A DNA stretch of 64,000 bases from Methanomassiliicoccaceae archaeon. GTDB lineage: Archaea > Thermoplasmatota > Thermoplasmata > Methanomassiliicoccales > Methanomassiliicoccaceae. This document shows positions 1-64,000 of this stretch, piece after piece (position 1 is the first letter of the stretch; each line of letters starts with the position of its first letter). The stretch is from NCBI GenBank assembly GCA_040776945.1, contig JAXGZN010000002.1, positions 256,001 through 320,000 of the forward strand, read 5' to 3'. The translations under genes and the position numbers were made by a program. The notes beneath the pieces are model-generated. The model worked only from the letters and a program-made list of their open reading frames with translations. It was not told the origin of the DNA and did not search any database.

Positions 1-2230
1 TCCTGCCGCCCGGCAGGGTCAGGCGGACCTGCAGCGCTGAGCCGCTCAGATTGGTCACGGTGTAGTGGCCGTAGGCCTCGGTGAACGAGACCGAAAGCGT
101 GCCGGTGCCTGTGGAGACCACCATCTGCCGGTTGGTGGAGAGGCTGCTGCCCTCCGACCTCAGGTCGATGGTCGCCGGCCAGTTGGTCACATCCTGGTGG
201 CGGCTGGCGCCCATGGCCGTATACATGGAAATGGCCATGTTCAGGTTGTGCATCTGCGCCGAGTAGCTCTCGAAGGAGAGCAGGTCGAGGTTGAACCCGT
301 AGCGGGCGGACCCGAACAGCGCAGAGTACACCGCGGCCTGGTCCCCGGGAAGGTTGGCGTTGTAGTTCTGGTACGCCACCAGGTGCGGGCGGTACTTCGC
401 CGGCATCTGGTTCACGAACAGCATCGTGGACTGGACCGTCTTGGTCAGGTCGTCGCCGTAGTACGATACCGGCTCGTAGCCCTCGAACAGGCAAAGGTCG
501 CTGACCATAGCCAGGTGGATCACCGGCGTGTAGGGGTTGGTGATGACGAAGGAGAACTTGCCCGAGGCCCTGGTCTCCTCCACCAGTTTCATGTACCCCT
601 CCAGGATGTAATCCCCGCTGCGGTGGTTGTAGTCGCTCCGGGGCAGGTTGTTGTGCCCGAACCAGCAATTGGTCTCGTCCCAGAAGACGCCGGTGCTGGA
701 CCACCACCACTCGTTGCTCATGTCCTGGTAGATCAGGTAGTTGCGGAAGGCCGCGCTGGAAGCTGTGCCCATCACGTCCCCGTCCGGCAGGATGAAGCTG
801 TGTCCCGGCGAGTCGTAGAGCCTCCACTCCGTGGGCATTACCCGGTTGTCCCCATCGTCCAAGCGCTGGGCCGACTTGTAGTGCCAGTTGACCTGGTCAG
901 GATTGTTGGACAGTTGGGCCGCCAGTATGGGGGAGCTTTCGATGAAGCCCCGGAAATCGCTGGGCCAGGTCCCGCTGCTGCCGCCGAAGTCGTAGAACGA
1001 CAGGGGGAACTGCGGGGTGCTAACGGTGGTCCACTGGGCTGCAATCTGCGGTCCGATCCACTCGGCGTAGCCGGAGCAGTAGCCCCTCGCTTTGCCGTCG
1101 GTGTACTGGTAAGGCCGGACGAACATGTGGAAGGTCTGCTCGGTACCAAGCGCCGGATCGGGCAGCACGCCGCCGGTGGAGGTGTACTTCACGCTGAACA
1201 CGGAGGCCCCGTCCACAGGGTTGCCGGCGATCCAGGTCGGGGACCAGATGTACGCTTCCTCGTCAGAGAAGCCCCATTCCACTCCAAGCTGCCGGCCCGG
1301 GACCCTCATGTCGAAGGCCGGGGCGAACATCCTGTAGAATGGATACCAGCCGCCGATGCCGTTCGATTTGGGAAGGTCCAGCGGGGTGCCGGGGATGTAC
1401 CGGTGGTCCTGCCCGTCGCTGAACAGGTCATAGTAGCTCCCGCTCGCCGAGTTCATGGATATGGCGTAGGTCGCGATGACCTTGGAGGCCCCCGGAGTGT
1501 AGGTCACGTCCAGATCGAAGTAGTCACGGTAGATGGTGAACTTGTGGCGGAGACTGTACTGCGAGCAGCTCTCCACGAACCACACCTTATTGCCGTCCTG
1601 TCCCCAGGAGGTTATGGTGGTGGTGACGTGGTTGAGCAGGTTGCCGTACTCGTCCACCGTCCCCTCGTTCCCGGTGAGGGGGTTCAACCTGCCGTACCTT
1701 ATGACGTCGCTGGTGAAGTATGGCCTTATGGTATAGGACACCGAGTTACCGGACTGAGCTATCACGATCTTGTACCTCTCGGCGATGACCGCATATGCGC
1801 CGCCGTTGGTCTCCACCGTCATGTTGGACGATAGGGCTCCGGTCGCGATGCTCCCTCCTCCGCTCAGGTTCGGCACCGGGGTGCCGCCTTTTGGGGGCGT
1901 TTCTGTCGCCTCGGTACTGCCGCTTGGCGGAGAATTGGAATCAGGCGTCGAGGTTGGCTCGCTCGGTTCCGGGGTCTGGTCCGCGGATGTGGGAGGTTCG
2001 GAAGACCTTTCGGCCGGTCCGTCGGAATTGATGACCGGCAGCGGGTCGCTGTTGATGATCGCGCCCGACATCTTGTTCCCGTTCCCATCAAGGGCCAGCG
2101 GCACCAGCGAGCTGACGGTCAGGATCAGTATGAGCAGGACGATGTTGGTCCTCCTCAGCTTCCTGCCGGCCCGCTTCAGCCCGGCCCCGATCACCCCGAC
2201 CGGCCCCCCGGTCCCTGGAGCGATGCTCAT
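1..2230 (-). CDS. Large secreted/membrane-tethered protein with a putative glycoside hydrolase-like domain; 3' end runs off the window
   Basis: Not in the ORF track. Read manually from ATG at 2230 (GAGGTGG SD upstream); open to position 1. N-terminal basic + hydrophobic segment (RKLRRTNIVLLILILTVSSLVPLAL), Pro/Ser/Thr linker, then motifs GVFWDE, FVITNP, DLCLFEG. Confidence 0.75.
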   Translation of the reverse strand, partial: MSIAPGTGGPVGVIGAGLKRAGRKLRRTNIVLLILILTVSSLVPLALDGNGNKMSGAIINSDPLPVINSDGPAERSSEPPTSADQTPEPSEPTSTPDSNSPPSGSTEATETPPKGGTPVPNLSGGGSIATGALSSNMTVETNGGAYAVIAERYKIVIAQSGNSVSYTIRPYFTSDVIRYGRLNPLTGNEGTVDEYGNLLNHVTTTITSWGQDGNKVWFVESCSQYSLRHKFTIYRDYFDLDVTYTPGASKVIATYAISMNSASGSYYDLFSDGQDHRYIPGTPLDLPKSNGIGGWYPFYRMFAPAFDMRVPGRQLGVEWGFSDEEAYIWSPTWIAGNPVDGASVFSVKYTSTGGVLPDPALGTEQTFHMFVRPYQYTDGKARGYCSGYAEWIGPQIAAQWTTVSTPQFPLSFYDFGGSSGTWPSDFRGFIESSPILAAQLSNNPDQVNWHYKSAQRLDDGDNRVMPTEWRLYDSPGHSFILPDGDVMGTASSAAFRNYLIYQDMSNEWWWSSTGVFWDETNCWFGHNNLPRSDYNHRSGDYILEGYMKLVEETRASGKFSFVITNPYTPVIHLAMVSDLCLFEGYEPVSYYGDDLTKTVQSTMLFVNQMPAKYRPHLVAYQNYNANLPGDQAAVYSALFGSARYGFNLDLLSFESYSAQMHNLNMAISMYTAMGASRHQDVTNWPATIDLRSEGSSLSTNRQMVVSTGTGTLSVSFTEAYGHYTVTNLSGSALQVRLTLPGGR

Positions 2231-2615
2231 TTCCACCTCACCAGGCAGCGGAAAGGTCCCGCCCCTGGCAACCGCTGCCCTGATGCGGCAAGGCCTTGAA
2301 CCAAGCCGCAGGTGCAGTGCGTTTCTTTCTTCATTCCTTTCCTCCATTTCTGGGTTCGGGCGCTCCCCACCTCTGCAAGCGCAGCACAGGGGCGCCGCAC
2401 CGGCCCGGGGAACGGTCCCCGCTCCGGCGGCCGGACCTTTGCCCGGCCTTTGGATGCAAAGTTTTCTCAAAGTGAGGTTTCCTTGCAACCGGACCCCGGT
2501 TGAGTTATGTGGTATAAATTAATTATGTTTCCATGATTGCGAATCTGTCCCGATAACGCTAGATGGGTTCGCATATCGTCCTGAGATGCTCGCTGAGCGG
2601 CATCCCCGCTGCGAC

Positions 2616-3656
2616 CTACGCCTGCTCGCCGATGGCCTTCCCAGCCGCCTCCCGATAGTCACGGGCGAACCTCTCCAGGGAATATCTCTCTCCGACCAGC
2701 CCGCGGGGGTGTGGGCGGGCGGCCAGCACCTTGTCCACCGCGGCCGCGTAATCATCGACATCGTGCCGGGGGACGATCGCTCCGGCCCGCTCGTCGTCCA
2801 GGTCCTCCATCAGGCCGGTGCGCGACGCCACCAGGGGCACATCGCAGGCCATCGCCTCCAGGGGGGCGAAGCCGAAGGACTCGTAGCGGGAAGGGAACAG
2901 CATGAGGTCAGCCGCGCAGTAGTGCACCGGCATGAGATCGTTGGGAACGCTGCACCGTACGATGAGGTTCTCCCCCTCCACCTGGCCGGATGTCACGCAC
3001 AGCACCTTGAGGTCCTTCCTGCGGCGGGCCAGCTCCCGGACGATATCGAAGCCCTTGGTATGGTCGGCCCGCCCCACGAACACCGCCAGCGGGCCGTCGT
3101 GATCTATGCCGAGCCTCTCCCGGCACTCTGCCGCGGGAAGGGGGCGGAACATATCCAGGTCAACCCCGTTCTCTATGACGGTGGAGCGGATGCGGTAGTG
3201 CTCCAGCAGCTCGCGGTTGACCTTGGCGCTGACCGCGATGTTCATCTTCCCCCGCGCCGCGGCCTTCTCGAACACCGGCGTCAGATATCGGGACGGCAGA
3301 TAGCCAGGCGTCCCCCGCAGGGTGCCCTCCGACAGGCCGATGGAAGTGTAGTGGAACAGGTTGATCATCGGGACGTCCGGCCGGTGCAGCGAGAGCCACC
3401 ACCCGGCGGTCGAGTTGCAGAGGACCAGGTCGTACCTCTCCAGCCTCGACCGGCGGAGAAAGCCCCTGCTCAGGGAGAACCCCATCCTGGGCTGCTGCAG
3501 GTTCAGCCGCTCGAGGTTCGGGAGGCCAGAGCGGCCCACGTCGCTGTAGGTCATCACCTCCAGTCCCGGAAAGGCGCGCTTGAGATGCTCTGAGAACAGT
3601 TCGGTGCCGCCCTTGACCTGGTCGAAGCTGTAGAACGAGAGAAGAGCCGCCTTCAT
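2616..3656 (-). CDS. GT4-family glycosyltransferase
   Basis: GGTE, ENGVD, FVGR..KG, PSRYESFGFAPLEAMAC motifs. Confidence 0.9.
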   Translation of the reverse strand: MKAALLSFYSFDQVKGGTELFSEHLKRAFPGLEVMTYSDVGRSGLPNLERLNLQQPRMGFSLSRGFLRRSRLERYDLVLCNSTAGWWLSLHRPDVPMINLFHYTSIGLSEGTLRGTPGYLPSRYLTPVFEKAAARGKMNIAVSAKVNRELLEHYRIRSTVIENGVDLDMFRPLPAAECRERLGIDHDGPLAVFVGRADHTKGFDIVRELARRRKDLKVLCVTSGQVEGENLIVRCSVPNDLMPVHYCAADLMLFPSRYESFGFAPLEAMACDVPLVASRTGLMEDLDDERAGAIVPRHDVDDYAAAVDKVLAARPHPRGLVGERYSLERFARDYREAAGKAIGEQA

Positions 3657-3710
3657 CGGTCACGCCGTGAACATTAATCTATGTATCATTACATAATATT
3701 CCTCGTGGCA

Positions 3711-4445
3711 ATGCAGGCGGCAAGATTGGAGCTGAAGTTCATCGCCGAGAAGATGAGGAACCGCTTCACCGTTCCCGATCGGCTCGAAGGAACGGCTTGG
3801 AGCCCCAAGGTCATGTCCCTTCCTCCGGGGGAGAGGTTCCTAGTGCTGTCTCCCCATCCGGACGACGACGCGGTGGGATGCGGGGGCACGCTGATAAAGC
3901 TGCTGGACGCCGGGAAGGCGGTCCGGGTGGTGTACTTCTCCATGCAGGAGGGCGCTTTCACCAGGGAGGAGAGGGAGCGGGAGATAGAAGCAGCGCTGAA
4001 GGAGCTTGGGGTCAAGGACGTGAGGAGCCGGAGGTCGGCAGCGTTCCCGTCGCCCAAGGAGGCCACGGCCATCATCGCCGAGGAGATATCCTCCTTCGCA
4101 CCGGACGGGGTGTTCGTCCCCTCGCCGTTCGAGAACCACAACGAGCACATCCGCACCTTCGAGTCCTTCCTGGGCGCGGTCGGCGACCGAGGGAGCGGAC
4201 CGGACGCCATCATGTACGAGGTGTGGGGCCCGCTAATGCCAAACCTGTTGGTGCCGATAACGGACGTGTGGGAAAGGAAGAGCGCGGCGGTGCGGGCGCA
4301 CCGGACACAGGTGAGGGAGATCGATTACGTGCGGGCGGCCCAGGGCCTCAACGGATACCGCGCCGCCACCATGGCCATCGACGGCTACGCGGAGGCGTTC
4401 CTGCATCTGCCGTCCTCGAGCCTGCTGCGCACCTTCTGCCGCTAG
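3711..4445 (+). CDS. PIG-L/LmbE family deacetylase
   Basis: SPHPDDDAVGCGG, HNEH, AHRTQ and AEAF motifs; start uncertain (3681 or 3711). Confidence 0.88.
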   Translation: MQAARLELKFIAEKMRNRFTVPDRLEGTAWSPKVMSLPPGERFLVLSPHPDDDAVGCGGTLIKLLDAGKAVRVVYFSMQEGAFTREEREREIEAALKELGVKDVRSRRSAAFPSPKEATAIIAEEISSFAPDGVFVPSPFENHNEHIRTFESFLGAVGDRGSGPDAIMYEVWGPLMPNLLVPITDVWERKSAAVRAHRTQVREIDYVRAAQGLNGYRAATMAIDGYAEAFLHLPSSSLLRTFCR

Positions 4446-5482
4446 GTCAGCGGCCCCTCCCTCATGGCGCAGCGCGCCGATCTCCACAGTCCGCGGTTCA
4501 GAGCGCGGAAGTGGTAGAGCTCGCGGTCGACGGCATTGAAGCGGTACTTGTACGCTTCGGTCCCTCGGAGGAGGTCCACCTCCGTCATGCCCATATCGCA
4601 GCAGTCCTCAATGATCTTGGCCAGCAGGACCGAGCCGGGCGAGGCCTTGGAACGTTCCGGATCGAACCCCGATAGATAGTACATGTACCGGTGGTCGGTC
4701 TCGAAGCCCATGGTGATGGCGATCGGCTCGTCCTTCATCTCGATGGTATGGAACACAATCTCGTCGCGCTTGGCCAACTCGCTCGCCGCCAGCTCGATGA
4801 ACTCCACCATGTTGGGCGTGGCCAGCACGCTGGCGATGTCCCATCGCGCCTGGCTGAGCTTTCTAAGGTAGTGGACGCCCTCGGCCACCTCCTGAGGGCC
4901 ACGAAGGGTGCGGAACACGGCGCCGGCCTCCTCCAGCTTCCGCCGGCCTCTCCCGAGGTTGTACCGCATGTTCCTGGACAGCTTGGAAAGGTAGGTCTCG
5001 AAGCTTCCGTCGAGGACGATGTGGGGGGACAGGATGCGGGCGTACTCGGCCGAGGGGTAGCACTCCCTGGCGATCATCTCGGTCGCCCCTCCGGCGGAGA
5101 TCTCCCTCAGCTCCACCACGTCCCAGTCATCCCTCTCCTTGATGTGCTCCCAGAAGGCCCGGTGGACATCCAGGCGGTCCTCTCGTGCGATGAGGGCCGA
5201 GCGGTCGGAGGGCCCGGAGCCAATGAACTCCATCTTCCTCCAGCAGGACAGGCGTCCGCGCGAGGTGATCATGAGCGGAGCGAACCCCACCGAGCGGCCG
5301 TCCTCGACGGCGCGGAGCACCATGAGCTCGCGGCCTTCCCCGAAGGTGCTCCACCAAGAGAGCAGCCAAGGGAGCCCGAGAAAGATGGGGTCTCCCCCGC
5401 TGGTACCAAGCACCTCGTCCCAATCGTCGGTCAGGCGGACCAATCGGTCTATCGTCCGGACCTCTTCGATCTCCATGCCCAT
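4442..5482 (-). CDS. GNAT-family (CelD/BcsL-like) acetyltransferase
   Basis: WLLSWW, YLSKLSRNMR, SPGSVL, DLLRGTEAYKYRF motifs. Confidence 0.85.
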   Translation of the reverse strand: MGMEIEEVRTIDRLVRLTDDWDEVLGTSGGDPIFLGLPWLLSWWSTFGEGRELMVLRAVEDGRSVGFAPLMITSRGRLSCWRKMEFIGSGPSDRSALIAREDRLDVHRAFWEHIKERDDWDVVELREISAGGATEMIARECYPSAEYARILSPHIVLDGSFETYLSKLSRNMRYNLGRGRRKLEEAGAVFRTLRGPQEVAEGVHYLRKLSQARWDIASVLATPNMVEFIELAASELAKRDEIVFHTIEMKDEPIAITMGFETDHRYMYYLSGFDPERSKASPGSVLLAKIIEDCCDMGMTEVDLLRGTEAYKYRFNAVDRELYHFRALNRGLWRSARCAMREGPLT

Positions 5483-5700
5483 CTTCTTAACGATTGGAGG
5501 ATTATAATTTTATCTCAAATCCCCGAGGGCCTCTGGAAGCATAGGCGGTCAGGCCGCAGAGGGCCGATCGGCGGTCCCACGGCATTAAGGGAGCGCCGGA
5601 CACGGCATCATCAGCTCTGCGAAGTTCGCGGCGATACCCACCCATCGACCAAAAATGATAAGACCTTCCTTCTGTTTACTTCGCCGGAGAGTGAGACCAG

Positions 5701-6606
5701 ATGAAATTGGTCAGAACCGGAAAGGTCAAACAGGTCTACGAGGTCGACGACGACACGCTTGAGTTTCTCTTCACTGACAACATCTCCGTGTTCGACAAGG
5801 TCATCCCCTCCCAGGTTCCATTCAAGGGCGAGACGCTCTGCCGCTCCGCCGCGTTCTGGTTCCAAGTGTGCCGCAAGGCCGGGATAAAAACGCACTTCAC
5901 CGAGCTCGTTCCGCCGAACCGGATGCGGGTCAAGCGGGTCAACGTCATCACCGACTATTCAAAAATGGACAACTCCACCACCAACTACCTCATCCCTCTG
6001 GAGGTCATCTCCCGCAGGTATGTGGCGGGATCGCTGTACGAGCGCATCCGGAACCGGGAGATCAACGTACGCGACCTGGGGTTCCCTCAGGACCATGAGG
6101 TCAAGTACGGCGAGAAGCTCCCCCGCCCGTTCTACGAGACCACCACCAAGCTGGAGAAGGTCGACAGGCTGCTGAGCAGGGAGGAGGCGCTGAACATCTC
6201 CGGGCTCACCGAGACGGAGCTGGACCACATCTTCGAGGTCGTAGAGAGGATCGACGACATCATAGAGCAGGAGGTCGAGGAGCGCATGCTCATCCACGTC
6301 GACGGGAAGAAGGAGTTCGCCTTCGACGAGCACCGCCGCCTCATGCTCATAGACACCTTCGGCACGGCGGACGAGGACCGCTGGTGGGACATGGACGCGT
6401 ACGACTCTGGAAAGTTCATGGAACTGTCCAAGGAGGCGGTGCGGCAGCACTACCGCAACACCGGCTACTACGATCGGCTCATGGAGGCGAGGAGGAACGG
6501 AGGTCCAGAGCCCCCCATACCCCCTCTGCCCCCGGCCGAGGTCAAGAAGGTCAGCGAGCTGTACATCGAGATGTTCGAGCGGCTGACCGGCGAGAGCTTC
6601 CGGTGA
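5701..6606 (+). CDS. purC: Phosphoribosylaminoimidazole-succinocarboxamide synthase
   Basis: GKVKQVY, DNISVFD, IPLEVI.R.Y..GS, DGKKEF, D..GT.DEDRWW, LSKE.VR motifs. Confidence 0.95.
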   Translation: MKLVRTGKVKQVYEVDDDTLEFLFTDNISVFDKVIPSQVPFKGETLCRSAAFWFQVCRKAGIKTHFTELVPPNRMRVKRVNVITDYSKMDNSTTNYLIPLEVISRRYVAGSLYERIRNREINVRDLGFPQDHEVKYGEKLPRPFYETTTKLEKVDRLLSREEALNISGLTETELDHIFEVVERIDDIIEQEVEERMLIHVDGKKEFAFDEHRRLMLIDTFGTADEDRWWDMDAYDSGKFMELSKEAVRQHYRNTGYYDRLMEARRNGGPEPPIPPLPPAEVKKVSELYIEMFERLTGESFR

Positions 6607-6797
6607 CGGCCCCATCTGGACGGCACGATGGTCCGCCCGCAGGCGCAGGCAGCGCAATTCCGGTCACTTCAGAGGGCCCCGGCTTACGGCGCGCGCAGTC
6701 CTCAGAGAGGCTTGCTGCAGAAGGACGATGAGCTGGATCGACGGCAGCTCGTCGGTCCCGGCGGTCAGTGAGGGGAGCGGCGCGGTCGGGCGCCCGT

Positions 6798-7223
6798 TCA
6801 CTCCACCACGATGGCCACCAGCCTCTGCCCTTCCGGACACTTGAGCTCGCGGTCGATCTTCGCCACCCGGAACCTCATGTTCTTCTCCAGCCCCCTGGGA
6901 TGGCACAACCAATAGTTTTCGCACCCCGGGGTCCTGCATTTAATGACATCGTAGGTGACCGTGGAGCCTTCCAGCGCGTATTTGCGCGGAACGACGCATT
7001 TCCGGGGGACCTTCTCGACCTCCACCACTCTGACCCCCTCCTCGTGGATCCGGCACTCGTGATGCACCGGACGCACCGACCTGATGCGGTACAGTCCGCC
7101 GGCATCGAGGTTGAAGCACACTCCCTTGAGCTTGCAGTCCCTGCACTCGGTCAACGGCCCCCTGTAAACGAACTCCTCGCCCTCCTTGGCCAGGTGCTCT
7201 CCTATCAATGTGATGATCACCAT
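6798..7223 (-). CDS. UPF0179 family Cys-rich archaeal protein
   Basis: ITLIG..LAKEG.EF, CRDCKLKGVC, H.C..HEEGV pattern. Confidence 0.85.
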   Translation of the reverse strand: MVIITLIGEHLAKEGEEFVYRGPLTECRDCKLKGVCFNLDAGGLYRIRSVRPVHHECRIHEEGVRVVEVEKVPRKCVVPRKYALEGSTVTYDVIKCRTPGCENYWLCHPRGLEKNMRFRVAKIDRELKCPEGQRLVAIVVE

Positions 7224-7237
7224 TAACTTGACCTCCT

Positions 7238-8302
7238 TCAGATCACTTTCGTGAGCGTGGCCAAGCGTTCGGCCGCCTCATAGGTGAGGCCGACGTGGCC
7301 CAGTATCGTGAACCTATCCCGCACCTTGTGCGCATTGACCAGGGCCTCGATCACCTGCTCGGGGGTGAGGCCCAGCTCCTTGGCCGAGGTCGGGGCGCCG
7401 ATCTTCGCCAGCGCCTCCCTGAGCCTGGACCAGTCTCCGCCGTGCAGATACATCATCATGATCGCCCCGACGCCGCACTGCTCCCCATGCAGCGCCCTGC
7501 CTGGCGCGATCATGTCCAGAGCGTGGGAGAACATATGCTCTGAGCCGCTGGTCGGCCGCGACGAACCGGCCACCGACATCGACACGCCGGAGATGATGAT
7601 GGGCCTTATGGCCACCCAGACGCTCTCCTCGAGATTGGGCTTGATCAGGTCAGCATTGTCGATGATGGTCTCGGCGGTGTACATCGCAAGGGCGTACGCG
7701 GAGCGGGAGAACTCTTCTCCCCTGAGCCTCTTGGCGTACTCCCAGTCCTTCACCGCGGTGATGTTGGAAATGACGTCGGCGCAACCGGCCGCCAGCAGGC
7801 GGTACGGAGCCTGCACGATGATGGCCGTGTCAGCGATCACGCCCAGGGGGACGCGGGCATCCAGGGACAAGGGGCCGTCCTCATTCTTGATGGACGCCCG
7901 GCCCGATGCGATGCCGTCGTGAGATGCCGATGTCGGTATTGAGATGAACTCCAGTCCCAGGTCCTTGGCGACCATCTTGGCCAGGTCGATCTTGCTCCCT
8001 CCGCCGACCCCCAGCAGGAAATCGGTCTTGACCTCGCGGGCGATATCCTCGACCTTGTCCAGGTTCTCCTGGGTGGCCTCTCCGACCAAGGCGGTCTGCA
8101 CGTCGAAACCGCTGTCCTGTAGAGCGGACCCGACGATCCCGGCAGCGACGTCCTTGGTCTTGGAACCGGTGACGATCAGGGCGGTGCCCGATAGTCCGAA
8201 CTCCTTGCACACGTTCGGCACCTTATCGAGCACACCATGGCCCAGCACTACGTTCCTAGGGAAAAGGATCGAGCGGGCCTTGGTGAAGTCACCCTCATCC
8301 AT
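7238..8302 (-). CDS. egsA: sn-glycerol-1-phosphate dehydrogenase (archaeal lipid backbone)
   Basis: GVGGG, PTSASHDGIAS, SRPTSGSEHMFSHALD, LHGEQCG motifs. Confidence 0.95.
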   Translation of the reverse strand: MDEGDFTKARSILFPRNVVLGHGVLDKVPNVCKEFGLSGTALIVTGSKTKDVAAGIVGSALQDSGFDVQTALVGEATQENLDKVEDIAREVKTDFLLGVGGGSKIDLAKMVAKDLGLEFISIPTSASHDGIASGRASIKNEDGPLSLDARVPLGVIADTAIIVQAPYRLLAAGCADVISNITAVKDWEYAKRLRGEEFSRSAYALAMYTAETIIDNADLIKPNLEESVWVAIRPIIISGVSMSVAGSSRPTSGSEHMFSHALDMIAPGRALHGEQCGVGAIMMMYLHGGDWSRLREALAKIGAPTSAKELGLTPEQVIEALVNAHKVRDRFTILGHVGLTYEAAERLATLTKVI

Positions 8303-8427
8303 CGGAGCACCCTAACCATAGCCGCCTATTAGTATCTTCTTTTGCCCGTCCACTTATGACGCGCGACGCTCTGGACCTGGAGGCCCTCGCCGGCCGCCAC
8401 AGGGGCTGGGGGGAGGGGCATCGAGCG

Positions 8428-8523
8428 AAGGGAAAAGGGACGGGAGAGTTGTTCAGGCGGAACACGGTTAAACTAACAGGAGGAGAAATTGTTGAGGGGG
8501 TATTCCTCTCCCAGTCCCTTAAC
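8428..8523 (-). ncRNA. Candidate ~95-nt structured small RNA
   Basis: 8435-8448 pairs with 8506-8520 (14 bp with one bulge); inner hairpin TGTTC/GAACA; minus-strand TTTAAATA box at ~8543-8550; pyrimidine tract after the stem. Confidence 0.5.
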
Positions 8524-8659
8524 AGCGCGAAGAGAGAGATCGTATTTAAAGCTCACGCACGATGGAAGCGATTTTTCCGGGCCTATCCATAGCGGCGGGG
8601 GCGGACCCGCTGCCCGGGGGCCGCTCAGACATATGCGGGTTGATAACCGTGTCTGGTCC

Positions 8660-8667
8660 TTTAAATA
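8660..8667 (+). promoter_or_regulatory. TATA box for the sensor kinase
   Basis: TTTAAATA about 24 nt upstream of ATG 8691. Confidence 0.55.
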
Positions 8668-8690
8668 TCACGCGCTCATCTGTTTCGGCA

Positions 8691-10832
8691 ATGTTAGAGG
8701 AGCAGGGGAGCTGGGCCTCTCAAGAGGAACCTTTCGCCAACGGGTCCTCACTGAGCCTGGCACATGTGCTCAGCTCCATACCTCTGCCCCTCATCGTCCT
8801 GGACGTTTCCGGGCGCATCGCCCACGTGGGCGAGAGGGCCAAGGTCATCCTTGGACGCGGCTCCAAGGAGCTCCTCGGAGTGCTTTTCGAAGAACTGCTG
8901 CTGAAGGGAGGTTCCCCTTCCCAGCGGGAGATATGCTCTGAAGCGTTGAGGAAGGCCTTGTCCGGGGAACCGGCAAGGGCCGCGCTCACCTTCTCCACGC
9001 CGCTCGGCACCCCGGAGTACCGCTGCACCCTGATGCCCACGACCGACGCCCACGGCAGCGCGGAAGGGGTCGTGGTCGTCCTCAGGGAGGAGAGGCCCAA
9101 GGAACGGGACCTCCGGGAGGGACGCTCCATAGAATCGATCCGGGTGCTCGCCAAGACCTCGTCGGACCTCCTGGAGAGCAACGACCTGAAGGAGATCATC
9201 GAGGCCGAGACCGCCCGCCTGGTGACCTCGCTGGGCCTGGACTTCGCCATCTTCCGCATCCTGACCCCCGATGACAAGCCCCTGATGCTGTGCCACGGCA
9301 TCGACTACAAGGAGGCGAGGGAGGTCCTGGAGAGCCCGCTGATCGACGGCACCCAGATGTACACCAGTGTATGCAGGGGGCGCGAGCTGGTGCTCGATGA
9401 CCCCATCGAGATCGCCGAGGCCCTGCGCATCGCACCGAAGGTCCGCTCGCTGGCAGCGATAACGATACATTGGAATAACAAGGCCTACGGCTGCGCGGTC
9501 TTCGGCACCCGCCGAGGCGGAACGTCGGTGAGGTCCCATCATCCAATACTGAAGGTTTTCTGCAATCAGGTCGGGATATCGCTGAGGAACGCTGCCCTGA
9601 GGCGCGAGCTGGTGCACAGGAACGATGAGCTCCGGGGGCTCTATGAAACGACCCAGGCCATGTCCTCCATGCTGGAGCTGGACGAGCTGCTGCACATCAT
9701 ACTTCAGACCGCCCTGGACCTGGTGAGGGCGGAGAACGGCTTCATATTCAAGCTCGACCCCTCGGCCGGGAAGCTGAGGACCATCTCCCGGATAACCGAG
9801 GCCCATCTTCCGGACAACATCGAGCTGAACGTCGGGGAAGGCATCACCGGGCACGTGGTGAGGACCGGCAAGGGTCTGCTGGTGGAGCGTGCGGACCTGG
9901 ACCCCCGGGCGGTCACCGTGCCGGGGACGCCGGACGAGGACCCCAGCTCGATCATATGCGTGCCCCTGCGGTTCTCCGACGACATCATGGGCGCCATGAC
10001 CCTGGAGAAGCGTCCAGGCGTACCCTTCACCCCCAAGGACTACGAGCTCATCGAGCTGTTCTCCCTACAGGCATCGCTGTCGATACATCGCGCGTCACAG
10101 TACGACAAGATCCGCTCCGCGGCCGCCAATACCCAGATGTACAATGTCCTTCTGACGCACGATGTCGCCAACTTCAACGTGCCCATCCACGGGTTCCTGG
10201 AGATCCTGCTGAAGGACCCCAAGCTCGACGAGCGTCAGCGCCGGTACGTCCGATCCGCCCTGGTGCAGTCGGACAACATCTCCGAGCTGATCGCCGATGT
10301 CAGGGAGCTTTCGAGGCTGAGGGCCAAGGGCGCCGAGACGTCCCTGGAGCGGGTGGACATCGTCGCGGTCATGAAGGAGGCCAAGGAGGACATATTCTCC
10401 AACGTGGTCTACGAGGACATCGAGACAAAGTTCAGCTCCGACGTGGAGGAGGCCCCGACCATGGCCGACGCCTTCCTCAAGGACCTGTTCTACAACCTGT
10501 TGTCCAACGCCTGCAAGTACGGCCGCGGCGCTCCGGTGGAGATCGAGATATCGGAACACCACCAGGACGGGCAGAGGTGGTGGAAGGTCCGGATAATCGA
10601 CGAAGGGAAGGGCATCCCCGACGAGAGGAAGTCGGGGCTGTTCAAGCGCTATGATAACCTGGACACCGTGCACGGCTCCGACGGCCACGGGCTGGGGCTG
10701 TCGGTCGTCGGCGCGCTGGTAGAACGCTACAACGGAAAAGTATGGGCTGAGGACAGGGTCCCCGGGGACCCCTCCAAGGGAGCGGTGTTCGTGGTCCTGT
10801 TGCCGCAGGCCTCCCGAGGACCGGAGGGATAG
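8691..10832 (+). CDS. PAS/GAF-GAF sensor histidine kinase
   Basis: H-box LLTHDVAN, N-box NLLSNACKY, DEGKGI, GHGLGL; GAF motifs GEGITG and SIICVPL. Start moved to 8691 because of the TATA box. Confidence 0.9.
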   Translation: MLEEQGSWASQEEPFANGSSLSLAHVLSSIPLPLIVLDVSGRIAHVGERAKVILGRGSKELLGVLFEELLLKGGSPSQREICSEALRKALSGEPARAALTFSTPLGTPEYRCTLMPTTDAHGSAEGVVVVLREERPKERDLREGRSIESIRVLAKTSSDLLESNDLKEIIEAETARLVTSLGLDFAIFRILTPDDKPLMLCHGIDYKEAREVLESPLIDGTQMYTSVCRGRELVLDDPIEIAEALRIAPKVRSLAAITIHWNNKAYGCAVFGTRRGGTSVRSHHPILKVFCNQVGISLRNAALRRELVHRNDELRGLYETTQAMSSMLELDELLHIILQTALDLVRAENGFIFKLDPSAGKLRTISRITEAHLPDNIELNVGEGITGHVVRTGKGLLVERADLDPRAVTVPGTPDEDPSSIICVPLRFSDDIMGAMTLEKRPGVPFTPKDYELIELFSLQASLSIHRASQYDKIRSAAANTQMYNVLLTHDVANFNVPIHGFLEILLKDPKLDERQRRYVRSALVQSDNISELIADVRELSRLRAKGAETSLERVDIVAVMKEAKEDIFSNVVYEDIETKFSSDVEEAPTMADAFLKDLFYNLLSNACKYGRGAPVEIEISEHHQDGQRWWKVRIIDEGKGIPDERKSGLFKRYDNLDTVHGSDGHGLGLSVVGALVERYNGKVWAEDRVPGDPSKGAVFVVLLPQASRGPEG

Positions 10833-10833
10833 G

Positions 10834-11226
10834 ATGAGCAGGTATGCCATGATCAACCGGGTGCTCATGGTCGACGATAACCTGGAGCATCTGGAGCTTT
10901 GCCGCGAAACGCTTCCGGCGGAGGAGTTCCAGCTCGATGTGGCCACCACGCCGGCCGACGCGCTGGGAAAGCTGCAGCTTAACCATTACAGCATCGTGGT
11001 GCTCGACTACCGCCTCCCATATATGTCCGGCCTGGAGCTGCTGAGGAGGATCAGGGGCAAGGGCTACAAGATGCCCATAGTGCTCGTGTCCGCGGTGGAC
11101 GACCCGGACCTCAGCACCAAGGCGCGGATGGCGGGCGCGAACGATTACATCGTCAAGAGGTTCCGCTACTACTCCACTCTCAGGGAGAGGCTGTTGGAGA
11201 ACATCGATCCCCGCCACCGGTTCTGA
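10834..11226 (+). CDS. Single-domain response regulator (receiver)
   Basis: VDD, LDYRLPYMSG, VSA, GANDYIVK motifs. Confidence 0.92.
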   Translation: MSRYAMINRVLMVDDNLEHLELCRETLPAEEFQLDVATTPADALGKLQLNHYSIVVLDYRLPYMSGLELLRRIRGKGYKMPIVLVSAVDDPDLSTKARMAGANDYIVKRFRYYSTLRERLLENIDPRHRF

Positions 11227-11260
11227 ACATGCATATATTCCGGGAAGGCATCTTAGGGGC

Positions 11261-11845
11261 ATGAGCGGCGCGGTCAAGGTCCTCGGGGTTCTCGGCAGCC
11301 CACGCCGGGGAGGCAACACCGAGCTGTTGTTGGACGCGGCGCTGGAGGGGGCCGCGGAGGAGGGAGCTTCTATCGAGAAGGTGGTCCTGGACGCCCTTGC
11401 CATAAGGCCGTGCACCGCGTGCGACGGCTGCCGGGACGGGATCAGATGCGTCCTGAACGACGACATGGCCGCGCTATATCCCAAGATAGAGGACGCGGAC
11501 GCGATCGTGCTCGCGTCACCGGTGTACTTCGAATCGGTCACCGCGCAGACCAAGGCCTTCATAGACCGATGCCAGCTCTTCTGGTGTCGGAAGTACCTGC
11601 TCGGCATGAAGGGCAAGAGGCGGGCCGGCGCCCTCCTGGCCGTGGGGGCCAGGGTGCGCACCGACTTCCACGCTCCGGAGGCCACCGCCCGGGCGCTGTT
11701 CCACACGCTCGACGCGATGCCCTGCCAAGTGCTCGCCTACGCAGGTTTCGAGGAGCCCAGATCGATCGAGGACCATCCTGACGCGCTGCGGGAGTCCCGC
11801 GAGCTGGGGCGGCAGCTGGCCGCGAGGGGGCGAGATATTATTTAA
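11261..11845 (+). CDS. Iron-sulfur flavoprotein / flavodoxin-like (Isf family)
   Basis: GSPRRGGNT, CTACDGC....C, DDM, ASPVYF, KAFIDR motifs. Confidence 0.88.
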   Translation: MSGAVKVLGVLGSPRRGGNTELLLDAALEGAAEEGASIEKVVLDALAIRPCTACDGCRDGIRCVLNDDMAALYPKIEDADAIVLASPVYFESVTAQTKAFIDRCQLFWCRKYLLGMKGKRRAGALLAVGARVRTDFHAPEATARALFHTLDAMPCQVLAYAGFEEPRSIEDHPDALRESRELGRQLAARGRDII

Positions 11846-11877
11846 ATCTGATTTCACATGAGGTCACGGCGTTAAGA

Positions 11878-12255
11878 ATGGTAGTGATCAGCGTATCGAT
11901 ATCTGCCAAGGAGCTGAGGGACTTCGAGGAGATGGCCAAGCAGGCCGGCTACTCGTCCCGCTCCGATGCGGTCCGGGACGCACTGCACCGGTTCGTGTCC
12001 GGCAACAACTGGATCAACGATCTGGAGGGCAGGGTGAGCTGCGTGCTGTCTGTGATATACGCCGATCGCAAGAAGCACCATGTCCATGATATCGTTCACG
12101 AGTACGCGGACATAGTCCATTCGTCCATGCATACCCATATCGACCATCGCTGCGTGGAGCAGGTCGTGCTCGACGGCCCTTCGCCGAAGGTGCGCAAGCT
12201 GCTGACCGAGCTGTCCGCGCAGAAGGACGTGCGCGTGACGGTCAGCGTGTTCTAA
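11878..12255 (+). CDS. nikR: NikR-like ribbon-helix-helix metal-responsive regulator
   Basis: VISVS...GYSSRSDAVRDA ribbon-helix-helix; HEY...HTH.....CVE metal site. Confidence 0.75.
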   Translation: MVVISVSISAKELRDFEEMAKQAGYSSRSDAVRDALHRFVSGNNWINDLEGRVSCVLSVIYADRKKHHVHDIVHEYADIVHSSMHTHIDHRCVEQVVLDGPSPKVRKLLTELSAQKDVRVTVSVF

Positions 12256-12309
12256 GGGACGCATGTCGAGAGAAACCGGGTGCTGCATCGGCGCGATGCA
12301 TGGGCCGAA

Positions 12310-12350
12310 CTGAAAAGAAATATTATGGGAAGGGGAGGCCTCTCGGCCTC
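12310..12350 (-). terminator. Hairpin plus pyrimidine tract after the surface protein gene
   Basis: On the minus strand GAGGCC-GAGA-GGCCTC (12335-12350), followed by CCCTTCCC...TTTCTTTTC. Confidence 0.55.
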
Positions 12351-12356
12351 GTTGGT

Positions 12357-15335
12357 TCACTTCCTCTTGTACCGGAACACGATGAACCCAGCCGCCAGCA
12401 GGGCCACCACGGCCACGCCGACGATGCCCAGCATCAGGCCGTTGTCGCCGCTGGAGGCGGCCGAGGCCAGGCTCACCGCCTCCATTGCGGTGGCCTGTCC
12501 GGCGGACACGGTGACCGTCTTGGTCATGGCGAGGTAGCCGTCCTTGGTTATGTTCATGGTGTAGGTTCCGGCGGGGACGTCCTTCAGCTCGAAGCGGCCG
12601 TCGGCGTCGGTGGTCGTGGACATGCCGTTGCTGAGCGTCACCGTCGCGTTGGCGAGCGGCTTTCCATCAGGTCCATTGATGGTCCCAGAGACGGAGCCCT
12701 CGTTCTTCATCGTCCTGAACGAACCATCCGCGGTCATCTCGTTGCCGGCCAGGTCCTTACCCGATACGGCCACGGCATATTCGGTGTTGTATGCCAGGGA
12801 GGCCGAGGGAGTGAAGGTCGCCACGTTGCCGTCCCAAGCCATCGTCCCGCTGACGCCGTCGATCGTGATGGTCACCGAGCTCTCGTTCATCCGCTCGGAG
12901 AAGGTAACCACGATCTGGGCGTTGACGCTGACGCCGTTGCCGCTGGGCGCGATGGTAGCGGTCGGCGGGGTGTTGTCCACGGTGATGTTGACCGACGCCT
13001 CGCCGACGTTGCCGGCCATGTCGGTCACCCTGACCTTGAACACGTGGACACCGTCCTCCAGATCGGTCAGGGCCAGGGTAAGGTCGTCGATGGAGGTCCA
13101 ATCGCCGTCGTCAAGGCTGTACTCGTGCTTGTCGATGCCCGAGCCCTCCTCGAGAATGGTCCATTCCACGGTCACATCGCGCTCGGTGGTGTACATGTCG
13201 CCGTCCGGCGAGGTGATGGTCACCACGGGGGCGGTCGCGTCGACCTCGAACTCGACGAAGGTGGAGTTCCAGTTGCCGGCCAGGTCCTCGGCCCTGAGGG
13301 TGACGCTATGCTCGCCGTCGGCGAGGCCGGTCAGAAGGTACGAGGTGTTCCTGCTCATGTTGAGGAAGGGGCCATCGTCCACGCTGAGCCAGTAGCGCCC
13401 TATGGTGGAGTTGGAGGAACCTGTCCAGATCACCGTGACGTCCCTCGAGCTCAGCAGCGCGCCGCTGCTCGGCGCGGTGATGTCCAGCACCGGCAGGGAA
13501 GTCTGGACGTAGAAGGGCTTGAACGAGGTCCGGCTGTTGCCGGCGTTGTCGTAGACGCGCACGGAGATGATGTGGGCCCCGTCCTCGAGATCGCCGATGA
13601 TGAAGTGATCGCCTTCGGCCAGCATCCATTCTCCCCCGTCCACCGATACAGAGGCGTTCTTGATGCCGCTGCCTTTGTCAAAGGCGGTCCAGGTGGCGTT
13701 CAGGCTGGAGGCGTTGTACCACGCCCCGACCGCCGGGACGATGATGTTCAACGAGGGCGCGGTCGTGTCCACCGTGAAGTTGACCTCGGCGTAAGCGCTC
13801 CCGCCGTCCGTGCCGTAGGCGGTGATGTTGACATTGTACTCTCCGTCCTCCAGGTCGACGAGGGTCGCGGAGGTATCCATCCCCATGTTCACCGGCTCTT
13901 CCCCGTTGACGCTCATGGTGTAGTGGTCCACGTGGGAACCGCTCCACTCCACTAGAACGCTATCGGAGCCGCTCAGGAACCCCTCGCCCGGAGAACCGAT
14001 GGTCACCGACGGGTCCACGTGCGGAGGGTTGTACACGCTGTAGAACGCGCTTTCCGTCAAATATCCAGACGAATTATCTTCAATGGACCACACGGCAATG
14101 GCATGGCCATCGCCTCCCAGCGCCACCTTGGCTTGACTGACCTCGAACGGGCAGACCACGCTCACCGGTCCCCAGGCCCCGCTCGAGTAGACCGAAGCGT
14201 AAAGGGAGACCGAACCATCATTGTACGCTTGCCACATGGCCACCGCTTCGTTGTGCTCGTTCGTTCCCAGGACTAGATTTCCCGCATCGGCACCTTCTAT
14301 CCCGCATCTGGTGGTCTCTGCGTCCGAAGGCCCTGTGATAACGGTTACGTTGCAGTAGTAGTTATCCGCCTGGACTATCCAACCGAGGACAAGGATGCCC
14401 TGGCTGATGGCCAGCTCGGGATAGAACACATTCACGTCATCAATGACATCATAGCTCTGTAAAAGGAAACCGGACCTGATGTCTATGGTTACGAGCGAGA
14501 TGTCGGCCTTGTCGTTTTCGTAATCCTCGAACGCTATGAACGCAGAGTTATCGCGGATGGCCACGGTCGGTTCGTAACAGGCCACACCGGATGGCGAGAC
14601 ATCCTCCGGCGCCGTCCAATCGCCGTCCACGTAGAATGCTGCGGAGATCGTCCAATGATCTCCGGTATAGCTCTCCCATGCGATCACGAGGTCCCCCTCC
14701 TCGTTCATCGCCATGTCATACCCTACGTTCATGCCAGGGTGGCTGGACAAGGCCTCAGCGGAGCTCCATGTGCCGCCGGAATAGGTAGCCACCAGGATAT
14801 GAGAATCGGTGTAGCCGTATTGAATCATCGCCACGGCCCCGTACCCTCCATTGCCAAACACCGCCTGGCAGTTCGCCGCCTGGTAGACCTCGGGACTCAG
14901 GTCCTGGACAGTTCCCCACTCACCGTCGACGTAGTCTATGGCCTGCAGGACCATATCGGGCCCCGTCCGGGCGATCCACGCCACGATCGCGTCCCCGTGA
15001 TCGTTCATAGCGACCGAAGGTTCCATGCATTGCGTCCCTGGCGCGGACACCGTCTCCACAGGGCCCCAGGAGCCGCCGGAGTATAACATCACGTACACGG
15101 AGGACGAAATCCCTTCCCAGGTGACGACGTAGCCGATCCACGCGGCGATGGCATCCCCCGCTTCGTTCATGGCGATGCAGGGCTGAGTGGAATTGTGGTC
15201 ACTGCCGGCAGGGTCCAGCGGCGCTGGGGGCGTCCAGTCCGAAGGCGGAATCGCCGTAGCGTTCGCGGTCACGAACAGGCATGATGCGACCATCATGGCA
15301 CATAAGATCAATGAAATCGCTTTGCGAAATTGCAT
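12357..15335 (-). CDS. Cell-surface adhesin-like protein: N-terminal repeats, tandem Ig-like domains, carboxypeptidase-regulatory-like domain, C-terminal TM anchor
   Basis: Signal peptide; P.VAMN..GDA.VAW repeats; VDTTAP / D.AGN Ig repeats; VTFSERMN; TTTDADGRF; TM followed by RYKRK. Confidence 0.85.
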   Translation of the reverse strand: MQFRKAISLILCAMMVASCLFVTANATAIPPSDWTPPAPLDPAGSDHNSTQPCIAMNEAGDAIAAWIGYVVTWEGISSSVYVMLYSGGSWGPVETVSAPGTQCMEPSVAMNDHGDAIVAWIARTGPDMVLQAIDYVDGEWGTVQDLSPEVYQAANCQAVFGNGGYGAVAMIQYGYTDSHILVATYSGGTWSSAEALSSHPGMNVGYDMAMNEEGDLVIAWESYTGDHWTISAAFYVDGDWTAPEDVSPSGVACYEPTVAIRDNSAFIAFEDYENDKADISLVTIDIRSGFLLQSYDVIDDVNVFYPELAISQGILVLGWIVQADNYYCNVTVITGPSDAETTRCGIEGADAGNLVLGTNEHNEAVAMWQAYNDGSVSLYASVYSSGAWGPVSVVCPFEVSQAKVALGGDGHAIAVWSIEDNSSGYLTESAFYSVYNPPHVDPSVTIGSPGEGFLSGSDSVLVEWSGSHVDHYTMSVNGEEPVNMGMDTSATLVDLEDGEYNVNITAYGTDGGSAYAEVNFTVDTTAPSLNIIVPAVGAWYNASSLNATWTAFDKGSGIKNASVSVDGGEWMLAEGDHFIIGDLEDGAHIISVRVYDNAGNSRTSFKPFYVQTSLPVLDITAPSSGALLSSRDVTVIWTGSSNSTIGRYWLSVDDGPFLNMSRNTSYLLTGLADGEHSVTLRAEDLAGNWNSTFVEFEVDATAPVVTITSPDGDMYTTERDVTVEWTILEEGSGIDKHEYSLDDGDWTSIDDLTLALTDLEDGVHVFKVRVTDMAGNVGEASVNITVDNTPPTATIAPSGNGVSVNAQIVVTFSERMNESSVTITIDGVSGTMAWDGNVATFTPSASLAYNTEYAVAVSGKDLAGNEMTADGSFRTMKNEGSVSGTINGPDGKPLANATVTLSNGMSTTTDADGRFELKDVPAGTYTMNITKDGYLAMTKTVTVSAGQATAMEAVSLASAASSGDNGLMLGIVGVAVVALLAAGFIVFRYKRK

Positions 15336-15609
15336 AGGCTGCTTGCTCCTATCCTCCCTCCACGGGTTTGGTCTGGAGCACGCGTGAACGTATATATATA
15401 ATATAATTCTTGAGTTCTATATTTGAGAACAAGGGCCGACGGAGCGAAAGGCCGATCGGTAACGCACCGTTCCCCTCATCGCTCTTCGAGCCCCGGACCA
15501 AGGACGACGCTGTATGCCTTTCCTAAGAAATGGTCGGTTCCCCTCCTCCGCGATATGAACAAACCATCCCGAATTTAGCACATGCATCAAATACCCGCCC
15601 CCGGGTTAT

Positions 15610-17727
<2,118 letters not shown>

Positions 17728-18495
17728 TCATTGGCACCGTATCTGCCCTCCCACATTATGGCGGTCCAGCTCGATGATCTTGCGCCGGATGTAGCGCACC
17801 GTGCTCCATACCAGGACCACGGATAGGAGCAGGGCGATGAAGGAGGCCTCAGTGCCCGCTTCCGGGAAGATGTCCGAGCCGAGGGACGCCAGCAGGTTGA
17901 ACACCGCGTGAATGGCCACCGCCGCCAGGTAGTAGGGGGACCAGCTGGACAGGGTCCCGTACCAGGTGCGCAGGCACTTGGACCGGGAGACCCCGAAGCC
18001 GGAGATGGCTGAGGCCGAGGTGTGCAGCAGCGTCGAGGTTATCGTGCGGGCGATCACGGTGATGACGAGGATCTCAAACCCCTCGGTCCATGCCGTGCTG
18101 TAGTAAAGCACGTTCTCCCCGGCGGCGAACCCCAGGCCGACCGCCGCCCCGTACACCAGGCCGTTCTCCGGCTCGGTCAGACGCCTGGTGACCGTGAACA
18201 CCCCGGTGAGCTTGGTGAACTCTTCGATGAGCGGCGCAAGGACAACGGCCATGAGGACCGTTCCCGCTTGAGGGTCAAGCATCCCGCCGCCGATCGATCT
18301 CAGGGCGATCATCGCCACCACCTCCAGGACGAAGGCCATCCCCAAGGCGACCACGAGGCCGTAGATGAACACCCCCTCCACGGCCAGGAACGGTTCGCGT
18401 TCATGGACCTCCGCCGAGCGGATCCAAAGCATGTAGATGATCGCGGGAACGAAGGCCACTACAAGGATTATTCCAAGCTCGATCGGGGACTCCAT
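17728..18495 (-). CDS. PrsW-family intramembrane metalloprotease
   Basis: APLIEEFTK, GLGFAAGEN, LLH, HAVFN motifs. Confidence 0.9.
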   Translation of the reverse strand: MESPIELGIILVVAFVPAIIYMLWIRSAEVHEREPFLAVEGVFIYGLVVALGMAFVLEVVAMIALRSIGGGMLDPQAGTVLMAVVLAPLIEEFTKLTGVFTVTRRLTEPENGLVYGAAVGLGFAAGENVLYYSTAWTEGFEILVITVIARTITSTLLHTSASAISGFGVSRSKCLRTWYGTLSSWSPYYLAAVAIHAVFNLLASLGSDIFPEAGTEASFIALLLSVVLVWSTVRYIRRKIIELDRHNVGGQIRCQ

Positions 18496-18673
18496 GTGAA
18501 CGTGATGATATGAGGGGCCTGGATAAAAAGACGCTCCGCTCGGCTCTCAAGAACGATCCCCTCCGCACATCCACGCGGGACGTAGGCGGAGCATACGCCT
18601 CGAAGGGGCCGTCGCGGGGAACGGGCGACAATGGCCTGGCCGTTTAACGCGGTGAGCGCGGAGGCATCCCGCC

Positions 18674-19705
18674 TCACTCTCCCGGCGCGGCGCATCCCTG
18701 GCGTGAAGGGGCCGGCACGGGCGCGGGATCCTCGGCGGGCGGCCCCATCTCATCCTCCACGATCAGGTCCCCAATGACCGGAGTGAAAGGGTCCATGAAC
18801 GCGCCCTTCATTCCGGCGGAGCGCAAGGCCGGAAGGTCAAGCTCGGTGACCCCGCCGCCCATGATGATGCCGGCGTCCATGGCGCTGAGCGTCTCGAGGA
18901 GGGCAGCGTCTATGCCCTGCCCGCGCCCGATGCGCCTCAGGTCCAGGACGCCGATCGCCTCGTAGCCGATATCGGCCAGCGCCGCTATGGTCCGCCCCAG
19001 GTCCTTTGGTCCCGCGGACCCGCTAGGCCACAGCGCCCTGCCGTCATAGTGGACGCAGGGCACTATCCGGTCGGAGAGGTCGAAGGCCTCCTCGAACAGT
19101 TCCATGGAGGGCGCGGTCATGGTGCCGACGACCGTCCGGGCCACGTCCATGGCGAAGGCATCGAACACGTCCTCGATGTCCCGCACGCCGAGGTCCAGCC
19201 ATACTTGGTACTTGCTCTTTATCAGCGCTTTGAGAACGTCGAAATTGGGCCTGCCGTCCCGCACCCCAGAAAGGTCCAGCAATGCGATCTCCTTGGCCGA
19301 GTACCTTGGTCCGTGCACCGCCCTCCAGTATCTGGAGAAACGCTCCTTCCGACCCTTGATGCGGTAGCCCCCTTCCCACTCCACTTCCACCACGTTCGCG
19401 ACCTGCGCGACCGGCAGGTCGATGTACGGGACGCGCAAGGCGGAGATGGTGTCGATGGGCATGATGGGCACGTGCATGAAGCAGTCCTCATCGGCCCCGC
19501 CCTTGGAGACGATGCTTCTCTGGAAGGTCTTTAGGTCATCAACGGAATCGAAGTCCAGGGGCACTGCGGTCCGGCCGCAGCTGCGGCAGCGGTAGCCGCC
19601 GTCATTATGGTCCACCCACGGCAGGGGACCGCCGAACAGCAGCGCGGGGCGGGTGTCCATGCTGCCGCAGTACGGGCAGGCCCGAAGCGTGACCTTCTCG
19701 TTCAT
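18674..19705 (-). CDS. Zn-ribbon fused to a HisA/HisF-related TIM barrel
   Basis: N-terminal CPYCG...CRSCG; WLDLGVR, VVGT, VLDLRRIG.GQG, MGGGV motifs. Confidence 0.7.
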   Translation of the reverse strand: MNEKVTLRACPYCGSMDTRPALLFGGPLPWVDHNDGGYRCRSCGRTAVPLDFDSVDDLKTFQRSIVSKGGADEDCFMHVPIMPIDTISALRVPYIDLPVAQVANVVEVEWEGGYRIKGRKERFSRYWRAVHGPRYSAKEIALLDLSGVRDGRPNFDVLKALIKSKYQVWLDLGVRDIEDVFDAFAMDVARTVVGTMTAPSMELFEEAFDLSDRIVPCVHYDGRALWPSGSAGPKDLGRTIAALADIGYEAIGVLDLRRIGRGQGIDAALLETLSAMDAGIIMGGGVTELDLPALRSAGMKGAFMDPFTPVIGDLIVEDEMGPPAEDPAPVPAPSRQGCAAPGE

Positions 19706-19753
19706 CCCACGCACCTAGGGAGCGCCTCGATAAGAGATTTGCGGGCCCATGGT

Positions 19754-21244
19754 TCACTTCGCGTTGGAAGGCGGGAGGTCCTCCGCCCTGACCTCGCAGC
19801 GGTCCTCGGCCCTCGGCCGGAGGACCAGCGCCGCCGCCAGGCCCACGAGCGCGAAGGCGAACCCGACCCACCAGGCGGTCACATAACCGTCCACGGCGTA
19901 GAGGTAGATGACCTTGGGGCCGACGTGGAAGGCGACCATGTTGGCGGAGAGGATGACCGCGGCCAGCACCGGGCCGATGGAGCCCCCGACGATCCGGAAC
20001 AGGGTGTTCATGCCCGAGGCGACGCCGAACTCGCTCTGGGGACAGGACTCCACCACCACGTTGATCATGGAGACCATGCACAACGCCACTCCGGAGCCGA
20101 AGATGACCATGGAGACGGTCAGCTGCCAGAAGTCCGCGTTGAGGAACACCAGGGAGAGGAAACCAGCGGTCATGATCCCCATTCCCAATGCCAGGACGTT
20201 GGACGCCCCCATCTTCCTGGACAGCGACCCGCCGAAGGGGCCGATGAACAGCTGGACGACGGCGCTGGGCAGCATGTAAAGTCCGACGGTGAAGGTGTCG
20301 GCGAGGCCGAAACGACCGCCGACCGCCGCAGGCGTCTCCAGGAAGTACGGAAGGGTCTGGTAGACCATGAACATGCAAATTCCGACGAACAGCGCGACGA
20401 CGTTCCCTCCGAGGACCCCGCGGTTCGCGAGCAGCGACGGGCGTACGATGGGGTCCCCGCTCCTCAGCTCTATGGCTATGAACGCGGCGATGGCCGCGGC
20501 GAAGGTGGCGAACAGCGCCAGAGTGGCGGGATCCCCCCACCCCCAACTCTCGCCCTGGGTCAGCGCGAGGAGCAGCGCGGTCACGCTGGCGCCCAGGGTG
20601 AACGCCCCGGGAAGGTCCAGCCTGCCCCCGTGCACTATGCGGGTGTCCGGGACGAGGTAGGAGGCGGCGACGGTGAGGACGAAGAAGAACGGCAGCACCA
20701 CATGGAAAGCGTCGCTCCACCTGGCCACCGAGGTGATGTAGCCGCCGATGACCAGGCCCACGGCCACGCCGACCGAGAACATGGCCGAGATCATGCCGAT
20801 GGCCACCGGTATCTTGTCACGGGGAAAGGTGTCCCGGACGATGCCGAAGGACAGCGTGAACATGCCCATGCCCACGCCCTGAAGGGCGCGGAAGAACAGC
20901 AGCACGGAGATGTCGGCCCTTCCGAACAGCGCGGTGGAGATGTCGATGGAGAACCCGCTGCCCAGCAGGGCGACCAGGTAGACGGACATCACGTAGATGA
21001 GGACCCTCTTCTTTCCGTAGATGTCCCCCAGTTTGCCCGCTAGCGGCGTCGCGACCGCCCCTACAAGCATGTATATTGAGAGCACCCAGGGGAGCCATGA
21101 GGTCTGCGTCGGAAAGTCCTGGGCCATGGTCGGCAGGGCGGGCACGATCATGATCTCCACGAACATCGTTATCAGCGCCATGCTGGCAAGAACGATCAGC
21201 ATCGCTGCGTTGTGGCCCCTATCGGCCTTGTCCGGGCTCCTCAT
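19754..21244 (-). CDS. MFS transporter (DHA2-like, 14 TM)
   Basis: PALP, GKLGDIYGKKR, RALQGVG, RLDLPGA motifs; start taken as ATG 21244. Confidence 0.9.
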   Translation of the reverse strand: MRSPDKADRGHNAAMLIVLASMALITMFVEIMIVPALPTMAQDFPTQTSWLPWVLSIYMLVGAVATPLAGKLGDIYGKKRVLIYVMSVYLVALLGSGFSIDISTALFGRADISVLLFFRALQGVGMGMFTLSFGIVRDTFPRDKIPVAIGMISAMFSVGVAVGLVIGGYITSVARWSDAFHVVLPFFFVLTVAASYLVPDTRIVHGGRLDLPGAFTLGASVTALLLALTQGESWGWGDPATLALFATFAAAIAAFIAIELRSGDPIVRPSLLANRGVLGGNVVALFVGICMFMVYQTLPYFLETPAAVGGRFGLADTFTVGLYMLPSAVVQLFIGPFGGSLSRKMGASNVLALGMGIMTAGFLSLVFLNADFWQLTVSMVIFGSGVALCMVSMINVVVESCPQSEFGVASGMNTLFRIVGGSIGPVLAAVILSANMVAFHVGPKVIYLYAVDGYVTAWWVGFAFALVGLAAALVLRPRAEDRCEVRAEDLPPSNAK

Positions 21245-21474
21245 ATGTCGAATCGCGACATATTTGCCACTATAAAGGGGCTCTCCCAGGATTCCACCCG
21301 GCGAACACGATCGGCGCGCATCCCGCCGGCCGCCTGGAGGACGCATTTCGGGCCGGTAGCGGAGACGATCATGGAAGGCGGTCTTCGCGGGAGGACATCG
21401 GATGTCTCGCCATCCTCTTCCCGCCGGCCGTTCAGGGCAATCTTATAACCTTCCTAAGACAATCGTTCATCTCG

Positions 21475-22389
21475 ATGAAGCTGCTGATCATCGGCGGGAC
21501 CGGCCTGCTCGGCCAGTACCTCGTGCTCGAGGCCTCCCAGCGCGGGATGGACGTCATAGCGACCTACCACGATAACGATGCCAAGATAGGCACCAGGACC
21601 CTCGTACACATGGATGTGAGGGACGAGGCCGAGGTCAACGAGGTCGTCCGTTCATCTGCGCCGCAGGCGGTCGTCCACGCCGCCGGGATCACCGACCTGG
21701 ACCGTTGCGAGAACAACCCGCAGGAGGCTTGGGAGGTGAACGCCGAGGGCACGTACAACGTGGCGTCGGCCTGCAAGAGGGCCGGCATCCCCCTGATGTA
21801 CATCTCCACCGACGCGGTCTTCAACGGCCAGAAGGGAGAGAGGTACTACGAGTTCGATACCCCCGACCCCCCGGGCATCTACGCGCAGACCAAGCTGGAG
21901 GCCGAGCGCCTCACGCTGGACGCGGACCACCGCAACACCGTGGCCAGGATATCGCTCCTCTACGGTTGGAACCGCCTCTCGGAGAAGCGCACATTCGTCA
22001 CCTGGCTCATCGATGAGCTGCGCGCCGGGCATACGGTGGAGCTGTTCACCGACCGCCGCACCACGCCCACCTACGCCCCCAACTGTGCCCATGTGCTGCT
22101 GAGGATGGTCCTGGGCGGGAGCAGGGGAGTGTACCATGTGGCGGGAGCGGACTGCATGGACCGCTACGAGATGGGGATGGCCATAGCCAACGTGTTCGAC
22201 CTGAGATGCTCCCTGTGCAAGCATGGGAGCATGCGCAGCGCGAACTTCCCGGCGAGGCGGGGAGCGAACCTATGCCTTTCGTCGCAGAAGGCGGAGGCCG
22301 AGTTCGATCTCCGCACGATGGGCTTCCGCGACGGCCTCAAGGCCATGCGCTCCACCGAGCCTGGGAGCGAGCCGGACCCCGATTGGTGA
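21475..22389 (+). CDS. rfbD: dTDP-4-dehydrorhamnose reductase-like SDR
   Basis: GGTGLLG, VN..GT, ISTDAVFNG, YAQTK, PTY motifs. Confidence 0.85.
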   Translation: MKLLIIGGTGLLGQYLVLEASQRGMDVIATYHDNDAKIGTRTLVHMDVRDEAEVNEVVRSSAPQAVVHAAGITDLDRCENNPQEAWEVNAEGTYNVASACKRAGIPLMYISTDAVFNGQKGERYYEFDTPDPPGIYAQTKLEAERLTLDADHRNTVARISLLYGWNRLSEKRTFVTWLIDELRAGHTVELFTDRRTTPTYAPNCAHVLLRMVLGGSRGVYHVAGADCMDRYEMGMAIANVFDLRCSLCKHGSMRSANFPARRGANLCLSSQKAEAEFDLRTMGFRDGLKAMRSTEPGSEPDPDW

Positions 22390-22450
22390 TCCCCGGCTCA
22401 GGGAAAATGATATTATATCAATTATCCGCTCATAAGCGAGAGGCATTTTT

Positions 22451-23029
22451 ATGAGCAAGACCGCAGAAAACTTAGCCAAGGCCTTCCTGGGAGAGAGCCA
22501 GGCCCGCAACCGCTACTCCATGTTCGCCTCGGTGGCGAGGAAGGAGGGCTACGAGCAGATCGCTGAGATCTTCCAGCTCACGGCCGACCAGGAGAAGGAG
22601 CACGCCAAGCAGCTGTACGTGTACCTGAACGGCATGAGGGCCCGGGGCGACTTCGTCGAGCTCAAGGTGGAGGCCGAGGTCCCCGTGGTGTACGGCACCA
22701 CCGCCGAGAACCTACGGGCGGCCATCGCCGGGGAGAACTACGAGCACACCTCCATGTACCCCGAGTTCGCCGCCGTGGCTGACGAAGAGGGCTTCAGCGA
22801 CATCGCCTTCCGCATGAGGGCCATAAGCAAGGCCGAGGAGCACCACGAGGAAAGGTACATCAAGCTGCTGAAGCAGGTGGAGGCCGGCACGGTGTTCAAG
22901 AAAGGGGAGCCGATCTGGTGGACCTGCCGGGAGTGCGGGTACATCCACTACGGCACCGAGGCTCCGGCCAAGTGCCCTTCCTGCGATCATCCCCAGTCGT
23001 TCTACGAGCGGAAATATGAGGAGTACTAG
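22451..23029 (+). CDS. rbr: Rubrerythrin
   Basis: [31 protein letters not shown]...CPSC. Confidence 0.95.
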
Positions 23030-23040
23030 GAGTGAGAACA

Positions 23041-23433
23041 ATGACATTGGTCAACGAGGTCTATAAGTGCATGGTCTGCGGCAACGTGGTCGAAGTGCTC
23101 CACAGCGGGCCAGGCCAGCTGGTATGCTGCGGAAAGCCGATGGAGAACATGAAGGCCAATACTGTGGACGCGTCCAAGGAGAAGCATGTCCCGGTGGTGG
23201 AGAGGATCGACGGCGGCATCAAGGTGACCGTGGGCTCGGTGGCGCATCCCATGGAGGAGAAGCACTATATCGAGTGGATCGAGGTGGTGGCCGACGGAAA
23301 GGTGTACCGGGAGAACCTAAGGCCGGGAATGGCGCCTCAGGCGGTCTTCCGCATCGAGCCCAAGGTGTTCCATGTACGGGAGTACTGCAACATCCACGGC
23401 CTGTGGCGGTGGGACCCCCCTCACAGCGGATGA
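23041..23433 (+). CDS. dfx: Desulfoferrodoxin (superoxide reductase)
   Basis: [19 protein letters not shown]...[13 protein letters not shown] motifs. Confidence 0.95.
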
Positions 23434-23461
23434 ACCGGGCCCCGGCCCGCTTTTTTTCTTC
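23434..23461 (+). terminator. T-tract terminator
   Basis: GC-rich run followed by TTTTTTTCTT right after the dfx stop. Confidence 0.55.
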
Positions 23462-23667
23462 ACGAACGGGCCGCCGATCGCGCCAGGGCGCATCATGAAC
23501 GTGCCTGGGCGGTCCGCGGCCCGGGCCGGTGCCCTCGAAGGCGGACCGCCCGCCCAGCGGGCGCTCCCCTCCGGCCGTTCGGCGGCGTTCCTTCGGCGCC
23601 TTCGTTCCATTAAGGGCCAGGCTTTTTAATAGGTCCCTGCATCTAAATCAGCAAGTTCCGGACGTCG

Positions 23668-24822
23668 ATGCTTATGGATACCAAGGCCCCCCGTATTGGA
23701 GTTTTCTTCTGCGACTGCGGCGAGACCATAAAAGACCTTATCGATTACGATGAGCTGAAGGACTTCGCGAGATCGCTGGACGGGGTCGAGCACATCAGCC
23801 AGCATGGCCTGCTCTGCTCACCCCAGTCCCTGAAGGACGTGGCCAGCGAGATAAAGGCCCACGGACTGGACCGCGCGGTGATAGCCGCCTGCTCGCCCCG
23901 CATCTACCTCGACGAGTTCAGGGAGGCGGCCCGCCGAGGGGGCATCAACCCCTACATGGTGGAGCAGACCAACCTCCGCGAGCAGGTTGCGTGGATACAT
24001 TCCAAGGACGTCAAGGCCGCGACGGAGAAGGCCAAGGACCAGCTGCTGATGTCCATCGAGCGGTCCAGGAGGATGAGGCCGTCGGAGTTCGGCCCGGCGG
24101 CGGTCGTGAACACCGACCAGTGCTCCGGCTGCGGCGTCTGCGCCACAACCTGCCGCGCCGGAGCGATCACGTTCAAGGTGATCGAGGGCGGACACCGAGT
24201 GGCCGAGGTGGACCGAAGCGAGTGCAAGGCCTGCGGCGCCTGCGTTGCCGCCTGCCCCTCCGGGGCGATGAACCTCGAGGGCTTCACCAATGAGGAGATA
24301 ATCGCCGAGATCGACGCCTTCACCGAAGGCTTCCTCGAGTCCAAGGAACCGTTCCCTGCCGTCCTGGTGTTCGCCTGCCACTGGTGCTCCTATCCCGCGG
24401 CGGACCTCGCCGGGCTGAAGCGGCTCCAGCAGAGCCCGAGCTTCAGGATGATCCGCACTCCCTGCTCGGCGCGCGTGGACCCTGAATGGATCATGCACGC
24501 CCTGTCCCGGGGCGTCGACGGCGTGATGGTCCTCGGCGGAAAGGAGGGCGCGTGCCACTACCAGGGAGGGAACGTGAAGACCAGGAACCGCATGGCCCTG
24601 CTGCTCAAGGTCATCGAGCAGCTGGGATTCGATCCCCGGCGCGTCCGGATCGAATGGGTCAATTCGGACGAGCCGTACCGCTTCCGCAACACCGTGGACG
24701 ACTTCGTGGCCAATGTCCGCGAGCTTGGTCCGAACCCCTCCCGGGCACCGGCGGAGGAGGACAGAATGACCTCCGCGCTGTACCACGGGCGGGACGAGCT
24801 GGCGCACCCGTCGTACCGCTGA
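23668..24822 (+). CDS. HdrA N-terminal domain + 2x[4Fe-4S] ferredoxin + MvhD-like fusion (no FAD domain)
   Basis: IGVFFCDCG, AACSPR, NLREQ, ATEKAKD; CSGCGVC..TC and CKACGACVAACP; FACHWCSYPAAD, PCSARVD, GACHY. Confidence 0.85.
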   Translation: MLMDTKAPRIGVFFCDCGETIKDLIDYDELKDFARSLDGVEHISQHGLLCSPQSLKDVASEIKAHGLDRAVIAACSPRIYLDEFREAARRGGINPYMVEQTNLREQVAWIHSKDVKAATEKAKDQLLMSIERSRRMRPSEFGPAAVVNTDQCSGCGVCATTCRAGAITFKVIEGGHRVAEVDRSECKACGACVAACPSGAMNLEGFTNEEIIAEIDAFTEGFLESKEPFPAVLVFACHWCSYPAADLAGLKRLQQSPSFRMIRTPCSARVDPEWIMHALSRGVDGVMVLGGKEGACHYQGGNVKTRNRMALLLKVIEQLGFDPRRVRIEWVNSDEPYRFRNTVDDFVANVRELGPNPSRAPAEEDRMTSALYHGRDELAHPSYR

Positions 24823-24917
24823 ACGGCCGCCGTCCGAAACCCCTTCCGACATTTTATCGTCCACAGGAGGCGCGTCCGTCCCTCCAAGGCATTGGATTTA
24901 TGTGGCCCCCGCTCCCA

Positions 24918-25238
24918 ATGGAGCAACGAGGCATGAGAATGCAAGGACCACAGAGCGGAAGACGCCGCCGCAAGTACGGGCCCATGACCCCCTGGTGGCC
25001 CCCATGGTACGACCCCCGGTACGGGGCTCCCCCCGACGTGCTCTACCCTGGAATGAATCCCTGGAACCCCTTCGCCCCGGCGATGCCCCACCGCCTTGAG
25101 GATGAGATCACTTGGCTCGAGGAACGGCTGGAGGACCTGGAGGACGAGAAGGTGGAGATCGAGCGGGCCATCGAGGACGTGAAGAAGGAGATCGAGCGGA
25201 AGAAGCGGGACATCAAGGAGCAGGCGGACGTGCGATGA
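24918..25238 (+). CDS. Small Pro/Trp-rich + coiled-coil protein (DUF5320-like)
   Basis: 3' part of ORF 24486..25238; EITWLEERLEDLEDEK heptads; start uncertain. Confidence 0.6.
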   Translation: MEQRGMRMQGPQSGRRRRKYGPMTPWWPPWYDPRYGAPPDVLYPGMNPWNPFAPAMPHRLEDEITWLEERLEDLEDEKVEIERAIEDVKKEIERKKRDIKEQADVR

Positions 25239-25322
25239 CCGAAGCGAAGCAGGGGAACGGCGGGGCCGCCGCCTATCGGAGCGGTCGGAACTAGAGAAGT
25301 AAGAAAGGAAAGGGGAAAAGGT

Positions 25323-26849
25323 TTATTCTTCTGGTTCGGCCCGCCTCTGCTCCGTCTTGGAGTTCGCAGCGCTCCCCTCCCCCATCATGGAGACGCCCAT
25401 GGTGACGGCGAACCCGAGGGGGATGGACACGATGCCCGGGTTGTTCAGCGAGAACAGGGCGTCGGGACCCATCATGGTCGGGGATATCACGATGAGCACT
25501 ATGGAGGATATCAGCCCGGCCAGGATGCCGTAGATGAGGCCGTTCTCGGTGGTGCGCTTCCAGAACAGCGTGCACATCAGCGCCGGCAGGTTCGCGGAGG
25601 CAGCGATGGCGAACGCCAGGCCGACCAGGAAGGCCACGTTCTGTCCCTTGGACAGGATCCCCAGCACGATGGCTATGAGCCCCACTCCGATGGCGGTGCC
25701 CTTGGAGATGAGCAGCGAGCGCTTCTCGGACGACTTGTGGCCGAGCACCTCGGCGTAGATGTCGTGCGCGATCGCTCCGGCCGACGCCATGATCAGACCG
25801 GAGACGGTCCCCAGGATGGTGGCGAAGGCGATGGAGGATATGACCGCGTAGAACACGTCCCCTCCGATGTACTGCGCCAGCAGCGGGGCCGTCAGGTTCG
25901 CGTCCGCCGGGTTCAGCGCCCCCGTTATTCCCTGGTTGAAGAAGTAGATCGCTCCCAGGCCAAGGAACAGGATGAGCAGGTAGAATATGCCCATCACGAT
26001 GATGGCGATGACCGTGGACTTGCGGGCGTCCGCCGGCTTGGGCACGGTGAAGTACCGTATGAGGATGTGCGGCAGCGCTGCCGTTCCAAGTATGAGGGCC
26101 ATGGCCAGGGAGACGAAGTCCAGGGGGTCCTTGTACTTCATGCCCGGGGCCATGAACGTCTCGCCCGGCACGGTGGCGCCGCTGGGCAGGGTGATGTTGC
26201 TGCTGATGATGTTGCCGATGAACTCGAACGGCCCCATCCCCGCGGCGACCAGCACTCCGACCGTGAGCGCGATGACCGCGATCAGGAGCATGAATCCCTT
26301 GATGAACTGGACCCAGGTCGTGCTGACCATTCCGGCCGTGGCGACGATGAAGACGACCAGGAGGCCGATGACCACCACTCCGATCTCGTAGTCAAGGCCG
26401 ATGAGCGGACCGACGATCGACCCGGAGCCGACCATCTGCGGTATCAGGTAGAACACGCTGACCACAAGGGTGGATATCGCTGCCGCCAGCCGAATCTTGC
26501 GGCTCTTGAACTTCGAGGTCAGGGCGTCGGCGAAGGTGAACTTGCCGATGGCCCGGAGAGGCTCAGCGATGAGGAACAGCGCGACTATCCAGCCGGCCAG
26601 GAAGCCTATGGCGTAGATGAACCCGTCATATCCGGCAAAGGCCACCAGGCCGGTGATCCCCAGGAACGACGCTGCGCTGAGGTAGTCCCCGGCGATGGCG
26701 AACCCGTTGACGAACCATCTGACGCCTCCTCCGGCAACGTAGTAGTGCCCCGCGGTGCGGACCCGCCGGCCGGCGTAGATCGAAATGGCCAGCGTCAGCA
26801 GGGTGATGGCGATGAAGATCGCCAGCGAGAGAGGGTGTATCTCGGCCAT
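25323..26849 (-). CDS. actP: Cation/acetate symporter (SSS family, ActP-like)
   Basis: NGFAIAGDYLSAASFLG, YLIPQMVG, GM.STTWVQ, GTAALPHIL.RYF, AFAIAASAN motifs. Confidence 0.92.
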   Translation of the reverse strand: MAEIHPLSLAIFIAITLLTLAISIYAGRRVRTAGHYYVAGGGVRWFVNGFAIAGDYLSAASFLGITGLVAFAGYDGFIYAIGFLAGWIVALFLIAEPLRAIGKFTFADALTSKFKSRKIRLAAAISTLVVSVFYLIPQMVGSGSIVGPLIGLDYEIGVVVIGLLVVFIVATAGMVSTTWVQFIKGFMLLIAVIALTVGVLVAAGMGPFEFIGNIISSNITLPSGATVPGETFMAPGMKYKDPLDFVSLAMALILGTAALPHILIRYFTVPKPADARKSTVIAIIVMGIFYLLILFLGLGAIYFFNQGITGALNPADANLTAPLLAQYIGGDVFYAVISSIAFATILGTVSGLIMASAGAIAHDIYAEVLGHKSSEKRSLLISKGTAIGVGLIAIVLGILSKGQNVAFLVGLAFAIAASANLPALMCTLFWKRTTENGLIYGILAGLISSIVLIVISPTMMGPDALFSLNNPGIVSIPLGFAVTMGVSMMGEGSAANSKTEQRRAEPEE

Positions 26850-26850
26850 G

Positions 26851-27567
26851 TCAGCTCGCCTCCTCGGTCCTTCCAGCGTACCAGTTGAAGCCTATGGCCA
26901 GGCCTATGGTCGCTAAGATCAGCACGATCCCGGAAACGGTCCCGACGTTCATGCCCAGCATCGCGGCCTTGAACATGTCCTTGGCGTACGAGCCGGCGAG
27001 GATGAACGCCGCGTAGCCTATGACATAGGCGGCGAAGAGGTACACCCCGATGCGGAACTGCTTCGTCCTGGTGATCGTGCGCACGGCCTTGGCCGGCGTC
27101 TCGGCGATGACCTCCTTGACCATGGAGAGAGCGTTCTTTATCTCTTCGGCGGAAGGCTTGATGACGACCACCGAGGTCGAGGACTGGCCGACAACGGTCT
27201 TGGCCACGCTTCCGAGGTACAGCCGGTTAAGCCCGCGCAGCGATGATGTGCCGAGCACGATAAGCTCGGAGCCCTCCTCGTTCGCGGTCCGTATGATCTC
27301 ACCTGCGACCGAGCCCTCCCTGATGATCACCTTGGTCGGCACCTTGTTCTCGGCCGCCAGCTCCTGGGCGTACTGGACCCCGTCCTGGAACTCCGGCCTC
27401 ATAAGGGCCGAGGACTCGGCCAGGCGCTCGATGCCAACCATCGGCGCCTGCTCCTCGACCCTAAGTATCACGAGCATGGCGCCTCGTTGCTTTGCCATCT
27501 CCACGGCCTTGACTGTGGCGACCAGAGCCGGGGTGGAACCGTCGGTGGGAAGCAAGATGTTCTTCAT
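26851..27567 (-). CDS. Universal stress protein fused to a C-terminal 2-TM DUF485-like segment
   Basis: MKNILLPTDGS, LIVLGT...LGSVAKTV; C-terminal TM-GMNVG-TM-FNWYA. Confidence 0.8.
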   Translation of the reverse strand: MKNILLPTDGSTPALVATVKAVEMAKQRGAMLVILRVEEQAPMVGIERLAESSALMRPEFQDGVQYAQELAAENKVPTKVIIREGSVAGEIIRTANEEGSELIVLGTSSLRGLNRLYLGSVAKTVVGQSSTSVVVIKPSAEEIKNALSMVKEVIAETPAKAVRTITRTKQFRIGVYLFAAYVIGYAAFILAGSYAKDMFKAAMLGMNVGTVSGIVLILATIGLAIGFNWYAGRTEEAS

Positions 27568-27708
27568 GGTCCGTTCACCTCGTCGATCGTCATGCATGCA
27601 CATGTGGAAATCCGTCCCGGAAAAGTCGCGGGGCATTTCTGCTCCCCCCGGGCACCGTTCCCTAAGCAGGCGGTTTGTCGCCCCATGGTGTGTCCGATTG
27701 AAAGAATC

Positions 27709-27806
27709 ATATATAAAAAAGTACCAAGGCCATTACGATATTTGTCGATAAAATACGATTCACTTACGATTCTCGAAATGCGCGCAATAAATACGGATTT
27801 CTACGA
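27709..27806 (-). promoter_or_regulatory. TATA box and phased CGAT/TACGA repeat array upstream of the USP-actP operon
   Basis: TTTTATATA on the minus strand at ~27709-27718; CGAT at 27736, 27746, 27756, 27767. Confidence 0.5.
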
Positions 27807-28136
27807 AATTGGAGATTTGTTATTCAAATGTCGGGCGTAAACTACGGCAGGCGTCGTCACGACCCGCTCCCCCCGGCATCGCCCCTCGGCGCATCTGGCG
27901 CGCCTCGCATGAGCTGTTCCGCCGTTCCCGCGCATCGCAGGGCGGCCCGCGCTTCCAACCATTGCTCCGCCGATGATGGACCGTCGACCTTTAATTATCA
28001 TCGGAATCATCTCTCCCGCCGAGCCGACGGTCCCTGCCGGATCTGGCGCCTATGATGGTCTGGACAGGAAAATATCTGGCAAGATAACATTGAAATATCT
28101 TGCCTTCACAAATGCCAGTTTGCAGAAGGGACGCGC

Positions 28137-28706
28137 ATGACTTCAACACAAGAGGAGCTTAGGCATAGCGTTAATGGGGTGGACGTGAAAAAAATGATGG
28201 AACTCGTTAGGGCGGTGAACGACGACCCGGACAAGGCCTCCTTCACTTTCCATGCGGTCAACGAGTGGATCGACGGTACCCGCAACCAGACCTTGGTTCA
28301 TCGGCTCACCGGGGCCAACGAGGTCGTGGAGAGGGAACGGCCGTTCGTCATAAAGTCGGACGAACCGTCCGTTCTGCTCGGCGAGGACACCGCGCCGAAC
28401 TCGGTGGTGTCCCTGCTCCACTCCCTGGCCTCCTGCCTTTCGGTCACCATCATCTTCAACGCGGCGTCGCGCGGCATGGTGATCGACAAGCTGAGCATCA
28501 CCATGGAGGGGGACCTGGACCTTCACGGCTTCCTCGGGCTCTCCAAGGAGGTGAGACCTGGCTTCCAGGACGTGAGGGTCACAGTGGAACTCCGCTCTGA
28601 GTCGCCGCGCCATGAGATCGAGGCCCTGGTGCGGGACTCGCAGAAGAGGTCCCCCATCCTGGACTCGCTGCGTAACCGGATACCGGTCGAGATCGAGCTG
28701 GCCTGA
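28137..28706 (+). CDS. OsmC-family protein
   Basis: VNGVD, DEP..LGED.APN, LASCL, DLDLHGFLG, RPG, SPI motifs. Confidence 0.88.
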   Translation: MTSTQEELRHSVNGVDVKKMMELVRAVNDDPDKASFTFHAVNEWIDGTRNQTLVHRLTGANEVVERERPFVIKSDEPSVLLGEDTAPNSVVSLLHSLASCLSVTIIFNAASRGMVIDKLSITMEGDLDLHGFLGLSKEVRPGFQDVRVTVELRSESPRHEIEALVRDSQKRSPILDSLRNRIPVEIELA

Positions 28707-29075
28707 TCACTCCGGCGGGGAGGTCTTGGCCGGGGTCTTCGAGGTCTGACAAGCGTCACCGTACTTCTTCATGTAGCGCTTGATGGACGCCTCCACGGTC
28801 CCGTCCTCGTCCTGGATGATCCTTATGTTCCTTGAGCTCAGCTTCTTGACGCCGTGCACCCCGACATAGCCGGTGAGGACGACGTCCGCCTCCAGGGATA
28901 TGACCTGCTCGGCGGCCACTATGCCCGCTCCCTCGGTCGCTACCCCTGCCTTGTTGGAGTGCGCTTCCCAGGACTTGGTGTCCGTATCGTATATGATGAA
29001 GAACGGGGCATGCCCGAACTCTTCCGCGATCAGCGAGTGGATGTCCGGCTCTTCGGCGGTGATGCACAGCTTCAT
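28707..29075 (-). CDS. NifB/NifX-family (dinitrogenase FeMo-cofactor-like) protein
   Basis: MKLCIT, FGHAPFFIIYD, GAGI, VVLTG.VG motifs. Confidence 0.85.
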   Translation of the reverse strand: MKLCITAEEPDIHSLIAEEFGHAPFFIIYDTDTKSWEAHSNKAGVATEGAGIVAAEQVISLEADVVLTGYVGVHGVKKLSSRNIRIIQDEDGTVEASIKRYMKKYGDACQTSKTPAKTSPPE

Positions 29076-29327
29076 TTGGCTTCCTCGCTCCCATATTCTA
29101 AGCTCGCCCTGATAAATCCATTGCGGCCTCCCCCCGGCCTCAAGGCCTATTATCAAGCGATGAAATACCTAAGGCCACCGGTCCGCCCGCCCCCGCCGGC
29201 CTTCCCAGCATTGCGCTCCGTCCCATCATCGAGAGGCGCCTTCACCTCGTCCAGCCCGTCATTAGCACAGTATCATAATGAATAATCTCGATATAAGGAT
29301 TATAATCAGCGGATTTGATTTTCGCTC

Positions 29328-30320
29328 ATGGCCAAGGTGCCCGAGTTCCTGTCACGGTTCAAGCTCAACTACAGCCTCCTGTCGCTGGTCCTAGCGGCCA
29401 TCATCCTTGTCGAAGGAGCAGCGGTCATGGTCATGTCCAGGCAGATCGACCTCATCCAGAACTGGGGTTCCGGCCTGTACCAGGGCACCGTGACGCTGGC
29501 CGGCGCGCAGCTCTTCCTGCTCGGCCTGGCCGCCGTGGCCTGCGTGGTGCTGAACGGCGAGCTGTTCGCCAAGGTCGCCGCCGTACGAAAGGTCCGCAGC
29601 CTCCTGTTCCGGGACCGAGCGTTCTTGTTCCCGCTGTTCAAGCACGCTCCCGCGGTCATCGGCGCGGCCGTCGCCCTCGAGGGGCTGGTCGTTGCCTACT
29701 ATGCCTCTCCCATGGTCGTCACCGGCCTGGGCAACGTGAGGGGCATGTGGCTGGCGGTCTTCGGCGCTCAGCTGTTCATGCTGGGGGCGGGGCTCGCCGC
29801 GGCCAGGGTCCTCGACGGCAGACTGAACCTCCAGCTGCTGGTCCGCTCCGCGGTCCTGCTGGCCTTCGCATCGCTCGGAGTGCTTATCTACGGCCTGGCA
29901 TCGAGGGCCAGCATAACCGGGATTGGCGGCATCCAGGAGAGCACCGTCGAGCTTCTCGGCATACAGATGGCCGCGCTGGCGCTGCTGGGGATAGCGCTTC
30001 TCTGTCTCGGGGACCTTTCCCTCCTCAGGAGAAAGCTCTTCGGATGGAAGCTAGGGACCTTGGGCGTGATCGCCGTGTCTGCAGTCCTGTGCTTCGAGGG
30101 CATGGTCCTTGCCAGCGTGGCTGCGCCCTTCACCCTGGCCTCCATCGGGGGGATGCGGGAGAGCACCATGCTGCTGGCCGGCGTCCTGATCGCGGTACTG
30201 GCGATGATGGTCCCCGCGTCCTATTTCTTCCTGGAAAAGAGGGACATGAACGTGAGGAAGCTGGGATACGCCTCCATGCTGTTCCTCTTCTTCATGCTGC
30301 CGTTCGCCATACTCATGTGA
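29328..30320 (+). CDS. Multi-TM membrane protein with four internal repeats
   Basis: Hydrophobic; repeated G.G.....T..L.G.QL..LG units. Confidence 0.75.
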   Translation: MAKVPEFLSRFKLNYSLLSLVLAAIILVEGAAVMVMSRQIDLIQNWGSGLYQGTVTLAGAQLFLLGLAAVACVVLNGELFAKVAAVRKVRSLLFRDRAFLFPLFKHAPAVIGAAVALEGLVVAYYASPMVVTGLGNVRGMWLAVFGAQLFMLGAGLAAARVLDGRLNLQLLVRSAVLLAFASLGVLIYGLASRASITGIGGIQESTVELLGIQMAALALLGIALLCLGDLSLLRRKLFGWKLGTLGVIAVSAVLCFEGMVLASVAAPFTLASIGGMRESTMLLAGVLIAVLAMMVPASYFFLEKRDMNVRKLGYASMLFLFFMLPFAILM

Positions 30321-30411
30321 ACGGCCATCCTCCTTCTTTTTTCAATCTAGCTCCTGTAAAGCGAGAAATCCGTGTAATAGTGTTATCTATTGTGAGAACA
30401 TTACAATATAT

Positions 30412-30497
30412 GTAGGAAGGACTAGCTCCTTCCTTATGAACGACGGGTTCTATGCTTCCGGGGCAAGCCCCCCTCGCCCCGGAAGTCTATTTTTTTT
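30412..30497 (+). ncRNA. Candidate small RNA: two hairpins plus U-tract
   Basis: AGGAAGGA/TCCTTCCT stem (30414-30434); CTTCCGGGGC/GCCCCGGAAG stem (30455-30485) followed by a T8 run. Confidence 0.45.
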
Positions 30498-30519
30498 ATA
30501 TCGCCTCTAAAACCAGGGG

Positions 30520-31398
30520 CTACTTTTCGGACCGCTTCTTCTGCGTCCGCTTCTTCGGCCGAGGAACGTCCTTCCTCTCCGAGAACTCCACGACCTTATC
30601 GACTATGGAATCGAAGGCCTTGGCCGCCGGGGAATCAGGGTTCGCGGCTATGATGGGGATGCCCTCGTCCCCGGTGTTAACCACGTCCGGGTCTACCGGC
30701 ACGCGTCCCAGGAAGGGCACCTCCAGCTCCTTTGCCGTTCTCTCTCCCCCGCCCAGCTTGAACAGGTCGATCTCCTTGCCGCAATGCGGGCACATCAGGC
30801 CGGCCATGTTCTCCACTATGCCGACCACCGGCAGGTGCAGGCTTTCGGAGAACACCACGGTCTTCCTGGAGTCCAGGAGCGCGACGTCCTGAGGCGTGGT
30901 AACGATTATCGATCCGTCGGCGTTGGGTATGAGCTGGGCGATGGTAAGGGGCTCGTCCCCGGTCCCCGGCGGAAGGTCCACTATCAGGAAATCAAGGTCT
31001 CCCCAGTAGACGTCCTCGATGAACTTCCGGATCGCCCCCATCTTCATCGGACCCCTCCATATGATCGGCTGGTCGCGGTCCGGCGACAGGAACGCCATGG
31101 ACATGACCTTGAGATGCGGAGGCACGAAGGCGGGATAGATGCCGTTCTCGTCGGCCGACAGTTCCACGTCCTCCACCTTGAGCATCTTAGGGATGTTAGG
31201 GCCATGGATGTCGGCGTCCAGTACCCCGACCTCGAACCCCCGCATGGCCAACCCCACCGCGAGGTTGACGGTGACGGTGGACTTTCCTACACCCCCTTTG
31301 CCGGACATGACGATGATCGTGTGCTTGATCTTGGACAGCTTGCGCATGAGCCTGACGTCCTCAGGCTTGGCAGTGACGACGTTTATGTCCCCTTCCAT
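30520..31398 (-). CDS. mrp: Mrp/NBP35 Fe-S cluster carrier ATPase
   Basis: [33 protein letters not shown]...CPHC motifs. Confidence 0.95.
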
Positions 31399-31574
31399 GT
31401 TAAGGCCTCGAGCGACCGTTCATATTAATCACGGGATAAATAAAGGAATGGCCTTTTTCCTGCCGTGCGGGGACGGTCCGCGGGCGGAGATGGGTCCCTC
31501 GGGCCCCACCCTCATTATCCACAGCGGCATCTCACGACCTCAGGATTAATGAGCCTGCCGACATCCGACCGGCG

Positions 31575-31838
31575 ATGATCGTGCGGATAACCGCCAACCT
31601 GAGCGATCCAAGCGCCCAGGACCTGTACAGGAGGTTCCACGAGGACGGGTACGCCCCGTGGGGGAACGACGAGATATTGATGGGCTTCGTCAAGGACGCG
31701 GTCCTCACCTCGAACAATTACATAATCACCGTGGACGTGACCAACCCCCAGGCCATAGACTATATCCACTCTTTGGAGACACCCGCCCCGGACCGGGACC
31801 GGCCCCGTGGCCGTTCGATGTCCCGTTCCCCGGAATGA
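31575..31838 (+). CDS. Small hypothetical protein (paralog of 36344..36577)
   Basis: Visible alignment with the 36344 ORF supports coding status. Confidence 0.7.
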   Translation: MIVRITANLSDPSAQDLYRRFHEDGYAPWGNDEILMGFVKDAVLTSNNYIITVDVTNPQAIDYIHSLETPAPDRDRPRGRSMSRSPE

Positions 31839-31908
31839 GAATCAGGACGTGGTATCCACCTCGCAAGATTAATGTCGGGCATCCTCCTCGGCACTTCCAG
31901 GTGATGGT

Positions 31909-32310
31909 TTGGCGGTCAACAAGCATAATGTGAGCATGATGCTGGTAGGCGCGGTAGTGGTGTTGTTCTTCGTGTTCATCGTTGTGGCGGGGTTCTTCGC
32001 ACCGGACCCCAGGACCGACCAGATCACCGAGCCGCAGGCCAAGGCCATAGCGGACAGCATGGCCAAGATGGTGTGGTGGATGACAGTGGCGGCCATCGTC
32101 CTGCCGATCATGCTGGTCCTCATCGTCATCGCCGCGTACCTGTTCATCACCCAGGACCGTCCTTCGTGGTTCCTGCAGGCCCGGCCGTCGGAGAAGGTGA
32201 AGGAGGCCGTCACGCCGTCCGATGTGCTGGACCTGAGGTACGCCAGGGGCGAGATCACCAGGGACCAGTACATGGCGATGAAGACGGACATGAAGGGCGC
32301 CAAGGCCTGA
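31909..32310 (+). CDS. SHOCT-domain membrane protein
   Basis: Two TM segments plus LDLRYARGEITRDQY. Confidence 0.85.
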   Translation: MAVNKHNVSMMLVGAVVVLFFVFIVVAGFFAPDPRTDQITEPQAKAIADSMAKMVWWMTVAAIVLPIMLVLIVIAAYLFITQDRPSWFLQARPSEKVKEAVTPSDVLDLRYARGEITRDQYMAMKTDMKGAKA

Positions 32311-32441
32311 GAGCGGAACAGCGCTGCCCCCGAACGTAACCCGCGTCCGTCCAGGCCGGCGCCGCTCTATCATCTTTTTGCGCGAGGACCACGCCATCGG
32401 AGGGGAAACGGACTAATACCGCCGGCTCGAAGCTGTTGACC

Positions 32442-32984
32442 ATGACGGTCTCGGAGCAGGTCGGGAAGCAGGACATGGTGATCACCAGGGTCTTCGATGC
32501 GCCTAGGGAGCGGGTGTTCACGGCGTTCACCGAGCCCCGGTTGGTCAAGAAGTGGTACGGGCCGGAGGGGTTCACCGCGCCGGTGATCGAGGCGGAGCTC
32601 AGGACGGGGGGCCGCTACCTCTATTGCATGGAATCGCCGGAGGGGATAGACTATTGGTCGGCCGGAGTGTACCGCGAGTTCACTCCGCCGGAACGCATCG
32701 TGGCCATCGATTCGTTCGCCGATCCGGAGGGCAACATCGTGCCCGCCTCGTACTACGGGCTCGGCGGCGACTGGCCGCTGGAGTCCGAGGTCGTGATATC
32801 CTTCGAGGAGGAAGGCGGCGGGACCAGGATCACCATCAGGCAGGCGGGCGTGCCGGGCGGAGCGGACCTCGACAGAGTGAGAAGGATGCGGGAACGGTCG
32901 CTGGACAGGTTGGCCCAGGTTGTGGATATGGGCGACGGCTGCCGGTCCAAGGCTGGATTGGGCGAACGGCGCGAAGAAGATTGA
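32442..32984 (+). CDS. SRPBCC/AHSA1-like protein
   Basis: ITRVFDAPRERVF.AFT.P..VKKWYGP, GG.Y, GVYRE..PPERI. Confidence 0.88.
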   Translation: MTVSEQVGKQDMVITRVFDAPRERVFTAFTEPRLVKKWYGPEGFTAPVIEAELRTGGRYLYCMESPEGIDYWSAGVYREFTPPERIVAIDSFADPEGNIVPASYYGLGGDWPLESEVVISFEEEGGGTRITIRQAGVPGGADLDRVRRMRERSLDRLAQVVDMGDGCRSKAGLGERREED

Positions 32985-32999
32985 TATCCCCGCTGGTTC

Positions 33000-34100
33000 A
33001 TGGCCGCTCCGATGAGGGTAGCCATCGTCCTCGGCACCAGGCCGGAGATAATCAAGATGTCCCCGCTGGTCCGGGAATGCGCGAAGCGGGGAACGCCATA
33101 CTATATACTGCATACGGGACAGCATTACTCGCATGAGATGGACCGGGTGTTCTTCGAGGAGCTGGCGCTCCCTGAGGCGCACCACCATCTCGATGTCGGA
33201 TCCGGCACTCACGGCGCGCAGACGGCGAAGGTCCTCAGCGGCACGGAGGCCGTGCTGTCGAGGGACCGCCCGGACATCGTGATGGTGCAGGGCGACACCA
33301 ACACGGTGATGGCCGCCGCGCTGGCGGCCGCCAAGATGGGCATCCGCGTGGGCCACGTGGAGGCCGGCCTGCGTTCCAACGACCGCACCATGCCCGAGGA
33401 GGTGAACCGGGTGGTCGCCGACCACATCTCCGACCAGCTTTACGCGCCGACAGAGGAGGCGAGGAAGAACTTGGCCCGCGAAGGCATCGACCGCGGGGTC
33501 TTCGTCACCGGCAACACCATCGTGGACGCGGTGCAGGAGAACCGCAAGCTGGCGGCCGCCCGCTCCCACGTTCTCGAGAACCTCGGCCTCAAGGCCCGCG
33601 GGTTCGTTCTCGCCACCGCGCACCGGCAGGAGAACGTCGACTCGCCCCAGAAGCTCAATGGCATCCTGAAGGCGCTGGACTCGGTCGGCCGGGAGACCGG
33701 CCTGCCGGTGATCTTTCCGGCGCATCCGCGCACCCAGGCCAGGCTCAAGGAGTTCGGCCTGAGGCCGGAGGCCGCGTCCGTGGTCAACCCGTTCGGGTTC
33801 ATGGACTTCCTCACCATGGAGGCCTCGGCCAGGCTGGTCCTCACGGACTCGGGAGGGGTGCAGGAGGAGGCCTGCATACTGGGAGTGCCGTGCGTCACCA
33901 TGAGGGAGAACACCGAGCGGCCGGAGACGGTGTCGGTAGGCGCGAACGTCCTGGCCGGCACGGACCCGGAACGCATCCTTGCGGCCTCGTGGTCCATGCT
34001 CAACCGCCAAGGAGGATGGAAGAACCCCTTCGGGGACGGGAGGGCCGCGGCGCGAATCCTGGACCACGCGGAGAAGGGCGAGGATCGCTTCAAGGGATGA
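33000..34100 (+). CDS. wecB: UDP-N-acetylglucosamine 2-epimerase (non-hydrolysing)
   Basis: GTRPEIIKM, TGQHY, QGDT, HVEAGLRS, PEEVNR, HRQEN, DSGGVQEEA, TERPE motifs. Confidence 0.95.
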   Translation: MAAPMRVAIVLGTRPEIIKMSPLVRECAKRGTPYYILHTGQHYSHEMDRVFFEELALPEAHHHLDVGSGTHGAQTAKVLSGTEAVLSRDRPDIVMVQGDTNTVMAAALAAAKMGIRVGHVEAGLRSNDRTMPEEVNRVVADHISDQLYAPTEEARKNLAREGIDRGVFVTGNTIVDAVQENRKLAAARSHVLENLGLKARGFVLATAHRQENVDSPQKLNGILKALDSVGRETGLPVIFPAHPRTQARLKEFGLRPEAASVVNPFGFMDFLTMEASARLVLTDSGGVQEEACILGVPCVTMRENTERPETVSVGANVLAGTDPERILAASWSMLNRQGGWKNPFGDGRAAARILDHAEKGEDRFKG

Positions 34101-34185
34101 GGCGGCCCCGGTCGGTCCGACGCCGTCTGAATATAATCATAGGTCCCACTTTAAATATATCGCTTTCCATCTATTCTTCAGCAGG

Positions 34186-35181
34186 ATGGGCCAGATGGCG
34201 GTCGACACAGAGGGGGAAATGGGCTTGGACGGGCTGCGCATGAAACATGACGGGAACATCATCGCGCAGGGAATGGCCATGCCGACCGCGGCCTCCGCCC
34301 CTCGGACGATCGCAGTGGTCCCCGCCTTCAACGAGGAGATAACCATCGCCAGCGTCGTCCTGGGCGCCCTTGCTTACGTTGACAAGGTCATAGTGGTCGA
34401 CGACGCGTCCCACGACCGCACCGGCAAGCTGGCCGCCCTGGCCGGGGCCACGGTGGTGAGGATGCCCATGAACGGCGGGAAGGCTAAGGCGCTGCTCACC
34501 GGCCTCAAGGAGGCGGAGCGCATGGGGTGCCAGGTCGCGGTCATGCTGGATGGCGACGGCCAGCACCGTGTCGATGACATCGAGGTCCTGATGAGGCCGG
34601 TCATCGAAGGCAAGGCCGACCTGGTGATCGGCTCGAGGTTCCTGGGCGAGCAGACCGGGATCCCCCGGTACCGCATCTTCGGGCAGAAGGTCATAAACTC
34701 GCTTTCCAACCTTTCCACCAAGGTCGACATCACCGACTCCCAGTCCGGCATGCGGGCGCTGAGCCGAAAGGGGCTGGAGAACCTGACCTTCTCGTCCGAA
34801 GGCTACAACATCGAGTCGGACATGATCACCCACTTCGTGGAGGCCGGCCTGGAGATAATGGAGGTGCCCATCTCCGTACGCTATGACGTGCCCAACGGCC
34901 ACAAGGCCGGCGCCACCTCCATGGGGATGAAGCTCCTGGGCAACGTGGTCTCGATGATCGGCTACAAGCGGCCTCTGCTGCTGTTCGGCGTGCCGGGGGC
35001 CATCGCCGGCCTTACCGGCATCATCATAGCCTTCCTGACCGTCTCTGAGATCTACCTCTTCGGGTCCTTCCTGGGGCAGGCCCTGGTGGGCGTGGCGCTG
35101 TTCCTGATAGGGTCGTTCTTCGTGATCTCCGGACTTACGCTGAACTCGCTCACCTTGATGATGAAGTCCATGGGCCGGTGA
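34186..35181 (+). CDS. GT2 glycosyltransferase (Dol-P/polyprenyl-P glycosyltransferase-like) with 2 C-terminal TMs
   Basis: PAFNEE, VVDDAS.D.T, DGDGQH, IGSRF, DSQSG motifs; start 34186 or 34219. Confidence 0.9.
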   Translation: MGQMAVDTEGEMGLDGLRMKHDGNIIAQGMAMPTAASAPRTIAVVPAFNEEITIASVVLGALAYVDKVIVVDDASHDRTGKLAALAGATVVRMPMNGGKAKALLTGLKEAERMGCQVAVMLDGDGQHRVDDIEVLMRPVIEGKADLVIGSRFLGEQTGIPRYRIFGQKVINSLSNLSTKVDITDSQSGMRALSRKGLENLTFSSEGYNIESDMITHFVEAGLEIMEVPISVRYDVPNGHKAGATSMGMKLLGNVVSMIGYKRPLLLFGVPGAIAGLTGIIIAFLTVSEIYLFGSFLGQALVGVALFLIGSFFVISGLTLNSLTLMMKSMGR

Positions 35182-35209
35182 TCTCAAAGCTCAGAGCCCG
35201 TCGGAACGA

Positions 35210-36205
35210 TCAGGCCACGTTCAGGTTCAGGTTCAACGTGTAGCTGTCGTCCGACTCGATAGCGTCCACGAACCTGGCGGCCGTGGCGGTGCCCGCGAGG
35301 TCCACCATGGGCGGTCCGGAGTAGGGCGCGCCGTCCTTCAGCAGGACGAACCAGATCTTGTACTGGCCGGTGATGGGCACAGAGACGTTGTATGCCCTCT
35401 CCCACTGCGCGGTCCAGTTGCCCTCGATGTTGGCCGGTATGTGGTCCAAGGTCTGGGAGAAGGATTCCACGAAGTACAGGCGGTTCACCAGGGTGGTGTT
35501 GTCCGCGAAGGTTATGTTGGAAAGCCACACCTCCACGGTGTAGTTCACCGTGCGGTGCTCGTGGTTCGCGATGCCGATGAAGACCGGCGCCGACTGATTA
35601 ACTGTAAGGTTGTGAGGATAGCCGCTGGCAGTGCCGTCAGGGCCAAGGACGTAGAACTCGGTGAAGCTCTCGCCCTCCCTAGGAAAGGAGACCACGTACA
35701 CTAGGGCGATCACCGAGGACAGGATCGAGAGAACGAGAACGACGGTGAGGAACTTGTCCACCTTCCCCTCGGCGTCGAAGTTCCGCTTGATGGACCCGAA
35801 CAGCGCGCGGGGGTCGAACGGCTCGTAGGGCTCCGCGGTCCTCGATCGCCTCCACAGCGCCAGAGCGCAGAACACCACGTTGAACACTATGATCGACGCG
35901 AGTATGGGCACCAGGCGGATCCCCAGCGGCGTATAGTTCAGCCCGAAGCCGATCAGCGGCACAATGGCGATGCTGACCCCGAACGAGAGCGCTATGCGCT
36001 CGATCAGGTCCAGCGACGCCCTCTCAGGGAACAAGGTGGCGATGAGCGCATACCCAGGGAAGAACAGGATGAACGGCAGGCCGATGACGATCCGGACCGG
36101 GTTGTCCGGAACGAGGAAGATGAAAAGAGCTAACAGTACCGATAATACGATTATGGCGCTGAGGTCCCACGCCCTGACGATGCCGCTCTTCTTGTTCTCA
36201 GGCAA
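35210..36205 (-). CDS. DUF1616-family membrane protein
   Basis: GLPFILFFPGYAL..LFP, ERIALSFGVSIA, FTEFYVLG..G.A..YP, NHE motifs. Confidence 0.85.
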   Translation of the reverse strand: MPENKKSGIVRAWDLSAIIVLSVLLALFIFLVPDNPVRIVIGLPFILFFPGYALIATLFPERASLDLIERIALSFGVSIAIVPLIGFGLNYTPLGIRLVPILASIIVFNVVFCALALWRRSRTAEPYEPFDPRALFGSIKRNFDAEGKVDKFLTVVLVLSILSSVIALVYVVSFPREGESFTEFYVLGPDGTASGYPHNLTVNQSAPVFIGIANHEHRTVNYTVEVWLSNITFADNTTLVNRLYFVESFSQTLDHIPANIEGNWTAQWERAYNVSVPITGQYKIWFVLLKDGAPYSGPPMVDLAGTATAARFVDAIESDDSYTLNLNLNVA

Positions 36206-36343
36206 GCGAGGGAGCGAGCCTCTCCAGCATATATATTGGTTTTTCCCCGGGGTCCGGCGGAGAAAAACCTTCCGCTGGGTCCGAGGGCCGGCGGGCCGAG
36301 GCGTTCATCGGACAGGGCCGCCCTATGCCGGCCTCACGAAGGC

Positions 36344-36577
36344 TCACGATGTCGCGGGCCTCAATGAGCGTATGTACCCTATGGCCAAGGGATTGGTGAT
36401 CTCGACCGTGAGCACGTAGTTCTCCCCGTCCTCCTTGGCATCCCTCAGGAACCCCACGGGGACGTTCTCGAGCTCGAAGTCGCAATGACCGTATGTAATG
36501 AACTCATGGTACATCCCACTTGCATCCTTGTCCTCCCGGGGAGAGGTGATGCGGACGAGCAGTGATTGGGTTTGCAT
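36344..36577 (-). CDS. Small hypothetical protein (paralog of 31575..31838)
   Basis: Shared VRIT, GF..DA, NY..TV..TNP.AI.YI.SL pattern; TATA-like TATAAATATA upstream. Confidence 0.72.
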   Translation of the reverse strand: MQTQSLLVRITSPREDKDASGMYHEFITYGHCDFELENVPVGFLRDAKEDGENYVLTVEITNPLAIGYIRSLRPATS

Positions 36578-36950
36578 TGAGTTCTTTATTCTGAGCCTAA
36601 TATATTTATACCTATGTAGGGAACAACGGGCCGCGGGCCCCCTCCCCTCGCCTCGGGCGGAGCCCTAGGGCGGTCCGGAGGCGCCGATCTGCGCCCGCCG
36701 CACGATGGTCCATCATCTGATAATCTCGTCCGATAATACTGGTTTGCAGTATCTTTTTCGATATTAATTGAGAGGTTGCGCCATGGGGCAAGAGCCGCAA
36801 ACGGAACGGAGCCAGATGCAAATATTTTCACTGATGACAACTAATATTATTTGAGATAATAATTATAAATAGAAATATTTATAAAGTTGTTTTGATATTC
36901 TCATTATCAAGTCTCAGTATCAGAAATCGAAATAACGGGGGAAAAGAACG

Positions 36951-37886
36951 ATGAAGGAAAAAATGCTCATAAGCGCCATGATCGCCATCATGATGATGGT
37001 CGGCTCGGCCGCCGTGTTCGTGATGAACAACCCGGGAGCGGGGCCGCTAGAGGGGGTCGACGGCCCCGGGCAGAACGACGGGAACGGAGGCATCAGCCCG
37101 ACTGAGCCTTCGTTCGTCGCTCCGGTGACCCCGGCCGCCGGAAGCTCCGAGAGCTCCGGCAGCTCCAGCGGCCATGACGGCTCCGGAACCCAGAGCGGAT
37201 CCGGCTGCGGGGACGAGGGGGCGGGGGACGCGGTCCCGAACGAGGGTGCCCAGGACGATGGCTGCGGCAGCAGCGACAATGGCGTCGGCGACGATTGCGG
37301 CGACAACGATGACGCCCAGGCCGGCGACGACGGCTGCGGAAGCGAGGGGGACAACGAGGCCGGCGACGACTGCGGGGCAGATGATGAAGGCGCCGCCGGC
37401 GACGACGACTGCGGCGACGACGAGGCCGGCGAGGCTGGAAGCGACGATGGCTGCGACGTTCCGCCCTCTGATGACGGCTGTGGAAGCGAGGGGGACAACG
37501 AGGCCGGCGACGATTGCGGCGACAACGATGACACCCAGGCCGGCGACGACGGCTGTGGCGGCGATGATGAAACCGGTGTCGACGATGGCTGCGGCGACAA
37601 CGAAACCGGAGAGGCCGGCGACAACGACTGCGGCGAGGACGATGAAGCTGCTGGCGACAACGATTGCGGCGATGACGATCAGGGCACCCAGGACGATCAG
37701 TGCCCCACCGGGCCTAGCGGAGGCCACAACGGATGCCACGGCCACCACCATCACCGCCATGGCTGCGGACACGGCTTCCACCATGTGGTGAAGCACGGCT
37801 GCGGTCAGATAGTGGTCCACATCAGCTGCTACGGAGGCCAGTATACCTGGGGGGGCTATGGCTTCGTGGCATTTGGATGGTGCTAG
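36951..37886 (+). CDS. Secreted/anchored Asp-Gly-Cys repeat protein with His-rich C-terminus
   Basis: Signal-like N-terminus; about 14 DD(G)CG-type units; HHHH tail; GGGGG SD upstream; T-tract downstream. Confidence 0.8.
   Translation: MKEKMLISAMIAIMMMVGSAAVFVMNNPGAGPLEGVDGPGQNDGNGGISPTEPSFVAPVTPAAGSSESSGSSSGHDGSGTQSGSGCGDEGAGDAVPNEGAQDDGCGSSDNGVGDDCGDNDDAQAGDDGCGSEGDNEAGDDCGADDEGAAGDDDCGDDEAGEAGSDDGCDVPPSDDGCGSEGDNEAGDDCGDNDDTQAGDDGCGGDDETGVDDGCGDNETGEAGDNDCGEDDEAAGDNDCGDDDQGTQDDQCPTGPSGGHNGCHGHHHHRHGCGHGFHHVVKHGCGQIVVHISCYGGQYTWGGYGFVAFGWC
37250..37705 (+). repeat. Degenerate tandem coding repeats (GGCGACGAC/GACGGCTGCGG units)
   Basis: Near-identical blocks, e.g. GACGGCTG(C/T)GGAAGCGAGGGGGACAACGAGGCCGGCGACGA occurs twice. 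Confidence 0.8.
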
Positions 37887-38238
37887 GATGAAGATCTGAG
37901 CGCCAGGGACCAAACCTCTTCAAACCTCTTCCTCTTTTTTTGAACACGATGCCTATCGTCGCACAGCCCATTGCCAGGGGATGAGCGCTTCTGGACGGGA
38001 AACCTGCCGGGCGAACATCGAAGCCCTATCTGCTTGACAGAGAGAAGGAGCGGACCGGATCGCTCTTAACGGCTCGGCGAACCTCCAACGCTCTCATTCC
38101 GCACCCGCGTTGGAGCGACCCAAGCTCCCATAAGCATAAGGCTACGTATTCATTGGCCATCGCCGAGGAGTACGCCGCGGCCCGCCGGCCCCCGACCCAA
38201 GGGGAAAAGCGTCGCTGGCGGAACAAGGTGGACCGCAC

Positions 38239-38838
38239 ATGCTCGGGAACAAGGCTCCGCTCAACCTTCTGTCATTATCGACAGCGGCCTTCCTGGCCCT
38301 AGGCGTGGTCCTGGCCGCTCTCCGCGACGATGTCTATTGGACCGCGATGGCGGTCTGGGCGGTCGCGCTGATAGTCCTTCCCCAGTACTATCACCGGGGC
38401 CGGGAGCGCTCGTCGATCAGCGCCCTCATGTTCCTGGTGACGCTTCCCTACATCGCAGGGTTCCTCGGCAACGAAGGCCAAGGGCTTATCCCCATATCGT
38501 CCATCTGGTACCTCCTGCTCTCCAGCCCGGCGATATTCTCACTTTGCTTAGTGACCATCGCCCTGATCAACTCGATAGGCGGCATGCGGTTCAACCTCAA
38601 TTTCGCGATGCAAGCATCCTTTATGTTCTATGCGACGATCGTGGTCCTTCAGAGCCCCGTCTTCTTCTATTCCGACCTGCTCCTTGGAACGTCCATAATT
38701 CCAAGCAACCAAGCGCTGATGGACTACATCGTGCTGGCGATGGGCATAGGATTGCTCATGACGGTGGTGTTCTTCACGGCCGCCCGGGCGGCCATGGACC
38801 GCCGGTGCCGCGGAGCGGCCGAGGGGGCGCCGGAATGA
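38239..38838 (+). CDS. Integral membrane protein
   Basis: About 6 TM segments; ATGA overlap with the next gene. Confidence 0.7.
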   Translation: MLGNKAPLNLLSLSTAAFLALGVVLAALRDDVYWTAMAVWAVALIVLPQYYHRGRERSSISALMFLVTLPYIAGFLGNEGQGLIPISSIWYLLLSSPAIFSLCLVTIALINSIGGMRFNLNFAMQASFMFYATIVVLQSPVFFYSDLLLGTSIIPSNQALMDYIVLAMGIGLLMTVVFFTAARAAMDRRCRGAAEGAPE

Positions 38839-39473
38839 AGCGCATAATGGCCATCACCATCTTTTTCGAGATACTGCTGGTCGGGTTCCTGGCCTACAGC
38901 ATCATGGAGGCCGCCAGCTACTGGGCGTTCACGGCCCTCTTCTCGGCCCTGCTGATGCCGGTGCCCGCGCTGCTCTCCGCCCGGGACGTGATCCGGCTGC
39001 CGTGGCCGATGGTCACCAGCATCGGACTGGCCCTCGTGCTGCACAACATCGGGCTGGTGACGTACTGGTACGACACCACCTTCTGGTGGGACAAGCTGAC
39101 CCATCTCGTGTCAGGACTGGTCATCTCATCGCTGGTGGCCGTCGAGCTCATGCTGCTCGACCAGCGGACGGTGAGCATCTACATACCGCCGATCTGGTAC
39201 CTGTTCCTGGTCCCCATAGCCATCCTGACCCTTGAGGCCATATGGGAGATGCTGGAGTACCTCGTGGACCAGCTCCTGCAGGTCGGCATGCAGCACAGCC
39301 TGGCGGACACCGCCAACGATATCCTGGTCAACCTCATCTCAGGGGTGGCAGGAGGGTTGGGGGCCATGTACTACCTGCACCGTCACCCGGTGGAGGAGCT
39401 CATAGCGGAACTGCACGCGGAGAAACTGGTCAGGTGGTTCGTGGTACGCTTCGGGGAGCCCGATCGGCGGTGA
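38835..39473 (+). CDS. DUF2238-like integral membrane protein
   Basis: LH..G, WWDKLTHLVSG, EAIWEMLEY..D, DTANDI motifs. Confidence 0.75.
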   Translation: MKRIMAITIFFEILLVGFLAYSIMEAASYWAFTALFSALLMPVPALLSARDVIRLPWPMVTSIGLALVLHNIGLVTYWYDTTFWWDKLTHLVSGLVISSLVAVELMLLDQRTVSIYIPPIWYLFLVPIAILTLEAIWEMLEYLVDQLLQVGMQHSLADTANDILVNLISGVAGGLGAMYYLHRHPVEELIAELHAEKLVRWFVVRFGEPDRR

Positions 39474-39599
39474 GGCTCGAGCATCGGAGCTGGGACGCGG
39501 CCTGCCCCGGCGCGGTGCGGCGCCCCTCCAGGTCCTTGTCCTCGCTGGAGCTGGAGCGGAAGGCGGCCGCCCCGCCCGATCGCCGGACGCCTCTGCGCG

Positions 39600-39833
39600 T
39601 TAGTCGAGGTATGCGTTCCGCCGAGCGTTCAACATCTCCCACATGATCGCCCGTTCGTTCCCTCGAAAGCGCTTGTCGATCCACCACTCAGGGGTGACCA
39701 CCTCCTGGTGGCCGGCCTTCTTGATGCACCGGCAGCGCATGGCGATGAAGCCGTTGTCCCAGTGCTTGTGGGTGACGATCTGCTCGCAGCAGGTACAGAA
39801 TAGGTGAGAATCGGTCCATCCGTTCTTCTTCAT
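39600..39833 (-). CDS. Small Cys/His (Zn-finger-like) protein, paralog of 49066..49302
   Basis: CTCC..MRCRC..KAGH; TATATA upstream. Confidence 0.75.
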   Translation of the reverse strand: MKKNGWTDSHLFCTCCEQIVTHKHWDNGFIAMRCRCIKKAGHQEVVTPEWWIDKRFRGNERAIMWEMLNARRNAYLD

Positions 39834-40028
39834 GCTTTAATGATGGGATGTCTCTCTATATATGGACGGCCATAATAATATCAGCCTTCGGAACACAGAC
39901 CGGCCGGTCTGGCGGCCGCGGCACGGAATAATGACCCGAGAAATATATTTGTACTAAGAGAGATAATTGAATAGCAAGATATAGGGGGGCATAACATTCA
40001 GCGTAGCTTCAGCTTTGGCTCGGGGGCA

Positions 40029-43000
40029 TTGTCCTCGATAGCGATAGTGATCTTATTGATAGCCTGTTCGTTCTTCGTGGCCTCGAGTTCCGTTGCCGCG
40101 GCGGACCCCGCCCCGCAGGGCGCGGAGGTGCTGCTGTTGGACCAGGACCTCACCGCCAAGGCGGAGATACCTTCGAACATGGTCATCGGCAACGTCCACA
40201 GATCGACCACCACGGCCACGATGACCTACAGCATCGCGGCCAAGGCGGTCGAGTACTACTCGAACGACGATGAAAGCGGATCAGTGTTCGTCGGCATCGA
40301 GCCGTTCATCAACGGGAACCTGTCGTTCAGCATTAAGGTCAGCTCGGACAGCACCTTCTCCAGCGTGAACATAATAGGCTCCACGTTCTGGCTGGAGGCG
40401 CGGTCCCTCCCCGACGGCGGTGCGAGGGTAATGTCCTACTACATGTCCTCCGCGTCGGCCTACTCCTACAAGTCCTACGACGTGCCAAAGAGCGCCCTGC
40501 CCAATGGCGTCAACACCATCAACATCATGGTCAGCGGGACGGCGAAGACCTTGACGGTGTATCATGACGAGGCCCGCAAGGTATCCACCCCGATGTTCCA
40601 CTGGTCGGTGCAGAACCTTCCCTACGCTCCAATGACCTCCCCCATCGTCTGCTTCGACAACTACATCAGCAGCGTGGCCACCTGGACCTCCACGTTCATC
40701 TATGGGATCAGGGAATCGGTCAGCGGCGGCATCGTTTCCGCCGTTCCGGGCAACGACCTTGTGCCCTTCGGGATCGACTATCCCCGCTCCGAGTTCAACA
40801 AGCTAGGCACCCAATACATGGCCGCCCGCGGGCAGAAGGGCGTGGCCTGGGTCGATCTGCAGTGGCTCGAGTACCGGCCGTCTGACAAGGCGTACATCGA
40901 CTCCCTGCTCGCGGCCGGCTGGGAGCTGGGCATCCACTACAACGCTTCACTGAACAACTACGCTCAGGCCAGCGCCCAAGCGTTCATGAAGAGGCAGTAC
41001 GACCAGGTGAAGGCGATGTTCGGCCAGGCCCCGACCTCGTGGTGCTCCTACCAGAACGCCGACAGCGTCACCCACGCGACCTATGCCTACCAGCAACTGG
41101 GAATGATCTGGAGGAACGGTCACTCCGGGATCAGCTACCTGGCGAACGTCGGCAACCTCCAAGAGACCAGATGGGGCCAGTTCTGGTCCAGGGTCTCGGC
41201 CGCCCAGATGGTCTATCCGAGCTTCACCCACAAGACCGACCCGGCCTCCGCTGAGGCGTACTCGATAAGCTATTCCAGCTTCACCAAGTGGGTCGACAAC
41301 TATGAAGGCAAGAGGATGATCGGGTTCTACGAGTACTACGGCCGGGTCAAGAACCAGGTGGACACCAAGATCACCTACCTGGAGAACGTGCCGGGCGCGA
41401 AGCTCAGGTTCTCGGTCGACTGCAACGCCTTTCCCTCGCGCCTGATGATCGACCTCCCCCTGGCCTCCGGGGCGGCGGTCAAGCGCAACGGCGCCCCCCT
41501 GGCGCTCGGCTCCGACTACACCATCCTCGACGGCCGGTACATCGTCCTGTTCGCCAACGACAACGATGTCCTGGAGGTCTCGCTCGGAGGATCATCCACT
41601 GCGCCCGGGGCGCCATCGAACCTCAAGGCCGCGCTGGGCAACTCGCAGATCGCCTTGACCTGGAACGCTCCGTCCACGGACGGCGGCTCGCCGATAACCG
41701 GATACAAGATCTACCGCGGCACCGCGGCCGGCGGGGAGGTCTTCCTAAAGGCCGTCGGCAACGTCCTGGCCTACACCGACCAAGGACTGACCAACGGGAT
41801 CACGTACTACTACAGGGTCAGCGCGGTGAACGCCGTGGGCGAGGGCGCCATGTCCAACGAGGCCTCGGCGACGCCGTCGGCGCCGGTCACGGTGCCGTCC
41901 GCGCCGACGAACCTCAAGGCCGCGCCGGGCATCGCCCAGGTCACGCTGACCTGGAGCGCTCCGTCGAGCAACGGCGGCTCGCCAATAACTGGATACAAGG
42001 TGTACCGGGGGACCGCCTCCGGCGCCGAAGTGCCTCTCGCCACCGTCGGCAACGTGCTGACGTTCACCGACAACGGAGCGTCCCCCGGGATCACGTACTA
42101 TTACAGGGTAAGTGCCGTCAACTCCGCGGGCGAGGGCGCTCTGTCCAACGAGGTTTCCGCCACGCCTTCCGCGCCCGCGACCGCTCCGGCGGCGCCATCA
42201 GGCCTCACGGCGGCCGGAGGGGACGGGCGCGTCACGCTCTCGTGGTCCGCTCCGTCCTCGAACGGCGGATCGCCGATAACCGGATACAAGATCTACCGCG
42301 GCACCGCGGCCGGCGGGGAGACGCTGCTGGCGACGGTGGGGAACGTCCTGAGCTACCAGGACGCCGCGGTCAACAACGGGATCACATACTACTACAGGGT
42401 CAGCGCGGTGAACGCCATAGGCGAGGGCGCCATGTCCAACGAGGTCTCCGCCACTCCGGCGGCGGCAGCGACAGCGCCATCAGCACCTCGGGACCTCACG
42501 GCGGCCGCCGGCGCCGGCCAGGTCGTTCTCTCGTGGTCCGCTCCGTCCTCGAACGGCGGATCGGCGATAACCGCCTACAAGGTGTACCGGGGGACCGTCC
42601 CCGGCGCCGAAGTGCTGCTCGCCACCGTCGGCAACGTGCTGACATATACTGACAACGGAGTGTCCCCCGGGATCCGGTACTACTACACGGTGAGCGCCGT
42701 GAGCTCCATCGGCGAGGGCGCGATGTCCAACGAAGCGTCCGCGGTCCCCTCGGCGCCCGCGACCGTTCCCGCGGCACCCTCCGGACTCAAGGCCGTCGGC
42801 GGCGATGGCCAGGTCATGCTGACGTGGTCCGCTCCCGGAAGTGACGGAGGCTCGCCCATCACCGGCTACCGCATCTACCGCGGCAGCACGGCCGGCGGGG
42901 AGACTCTGATCGCGACGGTGGGGAACGTGCTGTCGTACACCGATCACGGTCTCGTGAACGGAGCGAAGTACTACTACAGAGTGAGCGCCGTCAACTCGGT

Positions 43001-44183
43001 CGGCGAGGGCGCGCTATCCAACGAGGCCTCGGCGACGCCGGCGGCCTCGCCCCTCCCGACCGACCTGCGGTACGAACTCATCAATGGCGGTACGGAGGTC
43101 AGGATCACCGGCTACAAAGGGACCGGAGGGGCGGTGCTCATCCCGTCTCTCATCGAAGGAAGGCCAGTGACCGCAGTCGCCAACTACGCGTTCTATGGGG
43201 TGACCACCATCAACTCGGTGACCATGTCCCCCGGGCTCAAGGGCATCGGCAACTACGCGTTCTACAAGTGCTCCGGCATCATCTCGGTGGTGCTGCCCGA
43301 CGGGCTGGTCACGATCGGCGACTATGCCTTCGGGAGCTGCGTATCCCTGACCTCGGTCTCCATCCCGGGCTCGGTGGTCTCCATAGGCAGCACCTGCTTC
43401 TACAACTGCGCCTCGCTTGCCACGGTCACATTCTCCGAGGGCCTTCAGAGCATCGGCGACCACGCGTTCTACTACTGCGCGGCGCTGACCTCGGCCGACA
43501 TCCCCGGGTCGGTGACCGCCATTGCCAACTGGGCGTTCGCCTACAGCGGGGTGAGGGAAGCGAGCATCCCCGGCAGCGTCACCGCCATCGGGAGCTACGC
43601 GTTCTACAACTGCGCCTCGCTTGCCACGCTCACCATAGGGCCGGGGGTCCAGAGCATTGGATATCAGGCCTTCAGGGGGTGCGTCTCGCTCAAGGCGGTC
43701 GACATCCCGGGCTCGGTGGAGGCCATCGAAGGCTACGCCTTCTTCGGGTGCACCGCTCTCGCGTCACTGAACCTGTCCCCGGGGCTGAGGACCATCGGGA
43801 CGTACGCGTTCTTCAACTGCGGCTCGATCACCTCGGTGGACATCCCCGGCAGCGTCACCGCCATAGGGAGCTACGCGTTCTACTACTGCAGCAAGATGTC
43901 GTCGCTGACCCTCGGCCAGGGGCTGAAGACCATCGGCGACCACGCGTTCTACGGCTGCTCGGCGCTGAGGACCGTGACCATCCCGAACACCGTGGGCTCC
44001 ATCGAGGCCTACGCGTTCTACGGGTGCACGGGCATGACCTCGATGTACTTCGACGGCAGCGCGCCCGCCGTAGGCACGGGTTGGATATCCAACCGCAACG
44101 CCTCCCTGAAGATCTTCTACCACCGGGGGGCCGCCGGGTTCACCTCCCCGACCTGGCAGGGGGTGCCGACCTCGACGTATTAG
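40029..44183 (+). CDS. Large secreted protein: polysaccharide-deacetylase-like domain + 5 fibronectin type III + BspA-type LRR_5 repeats
   Basis: Signal peptide; GWELGIH; 5x AP..L...L.W.AP..GGS.IT.Y..YRG..YYYRVSAVN; many SV..IG..AF..C repeats; start uncertain. Confidence 0.88.
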   Translation: MSSIAIVILLIACSFFVASSSVAAADPAPQGAEVLLLDQDLTAKAEIPSNMVIGNVHRSTTTATMTYSIAAKAVEYYSNDDESGSVFVGIEPFINGNLSFSIKVSSDSTFSSVNIIGSTFWLEARSLPDGGARVMSYYMSSASAYSYKSYDVPKSALPNGVNTINIMVSGTAKTLTVYHDEARKVSTPMFHWSVQNLPYAPMTSPIVCFDNYISSVATWTSTFIYGIRESVSGGIVSAVPGNDLVPFGIDYPRSEFNKLGTQYMAARGQKGVAWVDLQWLEYRPSDKAYIDSLLAAGWELGIHYNASLNNYAQASAQAFMKRQYDQVKAMFGQAPTSWCSYQNADSVTHATYAYQQLGMIWRNGHSGISYLANVGNLQETRWGQFWSRVSAAQMVYPSFTHKTDPASAEAYSISYSSFTKWVDNYEGKRMIGFYEYYGRVKNQVDTKITYLENVPGAKLRFSVDCNAFPSRLMIDLPLASGAAVKRNGAPLALGSDYTILDGRYIVLFANDNDVLEVSLGGSSTAPGAPSNLKAALGNSQIALTWNAPSTDGGSPITGYKIYRGTAAGGEVFLKAVGNVLAYTDQGLTNGITYYYRVSAVNAVGEGAMSNEASATPSAPVTVPSAPTNLKAAPGIAQVTLTWSAPSSNGGSPITGYKVYRGTASGAEVPLATVGNVLTFTDNGASPGITYYYRVSAVNSAGEGALSNEVSATPSAPATAPAAPSGLTAAGGDGRVTLSWSAPSSNGGSPITGYKIYRGTAAGGETLLATVGNVLSYQDAAVNNGITYYYRVSAVNAIGEGAMSNEVSATPAAAATAPSAPRDLTAAAGAGQVVLSWSAPSSNGGSAITAYKVYRGTVPGAEVLLATVGNVLTYTDNGVSPGIRYYYTVSAVSSIGEGAMSNEASAVPSAPATVPAAPSGLKAVGGDGQVMLTWSAPGSDGGSPITGYRIYRGSTAGGETLIATVGNVLSYTDHGLVNGAKYYYRVSAVNSVGEGALSNEASATPAASPLPTDLRYELINGGTEVRITGYKGTGGAVLIPSLIEGRPVTAVANYAFYGVTTINSVTMSPGLKGIGNYAFYKCSGIISVVLPDGLVTIGDYAFGSCVSLTSVSIPGSVVSIGSTCFYNCASLATVTFSEGLQSIGDHAFYYCAALTSADIPGSVTAIANWAFAYSGVREASIPGSVTAIGSYAFYNCASLATLTIGPGVQSIGYQAFRGCVSLKAVDIPGSVEAIEGYAFFGCTALASLNLSPGLRTIGTYAFFNCGSITSVDIPGSVTAIGSYAFYYCSKMSSLTLGQGLKTIGDHAFYGCSALRTVTIPNTVGSIEAYAFYGCTGMTSMYFDGSAPAVGTGWISNRNASLKIFYHRGAAGFTSPTWQGVPTSTY
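41600..43050 (+). repeat. Five tandem FN3-coding repeats of about 290 bp
   Basis: Recurrent near-identical DNA such as GGCGAGGGCGC(C/G/T)(A/C)T(G/A)TCCAACGA. Confidence 0.85.
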
Positions 44184-44394
44184 ATCATGTGGAACGCCGA
44201 TCGAACGAGGCCTCTCCGCCTCCCTTTCCCCTGTTTTCCTCAAGGCGCGCCCTCTTCCCGCTCCGGTCCCTGCCGTTCCGATGATCCTCATCCCCGCCGC
44301 ACTGCCCTTGGGCGCAAGGGCGCCGAAGATTAACAGCGATGATAAAATAGCACGAGCACGCAAAAGATATCGCGAAAGGAAGCGGGGATGGGCC

Positions 44395-46647
44395 ATGCAG
44401 CTGTCAAAGAGGTCGTACCTGACAGGCCGGTTCGAGCGGATGGTGGAGCTTGCCGGCGAGGGCATATTGACGCTCGGCAGCGACGGCGGGATCGATTACA
44501 TCAACGAGCGCGGAGCGGCCATCCTCGGCTACCGCCCGGAAGAGATGATCGGCCGGCCGCCGGCGGACCTCATCTTTCATGAGGACGGGACGAACGCTCC
44601 GCAGACCGAGAACATGGGGAAGCGGTTCACCATCGAGCACTCCGAGGTCCCCTCCCGGCGGAGGGACGGCACCACGGTGTGGCTGTCGATGTCGGTCTCA
44701 CCCATCATTGACAGCGGCGGCTCGCCCCAGGGCTCGGTGGCCATCTTCTCGGACATCACTGCCCGGAAGGAGGCGGAGGAGGCGCTGAGGAGGAGAGAGG
44801 AGCGCTGGCGGCAGCTTGTGCTCAACGCTCCCATGGCCATCTTCGAGATCGATCTCATCACCATGCGGTTCAAGTGCGTGAACGACGCGATGTGCAGGAT
44901 GACCGGCCACTCCCGGGAGGAACTTCTCTCCATCGGCCCACTGGACCTCCTGGACCCCAGGGAGCGGGAGAGGTTCCTGTTGGACATCAAGGAGAGGACC
45001 GCCGGCCGGAGGACCGAAGAGGCGGCCGAGTACCGGTTCCGCACCAAGGGCGGCAGGGAGCGGCATGGCTCTTTCCAGCTCAAGCTCTTGCAGGAGGACG
45101 GCAGGACGACGGAGGCGCTGGTCCTAGGCCGCGACGAGACCGAGAGAAAGGAGTTCGGGGACGCTCTGCGCAGGAGCGAGATGAGGCTCCGCATGATCCT
45201 CGAGAACTCCCGGGACGGCATCTACCTGCTCGATCCCGCGAACGGCCGCTTCCTGTTCGCCAGCCCCTCGGTGGCCGAGCTCACCGGCTTCTCCATCGAT
45301 GAGCTGAACGAGATGGCGTCGGAAGGCATATTGGACCGCGTTCACCCGGACGATCGGGCCAAGGGGGCCGCCGGAGACGGCGCCATGAAGGATGAGAAGA
45401 TCGAGGGACCATCGGAGCGCCGGTGGAGGGTGAGGAGCGGCGAGTACCGCTGGTTCAGCGACCGCCGCCGTCTGGTCCGCGATGAGCAGGGCAGGGCGAT
45501 AGGCATCGTCGGAACCTCCAGGGACATCACCGACCGCAAGGAGGAGGAGCAGGCGCTCCGCGATAGCGAGGAGAGGCTGTCCCTGGCGCTGTCGGCCGGC
45601 GGCCTGGGCATCTGGAACTGGAGCATGGCGGGCGGCGTATCGATATGGACCGACGAGGTCTACCGGATGCTGGGCTACGATGTGGGCGGCGTGGAGCCGA
45701 GCTTCGAGGCGTGGATCGCCCGAGTCCATCCCGAGGACAAGGCCGCATTGCAGGCGCTCTTCCAAGAGGTGTTCTCGCGGGGCGGCCGGTACGAAGCGGA
45801 GTTCAGAGCGCTGGGGCCCGGGAACAAGGTCCGATGGATCTATGCCCAGGGGATCATCGAGTTCGACCCGCGCGGCCTTCCGGTCCGGACCTACGGGGTC
45901 ATGATGGACATCACCGACCGCAAGAGCGCGGAAAGGGACCTGGAACGCTACGCTGAGGAGCTGGAGCGCTCCAACGCCGAGCTGCAGGAGTTCGCCTACG
46001 TGGCCTCCCATGACCTGCAGGAGCCGCTGCGCATGGTGAGCATCTACCTGGACCTTCTCGCCAAGAGGCACGGCGCAGAGTTGAGCGACGCGGCGTCGCA
46101 ATACGTCAGCGCGGCCAAGGACAGCGCTGAGCGCATGAGGCAACTGGTGCGCGACCTCCTGGAGTATTCTCGCGTGGAGACGAACGTGAGCGAGATCGAG
46201 CCGGTGGACATGAACGCGGTCGCCTCCCTGGTCATGGAGGAACTGCGCATCGCGATCGGGGAGGCCGGGGCAAAGGTGGCGGTCGGCGAACTGCCGACGG
46301 TGCTGGCCGACGAGGTGCAGATGAAGCAGCTGCTGTCGAACCTAATAGCTAACGCCATCAAGTTCAGAGGCTCCGCGAGCCCGGCGGTCGACGTGTCTTT
46401 CTCGGAGCGAGGGAACGAGCTCGTGTTCTCGGTGCGGGACAACGGCATCGGCATCGAGCCCAAGCACCTCCCTTCGCTGTTCCGCATGTTCCAGCGGCTG
46501 CACACCAGGGATGAGTATCCCGGCACCGGGATCGGCCTCGCCATAAGCAAGAAGATCGTGGAGCGGCACGGCGGCAAGATATGGGCGGAATCGGACGGCG
46601 TGAGCGGCTCGACCTTCCTGTTCACGCTCCCCAAGAAGCAGGATTGA
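44395..46647 (+). CDS. Multi-PAS sensor histidine kinase
   Basis: 4 PAS/PAC units ending in D(I/E)T.RK; FAYVASHDLQEPLR, NLIANAIKF, DNGIGI, GTGIGL motifs. Confidence 0.92.
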   Translation: MQLSKRSYLTGRFERMVELAGEGILTLGSDGGIDYINERGAAILGYRPEEMIGRPPADLIFHEDGTNAPQTENMGKRFTIEHSEVPSRRRDGTTVWLSMSVSPIIDSGGSPQGSVAIFSDITARKEAEEALRRREERWRQLVLNAPMAIFEIDLITMRFKCVNDAMCRMTGHSREELLSIGPLDLLDPRERERFLLDIKERTAGRRTEEAAEYRFRTKGGRERHGSFQLKLLQEDGRTTEALVLGRDETERKEFGDALRRSEMRLRMILENSRDGIYLLDPANGRFLFASPSVAELTGFSIDELNEMASEGILDRVHPDDRAKGAAGDGAMKDEKIEGPSERRWRVRSGEYRWFSDRRRLVRDEQGRAIGIVGTSRDITDRKEEEQALRDSEERLSLALSAGGLGIWNWSMAGGVSIWTDEVYRMLGYDVGGVEPSFEAWIARVHPEDKAALQALFQEVFSRGGRYEAEFRALGPGNKVRWIYAQGIIEFDPRGLPVRTYGVMMDITDRKSAERDLERYAEELERSNAELQEFAYVASHDLQEPLRMVSIYLDLLAKRHGAELSDAASQYVSAAKDSAERMRQLVRDLLEYSRVETNVSEIEPVDMNAVASLVMEELRIAIGEAGAKVAVGELPTVLADEVQMKQLLSNLIANAIKFRGSASPAVDVSFSERGNELVFSVRDNGIGIEPKHLPSLFRMFQRLHTRDEYPGTGIGLAISKKIVERHGGKIWAESDGVSGSTFLFTLPKKQD

Positions 46648-46708
46648 ACATCGATGTACAACCGATCGCCCTTTGCAAGCCGATCAAGAATGGAAAAATG
46701 AGGAAAGG

Positions 46709-46739
46709 GCCTCGAGGCCGGGGGTAGCGGCCTCGAGGC
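46709..46739 (+). terminator. Perfect 12-bp inverted repeat downstream of the kinase
   Basis: GCCTCGAGGCCG-GGGGTAG-CGGCCTCGAGGC; no adjacent T-tract, so function uncertain. Confidence 0.4.
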
Positions 46740-46788
46740 GGGGGGATGCTCTCGCTGCAATGGGATGCATTCGGGAGCGTTAACACCC

Positions 46789-46808
46789 TATTATCTTAGT
46801 AGATAATA
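46789..46808. promoter_or_regulatory. Palindromic operator candidate
   Basis: TATTATCT-TAGT-AGATAATA, perfect 8-bp arms. Confidence 0.45.
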
Positions 46809-46939
46809 ACAATTTGCATTGTTCTTGGCCCCTATAGGGCCCTGGAGGGTTATGAAGAGCGCCCGGCGGCCGTTCCGGCCCTCGCTGTCTGGATACCGAA
46901 GAGGCAATAACTAAGTACGGCCGGTCAATTCCAGGAGCG

Positions 46940-47782
46940 ATGGAGTTCCGCTACCGCCTCTCCCAGGTGAACCCTTCATTGGTCTCCTACCTGTCGGTAG
47001 CGGCGCCGATGGCCATGATAGTCCTGGGCGAGGCGTTGCTGTTCACCGGGAACATGGACGGGTCGATCATGGCGCACTTGCTGAACGTCCTGATTTGCGT
47101 CATGGCGCCGTTCGTCCTGGGATCGAACCCCATGATCTGGCAGTCGTTCTCCCTCGTGTCGATGCTCCGCGTGCTGAACCTCGGGATGCCCAAGTTCGCC
47201 ACTTTGACCATATACTGGCTCCCCCTGGTGTACGCGCCCGCGATCCTGGTCGGCTTCCTGCTGATAAGGAACGAAACGCTCGGATGGAGGGACTATCTGA
47301 GAAAGATGGCCAAGTTCTTCGAGCTTCGGCCCAAGCTGTCCGGATGGAAGCTGTGGTACCTTCCGGCCGGACTGACGATCTCGCTCGTTCTCGCGAACAT
47401 CGAGTTCGTGGTTCTCTCGAGGACCATCGACGACCTGAGGATGGTACCGAACCTCGAGGTCCAGAACGTCCTCGCGCTCTTCCTGGTTATGGTGTTCTTC
47501 GTCGGCCTGGGCGAGGAACTGGTGTTCCGCTACATCCTCCAGACCCGACTGGAAGGCGTTCTCGGCGTTCTCGGGGCGATCATGTTCGCGTCGGTGACCT
47601 TCGCCGCGATGCACTCCGGCTACCAGTCCGGGCCGTACATCGCCTATGTGTTCCTGGTCGCGTTCCTGCTCGGCTCGCTTTACTATAAGACCAGAAGCCT
47701 GGCCCTCGTCTCCCTGATCCACGGCACGTTGAACTTCTTCCTGTTCTCGTTCCTGCCGTTCGGTTATCTGGTCTTATTCTAG
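46940..47782 (+). CDS. CPBP (Abi/CAAX-type) intramembrane metalloprotease
   Basis: GEELVFR..LQ, FAAMH, HGTLN motifs. Confidence 0.9.
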   Translation: MEFRYRLSQVNPSLVSYLSVAAPMAMIVLGEALLFTGNMDGSIMAHLLNVLICVMAPFVLGSNPMIWQSFSLVSMLRVLNLGMPKFATLTIYWLPLVYAPAILVGFLLIRNETLGWRDYLRKMAKFFELRPKLSGWKLWYLPAGLTISLVLANIEFVVLSRTIDDLRMVPNLEVQNVLALFLVMVFFVGLGEELVFRYILQTRLEGVLGVLGAIMFASVTFAAMHSGYQSGPYIAYVFLVAFLLGSLYYKTRSLALVSLIHGTLNFFLFSFLPFGYLVLF

Positions 47783-47836
47783 GTAATGACTGGGCTAAGG
47801 CTAGTATTATATATCGGGCCGTTGATTCAAGTGGTA

Positions 47837-48079
47837 ATGCTGTCGAGCATAGTCTCTTCATCCGCAGCTACTTCGAGCGCCATCACCATGTCGACAGCCC
47901 TGGGCATCGGTGTGGGGGGCGCCTTGATCGCCATCGCGTTGATCATGCTGCTCTCATCGAAGGAACTTATCTCCAGCACCGCGTTCAACTCGCCCAAGAT
48001 CAAGAAGGCGCTGAACCTGGCGATCGTTCCGCTTCTGGCGGTGTTCGTTCTCAACGTCGTCTTCATGATAATGGTCTGA
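47837..48079 (+). CDS. Small 2-TM protein with Ser/Thr-rich N-terminus
   Basis: MLSSIVSSS...LLSSKEL...LNLAIVPLL; TTATATA box about 30 nt upstream. Confidence 0.7.
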   Translation: MLSSIVSSSAATSSAITMSTALGIGVGGALIAIALIMLLSSKELISSTAFNSPKIKKALNLAIVPLLAVFVLNVVFMIMV

Positions 48080-48333
48080 TCGGAACTCGATCGGCCGAAC
48101 CTATTGGTTTTTCATAAAGCTTCATAGTGCAGCGGATGGTCCCTCTTCTCGCCTTAGCCGCTGTGAGGGTAGATGGTCAAGCGGCATGATCGGCGGGCCA
48201 ACGCGCCACTCGATCAGCGGCCGCTTCATCATCGGCCGCGCACGCGACTCAGCGCGCGCTTCCTCTCACTTCTTCTCCGGCAGCGAATTCGTGAACGATC
48301 TCCTAAAAGTCCCCTGGACGATGTTGTCGCCCT

Positions 48334-48552
48334 TCATCTCGCCATATGGAAGTATCTCGAGTCCATATGGGGCCCGCATTCTGGACACATTCTTGCCAAC
48401 CTGCCCCGGCTGTCCAGGTGATCCGTTCCAGTGGTGGCTTCAATAGGTCCCATCCATCCACATTCTTTGCAATAGATGGGCGATCCGTCCGCCATTGGAG
48501 GAGGTACTATCGCTTTTCCATTCACCAGATCGTCTGGAGGGGCGCATGCCAT
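48334..48552 (-). CDS. Small CxxCG...CPxCG zinc-finger protein
   Basis: CKECGW and CPECG; GGAGGT SD upstream of ATG. Confidence 0.65.
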   Translation of the reverse strand: MACAPPDDLVNGKAIVPPPMADGSPIYCKECGWMGPIEATTGTDHLDSRGRLARMCPECGPHMDSRYFHMAR

Positions 48553-48567
48553 TATGCATACCTCCGG

Positions 48568-48822
48568 TCAAGCAAGGAACTTAAAGGGCAGCATCTTCAG
48601 ATTGAACCAGAACCAACACATTTTCTTTCGCTCTTTTTCAATCTTCGCAGCCCTTTCCAGTCCCACAAATTCAGATGGGACCCATGCGTATCCCGGGTAT
48701 GGGGGAAGTCCTAGAACCCCTTTCAATCTAATAGGCTCCATCAGGCTGGGGTCGCCGGGGACATATTCCGGCCTCGGCGGCCTCTTGGGCTTTGCGAACC
48801 GGGCCATCCGCACATCCCGCAA
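48568..48822 (-). CDS. Small hypothetical protein
   Basis: Tandem with the next gene; no recognisable motif; start uncertain. Confidence 0.4.
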   Translation of the reverse strand: MRDVRMARFAKPKRPPRPEYVPGDPSLMEPIRLKGVLGLPPYPGYAWVPSEFVGLERAAKIEKERKKMCWFWFNLKMLPFKFLA

Positions 48823-49065
48823 TATATCGCCTTGTGGCCAATCGCCCTATGGCACCATTTGCGCGGCTTGATATTCAACCCCCTCTTTACAATAATGGTC
48901 CGTTCGTACTTTACTCACTATCGCCCATTGGCGTCGGCGGCCGACGGGACCGATCTTGGACCGCACGGGCCAGCGGTCCGGGCCTTCTTGCCCCTACGCG
49001 GGTCCGGACCGTTCAGGAACGAAAGGTCCTGAGGCCGGACGCTGCGATTCTAGCTCATCGCCCGA

Positions 49066-49302
49066 TCACTCCACCGCTTCCATCCCCGCATGCATGAACT
49101 CGAAGCGTATGGCCCTCTCGTCCCCGCGGTACCGCCGGTCGATCCATCCCCGGGGCAGGTCCACCTCCCGGTGGCCGGCCTTCTGAACGCACTGACAGCG
49201 CATCATGACAAAGCCGTTCGGCCCATTGCGCTCCTCGACCACCTGGTCGCACGTGGTGCAGAAGAAGCGGGACTCGCGCCAATCATATTCCATCTCTGCC
49301 AT
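49066..49302 (-). CDS. Small Cys/His (Zn-finger-like) protein, paralog of 39600..39833
   Basis: FCTTCDQ..NGF..MRCQC..KAGH.EV...WID.R.RG.ERAI. Confidence 0.75.
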   Translation of the reverse strand: MAEMEYDWRESRFFCTTCDQVVEERNGPNGFVMMRCQCVQKAGHREVDLPRGWIDRRYRGDERAIRFEFMHAGMEAVE

Positions 49303-49546
49303 GATGTGATTTAATGTGAGGTCGGGGTATATTATAATTATTGGTCGTTATAAATCATCAGGCCCGGGCGCGGCCGCTGCTTAGACGGCAAAGACGTTCT
49401 CAAACCGGCTGCGTCCTTCGGCAGCGCCGTCATGGAATGAATGACTCTATTCTCGAACGAACGCAAGTTTCGCCCGCCGCCGTTCGGCCGCTCCACGGCC
49501 TTATGTACCTTTCCAACCGTAGAAGTGAACGGAGGCCGTCAGGAAG

Positions 49547-51043
49547 ATGACGGGGAAGCGAAGCATACCGCTGGCCAAGTACGAGCAGATCGTGGAAATG
49601 GCCAATGAGGGCATCTGGACGGTGGACGCCCGGAACCTCACTGACTTCATCAACGAGCGGGGGGCGGCCATCCTCGGCTACCGCCCGGAGGAGATGCTCG
49701 GCCGGCCGCCGGCCGATTTCTTCCTTCCAGATTCACTGGATGGTGCACAGGAGTGGCTGGGGGCGCTCATGGGCGGCGAGGCCGCCAACTATGAGCTGCA
49801 CTTGCGGCGGAAGGACGGCTCCGGCGCATGGGTCCTCGCGTCCACCCGGCCGCTCTTCGCCAAGGACGGCAGCTACGAGGGGGCGCTGAACGTCTTCTCG
49901 GACATCACCGAGCGGAAGCGGACCGAGGAGGCGCTGCACCGCTCGCAGCAGATGCTGTCCCTGGTGCTCGACAGCGTGCCGGGCCGCGTGTTCTGGAAGG
50001 ACCTCGAGCTGAACTACCTGGGATGCAATCGCAGCGCGGCCAGGGACGCCGGGTTGGAGGGTCCGGAGGACATCGTCGGCAGGAGCGACCATGACCTGGC
50101 GTGGAAGAGCACGGCGAACGATCACCGGGCCGACGATCTCGAGGTCATCAGGACCGGCGTTCCGAAGCTGGGCTACGAGGAGGTCCAGTTCCGCGAGGAC
50201 GGTCCGCGGTGGCTGCGCACGAGCAAGGTGCCCCTGCGCGATCCGAACGGCAGGATCATCGGGGTGCTCGGCACCTCCGAGGACATCACCGACCGCAAGG
50301 CCGCGGAGAAGCGGCTGGAGGAGTACGCCAGGCAGCTGGAGCGGTCGAACGAGGAGCTGCAGGAGCTCGCCTACGTGGCCTCGCACGACCTCAAGGAGCC
50401 GCTGCGCATGGTCACGCTGTCGCTGGACATCCTGCGGCGGAAGCACGGCGCGGAGATCGGCCCGAACGTCGACCAATATTTGAGCACGGCGATCGAGGGC
50501 GCCGAGAGAATGCGCCGGCTGATCAACGACCTGCTCACGTACTCGAGGGTGGAGGCGCAGGCCCGGGAGTTCGGCGCGGTGGACATGCGCGCGGCATTGG
50601 AGGCCGCGCTGGAGTACCTGAGAGCGTCGATCGAGGAGTCGCAGGCGGAGGTGTACGTCGGCGAGCTGCCGACGGTGCTGGCCGACGAGGTGCAGATGAA
50701 GCAGCTGTGGACGAACCTCATATCCAACGCCGTTAAATATCGAAGCGAGGCGAGGCCGGTTGTCAGCATAACATGCTCCGCCCAGGGCGACATGGTCGTG
50801 TTCTCGGTGCGCGACAACGGCATAGGCATCGAGCCGAGGCACCTCCCCTCGCTGTTCCGCATGTTTCACCGGCTGCATTCGAGGCACGAGTACTCCGGCA
50901 CCGGCATCGGCCTGGCGGTGTGCAAGAAGATCGTGGAGCGGCACGGCGGCAAGATATGGGCGGAATCGGACGGCGTGAGCGGGTCGAACTTCCTGTTCAC
51001 GCTGCCTAGCTTGAGCGCTCCGGCGGCAAGGCTGAGGAAGTAG
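49547..51043 (+). CDS. PAS-PAS sensor histidine kinase
   Basis: AYVASHDLKEPLR, NLISNAVKY, DNGIGI, GTGIGL motifs. Confidence 0.92.
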   Translation: MTGKRSIPLAKYEQIVEMANEGIWTVDARNLTDFINERGAAILGYRPEEMLGRPPADFFLPDSLDGAQEWLGALMGGEAANYELHLRRKDGSGAWVLASTRPLFAKDGSYEGALNVFSDITERKRTEEALHRSQQMLSLVLDSVPGRVFWKDLELNYLGCNRSAARDAGLEGPEDIVGRSDHDLAWKSTANDHRADDLEVIRTGVPKLGYEEVQFREDGPRWLRTSKVPLRDPNGRIIGVLGTSEDITDRKAAEKRLEEYARQLERSNEELQELAYVASHDLKEPLRMVTLSLDILRRKHGAEIGPNVDQYLSTAIEGAERMRRLINDLLTYSRVEAQAREFGAVDMRAALEAALEYLRASIEESQAEVYVGELPTVLADEVQMKQLWTNLISNAVKYRSEARPVVSITCSAQGDMVVFSVRDNGIGIEPRHLPSLFRMFHRLHSRHEYSGTGIGLAVCKKIVERHGGKIWAESDGVSGSNFLFTLPSLSAPAARLRK

Positions 51044-51214
51044 GGCTTGGAGTCAGGTTAAGGCGGAGCGGGGAGCATTAACGGCTTTAACCCGCGGGCA
51101 CCGCACCGCGCTGCCGTGATTCGAAGCCGGCCTGCCGCACAGCGTCCCATAATTCACGAATTTCACCTTTTTGAAGGAAACCTTTTTGTTGTCAGGCGTA
51201 GAGGTTAGGGGGCT

Positions 51215-52033
51215 GTGAGAGACATGACCATCGAAGTGCTTCCCGGAATGGAGATGTCCGCCCTGGACTGGTGGGACGATATAGCGGAGAGGCTGAGGGA
51301 GACCTCGCCGGTGATATTCCTTGATTACGACGGCACCTTGACGCCGATCTCCAACGTGCCGTCGCAACCGGTGCTGACGGACAGCATGCGCGGCACGCTG
51401 CGCCGCCTGGCGAAGAAGTGCCCGGTCGTCCTGGTCAGCGGACGCGAGATCGAGGACATCAAGCGGCGCGTGGGTCTCGACGAGCTTGTGTACATGGCCA
51501 GCGGGGGCTTCGAGGTCATAGGGCCGTACGGCCACTACGTGGAGAGGAGCGCCGAGGAGTTCGTCCCGTCGCTCGACCGGGCGGAGAAGGAGCTGCGGTA
51601 CTCCATCGGTGAGATCAGGGGAGCGCTCGTGGAGCGCAGGCGCTTCGCGGTGGCCGTGCATCACCGCCTCGTGGACGAGAGGACCATGCCCTGGCTGGAG
51701 GAGATCTTCGACCGCGTGGCCAGGAAGAACCCCCGGCTCCGGGCGGTCAAGAGCAAGCGGGCCTTCGAGCTGAAGCCGAACGCCGACTGGGACCGCGGCC
51801 GTGCCGTGGGTCTCGTGATAAGCACGCTCCGGCTGAGGAACGCGATGCCGGTGTACATAGGCGACGACAACGCGGACGAGGAGGCGTTCAAGGCCATCGG
51901 AGAGCACGGCGTGACCATCATGGTCACCGAGGACGCGCGGGAGACGGCGGCGCAGTACGTCCTGGCGGACGAGCTGGAGGTGCAGCAGTTCCTGGAGCAG
52001 GTGATCGAGACGCTGGAGGAGCGGGCTCCCTGA
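51215..52033 (+). CDS. otsB: Trehalose-6-phosphate phosphatase (HAD IIB)
   Basis: FLDYDGTL.PI, VSGR, AVHHR, ELKP...WD.G.A, IGDD..DE.AF motifs. Confidence 0.85.
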   Translation: MRDMTIEVLPGMEMSALDWWDDIAERLRETSPVIFLDYDGTLTPISNVPSQPVLTDSMRGTLRRLAKKCPVVLVSGREIEDIKRRVGLDELVYMASGGFEVIGPYGHYVERSAEEFVPSLDRAEKELRYSIGEIRGALVERRRFAVAVHHRLVDERTMPWLEEIFDRVARKNPRLRAVKSKRAFELKPNADWDRGRAVGLVISTLRLRNAMPVYIGDDNADEEAFKAIGEHGVTIMVTEDARETAAQYVLADELEVQQFLEQVIETLEERAP

Positions 52034-52089
52034 GCGCCGCCATCTGGCGATGGAAGACGATCCCATCACCACGTTCCGATAGAGAGAGC

Positions 52090-52395
52090 ATGGATGCTGA
52101 GGGGAGGTTCTCCCGTGCGGCCGTGTAAGTGTACCATCCCGGGAAGAGAGAGGAGGGTGACGCCGTGGTCCGATCGTTCGTCAAGGAGGGACCGGCCGGC
52201 TTGAAGGGATACCTCATACTGGACGATCTGGATAATTCGGACAAGGCCGCCTACGTTACCCTCTGGTCCTCCGAGGAGGCGATGAAAGAGCACTTCGGAA
52301 GCATCCGGGGGGACCTCGACGAGGCCGTGGACGGGCTGATCTGCGGGGCCACGGAGTACATATTCACCAAGGTCCGCGACGTGTCCCTGAGCTGA
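52090..52395 (+). pseudogene. ABM-like dimeric alpha/beta barrel protein with in-frame TAA at 52126-52128
   Basis: ATG 52090 is in frame with ORF 52129: MDAEGRFSRAAV*VYHPGKREE...GLKGY...TLWSSEEAM. Confidence 0.5.
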
Positions 52396-52530
52396 GCATG
52401 TTGCTCACATCGGTTCTTGCCGCGGCCGCGCCTCGTGCTTCGATCTCGGCGCCGAGCCCCGCTTCCTGGGTCGGAGCGCCCATGTGCCTCATGATCGAGA
52501 CCTTCGGTGCAGGGGTCCTGAGGACGTAGG

Positions 52531-53586
52531 TCAATCGTTCCTCACCACTGGGAAATCATCCAGCATCATCTGCCCGCTCTTTTTGATCGGGGTCACCACC
52601 TTCTGAAGGTTCTCAATTAAAATGTCCATCCTCTGATTCATGATCAGGTCATAGAACAGGTGGATCATTTCCTCGAACTTGTCCTCGTTGCCCAATCTCA
52701 AGGCGTTGATGTATCTATCTCTGTCCCTGCCAAGGAACAGCAACTTCGGGAACTTCTCACGCAACAGCAGGTAGTTGAACACCTCCCTGCCGACGCGTCC
52801 GTTCCCATCTGTGAACGGATGTATCATCTCGAACTTATAATGAAAGATGACGGCAGCCTCGAACGGATGCTTTGAATCCATCACTGAACCATAGTACTCG
52901 TCGATCAACTCCTTCAGCTCCATCTCGATCATGTCCGCGGGGGTCACTGAAAGGTCGCATCCGCCTATCCCAATGCCATCTATCCTCCGGAAGGTCCCTG
53001 CAGATTCGGTATCGATGTTGTTCATGATCATCGAATGCATGGTCTTGATGAAATCCAAGGTTACCTTGCCCTTGTATCTGTTCCGGTAGAGTAGCACATT
53101 CTTGAAGTTCTGGACCTCGTTGATCTCCCTCAGGGTCTTGGCATTTGGAGCTACTCCTTGCTCCAGGAGGCTGTGGGTCTCCGCCAGGGAGAGGGTGTTC
53201 CCCTCGATGGAAGTGGTTCCGTGCACATAACTGACCTCGAAGTTCTTCTCGTAGCTTTCGGCCTCGTTGACGGTCAGGAGGTCGGTGAACGAGCGATAGA
53301 TGAACCTCAGTTCCTCCAGGTTGATCACCTCCTCATTGGACAGATATGAGGAGCGAAAGCAATCTGCATTAAGCTGAGCTTTCTTCTTCGCCGCCTTCAT
53401 CTCCAGATCGAATGCGTAATCCCGGCGGAATGCGGCGAGCTCACGGGAGGTCGGAGGAGAACCGCTCCCTAGGTACTTCTTCACCTTGCTCTTCTTCTGG
53501 CCTACCTTCACGTCCTTGACCAGATAGAACTGGGGCTGGCCTCCTTGTGGATAGTTCACCTCGACCCTATAGGGCTTCCTTGCCAT
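52531..53586 (-). CDS. Fic-domain protein (AMPylase-like)
   Basis: HPFTDGNGRVGR catalytic motif; TTSIEGN inhibitory motif. Confidence 0.92.
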   Translation of the reverse strand: MARKPYRVEVNYPQGGQPQFYLVKDVKVGQKKSKVKKYLGSGSPPTSRELAAFRRDYAFDLEMKAAKKKAQLNADCFRSSYLSNEEVINLEELRFIYRSFTDLLTVNEAESYEKNFEVSYVHGTTSIEGNTLSLAETHSLLEQGVAPNAKTLREINEVQNFKNVLLYRNRYKGKVTLDFIKTMHSMIMNNIDTESAGTFRRIDGIGIGGCDLSVTPADMIEMELKELIDEYYGSVMDSKHPFEAAVIFHYKFEMIHPFTDGNGRVGREVFNYLLLREKFPKLLFLGRDRDRYINALRLGNEDKFEEMIHLFYDLIMNQRMDILIENLQKVVTPIKKSGQMMLDDFPVVRND

Positions 53587-53883
53587 CGAGGAGTTATTAC
53601 GGGATGGCCTAATTTAAAGTTATCTCAATTAGGTGGTCCCGTAAGAGGAGAAGCCCGGCGGACGCGCTCACTCTTCTTTCATCACCTTCTTCTAACTCTT
53701 CCCTTCTCGCGTCATGTTCACACCTAGCCATGCCTTGATTGCGTGGACGACCTGGCAACCTCGGTTATTAGACCGGGACGAGATGAAAAAGCGGTCCTGG
53801 GCCGAGATCGACGCTAAGACGGTTAATGAGCGCCGGCAAGGACGAGGCACAAGCGACAGGGCCATCTAGGCCCTGCATCCATA

Positions 53884-54177
53884 ATGGCGTTCATGGGCAT
53901 CATCTACGCGGTCTTCAACCACACCAAGAGGGAGTTCGTTCACCCTGACGGATTGCCGATCGATCGCAGCGATCCAGTGAGCTACCCGTTCTCGTCGTTC
54001 ATCACCAACTTGCTGGTTAACAGCTGGCGGCACGACCACGTGGTCATCTTCGATGACTCCGGGGACATATACTGTGATTGGACACTGTCGAAGAGCTACC
54101 AGGACCGCAGCAAGGAGCTGTGGAACGAGTTCGTGACGCTGTACGGCGCCCTGCATCCCGAGCTCCGGCCGGTGTGA
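53884..54177 (+). CDS. Small hypothetical protein
   Basis: Genome-typical codon usage; MGIIY..NHTKREF.HP N-terminus. Confidence 0.65.
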   Translation: MAFMGIIYAVFNHTKREFVHPDGLPIDRSDPVSYPFSSFITNLLVNSWRHDHVVIFDDSGDIYCDWTLSKSYQDRSKELWNEFVTLYGALHPELRPV

Positions 54178-54293
54178 GCCGGTGGAGCATCGCTCCTCGT
54201 CCTCGGCCAGAGCGTTGGCGTTCGTCGGCCATCTTGCTGAGCTATGCTCTCGCATTTGGTCGCGCTGCAGCGTATGAAGAACGGTCAACGGGT

Positions 54294-54405
54294 TCGCAGC
54301 GGCGAGGTCAGTCCAGCGCGTACCCGAAGTACTCCTGGCGGACGTCGCAGCGGCGAGGTCAGTCCAGCGCGTACCCGAAGTACTCCTGGCGGACGTCGCA
54401 GCGGC
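54294..54405. repeat. Perfect 51-bp tandem duplication bounded by TCGCAGCGGC
   Basis: Units start at 54294 and 54345; a third 10-bp partial copy starts at 54396. Confidence 0.95.
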
Positions 54406-54658
54406 ACTTCTTGTTCCGGGGCTCGGAGCACTGCTTGATCCTTTGGACGATGGCGCTCCCCTCTGGCTGGGGTATAGGGCTGCGCAACGAGCCCTCGGCC
54501 TCCCCCAGGAACCGGTCGCGGAGGATCTCTACGGTGTAGAGATCGCACCATGGGCAACGATAGAAAGTCTCGATGTACTCGTCCCCCATGATGCTCCCGG
54601 CGATGGACACCACCGCCGGTCGATCGATATTTCTTCCGCAGTTCGAGCACCGGATCAA
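54359..54658 (-). CDS. Small Cys-rich metal-binding protein
   Basis: CSNC, CPWC, C......CRC; ISG/IAG.IMGDEY pattern. Confidence 0.75.
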   Translation of the reverse strand: MIRCSNCGRNIDRPAVVSIAGSIMGDEYIETFYRCPWCDLYTVEILRDRFLGEAEGSLRSPIPQPEGSAIVQRIKQCSEPRNKKCRCDVRQEYFGYALD

Positions 54659-54895
54659 GTCGTTCCGCCCCTGAACTTAGATTCGAGCTTCACGCTCAAA
54701 TAATCGCCGTCCTCCGGCCGCTTCTTCCCAATTCTAGGAATCGACTGCACATCAATGAGCAGTGAGCAAGTATTCGAGTGGTTCCTCGAGCAATCATCCA
54801 GCGGAAATTGGCGAGCCTCGAGCAGATGATCCATGCAGCACTGCACCGAAACCACGTGGCGTGACGGCTCCCGGGCTAAATGGTGGAGCTCATCC

Positions 54896-55120
54896 TCAAC
54901 GTCGCTGGTCCTTGGTCTCCGGCGCCTTGTAGGCGACGATCGTGACGCTCAGGGACGCCTCGAGCTCCTGCAATTTGACGATCTGGGCGTCGCTGAGCTT
55001 GGCGTACTCGGCCGGCTGTTGGTACCACGCTAAGAGTATAACGCCCATTTCCCGCTCGAGCTTCCTCATCAAGCCCACGCTCTGCTCGTCGAGATCAATG
55101 TTCTTAGACGCTTCCGGCAT
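54896..55120 (-). CDS. Small protein with an internal duplication
   Basis: LDEQ...MRKLEREMGVILLAW / LSDAQ..KLQELEASLSVTIVAY; GGAGAG SD upstream. Confidence 0.7.
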   Translation of the reverse strand: MPEASKNIDLDEQSVGLMRKLEREMGVILLAWYQQPAEYAKLSDAQIVKLQELEASLSVTIVAYKAPETKDQRR

Positions 55121-55710
55121 TCTTCCTCTCCAGGTCGAAGAGTTCCGTCCGCGGTATTTGAAGCCTTCTCGAGGGTGGGGGGCTTGACGCGATCGTGATG
55201 TTCGAGCCTGGAGAGATATTTGTTCTATTCGATCGGATGGAGAGGAACGGAACAAGTCCCGAGCGCTCTGAGTTATTCTATCTTATAGGGACAACATTCG
55301 CATGCTGTGTGATTGGCATGTAGTGACCCAGTTCTCGATGGCCGGGCCGTTTCTCCCGTCTTTCGGAATTATTGTTCCTATTAGAGCATCTGAGGGCGTG
55401 AGACAATCACCTTTCTCTAAATGTTCGTTCACGTGTTATTGCTTGTGATAACCGAAGATTTTTTCGGCCACAACAATAGTTTTAGGTAATTATTTCGAAT
55501 GAGCTCTAAGCAACGACCTTCGTTCTATCCCTCGCATAATGGCAACGCTCATCATACACTCTCAATATCTTGTGAGCAGAGTCGTTGGATCATTCACGAT
55601 TTTGATTCTCATTTTTTGAATTACATCGGTTAATTTTTATGTAAGATATGCCTTTCCACGCTGGGGAAAGGTCGGGGTCGAATGATATCCGGCAGTAACC
55701 GGTGGGCATA

Positions 55711-56649
55711 ATGGAACATTCTAAGATATTGGTGACCGGCGGGGCCGGCTTCATCGGCACGAATCTAGTAAAGGAGCTCTCGGGACGCGGGCACGAGGTG
55801 TTCGCCGTTGACCTGCTCAACAACGAGCGTAAAAACTACTGTCGCTGCGATATTAGGAGCATCCGCCAGATTGAAAGGTTATTTGATAAGAGGAAGTTCG
55901 ATTATGTTTATCATCTCGCCGCAGAATATGGACGCTGGAACGGCGAGGATTATTACGAGAATTTGTGGGAGACGAATGTTATTGGAACGAAGAACATGCT
56001 CCGTATGCAGGAGCGGTACAAGTTCCGCATGATCTTCTATTCGTCCGCCGAGGTCTACGGCGATTACCGCGGCGTGATGTCCGAGGACGTGATGGAAAAG
56101 AATCCCATCGCCGACACCTACCAGATGAACGACTATGCAATCACCAAGTGGGCAGGGGAGCTCATGTGCTTGAACTCGGCCAAGATGTTCGATACCGAGA
56201 CCGTCCGCGTGCGGCCAGTGAACTGCTACGGTCCCGGAGAACACTACACTCCTTATCGCGGATTCATTCCAAAGTTCATCTACAGTGCATTACATGGACT
56301 CCCATATACAGTGTATCGGGGCCATAAGCGCATCATCGACTTTGTCGAGGACTCCTGCCGTACCTGGGCCAACATCGTTGACAAGTTCATTCCGGGCGAG
56401 GTGTACAATGTCGCCGGCCGTCCATAGTGGGAACGCTCCATCGAGGAATATTCAGACCTGATCCTCAAGGCAGTCGGTCGGGACGATTCACTTGTCACTT
56501 ACAAAGAAGCGGAGCCGTTCACTACCGAGGTAAAGACTGTAGACTGCTCGAAGGCTGTTAAAAATCTGAAGCATGCTCCCCGCGTCACTCCTGAGGAAGG
56601 GATCAAGCGGACGGTGGAGTGGATGAAGTGGTTCTACCGGGTGGAGTGA
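55711..56649 (+). CDS. NAD-dependent sugar epimerase/dehydratase with in-frame TAG at 56425-56427
   Basis: GGAGFIG, HLAA, SSAEVYG, YAITK motifs; the frame continues for 73 codons after TAG to TGA 56647-56649 with a typical SDR C-terminus (PEEGIKRTVEW). Confidence 0.85.
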
Positions 56650-56654
56650 TCCAG

Positions 56655-57650
56655 ATGAACGACTTTTCCGACTTCAAGGGGAAGACCGTCCTTGTGACGG
56701 GCGGAGCGGGCTGCGTTGGCAGCAACCTCTGCAGGAGGCTCGCTGAGCTCGAAGCGAAGGAGGTCATAATCCTTGACGATCTCTCATCGGCGTACGAGTG
56801 GAATATCCCGAAAGCGAACAACATTTCCTTCGTTAAGGGCAGCATCCTGGACGAGGGAATGCTGAAGCGGGTTTTCAAAAAACGCCCTCAATATGTGTAC
56901 CATCTCGCAGCGCACTTCGCTAACCAGAATTCTGTAGATAATCCGGAGAAGGACCTGCTGGTCAACGGGCTAGGCATTCTTAAGGTGTTGGAGCACGCGC
57001 AACTCGTGGATGTCGACCGGTTCGTGTACTCCTCGTCCGGCTGCGGTGTCTATGGATTGGACTCGAAGATGCCGTTCGAGGAGCACGATATCTCGATCTC
57101 ACTGCACACCCCCTACCAGGTCACGAAGCTCCTCGGCGAGCTGTACACCAACTACTTCCACAACCTCTACGAGATGCCGGTGGTGAACGCCCGCTTCTTC
57201 AACGTGTTCGGGCCAGGAGAGGTTCCAGGATGGTACCGTAACGTCATCCCCAACTTCATATACTGGGCTATGAACGGGCAGCCTCTGCCGATTACCGGCG
57301 ACGGCTCGGAGACCCGGGACTGGACCTACGTGATGGATATCGTGAACGGCCTGCTGGCGATGGGCGTGAAGGACAAGGCCATCGGCCAAGCGATCAACCT
57401 GGGCTCGGGCAAGGAGCATAAAGTGGTCGATATGGCCCGCAAGGTCAACGAACTCGCCGGCAACAAGGCAGGGATCAAGTTCGTGGAGCGCCGGGACTGG
57501 GACGTCAAGAAGCGGCTGTGTAGCTCGATCGGCAGAGCTCAGGACGTGCTCGACTACCGGCCGGCCGTCTCCTTCGAGGACGGGTTGAAGAGCGTACACT
57601 CGTGGTTCAAGAGCAACTGGGTCGAGATCCAGCGCTCGGCGGAGTTCTGA
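56655..57650 (+). CDS. NAD-dependent epimerase/dehydratase
   Basis: GGAGCVG, DDLSS, HLAA, YQVTK, NVFGPG, GDGSETRDW motifs; GGAGTGA SD. Confidence 0.92.
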   Translation: MNDFSDFKGKTVLVTGGAGCVGSNLCRRLAELEAKEVIILDDLSSAYEWNIPKANNISFVKGSILDEGMLKRVFKKRPQYVYHLAAHFANQNSVDNPEKDLLVNGLGILKVLEHAQLVDVDRFVYSSSGCGVYGLDSKMPFEEHDISISLHTPYQVTKLLGELYTNYFHNLYEMPVVNARFFNVFGPGEVPGWYRNVIPNFIYWAMNGQPLPITGDGSETRDWTYVMDIVNGLLAMGVKDKAIGQAINLGSGKEHKVVDMARKVNELAGNKAGIKFVERRDWDVKKRLCSSIGRAQDVLDYRPAVSFEDGLKSVHSWFKSNWVEIQRSAEF

Positions 57651-57654
57651 ACGC

Positions 57655-58848
57655 ATGCGCATCCTGGTCGTTCAGGAGTCGGACTGGATCGCCAAGGGGC
57701 CGCACCAAAGTCACCACCTGTTCGAGCGGCTGGCCCAGAAAGGCCACGAAATCCACGTCATCGACTACCCAATAGACTGGAGGAAGGCGCCGATCAAGAA
57801 GCCCCTGGTCATGATCAAGCAGGTCTTCACCAGCGTGCACAAGGTCGTCGGCAACGGTGTGACAGTGATTAGGCCGGGGATTGTCCAACTTCCGTTCTTC
57901 AGCTACGCCTCGCTCATCGTCACACACAGGTTGGAAATCATTAGGCAGATTAATGAATTCAAGCCGGACGTTATCGTCGGCTTCGGCCTCCTCAATGCAC
58001 GATTGGCCGCGACCCAGGCCCGCCACCATAACATACCATTCGTGTACTACGTGATCGACGAGCTCCACCGGTTGGTGCCGGAGCAGATGTTCCAGACTTT
58101 TGCCAGAGCGGTGGAGATGGACAATAACAAGAACGCCAGCAAGGTTATCTCCATCAACGAGGGCCTGAAAGACTATACGGTGCAGATGGGCGCAGCGCCT
58201 GAGAAGACTGAGGTCATCCGGGCCGGTGTAGACTTTAACCGCTTCTCGAAGGCCGATGGCTCGGCTATCAGGAAACGCTACGGTTTCACCGACGAGGATA
58301 CGGTGATGTTCTTCATGGGCTGGCTATATGATTTTTCAGGCCTGGACGAGGTCGCTATACAGATGGCTCAGAGCGAGAACAAGAATCTGAAGATGCTGGT
58401 TTTAGGAAAAGGTGAGCTCTGGGACAGCCTGCAGGATATCAAGGAAAAGTACAATCTGGGCGACCGCCTCATCCTCGAGGGCTGGAAGCCGTACGAGGAG
58501 GTTCCGTCATACCTCGCCGCGGTAGACATCTGCCTGCTGCCAGCGCAGAAGAACGAGATTATGCAGAACATCGTGCCTATCAAGCTGTACGAGTACATGG
58601 CCGCCGGGAAGCCGGTGATCTGCACCTCGCTACACGGCGTGATCACGGAGTTCGGGTACGATAATGGAATTCACTACATCGATAGACCGGAAGAAGTTAT
58701 ACCCCTGGCCACTACGCTCATTGACGGCTCGTCGATCGAGAGTGAAGGCCAGCTGGCCCAGCAGTTCGTGGCGGAGAACGATTGGAGCGTCATCACCTCT
58801 AGCTTTGAACTTACTTTGAACGAGCTTGTGCATAGCAACGAGTCTTAG
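57655..58848 (+). CDS. GT4-family glycosyltransferase
   Basis: AGVD..RF, PIKLYEYMAAGKPVI motifs. Confidence 0.9.
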   Translation: MRILVVQESDWIAKGPHQSHHLFERLAQKGHEIHVIDYPIDWRKAPIKKPLVMIKQVFTSVHKVVGNGVTVIRPGIVQLPFFSYASLIVTHRLEIIRQINEFKPDVIVGFGLLNARLAATQARHHNIPFVYYVIDELHRLVPEQMFQTFARAVEMDNNKNASKVISINEGLKDYTVQMGAAPEKTEVIRAGVDFNRFSKADGSAIRKRYGFTDEDTVMFFMGWLYDFSGLDEVAIQMAQSENKNLKMLVLGKGELWDSLQDIKEKYNLGDRLILEGWKPYEEVPSYLAAVDICLLPAQKNEIMQNIVPIKLYEYMAAGKPVICTSLHGVITEFGYDNGIHYIDRPEEVIPLATTLIDGSSIESEGQLAQQFVAENDWSVITSSFELTLNELVHSNES

Positions 58849-58857
58849 GTGTAAATC

Positions 58858-59913
58858 ATGTCAGAAAAAATTAGAGTGGGAATAATTGGTTGTGGTTTAA
58901 TCTCAAGGTTGCGCCATGTGCCTACTTACAAGAAGCTTGCGGAAAAGGTTGAGATTGCCTCGGTCTGCGACCTCGATGAGAAGCTAGCGAGTAGCCTGGC
59001 GGAGGACTTCAGTATCCCGGCGTGGTACAAAGACGTCAACGAGATGCTGAGCAAGGAGAATCTCGATCTGGTCGACATCTGCGTGCCGCCGAAGGTTCAT
59101 TCGAGCGTGGCGCTGAGCGCGATCGAGAACGGTTGTCACACCTTCATCGAGAAGCCCATGGCCCTGACGACTGCTGAATGTCAGCAGATGGTCGACGCCG
59201 CCAAGCGTAAGAACGTGAAGATCGGCATCAACCACAACAACCTGTTCCACCCCGCGTTCATCAAGGCGAAGAAGGCGGTCGACGAGGGAAAGATCGGGGA
59301 CATCGCGGGCATGCGCATCTATCTGTCCACGCCACGCCACGACATGCTCGACCTTAAGGATCACTGGTACCACCGCCTGCCGGGCGGGATGATCGGGGAG
59401 ACCGGCCCGCACATCGTATACATGACCCAGGCCTTCATCCGCGACATAACCAACGTCGATATCATGGCTAAGAACCTCACGAACAAGCCGTGGGCACCCC
59501 ACGATGAGTTCCGCATCGAGATGGAGGGCTCCAACGGCCTGAGCTCCGTCGCGTTGTCGTACACCCGGGACGCCTGGGCGGCGACCATGGACCTGTTCGG
59601 CACCAAGGGTAGCCTCAACGTCGACCTCAACACCATGCTGGTCACCAACCACAGCCTGCGGGACATGAAGTACACCAGCATCGCCAAGACCTCGCTGGGG
59701 ACGATTCCTCAGATTCTCGGCGGTTTCACTGGCAATGTCATGGGGGTGGCGATGAAGAAGAACATGGTGGGGACCCAGGTCCACATCGAGTCGTTCATCC
59801 AGTCGATCAACAACGGCAGTGTACCGCCTATAACTGGCGAGATGGGCCTGGAGACGGTCCGGGTGATGGAGTCGATAGTAAACAAATATAGAAATAAATA
59901 CTCGAGTGGCTAG
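58858..59913 (+). CDS. Gfo/Idh/MocA oxidoreductase
   Basis: IIGCG, EKPMA, E.GPH motifs. Confidence 0.9.
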   Translation: MSEKIRVGIIGCGLISRLRHVPTYKKLAEKVEIASVCDLDEKLASSLAEDFSIPAWYKDVNEMLSKENLDLVDICVPPKVHSSVALSAIENGCHTFIEKPMALTTAECQQMVDAAKRKNVKIGINHNNLFHPAFIKAKKAVDEGKIGDIAGMRIYLSTPRHDMLDLKDHWYHRLPGGMIGETGPHIVYMTQAFIRDITNVDIMAKNLTNKPWAPHDEFRIEMEGSNGLSSVALSYTRDAWAATMDLFGTKGSLNVDLNTMLVTNHSLRDMKYTSIAKTSLGTIPQILGGFTGNVMGVAMKKNMVGTQVHIESFIQSINNGSVPPITGEMGLETVRVMESIVNKYRNKYSSG

Positions 59914-59926
59914 GCGGGATTAGTTC

Positions 59927-61117
59927 TTGAACGTCTTGGCAATAGCGACAAACTTTCCGGATCCAATACATCGTACATGGGCACCTTGGAACAAGTCATC
60001 GATTGATGCTATCGCCTCCCAGGACAATGTTACAACAATCGTGCCAAGACCAATAGCCCCTCCAATGACAACATATTACACGATTCCGAGAGTAGAGATT
60101 ACTCAATTATATACTATACATTATATGAGATTCCCATATCTATTGCCAAAGAAATTATTTTATGGTTTGACAGGAGACTTATTCAAGTATTCAGTATCCA
60201 AATACATAGCAAAATCACTTACTGATAAAACAATAGAAAGGCCTGAGGTCATTCATTCGTTTCATCCATATCCAGATGGATATGGAATGACGGATATTTC
60301 CAAAGCCCTAAATGTACCCCATGTGATTACAGTGCATAGCCGCCGCAATGTTGAATATTGCACGGCAAAAGTAGTAAGGGCTCTTATAAGAGCATCCAAA
60401 ATTATTACAGTTTCGGAGTCTCTCGTACCTTTGATAAACTCCCTAGGGATACCCTTGGAAAATATCGCTCACGTGTCTCTTGGTGTAAACCCTAATGAAT
60501 TCAAGCCCATTGAACGGACGAAATCTAAGGTAGTAGTGCCAAAATATGGCATTGGCGATGAGCGTATAGTATTATTTGTCGGACAGCTCTTGCCAATAAA
60601 GAATATTAAGGCAATAATAGAATCCATCCCGTATGTGACGAATAGATTGAAAGGCAATAAAAGCAAGGTACGATTCATAATTGTTGGTGATGGTCCTGAA
60701 AGAATGAAAATGGAAGGTCTAGCGAGTAATCTTAAAGTAACGGAATATATAACCTTTACCGGTAGGATTCCGTTTGGGGATCTTGAGCTAAAGGAATGGT
60801 ATGGCATTTCCGATATCTTTGTATTGCCAAGCTTTTCGGAAGGCAAACCTGTAGCCATATTCGAGGCCATGAGTGGTGGTTGTGCAATCATATCTTCAAA
60901 TGTCGATGGGATACCAGAGCAAGTGAAAAACGGCGTGAACGGTTATCTCATTGATCCAACTACTCCAGGAGACTTTGCTAAGAAACTGCTTCTACTACTA
61001 TCAAAAGACGACGTATTAGAAAATATGAAGAAAGAAAGCCGTAGAATCTTGTTTGATTTAGGATACACATGGGATCACTATCAAAAGAGGGTAAGGTCTG
61101 TTTACGAACAATTCTAG
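59927..61117 (+). CDS. GT4-family glycosyltransferase (AT-rich)
   Basis: FVGQL..K, VGDG, LPSFSEG.P..EAM, GIPE motifs. Confidence 0.9.
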   Translation: MNVLAIATNFPDPIHRTWAPWNKSSIDAIASQDNVTTIVPRPIAPPMTTYYTIPRVEITQLYTIHYMRFPYLLPKKLFYGLTGDLFKYSVSKYIAKSLTDKTIERPEVIHSFHPYPDGYGMTDISKALNVPHVITVHSRRNVEYCTAKVVRALIRASKIITVSESLVPLINSLGIPLENIAHVSLGVNPNEFKPIERTKSKVVVPKYGIGDERIVLFVGQLLPIKNIKAIIESIPYVTNRLKGNKSKVRFIIVGDGPERMKMEGLASNLKVTEYITFTGRIPFGDLELKEWYGISDIFVLPSFSEGKPVAIFEAMSGGCAIISSNVDGIPEQVKNGVNGYLIDPTTPGDFAKKLLLLLSKDDVLENMKKESRRILFDLGYTWDHYQKRVRSVYEQF

Positions 61118-61139
61118 CAAACTTGGATGGTATTGATAG

Positions 61140-62261
61140 ATGGATAGACCACTGAAACTAGTAATCGTGACGACACCATTAACCGAAATATCTGAAGGGT
61201 TTGCTAAAAACTTTATCAAAATTATTGCTCAAACAGGTTCTTCGATACGATTAATTAGTGGGATTAGGGATAAGAAATATTTTTGTAAATATGTAGAGAA
61301 ATATACTGATATTTCGTACTACGCTAGATCAAAATGGCAACGCCTTTCAGGATATATTGCTTCCCAACTAATTACATCAAAGAAGTGCTTGAGCGAGGAT
61401 GCCTCATTATACATCTTTTTTCTTTCACAGACACAGTTAATTCCTATCTTCTTGATTAAAATATTTAAAAGAAAAACTCCTACCGTTTTGTTCCCTGGAG
61501 GTTCAGTCCATCTATCCTACAAACAAAGGAACGTTGGACTTTCAATCTTTTTTAATATTATGGAGAGAATTGGGTATTGTATATCGGATAATATAATCTT
61601 GTATTCCAAAAGCCAGATGTGCAATTGGCGTTTGGATAGGTATAGCAAGAAAATAGCATTTGCTCGAGAACATTTTATAGACGCAAACGAGTTTAAGATT
61701 ATTAATAGTCTGTCAGAACGTGGAAATACAATAGGTTTCGTAGGTCGCCTTAGTTCTGAAAAGGGAATACTCTCGTTTGTTGAAGCAGCCAAAGCTTTGG
61801 TATCGGAGAGAAATGATATTCACATCATTATTGCAGGATCAGGAGAGATCGAGTCGCAAATTAGAAATCAAATTAAACCAGAATACTTGGGAAAATTTGA
61901 GTTCTGTGGGTGGGTACCTCGTTCTGAGATTCCCAAATTATTGAACAGAATAAGAATTCTAGTTATACCCTCATACACAGAAGGGCTTCCTAATGTTATG
62001 CTTGAGGCTATGGCGTGCGGAACATTAGTGATAGCTACCTCAGTGGGCACGATTCCGGATATTATCAAGGATGGGGAAACAGGGTTCATATTGAAAGACA
62101 ACTCGCCAAAAACGATTAAGGAAGGCATAAGTCGGGCTATTGAACACAAGAACCAATGCGCGATTGTAGAAAAATCTCTTAGCATAATTAACAACAATTT
62201 TTCATTCGATGAGTCGGTCCGCCTCTGGGTTGAAACGCTCGCATTGTTAAAGAGAGGGTGA
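61140..62261 (+). CDS. GT4-family glycosyltransferase (AT-rich)
   Basis: FVGRLSSEKG, PSYTEGLPNVMLEAMACG motifs. Confidence 0.9.
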   Translation: MDRPLKLVIVTTPLTEISEGFAKNFIKIIAQTGSSIRLISGIRDKKYFCKYVEKYTDISYYARSKWQRLSGYIASQLITSKKCLSEDASLYIFFLSQTQLIPIFLIKIFKRKTPTVLFPGGSVHLSYKQRNVGLSIFFNIMERIGYCISDNIILYSKSQMCNWRLDRYSKKIAFAREHFIDANEFKIINSLSERGNTIGFVGRLSSEKGILSFVEAAKALVSERNDIHIIIAGSGEIESQIRNQIKPEYLGKFEFCGWVPRSEIPKLLNRIRILVIPSYTEGLPNVMLEAMACGTLVIATSVGTIPDIIKDGETGFILKDNSPKTIKEGISRAIEHKNQCAIVEKSLSIINNNFSFDESVRLWVETLALLKRG

Positions 62262-62265
62262 TTTC

Positions 62266-64000
62266 TTGACTGTAACTCAATCACGCCAGCATAAAATATT
62301 TTTAATGATATCATTCATCTTGGCTATAATTTCACTGATGGTCGAATCACTAAGTCTTCCAGTAACCCACTATGAAATTTCTATTTATTCTGGTATGAGC
62401 TGGACTTTTTGGTTTCTTATTTTCGCCTCAATGGCAATTGGTTTGATTGTGTTGTTTGACACTTATTTGAAAGGTAGCTCTTTGTGGTTGATTTCATTTA
62501 TTTTAATATTATTTAATATCTTCATATTGGTCATACTTCCTTATCTACGAGGCTACTATTATTTTGGTGGGGAGGATTCCTTGGTTCATATGGGGACAAT
62601 TCGCCTCATTGTAGAGGAAGGACATATGCCTATTGACTCTATCGCTGCTTTCTACCCATTAATGCATTACCAAGGATCGTTTCTTCAGATAATCTTAAAT
62701 TTACCATTAAACACAATTCCATATCTCGGCATATTCTTATATATCCTAATTTATTCATTATCATACATTATCTTATCAAGATTATTAACGCCTTCAAATG
62801 CTGGAAGGGGTCTTATCATAGTTCTTGGGTTGTTACCCATATTTGGCCTAGATACTATGAATTATTCCCCATTCGTACGGGCAATACTACTCATTCCCAT
62901 TATTATGTATCTATTCTTAAAGACGAGAAGTAATATCCACAGGTTAGAGTTCTCGTTAATCTTGCTTATCGTATTGTTATCTCTTCCTCTATTGCATCCC
63001 CTGGTAAGCATATTTTTATTCATATTGATTCTTGGATTGATTATCTCTGAACAAATCAATATTCACTTAGGTCTATTACCTCGATTGAGCATAGATCAAA
63101 AAAGTTCCAACTGGACCATTTTGATGATAGTAATCATCTCTACATTTGCATGGATTTCTCAATTCCTGTACTTTAGATATGTCGCGAATAAAATTATCGA
63201 CAACATCTTCTATGCAAATGGCCAATCTTTAGCAAAAACATACACATCAATTACTACTATTGTCCAGCCACTAGATTTACTATATTATATTCTAATAAAC
63301 TATGGTTCGTATATAATTTTATCAGTTATATCCATACACATATTCCTTTATCACATTTTTCCACTAGCGTCTAGAAGGAAATCATGGAATCCCATTCTAC
63401 TTTCCCTCTTTATCATAGCAACCATTTTTTTCTTACTGTCTAGTGTTCTCTTTATCCTGGACTTTTTGGTCGGACCTAGAACATTGAGCATCCTAGGAAT
63501 TATCCTCATATCTATCTGTGGTTTGGGCTTTTATTATTCCAGACGTAGGCAGCGGACATTAATTGTAGCCTTATTGATCATTTTAATGTTAATTCCTTCG
63601 ATATCCACTTTTTATTCATCGCCCGTATCGAAGGGAGTTGGGTGGCATTATACTGAGATGGACTTAGTTGGTGATCAGTGGGCAATTTCATCCTCAGAAT
63701 CCAACTATTTCTTATGCAATTATCGGATATGGGCTTCTTCGCAATATCTTGGCCTCAATGCGTCAATTGCGTCGACAGATATTCAGCCTCATTTTAATTT
63801 TGATGAATTATTTGAAAATCAAGATATCTCTCATGATTTGATAATTATTGACGAAAAAATGAAGGAGTCCTACCCGACACTGTTTCCAAATTATGAGAGC
63901 TATTGGAAATATTCAAAGAATGATTTTGATAATTTAATAAGAAGAGGGGACCTATCACGCGCCTATATCAATGGAGATAAACAAATATATCTAATCAACA
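62266..64000 (+). CDS. Multi-TM membrane protein (DUF2206-like / possible glycan polymerase or GT-C); runs off the window
   Basis: Not in the ORF track. TTG start after GAGGGTG; YEISIY, LPYLRGY..GGEDS..H.G, FYP..H, HPL motifs; very hydrophobic. Confidence 0.7.
   Translation, partial: MTVTQSRQHKIFLMISFILAIISLMVESLSLPVTHYEISIYSGMSWTFWFLIFASMAIGLIVLFDTYLKGSSLWLISFILILFNIFILVILPYLRGYYYFGGEDSLVHMGTIRLIVEEGHMPIDSIAAFYPLMHYQGSFLQIILNLPLNTIPYLGIFLYILIYSLSYIILSRLLTPSNAGRGLIIVLGLLPIFGLDTMNYSPFVRAILLIPIIMYLFLKTRSNIHRLEFSLILLIVLLSLPLLHPLVSIFLFILILGLIISEQINIHLGLLPRLSIDQKSSNWTILMIVIISTFAWISQFLYFRYVANKIIDNIFYANGQSLAKTYTSITTIVQPLDLLYYILINYGSYIILSVISIHIFLYHIFPLASRRKSWNPILLSLFIIATIFFLLSSVLFILDFLVGPRTLSILGIILISICGLGFYYSRRRQRTLIVALLIILMLIPSISTFYSSPVSKGVGWHYTEMDLVGDQWAISSSESNYFLCNYRIWASSQYLGLNASIASTDIQPHFNFDELFENQDISHDLIIIDEKMKESYPTLFPNYESYWKYSKNDFDNLIRRGDLSRAYINGDKQIYLIN

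Follow-up and report, generated by a model that had tools for sequence, protein, structure and literature searches.

An in-frame amber codon of apparently recent, strain-level origin in a putative UDP-xylose synthase gene of a pyrrolysine-encoding methanogenic archaeon

The window analyzed here is a stretch of 64,000 nucleotides from a Methanomassiliicoccaceae archaeon (contig JAXGZN010000002.1, assembly GCA_040776945.1), and it contains a tight row of genes headed by an extended-SDR gene that is interrupted by an in-frame TAG codon. The features of the locus and its surroundings, with positions counted from the first letter of the window, are as follows.

49547-51043, plus strand: PAS/HisKA/HATPase sensor kinase gene, upstream, with a TAG stop
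51215-52033, plus strand: trehalose-phosphatase gene, upstream
52531-53586, minus strand: gene of a Fic-domain protein, upstream
55711-56424, plus strand: first part of the extended-SDR gene (codons 1-238, with the Rossmann domain), which encodes a putative UDP-xylose synthase of the Mth373 type
56425-56427, plus strand: in-frame TAG, codon 239, derived from GAG (Glu) by G-to-T at 56425
56428-56646, plus strand: codons 240-312, reached by read-through alone, with the predicted Glu268, TTEVK 271-275 and Lys275
56647-56649, plus strand: TGA, the ancestral stop of the extended-SDR gene (orthologs have 311-316 aa and the same end point)
56655-57650, plus strand: second extended-SDR gene, 331 aa, intact (PF01370, 180 bits; GDP_Man_Dehyd profile positions 1-331 of 332)
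57655-58848, plus strand: GT4/GT1 glycosyltransferase gene, intact, with a TAG stop
58858-59913, plus strand: Gfo/Idh/MocA oxidoreductase gene, intact, with a TAG stop
59927-61117, plus strand: GT1 glycosyltransferase gene, intact
61140-62261, plus strand: GT1 glycosyltransferase gene, intact

The extended-SDR gene comprises 312 codons (55711-56649, plus strand) beginning with the ATG at 55711, and its single lesion is the TAG at codon 239 (...YNVAGRP*), after which the same frame remains open for 73 further codons (WERSIEEY...WFYRVE) up to the TGA at 56647-56649, five bases ahead of the ATG of the second gene (56655-56657). The original prediction had described just such an arrangement, with an in-frame TAG, a frame open to a TGA ending at 56649, 312 codons in all, no other lesion and a next ATG 5 nt on, and every part of this description was confirmed. 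By our own estimate the chance of an open run of 73 codons is ∼0.09 at 60% GC, which is weak evidence by itself; it is the homology that is decisive in marking the downstream stretch as predicted genuine coding sequence rather than a frame open by chance, as the Pfam GDP_Man_Dehyd alignment crosses the TAG (residues 7-301 on profile positions 1-332) and the 114 residues spanning it match PDB 8w3u with an E-value of 6.5e-57. After the TAG the first in-frame ATG, GTG or TTG is codon 303 (GTG, 56617-56619), so that codons 240-312 have no independent start, and on these grounds a split gene whose C-terminal part is translated separately was ruled out. A PYLIS-like structure 3′ of the UAG was also sought and none stood out, the RNA fold in the 110 nt after the TAG having a z-score of −0.93 (34 of 200 shuffles fold equally well or better), with a value of −1.54 in the same shuffle comparison for the fold downstream of the TAG in this genome's own mtmB. 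According to the literature, such a structure is not essential for pyrrolysine (Pyl) insertion.

The five genes downstream of the extended-SDR gene are without lesion, and the GT1 genes are followed by an open-ended ORF of 578+ aa, without a match in Pfam, that extends past the end of the window, while the region at 53.6-55.7 kb contains only small, weakly scoring ORFs. Directly upstream of the ATG of the second gene lies GGTGGAGTGATCC, which, in view of the archaeal 16S 3′ end, we take to be a Shine-Dalgarno-like ribosome-binding site. With an ATG and a putative ribosome-binding site of its own, the second gene and those following it need not be silenced by termination at the TAG 230 nt upstream. 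It had been suggested that codon 239 gates the glycan operon, which this arrangement does not support; only one enzyme would be affected and not the operon. The G+C content is 48-54% over the extended-SDR gene and 34-40% from 60000 onwards, in a genome of 59.6% G+C, and on this measure the cluster is a mosaic, apparently in part a foreign island, in which positions 60000-64000 of the window have the look of DNA that was acquired horizontally and became joined to the SDR genes. The extended-SDR gene itself is accessory, as it was found in seven of 40 relatives and in 0 of 10 same-genus genomes (E ≤ 1e-60); the named matches to it include Methanomassiliicoccus and Methanomassiliicoccales. There is no close paralog within the genome, where the next best match is 30-35% identical.

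The read-through protein resembles a structurally characterized type. It aligns with PDB 8w3u over residues 1-312 with identical numbering (E 5.4e-171) and is about 80% identical to Mth373 (PDB 8W3U/9AR1), and PF01370 is matched over residues 6-235 (154 bits) with the NAD-binding GxxGxxG motif of the N-terminal Rossmann fold present as GGAGFIG at residues 10-16. Mth373 of Methanothermobacter thermautotrophicus was crystallized with NAD and UDP or UDP-xylose (PDB 8W3U, 9AR1; PMC12820599), and from the structure with bound UDP-xylose together with sequence analysis it was assigned as a UDP-xylose synthase/UDP-glucuronate decarboxylase, EC 4.1.1.35 (FEBS J 2025, PMC12820599). The motif list and residue roles used here are those given for Mth373 in that report (PMC12820599), and all of the motifs are present, namely EYGRW 72-76, SAE 112-114, YAITK 142-146, PVNC 169-172, HKRII 205-209 and TTEVK 271-275. 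The catalytic Ser112, Tyr142 and Lys146 are matched at the same numbering, as are Glu114 and Tyr73 (SSAEVYG, YAITK, EYGRW). No NCBIfam equivalog cut-off was reached, the best being that of a dTDP-glucose 4,6-dehydratase model (141 bits against a cut-off of 365), and the specificity therefore rests on the likeness to Mth373, on which basis we regard the gene as encoding a Mth373-type putative UDP-glucuronate decarboxylase/UDP-xylose synthase. Two genes of the UDP-glucose/GDP-mannose dehydrogenase family elsewhere in the genome could supply its substrate. The family is strongly conserved, the best 120 matches being 77-95% identical and nearly all 310-320 residues in length. The C-terminal substrate elements (E268, TTEVK 271-275 and Lys275) are present, but all of them lie beyond the TAG; in Mth373, Glu268 forms a salt bridge to Arg75 and shapes the active site while Lys275 contacts the diphosphate (PMC12820599). 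Because Glu268, the 271-275 motif and Lys275 fall after codon 239, the 238-residue fragment should be inactive. The two genes differ at codon 239, which is Glu in Mth373 and TAG in the gene of the window, the function of which is predicted from likeness.

Is the TAG a property of the organism or of the assembly? Among 24 listed public runs, 20 (from 17 studies) contain the stretch, and the contigs of four of them were compared with the window. Contigs drop rare variants, and hence the comparison shows the alleles of the assembled contigs and not within-sample frequencies. T at 56425, with no other letter, was found in the contigs of three DNA runs, each belonging to a separate study, namely those from bioreactor sludge (X1; 2023, depth 9.8), which is possibly the source of the window, from a soil metagenome (X5; 2019, depth 5.2) and from activated sludge (X7; 2016, depth 4.0), and these TAG-bearing contigs are identical to the window. 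The fourth, an RNA run from activated sludge (X13; 2017), yielded a 760-nt contig at depth 5.8 with G at 56425, giving GAG, and over its 760 nt this contig has five differences from the window, at 56425 itself and at 56004, 56005, 56021 and 56501. The four further differing sites place the GAG allele in another strain, less than 1% diverged. The substitution at 56501 (A>G) changes Tyr264, which is invariant in a 16-sequence alignment, to Cys, and as it occurs in one contig at depth 5.8 it may be an error. In the soil and 2016 sludge runs the contig sets both break and overlap at 56377-56400, some 25-50 nt upstream of the TAG, for which either shallow coverage (3.5-5x) or a strain bubble caused by the T/G difference could be responsible. 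A sequencing or assembly error had been named as one alternative, but with T as the sole letter in DNA runs of three separate studies, hardly any room is left for sequencing error as the source of the TAG.

The orthologs show which of the two alleles is the older. An alignment at this codon, one of the checks originally called for, has Glu at position 239 in 15 of 15 ortholog proteins, one of them 95% identical, and TAG in none. Among the loci of relatives, GAA or GAG occurs in all six that were matched by motif search (a seventh, L012, was not matched by the expression), and none of eight match rows from seven genomes contains an internal stop. At 80 metagenome loci residue 239 is Glu in 76, Asp in three, Gln in one and TAG in none. 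Hence TAG conservation of the kind seen in mtmB is absent at codon 239, in 15 proteins, eight match rows and 80 metagenome loci alike. The exact 26-base pattern around codon 239, with either allele, had no match in metagenome contigs, and a protein-seeded metagenome scan returned orthologs of 74-85% identity only and no further DNA of the TAG lineage. With GAG in a strain less than 1% diverged and Glu in the orthologs, the TAG is the derived state, and judged from these sequences it is a recent, strain-level G-to-T transversion from GAG. A GAG-to-TAG nonsense mutation, raised earlier as an alternative to a Pyl codon, is therefore the reading that the data bear out, given the GAG in a near-identical strain and the Glu in the orthologs. 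By the same evidence the proposed coupling of surface glycan to methylamine metabolism is not supported, as TAG was found in no relative examined, the near-identical strain has GAG, and it is a near-invariant Glu that is replaced.

The host is equipped to read UAG as Pyl. The genome (2.17 Mb, two contigs, 59.6% G+C, 99.8% complete) contains mcrA, marking the organism as a methanogen, and a complete pylT-pylSBCD cassette is located on the same contig as the extended-SDR gene, about 50 kb away. The presence of pylTSBCD was a further check that had been proposed, and it is answered by this cassette, with a tRNA-Pyl of anticodon CUA and matches to NCBIfam models that are each above the curated cut-off (PylB, 432 bits; PylC, 338; PylD, 201; PylS C-terminal domain, 280). 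A PylS N-terminal domain was not found in the genome. The cassette is flanked by two mtmB genes with one in-frame TAG in each, while mttB (PF06253) and mtbB (PF09505) were not found in this 99.8% complete genome, and Pyl thus seems to be needed only for the use of monomethylamine in an organism in which TAG ends about one-fifth of the ORFs. PylS is present in eight of 10 same-genus and 18 of 23 same-family genomes, a distribution which indicates that the Pyl system is old in the lineage. The extended-SDR gene is a legitimate candidate for Pyl read-through, as originally proposed, in that the TAG is real in DNA, the host has the Pyl system and TAG-containing mtmB genes, and the gene is otherwise intact.

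UAG also serves as an ordinary stop codon in this genome. With ORFs called by a crude caller of our own and scored by codon usage only, TAG ends 449 of 1919 called ORFs (23.4%; 20.7-21.7% in stricter subsets). Coding-like extensions of at least 40 codons are not commoner after TAG (38 of 449 ORFs) than after TGA (85 of 1250) or TAA (18 of 220), and the read-through extension would overlap a different called gene, out of frame and over at least 60 nt, in 102 of the 365 ORFs ending in TAG, in 279 of the 1135 ending in TGA and in 39 of the 184 ending in TAA. Nor is there any excess of back-up stops after TAG, as a second stop within five codons or fewer follows 13% of the ORFs ending in TAG, 18% of those ending in TGA and 28% of those ending in TAA. 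TAG thus shares the stop behavior of TGA and TAA, which points to UAG as a stop that can be suppressed by Pyl-tRNA and not to a Code 34 genome, and Code 34, in which all TAG would be Pyl, was rejected in view of how often TAG serves as a stop and of the collision of 102 of 365 extensions with other genes. The caution that UAG would be ambiguous here because other genes end in TAG is well founded, both for three genes of the window (49547-51043, 57655-58848 and 58858-59913) and for 21-23% of the called ORFs genome-wide. The pylS gene (L022:7990-8901, minus strand) has a TAG stop at the final position of the PylS profile and one of the two mtmB copies is also terminated by TAG (L022:844-2562, minus strand), the L022 genes being those around 360.8-369 kb of G000:C2, so that read-through would extend genes of the Pyl machinery itself. 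A gene resembling that of aIF2-gamma, named by eye, also has a TAG stop. Among Pyl archaea a range of 1-27% is given for TAG stop usage (PMC12626013), with 11% in M. luminyensis (Borrel 2014), and Pyl-archaeal genomes with more than 15% TAG have been termed 'Group A' (Kivenson et al., bioRxiv 10.1101/2024.09.30.615893). At more than 15%, the TAG share found here fits the high-TAG 'Group A' and is within the published range.

Other stop-interrupted genes were looked for among 141 candidates with a coding-like extension (56 TAG/TAA and 85 TGA), the translations of which were triaged by eye with eight sent to Pfam; for the 85 TGA candidates the junctions were inspected visually, and Pfam was used in addition for one of them. 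In addition to the extended-SDR gene, four were recognized.

L030:860-2023 = G000:C1:268783-269946, minus strand: transglutaminase-like gene, Transglut_core at residues 190-286 with TAG at 204
L046:1-897 = C1:712094-712990, plus strand: TnpB/OrfB_IS605 transposase gene, alignment over 174-282 with TAG at 222
L068:1-588 = C2:334039-334626, plus strand: gene of an ECF-type S component, alignment over 14-178 with TAG at 149
L067:10886-12316 = G000:C2:322587-324017, plus strand: DDE transposase gene, with DDE_Tnp_1 spanning a single in-frame TAA

The last of these lies just past the end of the window and, as an ordinary nonsense pseudogene, served as a control. No TGA-interrupted gene was seen among the 85 TGA candidates, and the interrupted genes therefore divide into four with TAG, one with TAA and none with TGA. 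The one-step nonsense opportunity calculated from the codon usage of the genome is 62% for TAG and 19% each for TAA and TGA, and the chance of at least four TAG among five from these shares is ∼0.37 by our own arithmetic. An enrichment of TAG among interrupted genes as a sign of tolerance was accordingly rejected, as mutation alone predicts it (P ∼0.37).

We propose that the extended-SDR gene is probably a recent, strain-level leaky amber allele of an accessory sugar-nucleotide enzyme, in which any dependence on Pyl is a side effect. In this proposal, GAG would have changed to TAG at codon 239 of an accessory Mth373-type extended SDR, in a host with a PylS that lacks the N-terminal domain. As TAG is a common genuine stop, release factor would terminate at this UAG, and Pyl-tRNA(CUA) would presumably compete with it whenever the pyl genes are expressed. 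Termination, expected mostly or in part, would give the 238-residue, presumably inactive fragment devoid of Glu268, the 271-275 motif and Lys275, and suppression by Pyl would be the sole route to the full-length enzyme, in which Pyl would substitute for Glu at the near-invariant position 239. The output of full-length enzyme would then follow the supply of Pyl-tRNA as a side effect and not as a selected switch. By analogy with rdmS of M. acetivorans the gene should yield both a short and a long product, although the read-through fraction could be anything from near zero, equivalent to a plain pseudogene, to enough for normal function. What speaks against a leaky allele is that the TAG is found in runs of 2016, 2019 and 2023 with no second lesion, when a dead gene might show more damage; the identity of the TAG contigs to the window may mean that there has been too little time for further damage to accumulate.

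The main alternative is a plain pseudogene, for which the pyl genes would be off, or Pyl-tRNA too scarce, in most conditions, essentially only the inactive fragment would be made, and the TAG would mark early decay in a dispensable, horizontally acquired island. This is possible, if on balance unlikely, and it is consistent with several of the observations, as TAG ends 21-23% of ORFs without an excess of back-up stops (which suggests a read-through that is usually low or under tight control), the gene was not found in any of the 10 same-genus genomes, the G+C content of the cluster (34-54%) departs from that of the genome (59.6%), the near-invariance of Glu239 means that the read-through product may also be impaired, and the TAG bias of the interrupted genes (four TAG, one TAA, no TGA) is about that of mutation alone. 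Set against these are the lack of a second lesion in the extended-SDR gene or in the five genes downstream, the occurrence of the allele in runs from three studies between 2016 and 2023, and the documented suppression of any UAG by Pyl-tRNA in Methanosarcina with no special signal (PMC12626013). A rather more speculative idea, to which we give slightly less weight, is that a Pyl codon has been caught at birth, the TAG allele persisting because suppression provides enough working E239-to-Pyl enzyme while the GAG allele circulates in the strain less than 1% diverged; if true, the two alleles would be a natural polymorphic pair for UAG read-through and for the fitness cost of Pyl drift.

An established functional or regulatory Pyl codon, with the TAG kept to tie UDP-xylose supply and glycan to Pyl and methylamines, or with a Pyl form that is fully functional and neutral, appears improbable. 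The complete Pyl system, located some 50 kb from the gene on the contig they share, the otherwise intact state of the gene at the head of a tight row, the persistence of the TAG allele across samples, the tolerance of Asp or Gln at position 239 in four of 80 loci and the proteomic confirmation of Pyl in non-methyltransferase proteins of other archaea (bioRxiv 10.1101/2024.09.30.615893) would all agree with it, but codon 239 is TAG in none of the other lineages examined and GAG in the near-identical strain, no notable RNA structure follows the TAG (z = −0.93), the second gene starts at an ATG of its own, and the effect would fall on one enzyme and not on an operon. Moreover, the published supply-and-demand model predicts lower, and not higher, read-through on methylamine (PMC12626013). 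In that model for M. acetivorans the methyltransferase transcripts soak up Pyl and read-through is higher on methanol than on trimethylamine (PMC12626013), which is at odds with a simple coupling to methylamines and makes the direction of coupling that was originally proposed an unsafe expectation. Nothing in our analysis supports the view that the operon is adaptively gated. Least probable by far is a sequencing or assembly error in place of a genuine G at 56425. Consensus errors may occur in metagenome-assembled genomes, and the one RNA contig shows G, but T, with zero other letters, is present in independent Logan assemblies of the three DNA runs, each from a different study, and the four further differences of the G-bearing contig assign it to another strain. 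A leaky amber allele is therefore the interpretation that we carry forward. For annotation, this means that a label of amber-interrupted (possible Pyl) suits the gene better than an entry as a 238-residue protein.

The extended-SDR gene can be placed among several known or proposed cases of Pyl outside the methyltransferases. Thg1, the tRNA-His guanylyltransferase of M. acetivorans, reportedly carries an inserted Pyl as a product of neutral drift and is reported to be active. Like the extended SDR, it is an enzyme of the housekeeping type with a TAG that is sporadic, is not conserved and is tolerated through the Pyl-tRNA of the host; the two differ in that the residue replaced in the extended SDR is near-invariant and Pyl insertion there is predicted only. 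A tRNA guanylyltransferase is among the confirmed Pyl proteins (bioRxiv 10.1101/2024.09.30.615893), and native proteins with Pyl that arose through neutral drift are mentioned by Shalvarjian et al. (2025; PMC12626013). The sensor kinase RdmS of M. acetivorans is a non-essential Pyl-containing protein with long and short forms in western blots, both of which come from one transcript with an internal UAG, and only the short form is made when pylBCD is deleted (PMC12626013). As in the extended SDR, a non-methyltransferase gene has an internal UAG in a host that uses UAG both as a stop and for Pyl, whereas organism, enzyme class and TAG usage differ and the two forms are predicted ones here. According to the same study suppression of UAG by Pyl-tRNA requires no sequence signal (PMC12626013), and ribosome profiling has linked the demand for Pyl to tRNA-Pyl charging and to pausing at UAG (PMC13663744).

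More generally, non-methyltransferase genes with internal TAG codons have been predicted in their thousands in Pyl archaea, with confirmation by proteomics in some species (Kivenson, bioRxiv 10.1101/2024.09.30.615893). The 'Category 1' genes of Kivenson and the putative Pyl proteins of Shalvarjian et al. 2025 (PMC12626013) resemble the extended SDR in that homology is present on either side of the TAG, the extension exceeds 15 residues and the host has the Pyl machinery. With sporadic internal TAGs already catalogued and dual decoding of UAG shown in Methanosarcina, the extended-SDR TAG adds an example and not a principle. What is distinctive is that the TAG and GAG alleles are both present in public data, in strains less than 1% apart, and this pair offers a natural test, in a high-TAG Pyl archaeon, of the extent of read-through and of whether a conserved Glu can be replaced by Pyl. 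Hence, in comparison with the 'Category 1' genes, the TAG of the extended SDR can be dated to the strain level through its near-identical GAG allele.
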